21,050 nt of DNA from positions 62,001 through 83,050 of the forward strand of contig JAWLHK010000020.1 of NCBI GenBank assembly GCA_041690355.1, written 5' to 3'. This DNA comes from a bacterium (GTDB taxonomy: Bacteria; J088; JAWLBW01). The notes beneath the pieces are model-generated. The model saw only the letters and a program-made list of their open reading frames with translations, made no database searches and was not told where the DNA came from. Made by a program: the position numbers and the translations under genes. Below, piece by piece: positions 1-21,050 of this stretch (positions are counted from its first letter, which is position 1; each line of letters begins with the position of its first letter).

Positions 1-1
1 G

Positions 2-40
2 GTGAAGGGAATTCAGCGGATTCGGAAGGGAGGGGCCTGA
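2..40 (+). CDS. 3' end of an upstream gene (partial), probably translationally coupled to the VKOR-like gene
   Basis: The frame from base 2 reads VKGIQRIRKGGA-stop. Its TGA (38-40) overlaps the ATG at 40 (TGATG). Confidence 0.45.
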   Translation: MKGIQRIRKGGA

Positions 41-624
41 TGCGCCCGGCCCGGCTCAGCGAAGAATTGCGGTTCAGCCACGAGCCCGTCCTGCGGCGCC
101 GACGCGGCATCGCCCTGCTGACGCTGCTGTCGATGGGGGGCATGGCGGCGGTCAGCCTCTTTCAGCTCGGCATTCTGCGCGATCTCCCCGATGTGCGGGG
201 CGACATCTTCGATGCCGAGAGCGTCGACGCCGCGCCGGAGGCATACGGCCGCCTGTCCATGCCCGACGGCGTGATCGGACTGGGGAGCTACGCGGTCACC
301 CTGGCGCTGGCCGCGGCCGATGGAGAACGCAGGGTCGCACGCCGGCCATGGCTTCCGATTCTCCTGGGCGCGAAAACGGCTCTCGATGCCGTCGAGGCTG
401 TGCGCCTCACGGTCGCCCAGTGGCGGGATCACCGGGCCTTCAGCCTGTACGGGCTGCTGGCGACGGGGGCGACGCTGACGGCGCTGCCGCTGGCGATTCC
501 CGAAGCATGGGAAGGGCTGAAGCGGCTGACGCACCCGGGGCAGCGCAACGTGCTCCTGCGCAGCCGCGACTTCGATTTCAATCTGCCGCTCGCAGAGTCC
601 GTCGGCTCGCATCAGGGGATGTAG
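40..624 (+). CDS. Vitamin K epoxide reductase (VKOR)-like membrane protein lacking CxxC
   Basis: GGAGG SD upstream and several hydrophobic segments. Motifs LSxELR, LRRRR, LFQLGILRDLPD, FDAxxVDA and PDG resemble a bacterial VKOR subfamily (recognised from memory). The expected CxxC position reads SLYG. Confidence 0.7.
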   Translation: MRPARLSEELRFSHEPVLRRRRGIALLTLLSMGGMAAVSLFQLGILRDLPDVRGDIFDAESVDAAPEAYGRLSMPDGVIGLGSYAVTLALAAADGERRVARRPWLPILLGAKTALDAVEAVRLTVAQWRDHRAFSLYGLLATGATLTALPLAIPEAWEGLKRLTHPGQRNVLLRSRDFDFNLPLAESVGSHQGM

Positions 625-731
625 GCAGGAGCGCACGACATCGTGCGTCCCGGGCCGGCGTTCGCGAAGAGTGTGAGCACGGCAGCGAGGGCTGCGGCTG
701 TCTCGCCGCGCGAAGCGGTTACAATGTCGGG

Positions 732-1727
732 ATGCGCGAAGCGACAACGGCACCGCTGATCTGGGCCCGCCTGCGGAATGGAGCGCTCGACTCGGGCGTG
801 CAGGCGGCCTCCGGCCATTCCCCGGCCGCCACTGTGTACGGAACGGAGGATCGGTTTCTCGTCTACAGCTACACGAAGACGATTCTCGCCTGCGCCGCGC
901 TTCGCCTGGCGGGCCGCGGAAGCCTGGGCCTCGAGGATCCGCTTTCACGCTGGATTCCCGATGCGCCGCATGCCGAGCGCATCCGCATCCGGCACATTCT
1001 GGCGCACACGAGCGGACTTCCCGACTACGGCGGGCTGGCCGAATATCACGCGGCCGTGCGCTCCGGTGAGGTTCCGTGGACGCGCGAGGAGTACTTCACG
1101 CGCACCCAGGCCGACCGGCTCCTTTTTCCTCCCGGCGCAGGCTGGGCCTACTCGAACCTCGGCTACCGGCTCGTGCGGGAGGTCGTCGACGCGGCGAGCG
1201 GCAAGGGTATCGACGACTTTCTTCGGGAAGAATTCTTCGCGCCGCTCGGCCTCGCGGCCACGGCCTGGGTGAACGACGACGACGGCCTGGCCGGCCTGGC
1301 CTTCGGGCCCAGCGCCTATCTGGGCGGCGACGCGGCCCCCCGCCAAGTGGCGGGCCATTACGCCGTTGGCTGGGTGGCGCACGGCGTCGTCGCTTCGACG
1401 GTCAGCGAGGCGGCCCGGTTTCACGCCGCGCTGCTTTCCGGCCAACTCCTCGCGCCCGACCTGCTGCACGAAATGATGGCGCTGCGGGTCGTCGCCGAGC
1501 CGATGGCGGGCCGCCCCTTCGGCAAGCCGGGCTACGGCCTCGGGCTCATGGGTGACGCGGTCGAGCCCCCCGGACCGTTCGGCCACACCGGCGGGGGACC
1601 GGGGGCGAGTGTGGCTGTCTACGGCCGGCCGGGGCCCCAGCCCCTCGTGGCCGCGGTGTTCACCCCGGGTGAGCTGACGGGGCCGGCCGAGAATCTGGCT
1701 TTCGAGCTGGTCGCGACGGCTTCCTGA
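732..1727 (+). CDS. Serine hydrolase, beta-lactamase/D-Ala-D-Ala carboxypeptidase family (331 aa)
   Basis: SxxK (SYTK), LAHTSGL, YSN and HTG motifs. Start moved from 348 to ATG 732 because the upstream part overlaps the VKOR gene and TACAAT lies 6 nt before 732. Confidence 0.88.
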   Translation: MREATTAPLIWARLRNGALDSGVQAASGHSPAATVYGTEDRFLVYSYTKTILACAALRLAGRGSLGLEDPLSRWIPDAPHAERIRIRHILAHTSGLPDYGGLAEYHAAVRSGEVPWTREEYFTRTQADRLLFPPGAGWAYSNLGYRLVREVVDAASGKGIDDFLREEFFAPLGLAATAWVNDDDGLAGLAFGPSAYLGGDAAPRQVAGHYAVGWVAHGVVASTVSEAARFHAALLSGQLLAPDLLHEMMALRVVAEPMAGRPFGKPGYGLGLMGDAVEPPGPFGHTGGGPGASVAVYGRPGPQPLVAAVFTPGELTGPAENLAFELVATAS

Positions 1728-1770
1728 CGCGAAACTGGCCCGCTGCCCGGCCCGAAGGTACCATGCCTGC

Positions 1771-2439
1771 ATGGGTGATCAAGCGGTTCCCCCGCGAAAA
1801 CAGGCTGCACGCGTTCAGCGTTTCCGCCGCCGGCTTCCTCTTTTCCGCGACGCCGCCGAACGCGTGCGTCCGGGCGATGGGGATGCCGTTGCGGCGGATA
1901 CCGCGGCCCGCCTCGTGCCGCTGCTCGCCCGCGTACCGGCCGAACCGGGGAACCCGCTCGAAGAGAACCTGGTCATCGCGGCCTGGTTTCTGGCCTTTTT
2001 CCAGGCACTGCGTGCGCGCGGGGCCGACGACGCCGAGCTCTCGCTCGCCGGCGAGAGCGCTGCCGAGCAGCTGGTGGCGCAGAAGCCGGTCTGGGTACGC
2101 CGCGTCGAAGCCTGGGTCGTTCGGCAAGGGTGGATGCAGCGGGTCTTGACCCGCGTGGGGCGGCGCAGCCTCATGCGCCCTTCGCCGCTCGGGTTCGCGC
2201 TCGAATTCGTTTCCGGCGACGGACGGAGCGCTCCCTTCGGCTACGACGTGCACACCTGCGGCATCTGCCGCCTGTTTGCGGCCGAGGGGGCGCCGGAGCT
2301 GGTTCCGCTCATGTGCCGCATCGACTACGTCACGAGCCGTCTCGCCGGCCTCGAGCTGACGCGCACGGGTACGATCGGAAACGGCGCCGCGAAGTGCGAT
2401 TTCCGGTTCTCGCTGGCCGCCCGCGACATGAACCGTTAG
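1771..2439 (+). CDS. L-2-amino-thiazoline-4-carboxylic acid hydrolase-like protein
   Basis: C-terminal CGIC...LMCRIDY...LTRTGTIGNGAAKCDFRF pattern typical of the family. TACCAT lies 6 nt before the ATG. The stop overlaps the stop of the convergent gene. Confidence 0.75.
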   Translation: MGDQAVPPRKQAARVQRFRRRLPLFRDAAERVRPGDGDAVAADTAARLVPLLARVPAEPGNPLEENLVIAAWFLAFFQALRARGADDAELSLAGESAAEQLVAQKPVWVRRVEAWVVRQGWMQRVLTRVGRRSLMRPSPLGFALEFVSGDGRSAPFGYDVHTCGICRLFAAEGAPELVPLMCRIDYVTSRLAGLELTRTGTIGNGAAKCDFRFSLAARDMNR

Positions 2440-5400
2440 GGAATCGGTACGATCCCCGGTTCAATCAGCCAGGCTGTCCCGTCGCCCAGGTTTCCGTCAC
2501 CGTTGTCGCCCCAGGACCACAGCGTGCCGGCGCCGCGCAGGCCGTATGTTGCATAGGTTGCGACGTCAATCCCGGTCCAATCGAGCGGACCCCCGGAATC
2601 CACCTGGGTGGGAACCGTCCGTGCGACTTCGTCGCCGAGACCGAGCTTTCCGGAGTAATTGTCACCCCAGCAATAGAGTGCATTGTTGACGCCGTCGCCG
2701 CGAATCCCACACGTGGTCATGTCGCCCGCGGCGATGTCCAGCCAGTCGGCGGCGCTCCCCACCTGCACGGGGGTATAGGCGCAATCGTACAGGTACGTCG
2801 TGCCGCACTGGTGCGGCGACGAGCCGGTGCCGAGCGGCCGGGTGCTGCCATGGTTGAACCCCCAGCACCAGAGGGTGCCGTCGGTGCGAATCGCGCAATT
2901 GTGGTAGTCGCCGCTCGCAATCTTGACGAACGAGGTGCCCGCCGTGACTTCGCGCGGCGACGTTGCGCACCCGATGCCGTTGCAGTCGTCGGGGCCGGTC
3001 GAGGGTCCGAGCCCCAATTGCCCGTACCGGTTTTCGCCCCAGCACCAGAGCGATCCGTCGACCTTGAGGGCGCAGACGTGCGCGTATCCGATCGACGCGG
3101 CCATCCAGTCGGCGGTCGAGCTGACGGCTGACGGGGCGCGGATCTGGAACTCGGTCGAGCTGCTGACGGCATGATACCGATTGTATCCCCAGCAGTAGAG
3201 GCGTTGGTCGCCGGCGACGCCGCAGGAGACGTCTTCGCCGGTTGCGAGCGCGCCCGGCGCCGTGCTCCAGGTCTGCAGGGTGCTTTCCCGGATCCATGAG
3301 AGCGTCCAGGTACCGGAAGCGTCGTTCCCCAGTTGCCCGCTCCCATTGCCTCCGGCGCACCACAGCGAACCGTCGCCGCGCACGGCGCAGCCATGTGACC
3401 TGCCCACCTCAAAAAGCGACCAGCCGGTGTCTGTCGTAATCGCAACGGGATAGGACGCGCTGAATTCAAGCCCCAGGCCGTATTGACCATCGTTATACCC
3501 CCAGCACGCCGGGGTGCCGTCGGTCTGAAGGCCGCACGCCGAATAGTTGCCCCCGCTGACCGACGTCCAGGTGGCACTGCCGACCTGTGCCGGCACCAAT
3601 CGTTCCTGCACGCCCGGGGTTCCCGTCTGCGACGACCAGTTATTGCCCCAGCAGAGGCGCTGCCCGTTACGCCGGACGCCACACGTCAGACTCCCCTCCA
3701 TGTCGACTGACGCCCAGTCGGTGTCATTCCCCACGCGGGTTGGGATGTGCCCTGGTTGCTGGAACCCGACCCCAAGCTCGCCGTAGTAGTTCCCGCCCCA
3801 GCACCACAGGGAACCGTCGGTTTTGATGGCGCAGGACCCGTTGGAGGCAGCGCCCGATCGCCAGTCGGTATCGGTACCGACCTGTGTCGGAGTGTCCATC
3901 CGCGCGAGTTGGCCGTTCGAGCCGTCATTGGAGGCCCCCCAGCACCAGAGCGTTCCGTCGGTCTTGGTGGCGCAGGCATGAATGCTGCCCGCGAATATCG
4001 ACGCCCAGTCGCTGTCGGCGCCGACCTGCGCAGGCGTGGCGGCCGAGCTCGTGGCCATCCCCAGCCCCAGCTGGCCGTAGTTGTTGAGCCCCCAGCACCA
4101 CAGCGTTCCCGGCGCGCGAATGCCGCAGCTGAAGGCCGAACCGGCCGCGACCGTGATCCAGTCGGCACCGCCGACGGAGACGGGGGTCAGATATTGAGTC
4201 GAGGTCGGCACGCCTGCCTGGGACTGTTGGTTCGCTCCCCAGCACAACAGCGATCCGTCGGTGCCCACGGCGCAGGCATGGGCGTCGCCGACGGCAATGT
4301 CGACCATGCTCCCCCCAACGAAGGACGGCGCGAAAGTGCTGCCGCTCGTGATGCCGAGCCCCGTGCGGCCCGAGAGGTTCGACCCCCAGCACCAGAGTTC
4401 GAAGAGGCTCGTGAGCGCGCACATGAAGGTGCCGCTGCCGTCGATGACCGCGACGGGGTTCAACAGGGTCGTCACGGGGACACTCGACTGCGAATACGAA
4501 CCGGTACCGATGTAGCCGTTGCCCCAGCAGTACAGCTCATCGGTGCCGGTGGTCGTCGCGCAAGCGTAGCCGGAACCGCTTGCCGCCGCGCGCCGGCCCG
4601 TCACATAGACGGTTTGCTCGACCCAGGGGGAATAAAGCTCGCCGTCGAAGGCGCGCACCGCGAAGGTGGCATGCCCGGCAAATCCGGCTTCAGGGTCGAA
4701 GCTGAAACTTCCCGTGGCAGAGTCGTTGAGAAGGACCGAAACGCCGGCGCCGTCGACCAGCTGGAGGGTAAGGGTCGATCGGGCGGTATCGGGGTCGGCC
4801 ACGGCGAGGGTACCCGACCGGCCCACGGATTCGAGGGTCCGGAACGTCAGGGAGCTGACCGCCGGGGGATCGTTGACCGGCGTGACCGTGATCGAAACGG
4901 TAGCCGGGGCCGCATCGATCTGACCGTCGGATACCCGGAACGTGAACGAGTCAGCGCCGGAAAAATCCGCATCCGGCGTGTACGTGAACGAGCCGTCGGG
5001 TTGCAGACCGAGCGTCCCGTGGGCCGGGCCCGAAGCGATGGTATAGGTCAGCGACCCGCTGTCGACGTCGGTGCCCGTGACCGTTCCCGCATACGGGGTA
5101 TCCTCAGCCGTCGTCACCCAGTCGGGCCAGGCAACGGGGGCGTCATTGACGGCGGTGACCGCGAGGGCGATGAAAACTGTCGCCGACCAGGCCGTGCCGT
5201 CGCTGACGCACAGGCCGAAGCCGTCGGCACCCGATACGTCCCGGGCGGGGGTATACGTAAAGGTGCCCAACAGCGCGTCGAAGGTGACGAGGCCCAGGGT
5301 GGGAGCGGTGACCAACTCATACGTCAGGCCATCGAAGTCTGCGTCGGTGACGGGCGCAGGCGCCATCAACGGCTCGTCTTCGAAAAGGGCGGTCGAAACC

Positions 5401-6101
5401 GGCCAGGCTTTTGGCATCGAATTACCGATGACCACTGGCGAACTCTGCACCGCCGCGCCCGCGTCGGTGCCGTCGAAGGGGGTGACGACGGCAAAGACCA
5501 CATCGTTCTTCGAGAAAAACGTTCCCGGAAGCGCGGAGTCCGCAGCAAGAGTACCGAGCGGGGTGCCGTTGACCGTCCACGAATAGCGATACCCGGGCGC
5601 GTCGCCGTCGACATCGAGCCAGCCCAGTGCGTCGACCGGAATGAGTGAATCCGTAACGTATTCGCCTGCGGGGATGACGGCCCCCGTGATGGTCGGCGGG
5701 TCATTCACCGGGAGAATGGTGAGCGAAACCGTAGCTGTGCGGCTTACGGTGTCTTCGAGCGTCGCCGAGAGGGTAAAACGGTCGGTGCCGTGATAGTCGG
5801 CGTCGGGCGTGTACGTCCAGGCCAGCCCGTCGCCCGTCAGCGTGCCGTGCCCGGGAGAGGTTACGACGGTAATCGCGGGGATCGACTCGCTGCCGGTTAC
5901 GGCGGGGTCGACGACGATGTCGAGGCTTGCGTCTTCGTCGACCGAGAGTTCGACATCGTTCAACGTGATGGTCACCGCGGGAGGCGGATCGTTCTCGTCA
6001 TCCGGGTCCAAAGTACGCGAGCGCGGATCCGGTTCGGATGCACAGGCGCTCAGGGCGGCAAATAAGGCTGCCCAGGCGAAAACGCGGAAATGGTTGTGCA
6101 T
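2436..6101 (-). CDS. Large surface lipoprotein: ~5 Ig/cadherin-like domains followed by 14 RCC1-like repeats (1221 aa)
   Basis: GGAGG SD before ATG 6101; signal peptide with lipobox LSAC. Repeats of the ED...TYTPxxDxxGxDxF...PVNDxP type, followed by 14 LxCWGxN-type repeats. Confidence 0.88.
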   Translation of the reverse strand: MHNHFRVFAWAALFAALSACASEPDPRSRTLDPDDENDPPPAVTITLNDVELSVDEDASLDIVVDPAVTGSESIPAITVVTSPGHGTLTGDGLAWTYTPDADYHGTDRFTLSATLEDTVSRTATVSLTILPVNDPPTITGAVIPAGEYVTDSLIPVDALGWLDVDGDAPGYRYSWTVNGTPLGTLAADSALPGTFFSKNDVVFAVVTPFDGTDAGAAVQSSPVVIGNSMPKAWPVSTALFEDEPLMAPAPVTDADFDGLTYELVTAPTLGLVTFDALLGTFTYTPARDVSGADGFGLCVSDGTAWSATVFIALAVTAVNDAPVAWPDWVTTAEDTPYAGTVTGTDVDSGSLTYTIASGPAHGTLGLQPDGSFTYTPDADFSGADSFTFRVSDGQIDAAPATVSITVTPVNDPPAVSSLTFRTLESVGRSGTLAVADPDTARSTLTLQLVDGAGVSVLLNDSATGSFSFDPEAGFAGHATFAVRAFDGELYSPWVEQTVYVTGRRAAASGSGYACATTTGTDELYCWGNGYIGTGSYSQSSVPVTTLLNPVAVIDGSGTFMCALTSLFELWCWGSNLSGRTGLGITSGSTFAPSFVGGSMVDIAVGDAHACAVGTDGSLLCWGANQQSQAGVPTSTQYLTPVSVGGADWITVAAGSAFSCGIRAPGTLWCWGLNNYGQLGLGMATSSAATPAQVGADSDWASIFAGSIHACATKTDGTLWCWGASNDGSNGQLARMDTPTQVGTDTDWRSGAASNGSCAIKTDGSLWCWGGNYYGELGVGFQQPGHIPTRVGNDTDWASVDMEGSLTCGVRRNGQRLCWGNNWSSQTGTPGVQERLVPAQVGSATWTSVSGGNYSACGLQTDGTPACWGYNDGQYGLGLEFSASYPVAITTDTGWSLFEVGRSHGCAVRGDGSLWCAGGNGSGQLGNDASGTWTLSWIRESTLQTWSTAPGALATGEDVSCGVAGDQRLYCWGYNRYHAVSSSTEFQIRAPSAVSSTADWMAASIGYAHVCALKVDGSLWCWGENRYGQLGLGPSTGPDDCNGIGCATSPREVTAGTSFVKIASGDYHNCAIRTDGTLWCWGFNHGSTRPLGTGSSPHQCGTTYLYDCAYTPVQVGSAADWLDIAAGDMTTCGIRGDGVNNALYCWGDNYSGKLGLGDEVARTVPTQVDSGGPLDWTGIDVATYATYGLRGAGTLWSWGDNGDGNLGDGTAWLIEPGIVPIP

Positions 6102-6186
6102 GGCCCCTCCCATCGGGTTTGCAGTGTCCCGACACCTTATCACTGCAGGCTATGGAGCGCAACGCTGGGCGGGCCCTGGCGGCTCC

Positions 6187-6277
6187 TCAGCCGGATGAAA
6201 TCATCTCCCTCGGCCGGCAGACCGTGTTCCAGTTGCGCAGCGTACCGGGCGCTCCGGCAAGCCGATCGAGAAGGGCG
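6187..6277 (-). repeat. Decayed copy of the 3' end of the DUF1697 gene (direct repeat of 7629-7719)
   Basis: Ungapped manual alignment gives 82/91 identity and includes the stop codon. Looser similarity continues about 20 bp leftward in both copies. Confidence 0.93.
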
Positions 6278-6281
6278 CGTA

Positions 6282-6345
6282 CTACGGCCGGCCGGGTACC
6301 CGCCATTTTCGTGGCCGTGTTCACCCCGGGCGAGCGGGCCGACCG
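6282..6345 (+). repeat. Decayed copy of a near-3' segment of the serine hydrolase gene (about 1619-1689)
   Basis: Shared blocks ctacggccggccggg, tcgtggccg and tgttcaccccggg(c/t)gagc in the same order, with small indels. Confidence 0.85.
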
Positions 6346-6358
6346 CGGCAGGCCGGCG

Positions 6359-6393
6359 AAAAAAAAAAGCGCCGGGAAATCCCGGCGCTTTTT
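6359..6393 (-). terminator. Rho-independent terminator, probably bidirectional
   Basis: AAAAAGCGCCGGGA-AA-TCCCGGCGCTTTTT hairpin with a 10-nt T run on the minus strand, about 30 bp after the stop at 6422. Confidence 0.88.
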
Positions 6394-6421
6394 CGCGATC
6401 CCGCTCCGTGCGCGAAGCCGC

Positions 6422-7486
6422 TCAGTAGTACCAGAGGAAGTTCTCGATCGTGACGTTGATGCCGGCCTTGATGGTTTCGCCGTTGAGACCCGGGTACTGA
6501 ACGTGCCCCTGGACGACGACGGTGCCCGTAGCTTCGGTGCAATCGTCGTCGGCGCCGAAGCAGTTGGCGCCGGCAGAAGACGACTCGGTCCACGAAACGA
6601 CGTTCAGCCCGCTCACGGAATCATGCGTATACGTGTTGCCGTCGCACACCACCGTGAATTTGCCCGCGGGGAGCGGCTGGGGGAAGGTGGCCGATGCGTC
6701 GAAGAGCAGCTGGCCCGATTCCACGAGCATCGTCGTTCCCGTTCCGCCCGAGAACGAGAAGCCGAAGCCCCCGGCGACGATGAACGTGCTCCCCTCCGCC
6801 GAAAAACCATCCTGCCGGCCGACGCACAGAACGTCTTCGTCGTGCGTGACCTTGTATGCAAAAGCACCGGGATCGACGGCGCCGCCCTTGTAGTCGACAC
6901 GCCAAGCCGCGGCGAAGGCGGCGTCCAGGTCCTTGGTTTCACCGGCGACGGTCTGCGTTCCCTGATCGACGCTGCTTCCGTCGATCGCCGATATCCCGTC
7001 CGACGAGAAGCGGCCGAGCGCAAACTCGTTCAGGGGATATGCGGTGTCCTTCGCGTACGGAAGCGTGATGGAGATGTCCGTCTGCAGATCAATCGCCTGC
7101 AGCGAGGGGAGGCCCACAATGGCGATCGTCGCGAACGGGCCGGCAGCCTTGACCGCGTCGGTGGCAGTAGCCCCGGGCTCACCGGCGGTCTGAATCGTGG
7201 CGGCTGCACGTTCAATGTCGGCGGGCAATGCGCCTGTCGGTATGATGACACGGGCCCCGAACAGCGGGCTTTCGGCATCCGTAACTGCGAGCTCGTATTC
7301 CTGGCCCGGTGCCAGCAGGACGGCGGCGCCGCCGTTATCTTCGGCCGTTTGCCGGAGCGCGTCGAACGCCGATTCGATCAGGGTGTTTTCGAGGTCGTTG
7401 CCGAGGTTTTCAAGTTCGGCATCGACGTCGCAGGCGGTCAGGCTCGTGATGATCGCGGTCGCCGTCAGAAAGCGAAGTGTTCGCAT
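6422..7486 (-). CDS. Hypothetical lipoprotein with a possible ZU5-like domain (354 aa)
   Basis: GAGGG SD before ATG 7486; lipobox LTAC; GARVIIPTGAL and ISITLPY resemble ZU5-like motifs; followed by a terminator. Confidence 0.75.
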   Translation of the reverse strand: MRTLRFLTATAIITSLTACDVDAELENLGNDLENTLIESAFDALRQTAEDNGGAAVLLAPGQEYELAVTDAESPLFGARVIIPTGALPADIERAAATIQTAGEPGATATDAVKAAGPFATIAIVGLPSLQAIDLQTDISITLPYAKDTAYPLNEFALGRFSSDGISAIDGSSVDQGTQTVAGETKDLDAAFAAAWRVDYKGGAVDPGAFAYKVTHDEDVLCVGRQDGFSAEGSTFIVAGGFGFSFSGGTGTTMLVESGQLLFDASATFPQPLPAGKFTVVCDGNTYTHDSVSGLNVVSWTESSSAGANCFGADDDCTEATGTVVVQGHVQYPGLNGETIKAGINVTIENFLWYY

Positions 7487-7628
7487 GGTGTCATCCCTCT
7501 GGTTGCAGAAGCGGTCAGGCAGGACAGGGGCTGCCCTATTGCAGGCCACTATAGCACAACGGGATTATCTGCGCCCGTCGGTGACGGGGCGAGCCGTCGC
7601 GAGAGGCGGGTGCCCCTTGGCGGGTCGT

Positions 7629-8171
7629 TCAGCCGGATCCCATCATCTCCGTCAGCCGGCAGACCGTGTTCCAGTTGCGCAACGTGACGGGCGATCCGGC
7701 AAGCCGATCGAGAAGGGCGGGGGTGAGCTTCGAGCGTCCCGCCCCCTGCGGAAAATGGATCCACAGCGCGCCTTCGCTCCGGCACACCTGCTCGCCGTCC
7801 GTTGCGCGAGCCGCCAGCGCTGACGCCGCGCTTTCGCGAAGGGGCTGCTTCGCGAGGCCGAGCATGACGAAATTGGGCTTTTCTGCCGAAGCCTGCGCAA
7901 AGGGATTGGCGCGCACCATGCCGTTCCACTCCCGCCCGGATCGCACGATCACGGGGATGGAGAGGCCGAAGCGATCGGCGATCGCCTGTTCGAGCTGCGC
8001 CTCGAGTCCGGCCGGGCGGCCTGCCGCCGAGAAGATCAGATTGCCGCTCTGGATGTAATGGCGCGCAGAAGCCCAGCCGAGGCCCACGGCCAGCGCAACC
8101 AGCTCGGCCATGGGAATCCGGTTGCGGCCGCCGACGTTGATGCCGCGCAGGAGCGCGATGTGCGTGGGCAT
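7629..8171 (-). CDS. DUF1697 domain protein
   Basis: Diagnostic ALLRGINVGGRN, YIQSGN and TLRNWNTV motifs; GGAG SD. Confidence 0.92.
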   Translation of the reverse strand: MPTHIALLRGINVGGRNRIPMAELVALAVGLGWASARHYIQSGNLIFSAAGRPAGLEAQLEQAIADRFGLSIPVIVRSGREWNGMVRANPFAQASAEKPNFVMLGLAKQPLRESAASALAARATDGEQVCRSEGALWIHFPQGAGRSKLTPALLDRLAGSPVTLRNWNTVCRLTEMMGSG

Positions 8172-8189
8172 GCGGGGTTCTCCGAGGGG

Positions 8190-8984
8190 CTAGCGAAGCC
8201 CCAGCTCTTCATCGGTCGCGCTGTGACCGTACTTGTCTGTCGGCGGCCAGGGGCGGTCGCGCCAGTGGGGCTCGAAGACGAACGACGAGCGGGTCCGTCC
8301 CGGAAGCAGGGCCCCGTTGCCGGCCCCCTTGGCGTAATCGTAGTAGTACTTCACGATCTCTTCCTTCGTCACCTGCTGTGCGGCCGGATGGGCAAGGCAC
8401 GCCTCACGCCAGCGCCGGACGCGGGCGAACTCCGGGGTGAGGGGAAGGTCGAAATCCTCGTAGTATTCGAGGAACCAGAAGCGCATGAAGAACGGTGTGT
8501 ACACCGCCTCGGCCCAGCCGAATTCCTCGAAGAGGAAGGTTCCGTCGGGCGCATGCTCTTCGAGAAAGGCGTTCAGCTTCGCGTACTGCCTCAGCATCCC
8601 CTCGCGCAGCGCGTCTCTGCGGGCACGATCCTGGTTCATCACGAAGACGTAGCCCTGCGTGACGAAGTCGCCCTCGAGCCGGGTCATCATGTTCTCGACC
8701 GCGCGCCGGTAGGGATCCTGCTGGGCCACGGGCGGATCGGAAAAGAGATCCTCCAGGTACTGCATGAGCACGAGGCTCTCCTTGAGAATGCGCCCGTCAG
8801 CGGTTTCGAGGACGGGAAGGGCGGTGGTGCCGCGCGTCTTCGCGAGCAGGGCGGGGTCGCGCGGCTGCGTGATGTCGACGACGCGGAACTCGACGTCGGC
8901 GGAGCGTCCCTTGAGGGCCAGCAGGACCTCGAGCCGCTGGCAGAAGGGGCAGACCGGGATGTGGTAGACGACGGGTCTGGGCAT
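8190..8984 (-). CDS. Glutathione S-transferase family protein with CPFC active site (264 aa)
   Basis: N-terminal CPFCQR, LPVL and ES motifs of the GST thioredoxin-like domain. ATG 8984 avoids overlap with the upstream gene. Confidence 0.88.
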   Translation of the reverse strand: MPRPVVYHIPVCPFCQRLEVLLALKGRSADVEFRVVDITQPRDPALLAKTRGTTALPVLETADGRILKESLVLMQYLEDLFSDPPVAQQDPYRRAVENMMTRLEGDFVTQGYVFVMNQDRARRDALREGMLRQYAKLNAFLEEHAPDGTFLFEEFGWAEAVYTPFFMRFWFLEYYEDFDLPLTPEFARVRRWREACLAHPAAQQVTKEEIVKYYYDYAKGAGNGALLPGRTRSSFVFEPHWRDRPWPPTDKYGHSATDEELGLR

Positions 8985-8990
8985 CTCCAG

Positions 8991-9019
8991 ATGGTGAAGG
9001 CCGGGGCGGCGTCTGTCAA
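8991..9019 (-). promoter_or_regulatory. Sigma70-type promoter giving a probable leaderless GST transcript
   Basis: TTGACA (9019-9014), 17 nt, CACCAT (8996-8991), 6 nt, ATG. Confidence 0.6.
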
Positions 9020-9603
9020 GGCGCGGTTGAGGGGGCCGGCTCCTGCCGTGGCCGCAGCGTTGCAACGCGAAGCAGGACAGCGTTTCCGCCGCCGTCATCG
9101 GTCTTGATCACCTTTACCTGCGCCTTATCGACGACGAGCACCTGCGAGAACGTTCCCAGGTCAGGCGTGAGCGGGCCTGCGGGGGGCTCGATGCGTTTGA
9201 CCGTGACCGTCAGTACACCCTGATCGGGCCCGGAGACGGCGAGCTCGCCGCGGATCATCCCCGAACTGAAGAAGCGATGGGTAAAAAACAGGGCTTCACG
9301 CCCGAAGTCGATCCCGGCGGCATCGATGAGGCCCTGACATCGGTCGGCCCATTGCCTGGCCCGCGTCTCGGCCCCTTCGCCACGGCTGGTACAGGGGGCA
9401 CCCGCCAGCATCGTCTCCAGTTCGTCGCGTGTGGAGAGAAGGGTGTTCGCATGGGTCGAGGGGCAGAAGCATGCGGTCAGGGACGGACTGAGCCGGTACG
9501 CGTCTGAGGCGTCCGGTGCCCGGCGTTCCGAAGCGCTTCCGTCGAGGACGAGGGCCATCACCCCCGCGGCGACCCCGAGCTTCACTGAAAGACTCGATAG
9601 CAT
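9016..9603 (-). CDS. Hypothetical exported protein, weak resemblance to the PrcB C-terminal domain
   Basis: Hydrophobic N-terminus; IDFGREAL...SSG...LTVTV...TPD pattern; fills the gap between co-oriented genes. Confidence 0.6.
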   Translation of the reverse strand: MLSSLSVKLGVAAGVMALVLDGSASERRAPDASDAYRLSPSLTACFCPSTHANTLLSTRDELETMLAGAPCTSRGEGAETRARQWADRCQGLIDAAGIDFGREALFFTHRFFSSGMIRGELAVSGPDQGVLTVTVKRIEPPAGPLTPDLGTFSQVLVVDKAQVKVIKTDDGGGNAVLLRVATLRPRQEPAPSTAP

Positions 9604-9701
9604 GCGAATCGTTCCCCATGGTGTTAGCGCCCGGATAGTTTACCGGTTCGGCCCGGCGGAAACACGCGGCGACTGAAAGCGGAACCGAACGCGAGACGCC
9701 G

Positions 9702-10250
9702 TCAGAATTCGGCCTTCCAGAGACCGGGATAGTCGACCACGAAGCCGGCGTCGTTCGCCTGCAGGTCGGCGGCGTAACCGAACCGGGGCGCCTCATACCG
9801 GTACGTGCGGGCATCGCGCCGCTCATAGGACTGACGCAAACGCTCGAGGGTACCGCTCGCGATATCCAGCCACGCGACCGACACGTCCTGCACGGCGCCG
9901 ATCGGAAGCGCGAGCCGGCGCAGCTGGGTGAGGTTCGTCGCCGGCGTGAAGCCCAGGTCGAGATCATGGCAGCCGTTCAGCCCGGGAACGTCACGCCCGT
10001 TGAGCGTCCACAGACCCGTGCGGGCCCGCTCTATCCGGTAATCCACCGGTTGGTTGCCGATCCAGCCTTCGACGAGTCCCGTTTGCGTCTGCCACGATTC
10101 GTCGCAGTCGAGTGCGTAGCGAAGATTCGCCGGCACGCCCTGGTCACAGAAGACCGCGGCCCCTTCGAGGCGCCAGCCGCCGGGTGCAGACAACAGGCGG
10201 CAGGCATCGTGCCCCATCGAGTCGAGTCGGCGCCAGAGAATTGAATCCAC
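9702..10250 (-). CDS. Putative glycolipid-binding domain protein (DUF1089-like)
   Basis: ILWRRLD..GHDAC, DLDLGFTPATN and GFVVDYPGLW motifs; GTG start 6 nt after TGGTAAGAT. Confidence 0.85.
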   Translation of the reverse strand: MDSILWRRLDSMGHDACRLLSAPGGWRLEGAAVFCDQGVPANLRYALDCDESWQTQTGLVEGWIGNQPVDYRIERARTGLWTLNGRDVPGLNGCHDLDLGFTPATNLTQLRRLALPIGAVQDVSVAWLDIASGTLERLRQSYERRDARTYRYEAPRFGYAADLQANDAGFVVDYPGLWKAEF

Positions 10251-10460
10251 GGCCCCATCTTACCACTGCGGCCCGCCGGGTAAAGAACGAAATGGTGTAA
10301 GCAGGCTGGATCACCGGGCGTCCGGTCTGCCCATCCTGGCTGTCCCATATCGATACAGAACCCCCCGGGACCGCTACACGGGCCGCGCATTTCAAGCGGA
10401 ATTCGTCGGCTGGCACACCCTTTGCTGTGCAGAGAAGCAGGAATGAGGAGGCTGCCGGGC

Positions 10461-11270
10461 ATGGACGTTCGATGGAGACGAATCGCGTGGGTCTTGATTG
10501 TGGCTGCCGGCTGTGGAGCCGAGGAGCCCGAACCGGAGCCTGGGCTTTCGGCGGCGCAGCGCCGGTCGCTGCTCTCACTCTTCGCGCTGCAGGCGCGGGA
10601 CATGGGTGACCAGGCAGGAGACGGCTCTGCCGCGGCGGCTCCGTATCGCGCCTCGACGACGGTCAACTGCACGCCCCAGGAGCTGACCCCGCCGACGGAC
10701 TGCCCTGATGGCGGAAACATTTATTACACGATCGATCTCGGCTGTACGGGCCCGTCGCTCTGCTGCGGTCAGGAGCCACCTTGCACGGAGGACCTCTTCT
10801 CCATCGCCGGACTGGGAACGGTGCTTTACAACAACTGCACGGTGATCGACGACCAGGGCGGGCGTATCGTCGTCAACGGCTCCCTGCACGTCGGCATCGA
10901 CTCCGACACGCGGTTCACCTGTTCAGGCGTCTACGACTCGGAGACCGTAGTTCGGGTGAACGGCATGCCCACCGTGCAGCATAACGGACGCGAGGTCTGT
11001 CCGGGCCTCGTGACGCTGGAGGCGCGCGCGACGCTCGGCTACGAAGTGGTGACCACGGTCAAGGGTACCGTCTGCGGCGTCGAGGTCAGCGAGCTGTATG
11101 CCGAGGGGTGCATGGTGACCTGCGGCGACGGCGCCTGCTGCCCGGGCGGAACCACGTGTTCGACCTGCGTCAGCGGCTGCGTTCCCGAGGGCCATGTCGA
11201 CTGCTGCAATGGCAAGCACTGCCCGCCAGGCACGCAGTGCACCCCGGATGGACAGGCCTGCATGTTGTGA
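10461..11270 (+). CDS. Cysteine-rich hypothetical lipoprotein (269 aa)
   Basis: GAGGAGG SD before ATG 10461; lipobox-like AAGC; C-terminal CC/CPxGTxC repeats. Confidence 0.72.
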   Translation: MDVRWRRIAWVLIVAAGCGAEEPEPEPGLSAAQRRSLLSLFALQARDMGDQAGDGSAAAAPYRASTTVNCTPQELTPPTDCPDGGNIYYTIDLGCTGPSLCCGQEPPCTEDLFSIAGLGTVLYNNCTVIDDQGGRIVVNGSLHVGIDSDTRFTCSGVYDSETVVRVNGMPTVQHNGREVCPGLVTLEARATLGYEVVTTVKGTVCGVEVSELYAEGCMVTCGDGACCPGGTTCSTCVSGCVPEGHVDCCNGKHCPPGTQCTPDGQACML

Positions 11271-11492
11271 TTGCTTGAAGACGGATGTGAGAAATAACCG
11301 GAGAAGGAGGTAGAGATGCCACGCCAGACAGGAGATCGTTTCCGTCGATGACGCCGGTGCCGTAGGCCGGTGTGGAAGCCGGCCGCCGGAGTCAGGCGGC
11401 CTGCTCGGGGGGGTAACGGCGCATGGTAGACCTCGCTCAACGGTCCGGAGCTGCGGCTACCGGAATCGCAGATCCGTAAAGACCGGACATCC

Positions 11493-11639
11493 CACGCGGA
11501 GGCGCGGAGCCGCGGAGAGGAAAAGATTCGGAACGAGCGCGTTCTTTTTCGTAACGTGAGAACCGTGGGCTCACGTCCGAAAGAGGAATACGCTCTTGTC
11601 GCGTACTTGCTTCTCTCCGCGACTCCGCGGCTCCGCGTG
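11493..11639. repeat. 147-bp MITE/REP-like element with 27-bp terminal inverted repeats
   Basis: 11493-11519 matches the reverse complement of 11613-11639 at 25/27. Each arm is three CGCGGAG units with 9-bp periodicity, and there are internal hairpins. Confidence 0.8.
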
Positions 11640-11698
11640 CAATCGCCCTTTGCCCTTGCCGACTGCCCAGCGCCCAGAAACCAGCGTCCAGCGCCCGG

Positions 11699-12535
11699 TT
11701 ACCGCTTGCGGAACTTCAACGTCATCCGATCGCTCTCGCCGATGGCCGCATACTTCTCACGGTCCACGTCCTTCAGCGCGAACGAGGGGGGAAGCGTCCA
11801 GACGCCGCGCGGATGATCCTTCGTGTCGTTCGGGTTCGCATTGATCTCCGAACGATCCACCAGCTCGAAGCCCGCCTGTTCCGCAAGACGGATGACTTGC
11901 GCCTCAGAGACGTAGCCGGTGGGCGCCGTCGCATCCTCGGGGGCGCCGGCCGGTGCGCGGTGCTCCACGACCCCGAGAATTCCCCCCGGCTTGAGGGCCG
12001 TGTGGAAGGCGCGGAAGACTTCCCCGGCGGATCCGGCGCTCATCCAGTTGTGCACGTTGCGAAAGGTGAGCACCATGTCGGCCGACCCCGCGGGCGCAAT
12101 GTCGAGCGCCTTCGGCGGCGCGAAGTCGGTCACCTCGACCTTGCCGTACACTTCGGGGTTCGCCGCGAGCATGGCATCGAATTTCTTCCGCGAGTTCCGG
12201 AAATACTCCCGTTCGCTGTCGGCGGGGAAGTGGGCGGCGTAGAGCTTCCCCTCGTCCTTCAGGTAGGGGGCCAGGATCTCGGTGTACCAGCCGCCGCCCG
12301 GCGATATCTCGACGACCGCCATGTCGGCGCGGATGCCGAAGAACGCCAGGGTCTCGGCCGGATGCCGGTACCGGTCGCGCGTGCGGTTCTCCAGCGCCCG
12401 GTGTTCTCCGGCGACGGCTTCGAGGAGCTTCGCGTCGGGCTGCGCAGGTTCCGCGGAAGTCCGTGCGGACTCGGTGTGCGCCGTACAGGCGGCGAGGGCG
12501 AGGGCAGCGGCAACCAGTGCGATGCGTGCGTTCAT
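11699..12535 (-). CDS. Class I SAM-dependent methyltransferase (COG4798-like), predicted lipoprotein
   Basis: RDRYRHPAETLAFFG, VVEISPGGGWYTEIL, TFRNVHNW, LKPGG and GESDRMTLKFRK motifs; lipobox LAAC; GGAG SD. Confidence 0.9.
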   Translation of the reverse strand: MNARIALVAAALALAACTAHTESARTSAEPAQPDAKLLEAVAGEHRALENRTRDRYRHPAETLAFFGIRADMAVVEISPGGGWYTEILAPYLKDEGKLYAAHFPADSEREYFRNSRKKFDAMLAANPEVYGKVEVTDFAPPKALDIAPAGSADMVLTFRNVHNWMSAGSAGEVFRAFHTALKPGGILGVVEHRAPAGAPEDATAPTGYVSEAQVIRLAEQAGFELVDRSEINANPNDTKDHPRGVWTLPPSFALKDVDREKYAAIGESDRMTLKFRKR

Positions 12536-12636
12536 GCGGCGACTCCGTGATGCGGGTTGAAAAGGGGATCATACCCGCAGCGCGGGGCCGGCGGCTACGG
12601 AGATTGCGGAAAATTGAGGTGGCGAAACAGAGCGGG

Positions 12637-13059
12637 CTACCTTCCGAAATACATCGTCAGTGCATCGGCAGGTGACAGGATAGGAATGTCTTGGAAAGGA
12701 TGAAGGATAAGGAGATCACGGTCGCCTGTGACGATACAATCCGCATTGCCGAGGACCGCCGTTTCGAGAAACTTGTCATCATCGAGGTCACGGCACCCCA
12801 TCCGGCTTCCTGGAATGAACACGCGCTCCGAGACGGCGTCCAACTGTGCGAGGAACTGTTTTCGCAGTGAGACCGTGACGTAGGCGTCGAATTTTTTCTG
12901 AAGCAGACGATCGTGAAGTTCTGCTAGGGTCTCGTCGGAGAAGAGGAGAATGACCCGGGCGGACCGAAAGGCCTCCAGCAGCCTGGCCGGCGGTCCGGAA
13001 CCACGCAGCGACGCGCTGATGAGCACGTTGGTGTCGACGACGAAACGCTCAGCCTTCAT
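12637..13059 (-). CDS. PIN-domain toxin of a type II toxin-antitoxin system
   Basis: VVDTNVLISA, CRDLDDDKFLETA and IVTGDRDLL motifs; overlaps the antitoxin by 11 bp. Confidence 0.92.
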   Translation of the reverse strand: MKAERFVVDTNVLISASLRGSGPPARLLEAFRSARVILLFSDETLAELHDRLLQKKFDAYVTVSLRKQFLAQLDAVSERVFIPGSRMGCRDLDDDKFLETAVLGNADCIVTGDRDLLILHPFQDIPILSPADALTMYFGR

Positions 13060-13300
13060 CGTCGAGCAGGGCCTGGAGTGCCTTGTCCGTCAACCCTTTC
13101 CTGGCGGCGTGGGTTTGCATGGCCTGGACGGTTTCGCCAAGGCGATCCCAAGCCGCACCCCTCAGCCTCTGGTACTGCTCTTCGGAGAGGATTACCCCCG
13201 CAGAGCGCCCGTGTTTCGTGACGCGAACGGGTTCACGTTGCGCCCAGTCCAACAGCTGACCGAACTGGTTCTTGGCATCCCTTGCGCTCATTTCCTTCAT
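13049..13300 (-). CDS. Phd/YefM family antitoxin
   Basis: MSARDAKNQFGQLLD...PVRVTKHGR...VILS motif, directly upstream of the PIN toxin. Confidence 0.92.
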   Translation of the reverse strand: MKEMSARDAKNQFGQLLDWAQREPVRVTKHGRSAGVILSEEQYQRLRGAAWDRLGETVQAMQTHAARKGLTDKALQALLDDEG

Positions 13301-13301
13301 A

Positions 13302-13325
13302 TAGCCATTGTAGCTTTTTTGGCTA
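13302..13325 (-). promoter_or_regulatory. TA promoter -10 box with overlapping inverted-repeat operator
   Basis: TAGCCA (13302-13307) and TGGCTA (13320-13325) form an inverted repeat around TACAAT (13312-13307), which lies 6 nt before the ATG. Confidence 0.6.
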
Positions 13326-13468
13326 ATAAAGCGAAAGGCTGCTGGTTGTTATAGGGGCGGCCGCAGCGGCTCCCCTCGGCTGCCGGACAGGCCTCCGGGT
13401 CGCCCGATTGCTCACGAGCGGTTAAAATAAGCGACGCTTGTTTTTCGTTTCGTGCCCCCCGGTGCCCC

Positions 13469-15763
13469 ATGAAATTCCCTTTCGTCCGTCCGGTCTTCGC
13501 CCTGCTTCCCCTCGTCCTGTCCGGCGCCTGCTCGGCTGAACCTGCGACGCCCGCAGCGCAGCCCCCCTTCCGCGTCATCGAAGGGGTTCAGCAGCTGACC
13601 ATCGTCGAGGCCGAAGCCGGCCTGGCCGCCACCCTGTTCGACCCGAACGGGAAGGAGCTCATCACGCTCATCACGGATGAATTCGGGCAGGCGCATTTCG
13701 CCTATATTCCGAACGAGCCGACGACCTACCAGACCGGCGAGGGCGGCGATCTGCCGTCCTACGACGGGGCCACGTTGAAGCCGGGCACGGGATACACCTT
13801 CCGCACGGAAGAGGGAACCTACGGGCCCTACCGCGTGCTCGGCATCGACGATCATCCGCCCGTGGCGCTGTACGAGAAGCAGAGCCTGGGGCGGGGGATG
13901 AACTACATCGAGACCCGCGACGGAACCCTGCTTTCGGCGGCCGTCTGGATTCCGGATCCCCTGCTGTGCGGCGACGGTCCCTGGCCGACCATCGTGGAGT
14001 ATTCCGGCTACAGCCCCTCGAACCCGCGCGAGGCGCAGCCCGGCTCGATGATCGCCAACCTGATGCTCTGCTACGTGGCCGTGGGGGTGAACATGCGCGG
14101 CACCGGCTGCTCGGGCGGCGTGTTCGACGTCTTCAACCCCGCCCAGTCGGCCGACGCCTACGACATCATCGAAGTGGCCGGCCGCCAGTGGTTCACGCTG
14201 CACAACAAGGTGGGGATGGTGGGGCTCTCCTATCCGGGGATCACGCAGCTCTACGCGGCCGCGACCAACCCGCCGCACTTGGCCGCCATCGCGCCGCAGT
14301 CGGTCATCGAAGACCCCTGGCGGCAGGCCTGGCCGGGCGGCATCTACAACAGCGGCTTCACGCGCCAGTGGATCGAGGCCCGCGACCGCTATGCCGAGGC
14401 CGGCGGCGGCGACTGGGTGCGCAAGCGCATCGACGAGGGGGATACCGTCTGCGAGGCCAATCAGCAGCTGCGCTCGCAGAACGTGAACTTCAAGGTGTTC
14501 AGCGAGTCGCTTGACACCTTTCCGCCCGACGCCGGCGAGCGCCGCCTGTCGAATCTGGTGCCGCGCATCGACGTCCCCGTCTTTCTTACGGGCGCCTGGC
14601 AGGACGAGCAGACCGGGTCGCGCTTTGCGACCATGCTCGACGACTTCGAGAACGCGCCGGTCAAGCGCTTCACGATGTTCAACGGACGGCATCCCGACGG
14701 CTACCTGCCGCTGACGCTGACCCGCTGGGCCGAGTTCCTCGAATTCTACGTCGCGCGGCGCATTCCGGTCATCAGCCCGATTCTACGCGTCGCCCAGGAA
14801 GACCTCTTCGCGGCCATCTTCGACGCCGACGGGCTGCGCTTCGAGCCCGATCGATTTCTGTACTTCCCCGATTACGAGAGCGCGCTCGCGGCCTACGAAG
14901 CCGAACCGCCGGTGCGCATTCTGTTCGAGAGCGGCTACGGCAGCGACGTGACCGAAGCGCCGGTGGCCCGCTTCGAGCGCAGCTTTGCGAGCTGGCCGCC
15001 GTCGGCCGAGGCGAAGACCTGGTACCTCGGGCCCGACGGCACGCTGACCGACGGCGCGCCCGCTTCGCTCCCCGTGGGGGACGACGGACTGGACCACTAC
15101 CGGCATGACCCCGAGGCGGGGGACCAGAGCTACATTTACCACGACAGCCTTTTCCGCCTCGGCTGGGATTGGCCGTATGCGGGCGCGGGCTACGCGCTCG
15201 CGTACACGACGGCGCCGTTCGCCGAAGACACGCTCATCGTCGGCAACGGCGGGTATGTGGATCTCTGGTTCGCGAGCACGGCTTCGGAGGCGCACGTGGA
15301 GGTGAACATCCTCGAGGTGCGCCCCGACGGCACCGAGTTTCTCGTGCAGAACGGGGTCTTCGACCTGCGCTTCCGCAACGGCGTCGACGAGGCGCGCTCC
15401 GGCGAGTTCCTGGTGGAATACACGTATGCGGCCGACAGCGTTGCCGAGCTGGTGCCGGGCGAGTACGTGAACGCGCGGATTCCGATTCGGCCGTTCGGTC
15501 ATGCCTTCCGCAAGGGGACGCGGCTGCGCCTGGAGATCGACACGCCGGGGCGCGACCATGGCTTCTGGGAATACGAGAATCCGGCCTACGGCGATGAGGT
15601 CATTCACACGGTCGCGCGCACGCCGGCCAGGCCGACGAGCCTGAAGCTTCCGCTGATCACCGGCACCGACATTCCCGACGAGGCCCCGCCGTGCTACTCC
15701 CTGCGCGGCATCGTCTGCCGCGACTGGATGCCGCTGCCGAACACGACGGTGACGCTGGACTGA
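13469..15763 (+). CDS. CocE/NonD family alpha/beta hydrolase (peptidase S15-like), predicted lipoprotein
   Basis: TRDGTLL, GPWPTIVEYSGY, NMRGTGCSGG, nucleophile GLSYPG and C-terminal HAFRKGTRLRL motifs; signal peptide ending LSGAC. Confidence 0.9.
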   Translation: MKFPFVRPVFALLPLVLSGACSAEPATPAAQPPFRVIEGVQQLTIVEAEAGLAATLFDPNGKELITLITDEFGQAHFAYIPNEPTTYQTGEGGDLPSYDGATLKPGTGYTFRTEEGTYGPYRVLGIDDHPPVALYEKQSLGRGMNYIETRDGTLLSAAVWIPDPLLCGDGPWPTIVEYSGYSPSNPREAQPGSMIANLMLCYVAVGVNMRGTGCSGGVFDVFNPAQSADAYDIIEVAGRQWFTLHNKVGMVGLSYPGITQLYAAATNPPHLAAIAPQSVIEDPWRQAWPGGIYNSGFTRQWIEARDRYAEAGGGDWVRKRIDEGDTVCEANQQLRSQNVNFKVFSESLDTFPPDAGERRLSNLVPRIDVPVFLTGAWQDEQTGSRFATMLDDFENAPVKRFTMFNGRHPDGYLPLTLTRWAEFLEFYVARRIPVISPILRVAQEDLFAAIFDADGLRFEPDRFLYFPDYESALAAYEAEPPVRILFESGYGSDVTEAPVARFERSFASWPPSAEAKTWYLGPDGTLTDGAPASLPVGDDGLDHYRHDPEAGDQSYIYHDSLFRLGWDWPYAGAGYALAYTTAPFAEDTLIVGNGGYVDLWFASTASEAHVEVNILEVRPDGTEFLVQNGVFDLRFRNGVDEARSGEFLVEYTYAADSVAELVPGEYVNARIPIRPFGHAFRKGTRLRLEIDTPGRDHGFWEYENPAYGDEVIHTVARTPARPTSLKLPLITGTDIPDEAPPCYSLRGIVCRDWMPLPNTTVTLD

Positions 15764-15774
15764 GGGCCGCCCCC

Positions 15775-15818
15775 CGGCCCCCCTGTCGTCCCCCGTCCGG
15801 GGGACGACAGGGGGGCCG
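15775..15818. terminator. Perfect 20-bp GC-rich hairpin after the CocE/NonD gene
   Basis: cggcccccctgtcgtccccc-gtcc-gggggacgacaggggggccg, with no U-tract. Confidence 0.55.
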
Positions 15819-16057
15819 TGAGTGAAATCCGCGGGACGGCTTGAATTCCAGCTTGTCGTGAAGTCCGTGCTGTGCTCACCGACCCCAGTGGCGTCGCATT
15901 CCTCAGGCCGCGGTGGCAGCCGCAGGCGCGTGGGCCGGCGAATGCTCCGGGCTTGGGCGCCGCCGGAAGCGGCGCGTGGCGGGGGTGACCGGAGCGGAGC
16001 GTGGCGGGTGCCAAGGGCAATTGGGGAAGGGCCTTCTCTCGGTCGGGAAGCTTGGGG

Positions 16058-16150
16058 GGGTAACGATGAAGCTGAGCGGAACCAACCAGCTCACGCTGAG
16101 AGCCTACCACAAATCGCTACGGTTGGCTTCCGCTCGAGTTGGTGTTAGGC
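16058..16150 (-). other. attC site 1 (93 bp)
   Basis: Minus strand GCCTAAC-ACCA-ACTCGAGC-GGAAGCCAACC...GGTTGGTTCC-GCTCAGC-TTCATC-GTTACCC. R and L boxes and the extra base in L'' are present. The first spacer is 4 nt rather than 5 and the R' tail deviates from consensus. Confidence 0.8.
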
Positions 16151-16379
16151 ACAGGCATCGGCTGTTTTGGCCAGCATCACGAATCTCGACAAGTTCGCCG
16201 CATTTGGGTAGAGCAAGAGCCGACTGAAGTGTGGAACCGAGTAATCCCTCGTCCGTGCGTATAGGTATTCCGCAGCGCCACGCAAACCAGCCTGGGTGCA
16301 GGACCCGCGATATCACTGTCACTAGTCAAGAAACTCACGTATTTAACTGCCTTGCGAGTCTACTCAAGCACCACTTGGG

Positions 16380-17693
16380 CTAACCAAACTGGCGTTGTAG
16401 TTCCTCGTGTATATAGGTTTCAAGGGGAAAACTTACAAACGGAGCTATCTTCCTAAAGTCCTTCGACAGCCACCTCTCGACCTTCTCAACATCCTCAGCC
16501 CCCCAATCGTCCGACAACCAAGAGGCAGCTTCTTTATTTATCTTAGCCTTAACGTAGTCATCTGCCGTGCCCACGTTTTGCCGCAAGGCGCTTTTCGCAA
16601 GCTCAACTTGAGGATAGCCTGAATAACGATCACTAAGCACAAAGTCGGCGAATAGATTAAGTAGTTTACGTTGGGTCTTACCCAACAGATGGTCAAAGAT
16701 TGGTTCTGTAGCGCTTGCTAGTCGGTTTTCAACATCATAATCCGAGGCAGCGTTCTCCCACTGTGAGAGCAATCTCTTTTCGATCGTTTTCCTTTTGGAT
16801 TCGTCAAGCTTAGAGTAGGACGGAGCGAAAATATCCTGCAGAGATTCAAGCATCCTATGCTTAAATCCTTCTGAATAGTGATCGTAATATTCGGAAGTGA
16901 GACTAGTTTGCTCGGAACTCTTAAGAAGCTTAAAGATCTCTTGGAGAAGAACTTTAAGGTTCCGAGCCTTCCAGTCAGATGCATAGGTCTCTGTAGACAA
17001 CGAGTAAAACTTGCCAATTATTTCTTTGCCAAGTTCGACTCGCTCGTTTTCATCGAGTCTGGCGGCTATCTCGTCTAGGATGTTCTCCTTCCGCTCATCG
17101 GCTATAGCCTCTCTATATGCTTTAGTCACCTCTTGCGCTTGGGAAGCCGGAGTAGAGTCCACTTTCTGTCTATCTTGAATCCCTTGAAGAAATTCCTTTG
17201 TCGGATAATGAAGTATATTATCGAAGGACAGCTCCTCTTTAAGCTTTGCGAGGTATTCCTTCAACTTAAAGTCAATTGAAAACAAGTTGTCGATATCTTC
17301 GCCATGCATCACCATTACTGATTGCCGCCGGCCTCGGCGTAATGCATTCAAGAAATTCTCCGACAATGGTTCCTTGGAAAGAAAAAGACCTAGGGTACCG
17401 GTAAATTTGTTCTCGACTTTTCCGATAAACGAAAAAAGCTCTGACGCCGCCAAGCCGCTCTCCACCCACTTAACTTCTAGAAGACAAACAGTGCCATCAA
17501 GCTTTATCGCGCCGTCTATTTGCTCAGACTTGTTATCGGATGTGTAGTAGGAACGTTTAACCAGAAGCCGCGCCTCCTCAAAGATATCCAAAACCAAGTC
17601 TTCAAAAGCTCTACCCCTGGCTTGTGGATCAACCTTGCTAACCCTTTGCAGCTTGCCATATTGCTTAATAATCTCTGGCTTGGATCTTGTCAT
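16380..17693 (-). CDS. Mrr-like PD-(D/E)XK restriction endonuclease domain plus long helical C-terminal region
   Basis: RGRAFEDLV...EQIDG...LLEVKW...GLFLS motifs. Start uncertain: ATG 17693 or GTG 17777. Confidence 0.8.
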   Translation of the reverse strand: MTRSKPEIIKQYGKLQRVSKVDPQARGRAFEDLVLDIFEEARLLVKRSYYTSDNKSEQIDGAIKLDGTVCLLEVKWVESGLAASELFSFIGKVENKFTGTLGLFLSKEPLSENFLNALRRGRRQSVMVMHGEDIDNLFSIDFKLKEYLAKLKEELSFDNILHYPTKEFLQGIQDRQKVDSTPASQAQEVTKAYREAIADERKENILDEIAARLDENERVELGKEIIGKFYSLSTETYASDWKARNLKVLLQEIFKLLKSSEQTSLTSEYYDHYSEGFKHRMLESLQDIFAPSYSKLDESKRKTIEKRLLSQWENAASDYDVENRLASATEPIFDHLLGKTQRKLLNLFADFVLSDRYSGYPQVELAKSALRQNVGTADDYVKAKINKEAASWLSDDWGAEDVEKVERWLSKDFRKIAPFVSFPLETYIHEELQRQFG

Positions 17694-17817
17694 CGCCGGT
17701 TTACCAAAAGAATAGGGGGCTGTTTCATAACGGGCGGGCTCTAATACCTTGTTAAGTTGCCAACTTCGGTAGGCCACCCCACCTAGGTCAGCCTTTTTTG
17801 TGGGGCTTGCACGTTTG

Positions 17818-17912
17818 GCCGAACGGTTGACAGTGAGCGGCGAGTCCGACTCATCATGAAAGCCTAGCAGAAAGCGAAACAGGCTGCTGCCCGCTCGAGT
17901 ATCGTGTTAGGG
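17818..17912 (-). other. attC site 2 (95 bp)
   Basis: Minus strand CCCTAAC-ACGAT-ACTCGAGC-GG...CC-GCTCACT-GTCAACC-GTTCGGC, clearly homologous to attC 1 and about 50 bp after the ATPase stop. Confidence 0.75.
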
Positions 17913-17961
17913 TCGAGGGGGGGGGCGGCTAGAAGATAGAGTGCTCTCTATTACACAACGC

Positions 17962-20142
17962 TCAGAGTGTAAGTGGAGTGATGCTCAGCGACTCGACTTC
18001 CCGGTAGAGTTCTTTTAAGTGCTCCACAGATAGGTCTAGAATCGGTTCATACATAAAAGAGTTCAGGTGTATATTTGAACTGACCGTTATGCTAACTTTG
18101 TCGAGCGTCGCCATCGGTCTTGTCGGTGGGCCGTAGCTTGCGTACTGATCATTTAGCACCCGAAACTGGTTCTCCTCTTCGCACCAATAATCGTCTTGCC
18201 CCATATAGCCACGTATCTGGTCCACAAGAAAGACCTCGGCCTTCATACGTATAGCAATAGATAGGACAACCTTGTCCTCCAGAATTAGACCCGGTTGAGT
18301 TGTTTTAGTACAAATTTCATCGGCCTCTCTGAACAGAACGTCTCGAAGCGGTTCCGTACGACCAGTATCGTAGCTCGTGCCGAAAAGCCGGTTGTAAACC
18401 TTGATGTAGTCTCCAACGGTAATTGCGGCTGTGTCACGCTTCCAGTGCAACAGGCTGGTGAGCTGGAGATAGTCGCGGTCTGTGCTTCCCTTTGTATACT
18501 CGATCAGATTTCGGGAAAAAGGGATAGTAGCGCATAGAATGCAGTCATCGGTGGTGACATTGTCCTTCCATTTCCCAATGAAGTAGTTCCTTACGCCATC
18601 AGCTTTGGTAAGGATTATTTCGCCTGCGGCCTTGTTTGCCATTAGGCAACGTTCATATGGAACAAAAGTAAGATTCAGTGTCCTGTAGAAGTCAAAGTTA
18701 TGTGTCAATACGATTTGATGGAAGTGCTCGATACGGCTGACATCCCTTAAGTACTGAACGATCGCGTGTTTATTCTTGTAGTCAAAGGAGTCCGCAATAT
18801 CATCAATGATGAAGACAGTCTCCTTTGTCGCGAGCTTCCGAGCCTCCACCTCAAAGATGAAGTTCAACAGGTAGAGCGCACGTTTTTCGCCTTGGCTCAA
18901 AGTCTTCAATTCCGATCGTGACCACTCGACTATGTCAGCGCCATCCTTGAAAGTGAATTTGAGCTTCGCTTTGTCCTTCCCAAGCGCGGCTTCAGCTTGA
19001 TTAGCCACCGAAAGAGTAAATGGCATATCGACGAACCTACTGTTAAACAGCTCGACGGCATTCGTCCACGTGGGAACAGCTTGAGTGGCCTCGATCTCAA
19101 TGCGCTTTATTTCCTCTTTACTTTCAGCCCAAAGAGTGACATAGGGGGAAGCATCTGGGGAGGCTTGAACGTAAAATGCCCAAAGTTCTTGGCGGAACTC
19201 GTCTTGGTTTTCTGGCTTAAGTTTCTCCAATAAGTATTCAACCTGGTGCGACGAAAGCTTTTCAATTAAGTCTGTTAGAGCTAATGTCTGTGCGTTCTTG
19301 GCTAAGTTTTCGCGAAGCTTCTTTAGGCCTTCATCAGCATCAATCCTTGCATTAATTGCGTCCAGTTTCTGGCGCAGCTCTGTTTCATCTACGGGATTTG
19401 CGTCCCCCCTGAGATGAACACGATGGCCCCCAGCAAAGAAGCCCTGTTTACTTAGGGCGCCAATAGACGCTTCCGCCCTTGCCGGGTTGAAGACGCCCCG
19501 TAGGTAGACTGTGCCTGCTTGATTGAAGAGCTCTTGGTAGCGTTGGTTGAATTCATCGGCTTTTTCAGCAAACTCTTTGCTCTTCAGAACTTCGATCGCT
19601 TTGGGATCGAAAATAGTCGCATATTCGAACGCGCTCAGGTCTTCTTCGACAGTGATCCCCTTGATTTTCTCGACACAGGCAGCGAAGTCGCTTTGCCCCC
19701 AGTCGGCCAGCATCTTTCCTTCGATGTCGCCCTTTTTTACTTTTGATGCCTTTTGCAGCGAGGCGATGAGTTTGCTCTTCATCTTCTCGAGATCAACAAG
19801 GAGCTCATCGTATCGAGCCTTTTGGGCTGGGTTAACCAAGATATTGGTTATAGCAGAGCCGTCCGAAGAGATATCAATCTCCGACTTTAGAACGTAGACA
19901 TCCTCTTTGGAAATAGGACTTCCGTCCGCCTGCACAAGACACGTCGAAGGTCTGTTGAAACGTTCCTCTTTCGGTGACTCGCCGCTTGCAAGGGCTTCAA
20001 AAGTCTTGGCGAAAGACGACTTCATTAAACCGTTTGGCGCGTAGACTGCATACGCCTTAGGCTTATTGCCTCTGAAGTCGAACTCGTGTTCCAAGTGGGC
20101 TATACCATAGCAGTTTTTCAATTCTACTTTGAGCTTTTTCAT
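17962..20142 (-). CDS. ABC/SMC-like AAA ATPase (RloC/PrrC-like layout) with coiled-coil insert and uncharacterised C-terminal domain
   Basis: Variant Walker A APNGLMKSS, signature LSQGE, Walker B/D-loop FIIDDIADSFD, H-loop LTHN and C-terminal NIHLNSFMYEPILD. Confidence 0.82.
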   Translation of the reverse strand: MKKLKVELKNCYGIAHLEHEFDFRGNKPKAYAVYAPNGLMKSSFAKTFEALASGESPKEERFNRPSTCLVQADGSPISKEDVYVLKSEIDISSDGSAITNILVNPAQKARYDELLVDLEKMKSKLIASLQKASKVKKGDIEGKMLADWGQSDFAACVEKIKGITVEEDLSAFEYATIFDPKAIEVLKSKEFAEKADEFNQRYQELFNQAGTVYLRGVFNPARAEASIGALSKQGFFAGGHRVHLRGDANPVDETELRQKLDAINARIDADEGLKKLRENLAKNAQTLALTDLIEKLSSHQVEYLLEKLKPENQDEFRQELWAFYVQASPDASPYVTLWAESKEEIKRIEIEATQAVPTWTNAVELFNSRFVDMPFTLSVANQAEAALGKDKAKLKFTFKDGADIVEWSRSELKTLSQGEKRALYLLNFIFEVEARKLATKETVFIIDDIADSFDYKNKHAIVQYLRDVSRIEHFHQIVLTHNFDFYRTLNLTFVPYERCLMANKAAGEIILTKADGVRNYFIGKWKDNVTTDDCILCATIPFSRNLIEYTKGSTDRDYLQLTSLLHWKRDTAAITVGDYIKVYNRLFGTSYDTGRTEPLRDVLFREADEICTKTTQPGLILEDKVVLSIAIRMKAEVFLVDQIRGYMGQDDYWCEEENQFRVLNDQYASYGPPTRPMATLDKVSITVSSNIHLNSFMYEPILDLSVEHLKELYREVESLSITPLTL

Positions 20143-20477
20143 TTCAACCCGATACCATTCAGACAGGCAGCCGCGTACCGTGCCTAGTAAAGTGATTTAT
20201 CTAGCGCTCGATTCGCTTCGGTAGATGAACCCCTAGTGTACCAGATTGCTAAGCAGACATCGCACAGAAGCAAGAAAGTAGAAAGCCTGCCGAGAGTTAC
20301 GGGAAGAAGTCGATATCGCAGTACTGCCACCTTGGAAGTGGGAGAAATTGTAGTTCTCAATTTGTTTCAGGTCGCCGATAGGATGGTCAACTCCGAACAA
20401 GTAGCGCGAGGGACACATTCGAACAGGGGGGGGGCTAAGGGGCAAGGCCCCTCATCGGATGGGCGGAGACGGAGTCG

Positions 20478-20497
20478 GCCTAACTACTGTTTATGCC
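20478..20497 (-). other. attI-like simple site (or decayed attC)
   Basis: Minus strand GGCATAAA-CAGTA-GTTAGGC resembles the attI1 simple site GCCCTAAA-ACAAA-GTTRRRY. It sits at the head of the array, where GC content rises again. Confidence 0.55.
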
Positions 20498-20611
20498 CCC
20501 GATCTGCCGACCGCAAATCCACCAATTCGGGGGCCTAAGATCCCGTCCGGGCGGCTAGGTCGTTGTTTTCAGGGGGGCGCCCCGGGATTCGCCCCCCCGA
20601 ACCACGGATCT

Positions 20612-20640
20612 GTTATATCCCAGAGGTCAGCGGAATTCAA
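20612..20640 (-). promoter_or_regulatory. Candidate Pc-like promoter facing the cassettes
   Basis: TTGAAT, 17 nt, TATAAC on the minus strand about 115 bp upstream of the attI-like site. The last T of the -10 box is not conserved. Confidence 0.35.
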
Positions 20641-20816
20641 ACCGCCCTCGTAGCACGCGGTCGCGGAATGGCGCTGAGGTGGGCAGGCGCCCGCGGCCGC
20701 TCGGGTATCGCCCGGTGGGTGCAGGTTGCGGGCATGCAGGTCACCAGGTCGAGCTCGCCCGTGGGCCACGAATCCCCTTGCAGGCGGCAGAAAGCCGATG
20801 GCCAGGCTCGCCGGTT

Positions 20817-20898
20817 TGTGCAATCAATTGCACACGTGTAACTGCGCGGAACCCTTGAGAAAAAGGGGGTTGAATTGACGCAAGTCGCACTGCGTCAA
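20817..20898. promoter_or_regulatory. Two perfect 8-bp inverted repeats, probable transcription-factor sites
   Basis: TGTGCAAT-N2-ATTGCACA (20817-20834) and TTGACGCA-N8-TGCGTCAA (20875-20898). Confidence 0.45.
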
Positions 20899-21050
20899 GG
20901 CGCCGGAGTTTGGCTGTTCGTTGACGCCGCTGACGAGCCCTTTACAGAGACGGTGCAACGGCGCTGCCGGCCCGACCCATACGTTTCTTTCGTGCTCACC
21001 CGCGGCCACAAGGAACCACTGGACGGCGCCGAGCACGTCCGCGGTATCGC

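Follow-up and report, generated by a model that had tools for sequence, protein, structure and literature searches.

Background

In the prevailing model of the integron, cassettes are promoterless, their expression drops with distance from Pc, and the distal cassettes form a silent reserve. Promoters carried by the cassettes themselves and small open reading frames (ORFs) in attC sites are treated as anecdotal exceptions in the working model as it is set out in PMC11511950. Cassette-borne promoters, such as those of cmlA, qacE/qacI, qnrVC1, toxin-antitoxin cassettes and the gene-less cassettes of Vibrionaceae, are described as giving Pc-independent transcription (PMC8876359, PMC11014356). For DAT722, a -35 element common to several attC sites is reported inside attC, the -10 being unique to cassette 21, and one junction was active (PMC2945992). 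Outward promoters of group IIC-attC introns are reported to drive downstream cassettes (PMC3001079), and short attC ORFs, as well as ORF-11 of attI1, have been proposed to help the translation of the next cassette (PMC8876359, PMC11511950).

The locus described here lies in a stretch of 21,050 nt (hereafter the window, to which all positions refer) and contains two attC sites. Like classical attC sites (59-base elements) and CALINs, which is the term used by IntegronFinder for attC clusters without an integrase, they have R''/R' and L''/L' boxes, an imperfect hairpin with an extra-helical base, a place 3' of a co-oriented ORF, and arrays in relatives. Unlike in classical sites, whose apical loop is usually called variable and unconstrained, five near-invariant positions of the loop spell an extended -10 element.

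Going by the accounts cited above, the likeness to cassette-borne promoters would be Pc-independent transcription within arrays, but those promoters sit in the 5' UTR or the body of one cassette, whereas the element considered here sits in the recombination site, is found family-wide and would serve the neighbouring cassette. In DAT722, as reported, a downstream cassette is likewise served by a promoter element within attC, but the -10 there belongs to cassette 21, while the extended -10 described here is conserved and falls entirely within attC. Group IIC-attC introns, according to their description, likewise place a portable promoter at attC sites; theirs is borne by the inserted intron, whereas the candidate described here is within the attC sequence. 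Finally, small ORFs at recombination sites are a feature shared with the published short attC ORFs and ORF-11, but these are described as acting by reinitiation near the next start, whereas the 23-codon ORF found here ends well upstream and is not conserved.

The cassette cluster and its attC sites

Two ORFs, both on the minus strand and each upstream of its attC, make up the cluster (Table 1). The cassette 1 gene corresponds to database protein P0001 (437 aa); most of its full-length homologues have about 435-475 aa, and some of the homologues carry PF04471 or the source name Mrr restriction endonuclease. A Pfam search with the cassette 1 protein itself gave no match above cut-off. The cassette 2 protein matches PADLOC PDLC05023 (E=1.5e-233, residues 1-719 of 726) and Pfam AAA_13 (E=1.2e-12). 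With a GC content of 45-50%, against 66% for the chromosome, these are two foreign cassettes, both with defence-type genes, inserted into a high-GC chromosome.

Table 1. Positions of the cassette genes, attC sites, loop boxes and short ORFs in the window
Feature	Position	Strand	Description
attC1	16057..16150	-	terminal attC of the two-cassette cluster; sequence, homologous sites in arrays
attC2	17817..17913	-	between cassette 2 and cassette 1; sequence, covariance model R1
Extended -10-like box TGGTAGGCT	16101..16109	-	apical loop of attC1, cassette-sense (top) strand
Extended -10-like box TGCTAGGCT	17861..17869	-	apical loop of attC2, top strand
63-codon ORF	15903..16094	-	GTG 16094; exits attC1 into host intergenic DNA behind the convergent S15 peptidase gene
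23-codon ORF	17783..17854	-	ATG 17854 to stop TAG 17785-17783; crosses the GTT crossover
Cassette 1 gene	16380..17693	-	437 aa, Mrr-type restriction-endonuclease-like; downstream of the attC2 box
Cassette 2 gene	17962..20142	-	726 aa, AAA_13-type ATPase; candidate phage-defence family PDC-S46, full-length match

In attC1, R'' reads GCCTAAC (16150-16144), L'' CTCGAGCGG, L' CCGCTC and R' GTTACCC (16064-16058); in attC2, R'' is CCCTAAC (17913-17907) and R' is GTTCGGC (17824-17818). Both R' boxes begin with GTT, and the next bases, ACCC and CGGC respectively, deviate from RRRY and belong to the downstream DNA. The L''/L' pair is GAGCGG/CCGCTC in both sites, one side of it holding an extra base; this pairing is present in all four aligned sites. 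The predicted fold of attC1 has an L stem with a one-base bulge; that of attC2 is weaker (z = -0.57, top strand).

Covariance model R1 scores attC1 at 95.1 bits and attC2 at 96.7 bits, values obtained by construction, as both sites are among the four training sequences of the model. Run with its filters off, the model found no third attC in the window, the next best match (E=0.14) being inside the peptidase gene, and a degenerate attC that had been read by eye near 20640-20735 was dropped on this result. Judged by their R''/R' ends, by a paired L''/L' with an extra-helical base, by the co-oriented ORF on their 5' side and by the arrays in relatives, both are genuine integron attC sites.

A profile search matched no integrase or recombinase beside the sites in the window, which stops at the contig end, nor does the window hold an intI and attI adjoining the array. 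The single integron integrase above cut-off in the genome is on contig C4 (TIGR02249, 449 bits against a cut-off of 265). We take the two-site cluster to be a CALIN. The only genome of the same family, G001, was compared with the locus for an empty site; the similarity is confined to the S15 peptidase gene (73% identity over query 1-1154 of 1458), with no match beyond that gene and none on the right flank. Because this gene is all that G001 matches, the borders of the insertion are not fixed by the comparison. A perfect inverted repeat of 21 bp is found at 15775-15818, and the box of attC1 points towards it.

Conservation of the loop box

Relatives of the two sites were collected by searching with stem patterns, none of which includes a loop base, and the set is hence one subfamily; 67 unique sites were aligned with MAFFT. 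Their sources are soil MAGs and, for the majority, soil metagenomes; outside the loop, many rows nearly duplicate one another. The R''/L''/L'/R' backbone, searched as an exact box pattern, is present in at least 140 stretches of many MAGs, often as tandem arrays of two to four sites; L062, L046 and L189 are examples of loci with two to four sites spaced a few hundred nt apart. The pattern with the A-CTCGAGCGG variant of the window copies gave three stretches, all already in the set, and model R1, run over 100 relatives, has clear matches in G001 alone. The attC subfamily of the window sites is a common one among soil bacteria from several phyla.

The motif TGnTAnnnT is kept in 63 of the 67 sites, 62 times at the aligned position and once, in L168, 4 nt further on (a misaligned row, read by eye). 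The aligned position holds 25 distinct 9-mers, and both window sites have the bases that define an extended -10 in sequence (TG, T-12, A-11, T-7). Among the 66 non-identical rows, the five key columns of the extended -10 are conserved at 97-100% and take ranks 1-5 of the 35 loop columns, and the four n columns are conserved at 38%, 86%, 41% and 58% (ranks 35, 11, 34 and 25). The probability that all five key columns fall within the top five is 3.1e-6, in a rank test that ignores shared descent. Each of the three true exceptions (L185, L238 and L241) has another TAnnnT 3-5 nt downstream, as read by eye. In the same genome, four of nine attC-like sites fit TGnTAnnnT strictly. Of the composite motif whose conservation the first-pass annotation had proposed to test, the extended -10 is therefore kept, position-specifically, whereas neither the start codon nor its 30-nt distance to the crossover is.

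The box could be without function, a product of shared ancestry and chance among relatives that are too close. The stem patterns do select a single subfamily with many rows nearly duplicated outside the loop, as this explanation supposes. However, the loop columns next to and between the key ones have diverged freely (38-58% conservation, 25 distinct 9-mers), while the key columns stand at 97-100%; pure descent does not predict such an alternation, and we hold this explanation to be very improbable. Conservation of TAG as the stop codon of upstream ORFs was also considered and rejected: an open frame of 60 codons or more terminates there in only 9 of 63 sites, and some sites have TAC or TAT.

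Alternatively, the box may be kept for a role outside transcription, such as folding, strand choice or the action of a host protein on single-stranded attC, its likeness to a -10 being then coincidental. The hairpin whose apical loop holds the box takes part in recombination as single-stranded DNA, and in single folds the TG of the box sometimes pairs with a conserved CA lying a few bases further downstream. A loop that is conserved but shows no -10 signature is seen in another attC family, with 44-nt loops, which has an invariant 13-nt block, ATAAAGTGCCAAG. This block includes TAAAGT and leaves no free positions, so that it is uninformative, and the filter that defined the family also selected on it.

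Against such a role, a consensus fold (alifold) finds no loop pair common to the family, so that maintenance of the loop by base pairing is unsupported, and five fixed positions interspersed with four free ones are what the -10 model predicts. Moreover, the box always lies on the strand and side directed at the next gene, and it is in the loop that attC is reported to tolerate changes in sequence. We consider a role outside transcription unlikely. The idea that the box is a general trait of attC loops was rejected: of 150 unique loops in a broad attC sample, 4 have it on the top strand and 1 on the bottom strand, with about 1.4 in shuffles, and two families with loops of 49 to 52 nt are without any TAnnnT.

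The start codon behind the box

A -10 element followed by 6-7 nt and a start codon is the layout typical of leaderless genes in Actinobacteria and Deinococcus. Genome-wide in our host, TAnnnT-Nk-RTG peaks at k=6, with 740 sites against about 550, and when TG is included the k=6 peak amounts to 117 against about 20-65 at spacings off the peak. The TAGGCT hexamer is found at 5 of 283 candidate leaderless starts. In the window, where five host genes had been said to be preceded by this layout, four have it at exactly N6, namely 10250(-), with TGn, and 732(+), 1771(+) and 13300(-), which have TAnnnT without TG; the other candidates are at N7. These counts indicate that the host uses the -10/N6/start layout for leaderless genes, and its polymerase plausibly reads such boxes.

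The two attC copies of the window mimic this layout exactly. As the first-pass annotation had described, TGnTAnnnT-N6-RTG stands 30 nt before GTT in both sites, on the minus strand. The box of attC1 is followed by six bases, by GTG (16094-16092) and, 30 nt or 10 codons from this start, by GTT (16064-16062); that of attC2 is followed by six bases, by ATG (17854-17852) and, again 30 nt from the start, by GTT (17824-17822). A second in-frame ATG is present in attC2 at 17857, 3 nt upstream of the first. The strict form TGNTANNNT-N6-RTG has three occurrences on the two strands of the window, the third being the host gene start at 10250 (-); dinucleotide shuffles have a mean of 0.39, and none of 100 reaches three. 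The equal distance of 30 nt arises from two compensating 1-nt differences in length that flank CCGCTCA, and by a hand count this distance is 32 nt in C4 and C18, the closest copies within the same genome.

From this layout it had been proposed that attC is a leaderless module, with a promoter and a start codon at +1, and that ribosomes loaded there would cross the crossover and aid translation of the next cassette. The exact host layout in both window copies and the use of that layout by the host for many genes speak for such a module, as do the reports that short attC ORFs and attI1 ORF-11 aid downstream translation (PMC8876359, PMC11511950). Conservation speaks against it: a start codon at N6 is found in none of the 63 relatives and at N7 in one, their distance to GTT is 35-40 nt, and in the same genome two of the nine attC-like sites have a start codon while seven are without. 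The window copies, moreover, share RTGAG at one aligned place, which is likely to reflect one event rather than two.

The reading frames themselves also argue against the proposed loading of ribosomes onto the next cassette. The 23-codon ORF of attC2 stops 89 nt before the ATG of the cassette 1 gene at 17693 and is in a different frame, which is not the arrangement of ORF-11-type coupling, where a short ORF ends at or near the next start. An alternative GTG for the cassette 1 gene, at 17777, lies 5 nt past that stop and is unsupported by the lengths of the homologues. The 63-codon ORF of attC1 leads into host intergenic DNA; its translation, inspected by eye, has a non-coding look, with GC of 0.63/0.73/0.81 at codon positions 1/2/3, and it is probably no gene. 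A 5'-terminal start combined with a conserved frame was not found for the attC ORFs, which, unlike leaderless genes, are without gene-like length, conservation or composition. The low GC of the cassettes in this host further suggests that their residence may have been too short for host-specific tuning.

Taken as a whole, a leaderless module of this kind has very little probability in our view. A GTG or ATG 6 nt past the box is peculiar to the two related copies of the window, and we read the leaderless ORFs as incidental because they are short, non-conserved and uncoupled to the cassette gene. A 5'-terminal RTG would probably be translated in this host, because the host really uses the -10/N6/start layout.

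A candidate promoter in the attC loop

What remains of the proposed portable expression module is a portable promoter, which is plausible; a portable leaderless start that reads across the crossover is not. The explanation that we favour, with a probability of roughly 0.55, is a family-conserved, outward-facing promoter of the sigma-70 type inside attC. The apical loop, usually called the variable terminal structure, carries TGnTAnnnT on the strand whose sense is that of the cassette genes. RNA polymerase would bind the box and start about 6-8 nt downstream, within the 3' half of attC, so that the transcript would be without the 5' arm of the attC hairpin. Reading on across the crossover, the polymerase would enter the following cassette, whose start is typically some 20 nt past GTT. 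For the two window copies, this would mean that the Mrr-like gene of cassette 1 is transcribed from the attC2 box and that transcription from the attC1 box runs into host DNA, in the direction of the inverted repeat. The start of a long co-oriented ORF falls within -30 to +158 nt of GTT in 55 of 60 sites (median about 21 nt).

Against a promoter, it can be said that the TAGGCT hexamer matches TATAAT at only three of six positions and is without a -35. A simple sigma-70 scan of 15600-20600, which demands four of six hexamer matches, lists neither attC box. At a distance of 7 nt, the +1 column is C in 94% of the relatives, and the start would therefore have to be the preceding G or the following A. 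A constitutive promoter in every attC conflicts with the current consensus that cassettes lack promoters and are mostly silent. For the resistance cassettes of mobile integrons, deletion of attC is reported to have barely affected downstream expression (PMC11511950).

A broader proposal is put forward more tentatively, at somewhat less than even odds. The attC family would span phyla and have a working -10 in its loop, each cassette thereby promoting its neighbour independently of Pc and of position; in hosts with leaderless genes, changes of the +1 base would produce a mini-ORF, as in the window copies.

Implications

If the promoter is real, soil integrons and CALINs would be seen anew, expression moving with the site and not with the platform. 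Any cassette may activate the one downstream of it, and arrays as well as integrase-less clusters would be transcribed cassette by cassette. The view of arrays as a cost-free 'memory' would then fail for this attC family, and defence cassettes like the two described here could act wherever they are inserted.

attC sites in a low-GC island

An imperfect palindrome of about 95 nt follows each of the two cassette genes on the same strand, with boxes R'' (G/CCCTAAC), L'' (CTCGAGCGG), L' (CCGCTC) and R' (GTT...). The exact R''/L''/L' pattern alone is found in at least 140 stretches from MAGs of many phyla, many of them tandem arrays, and a covariance model trained on four attC copies from the source genome, both window sites among them, gives these two training sequences 95 to 97 bits. 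Because the box pattern recurs in MAG arrays, and given these scores, we identify both palindromes by sequence as attC sites. Across the window the model detected no further attC (next match, E = 0.14). The only integron integrase of the genome above the NCBIfam cut-off (449 bits) lies on another contig, C4, which makes the window's pair a cluster lacking an integrase (CALIN), as seen up to the contig end, where the window also ends. The genome's own integron occupies 100 to 108 kb of C4 (locus L009, 11752-18126), with intI at 17053-18126 (+), attC matches at 15094-15001 and 11852-11752 (-), and a gene for a Xer-like tyrosine recombinase (277 aa) within the array.

GC content is about 64 to 71% from 1 to ~16050 and from 20500 to the window end, and 45 to 51% at 16150-20450, a low-GC island inside the window. 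Both cassettes of this cluster, which is without an integrase and has 45 to 50% GC in a genome of 66% GC, carry defence-type genes. PDC-S46, a candidate defence family, is matched over its full length by the AAA_13 ATPase of cassette 2; homologues of the cassette 1 protein are mostly ~435 to 475 aa long, some with an Mrr restriction-endonuclease domain or name. There are two candidates for the upstream border of cassette 2, a GTT at ~20424 and GTTAGGC at 20485-20479 (-). Runs of G lie at or beside the presumed cassette borders, and contig C18 of the same genome has a similar C run after attC.

Coordinates of features in the window
Feature	Position	Strand	Description
attC1	16150-16057	-	
attC1 box	16109-16101	-	TGGTAGGCT, then six bases and GTG 16094
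ORF from GTG 16094		-	63 codons; host intergenic DNA
Cassette 1 gene	16380-17693	-	437 aa on record; Mrr-type nuclease-like protein
attC2	17913-17817	-	
attC2 box	17869-17861	-	TGCTAGGCT, then six bases and ATG 17854
ORF from ATG 17854	stop 17785-17783	-	23 codons
Cassette 2 gene	17962-20142	-	726 aa; PDC-S46 end to end (E=1.5e-233); Pfam AAA_13
G runs, 7-10 nt	16052-16058, 17918-17926, 20425-20434	+	
Inverted repeat	15775-15818		perfect, 21 nt, 2-nt gap; directly after convergent S15 peptidase gene
PIN_3-domain gene and upstream ORF	12637-13300	-	140 aa; upstream 83-aa ORF with TACAAT-N6-ATG
RCC1-repeat gene	2436-6143	-	1235 aa; cadherin-like/Big_9 domains, then many RCC1 repeats

Conservation of the box

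Related attC sites were gathered with L-box and GC-stem patterns that specified no loop base. Once exact duplicates and L169, a coding false positive, had been set aside, 67 unique sites remained; four coding-looking matches of the first pattern (L166, L172, L178 and L179) failed the stricter one. TGnTAnnnT stands at the aligned place in 62 of the 67. One site (L168) has it four bases further on, misaligned, another has AG in place of TG, and in each of the three real exceptions a different TAnnnT follows 3 to 5 nt downstream. The key positions of an extended -10 (T-15, G-14, T-12, A-11, T-7) are 97 to 100% conserved and rank as the top five of 35 loop columns (66 rows), while the four free positions are conserved at 38, 86, 41 and 58% (ranks 35, 11, 34 and 25 of 35). 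Five pre-named columns would fill the top five by chance with a probability of 3.1e-6, uncorrected for shared descent. The box position holds 25 distinct 9-mers, and we consider it improbable that the box reflects pure descent.

The box always points toward the next cassette, where the first long ORF (present at 55 of 60 sites) begins a median of ~21 nt past the GTT. A consensus fold of the relatives' loops gave no pairing common to the family. That the box is conserved for some non-transcriptional role is conceivable, if rather unlikely. A conserved TAG serving as stop of the upstream frame was considered and rejected, being rare (9/63 sites).

The box was present in 4 of 150 unique loops of a broad attC sample, and is specific to this attC subfamily. 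A second large family with a 44-nt loop (L027-L165, mostly proteobacterial MAGs) has an invariant 13-nt block, ATAAAGTGCCAAG, which contains TAAAGT and has no free positions.

The start codon and its spacing

The first-pass annotation had named TGnTAnnnT-N6-RTG-N27-GTT as the pattern whose conservation should be tested, N6 being the six bases from box to start. Conservation holds for the box but not for what follows it: of the 63 relatives that keep the hexamer at its place, none has ATG, GTG or TTG at N6, where CAC and CAA are commonest, and the N6 position lies 35 to 40 nt from the GTT in all 60 measurable relatives. ATG occurs at N7 in one of the 63, and no start codon at N4, N5, N8 or N9. 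Among nine attC-like sites of the source genome (seven plus two from separate searches, a weak match at E=0.66 being left out), four fit the strict box and two, the window copies only, have RTG at N6.

In these two copies the boxes and starts were correctly placed by the annotation, and the distance of 30 nt from start to the GTT of R' is confirmed. The window holds three matches to the strict box-N6-RTG pattern versus 0.39 expected (three or more in 0/100 shuffles), the third being the start of a host glycolipid-binding-domain gene at 10250. The equal spacing results from compensating 1-nt differences flanking CCGCTCA, and the nearest copies, on contigs C4 and C18, have 32 nt by manual count. 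Since RTGAG is common to both window copies at the same aligned place, they would count as one event, not two independent ones. Confined to two related copies, the leaderless start codon with its 30-nt in-frame spacing is probably incidental.

As the cassette 1 gene starts at 17693 (its recorded length fits the homologues), a gap of 89 nt separates it from the stop of the attC2 ORF, which is in another frame. We regard the full leaderless model as very doubtful. The inverted repeat after the S15 peptidase gene is likely a terminator hairpin, and would also meet any transcript leaving attC1.

A leaderless layout in the host

Genome-wide, TAnnnT-Nk-RTG peaks sharply at k=6, with 740 sites over a background of ~550, and has a lesser excess at k=7; with TG in front, there are 117 sites at k=6 versus ~20 to 65 at off-peak spacings. 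Coding-like ORFs of at least 100 codons are opened by 283 of the 740, the candidate leaderless starts (206 ATG, 77 GTG; TG present in 66). The layout had also been claimed for five host genes of the window; the genome-wide excess agrees with this, but four starts, not five, have exactly N6 (10250, 732, 1771 and 13300), with TG at 10250 only.

The leaderless signal of this genome is strong (TAnnnT, 6 or 7 nt, then ATG/GTG, often with TG at -15/-14), and a T is weakly favoured at -35. The organism has an isolated phylogenetic position: of 100 relatives searched, one belongs to the same family and three to the same phylum. Start 13300 opens the small 83-aa ORF that precedes the PIN_3-domain gene, and the two likely form a toxin-antitoxin pair. 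The PDC-S46-like gene (ATG 20142) is preceded by TGGTATCGG and six bases (20143-20165, -), the host leaderless layout but with G rather than T at -7.

A proposed promoter in the attC loop

Earlier papers describe related cases. In Vibrio sp. DAT722, a sigma-70 promoter spans one attC junction: attC supplies the -35, and the -10 is found in a single cassette only (PMC2945992). Gene-less cassettes have scattered start sites, one within attC, judged possibly spurious (PMC11014356). Promoters carried by cassettes are known, and a short ORF within attC relieves the hairpin (PMC8876359); group IIC-attC introns also supply promoters (PMC3001079). A 2024 statement calls such exceptions to promoterless cassettes still anecdotal, and deleting attC from resistance cassettes mostly leaves downstream expression unchanged (PMC11511950). 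Searches of openly available full texts, main articles only, brought up no paper describing a -10 in the loop of attC that is kept across a family.

No -35 was seen by eye at 17 ± 1 bp from the window boxes, and a plain sigma-70 consensus scan listed neither window attC site. Of the portable leaderless module first envisaged, the promoter idea is strengthened, far past what the window sequence alone could show, by position-specific conservation of the box, but the start codon and spacing are unshared. From the sequence comparisons, we favour, with a probability of roughly 0.55, the box being an extended -10 promoter read by the housekeeping polymerase into the next cassette. In double-stranded attC the polymerase would recognise the extended -10 with no -35 element, and transcription would start at a purine 6 to 8 nt past the box, in most relatives G or A within a conserved TTGCA and in the window copies the R (G or A) of RTG. 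It would then continue through the 3' arm of attC into whichever cassette comes next.
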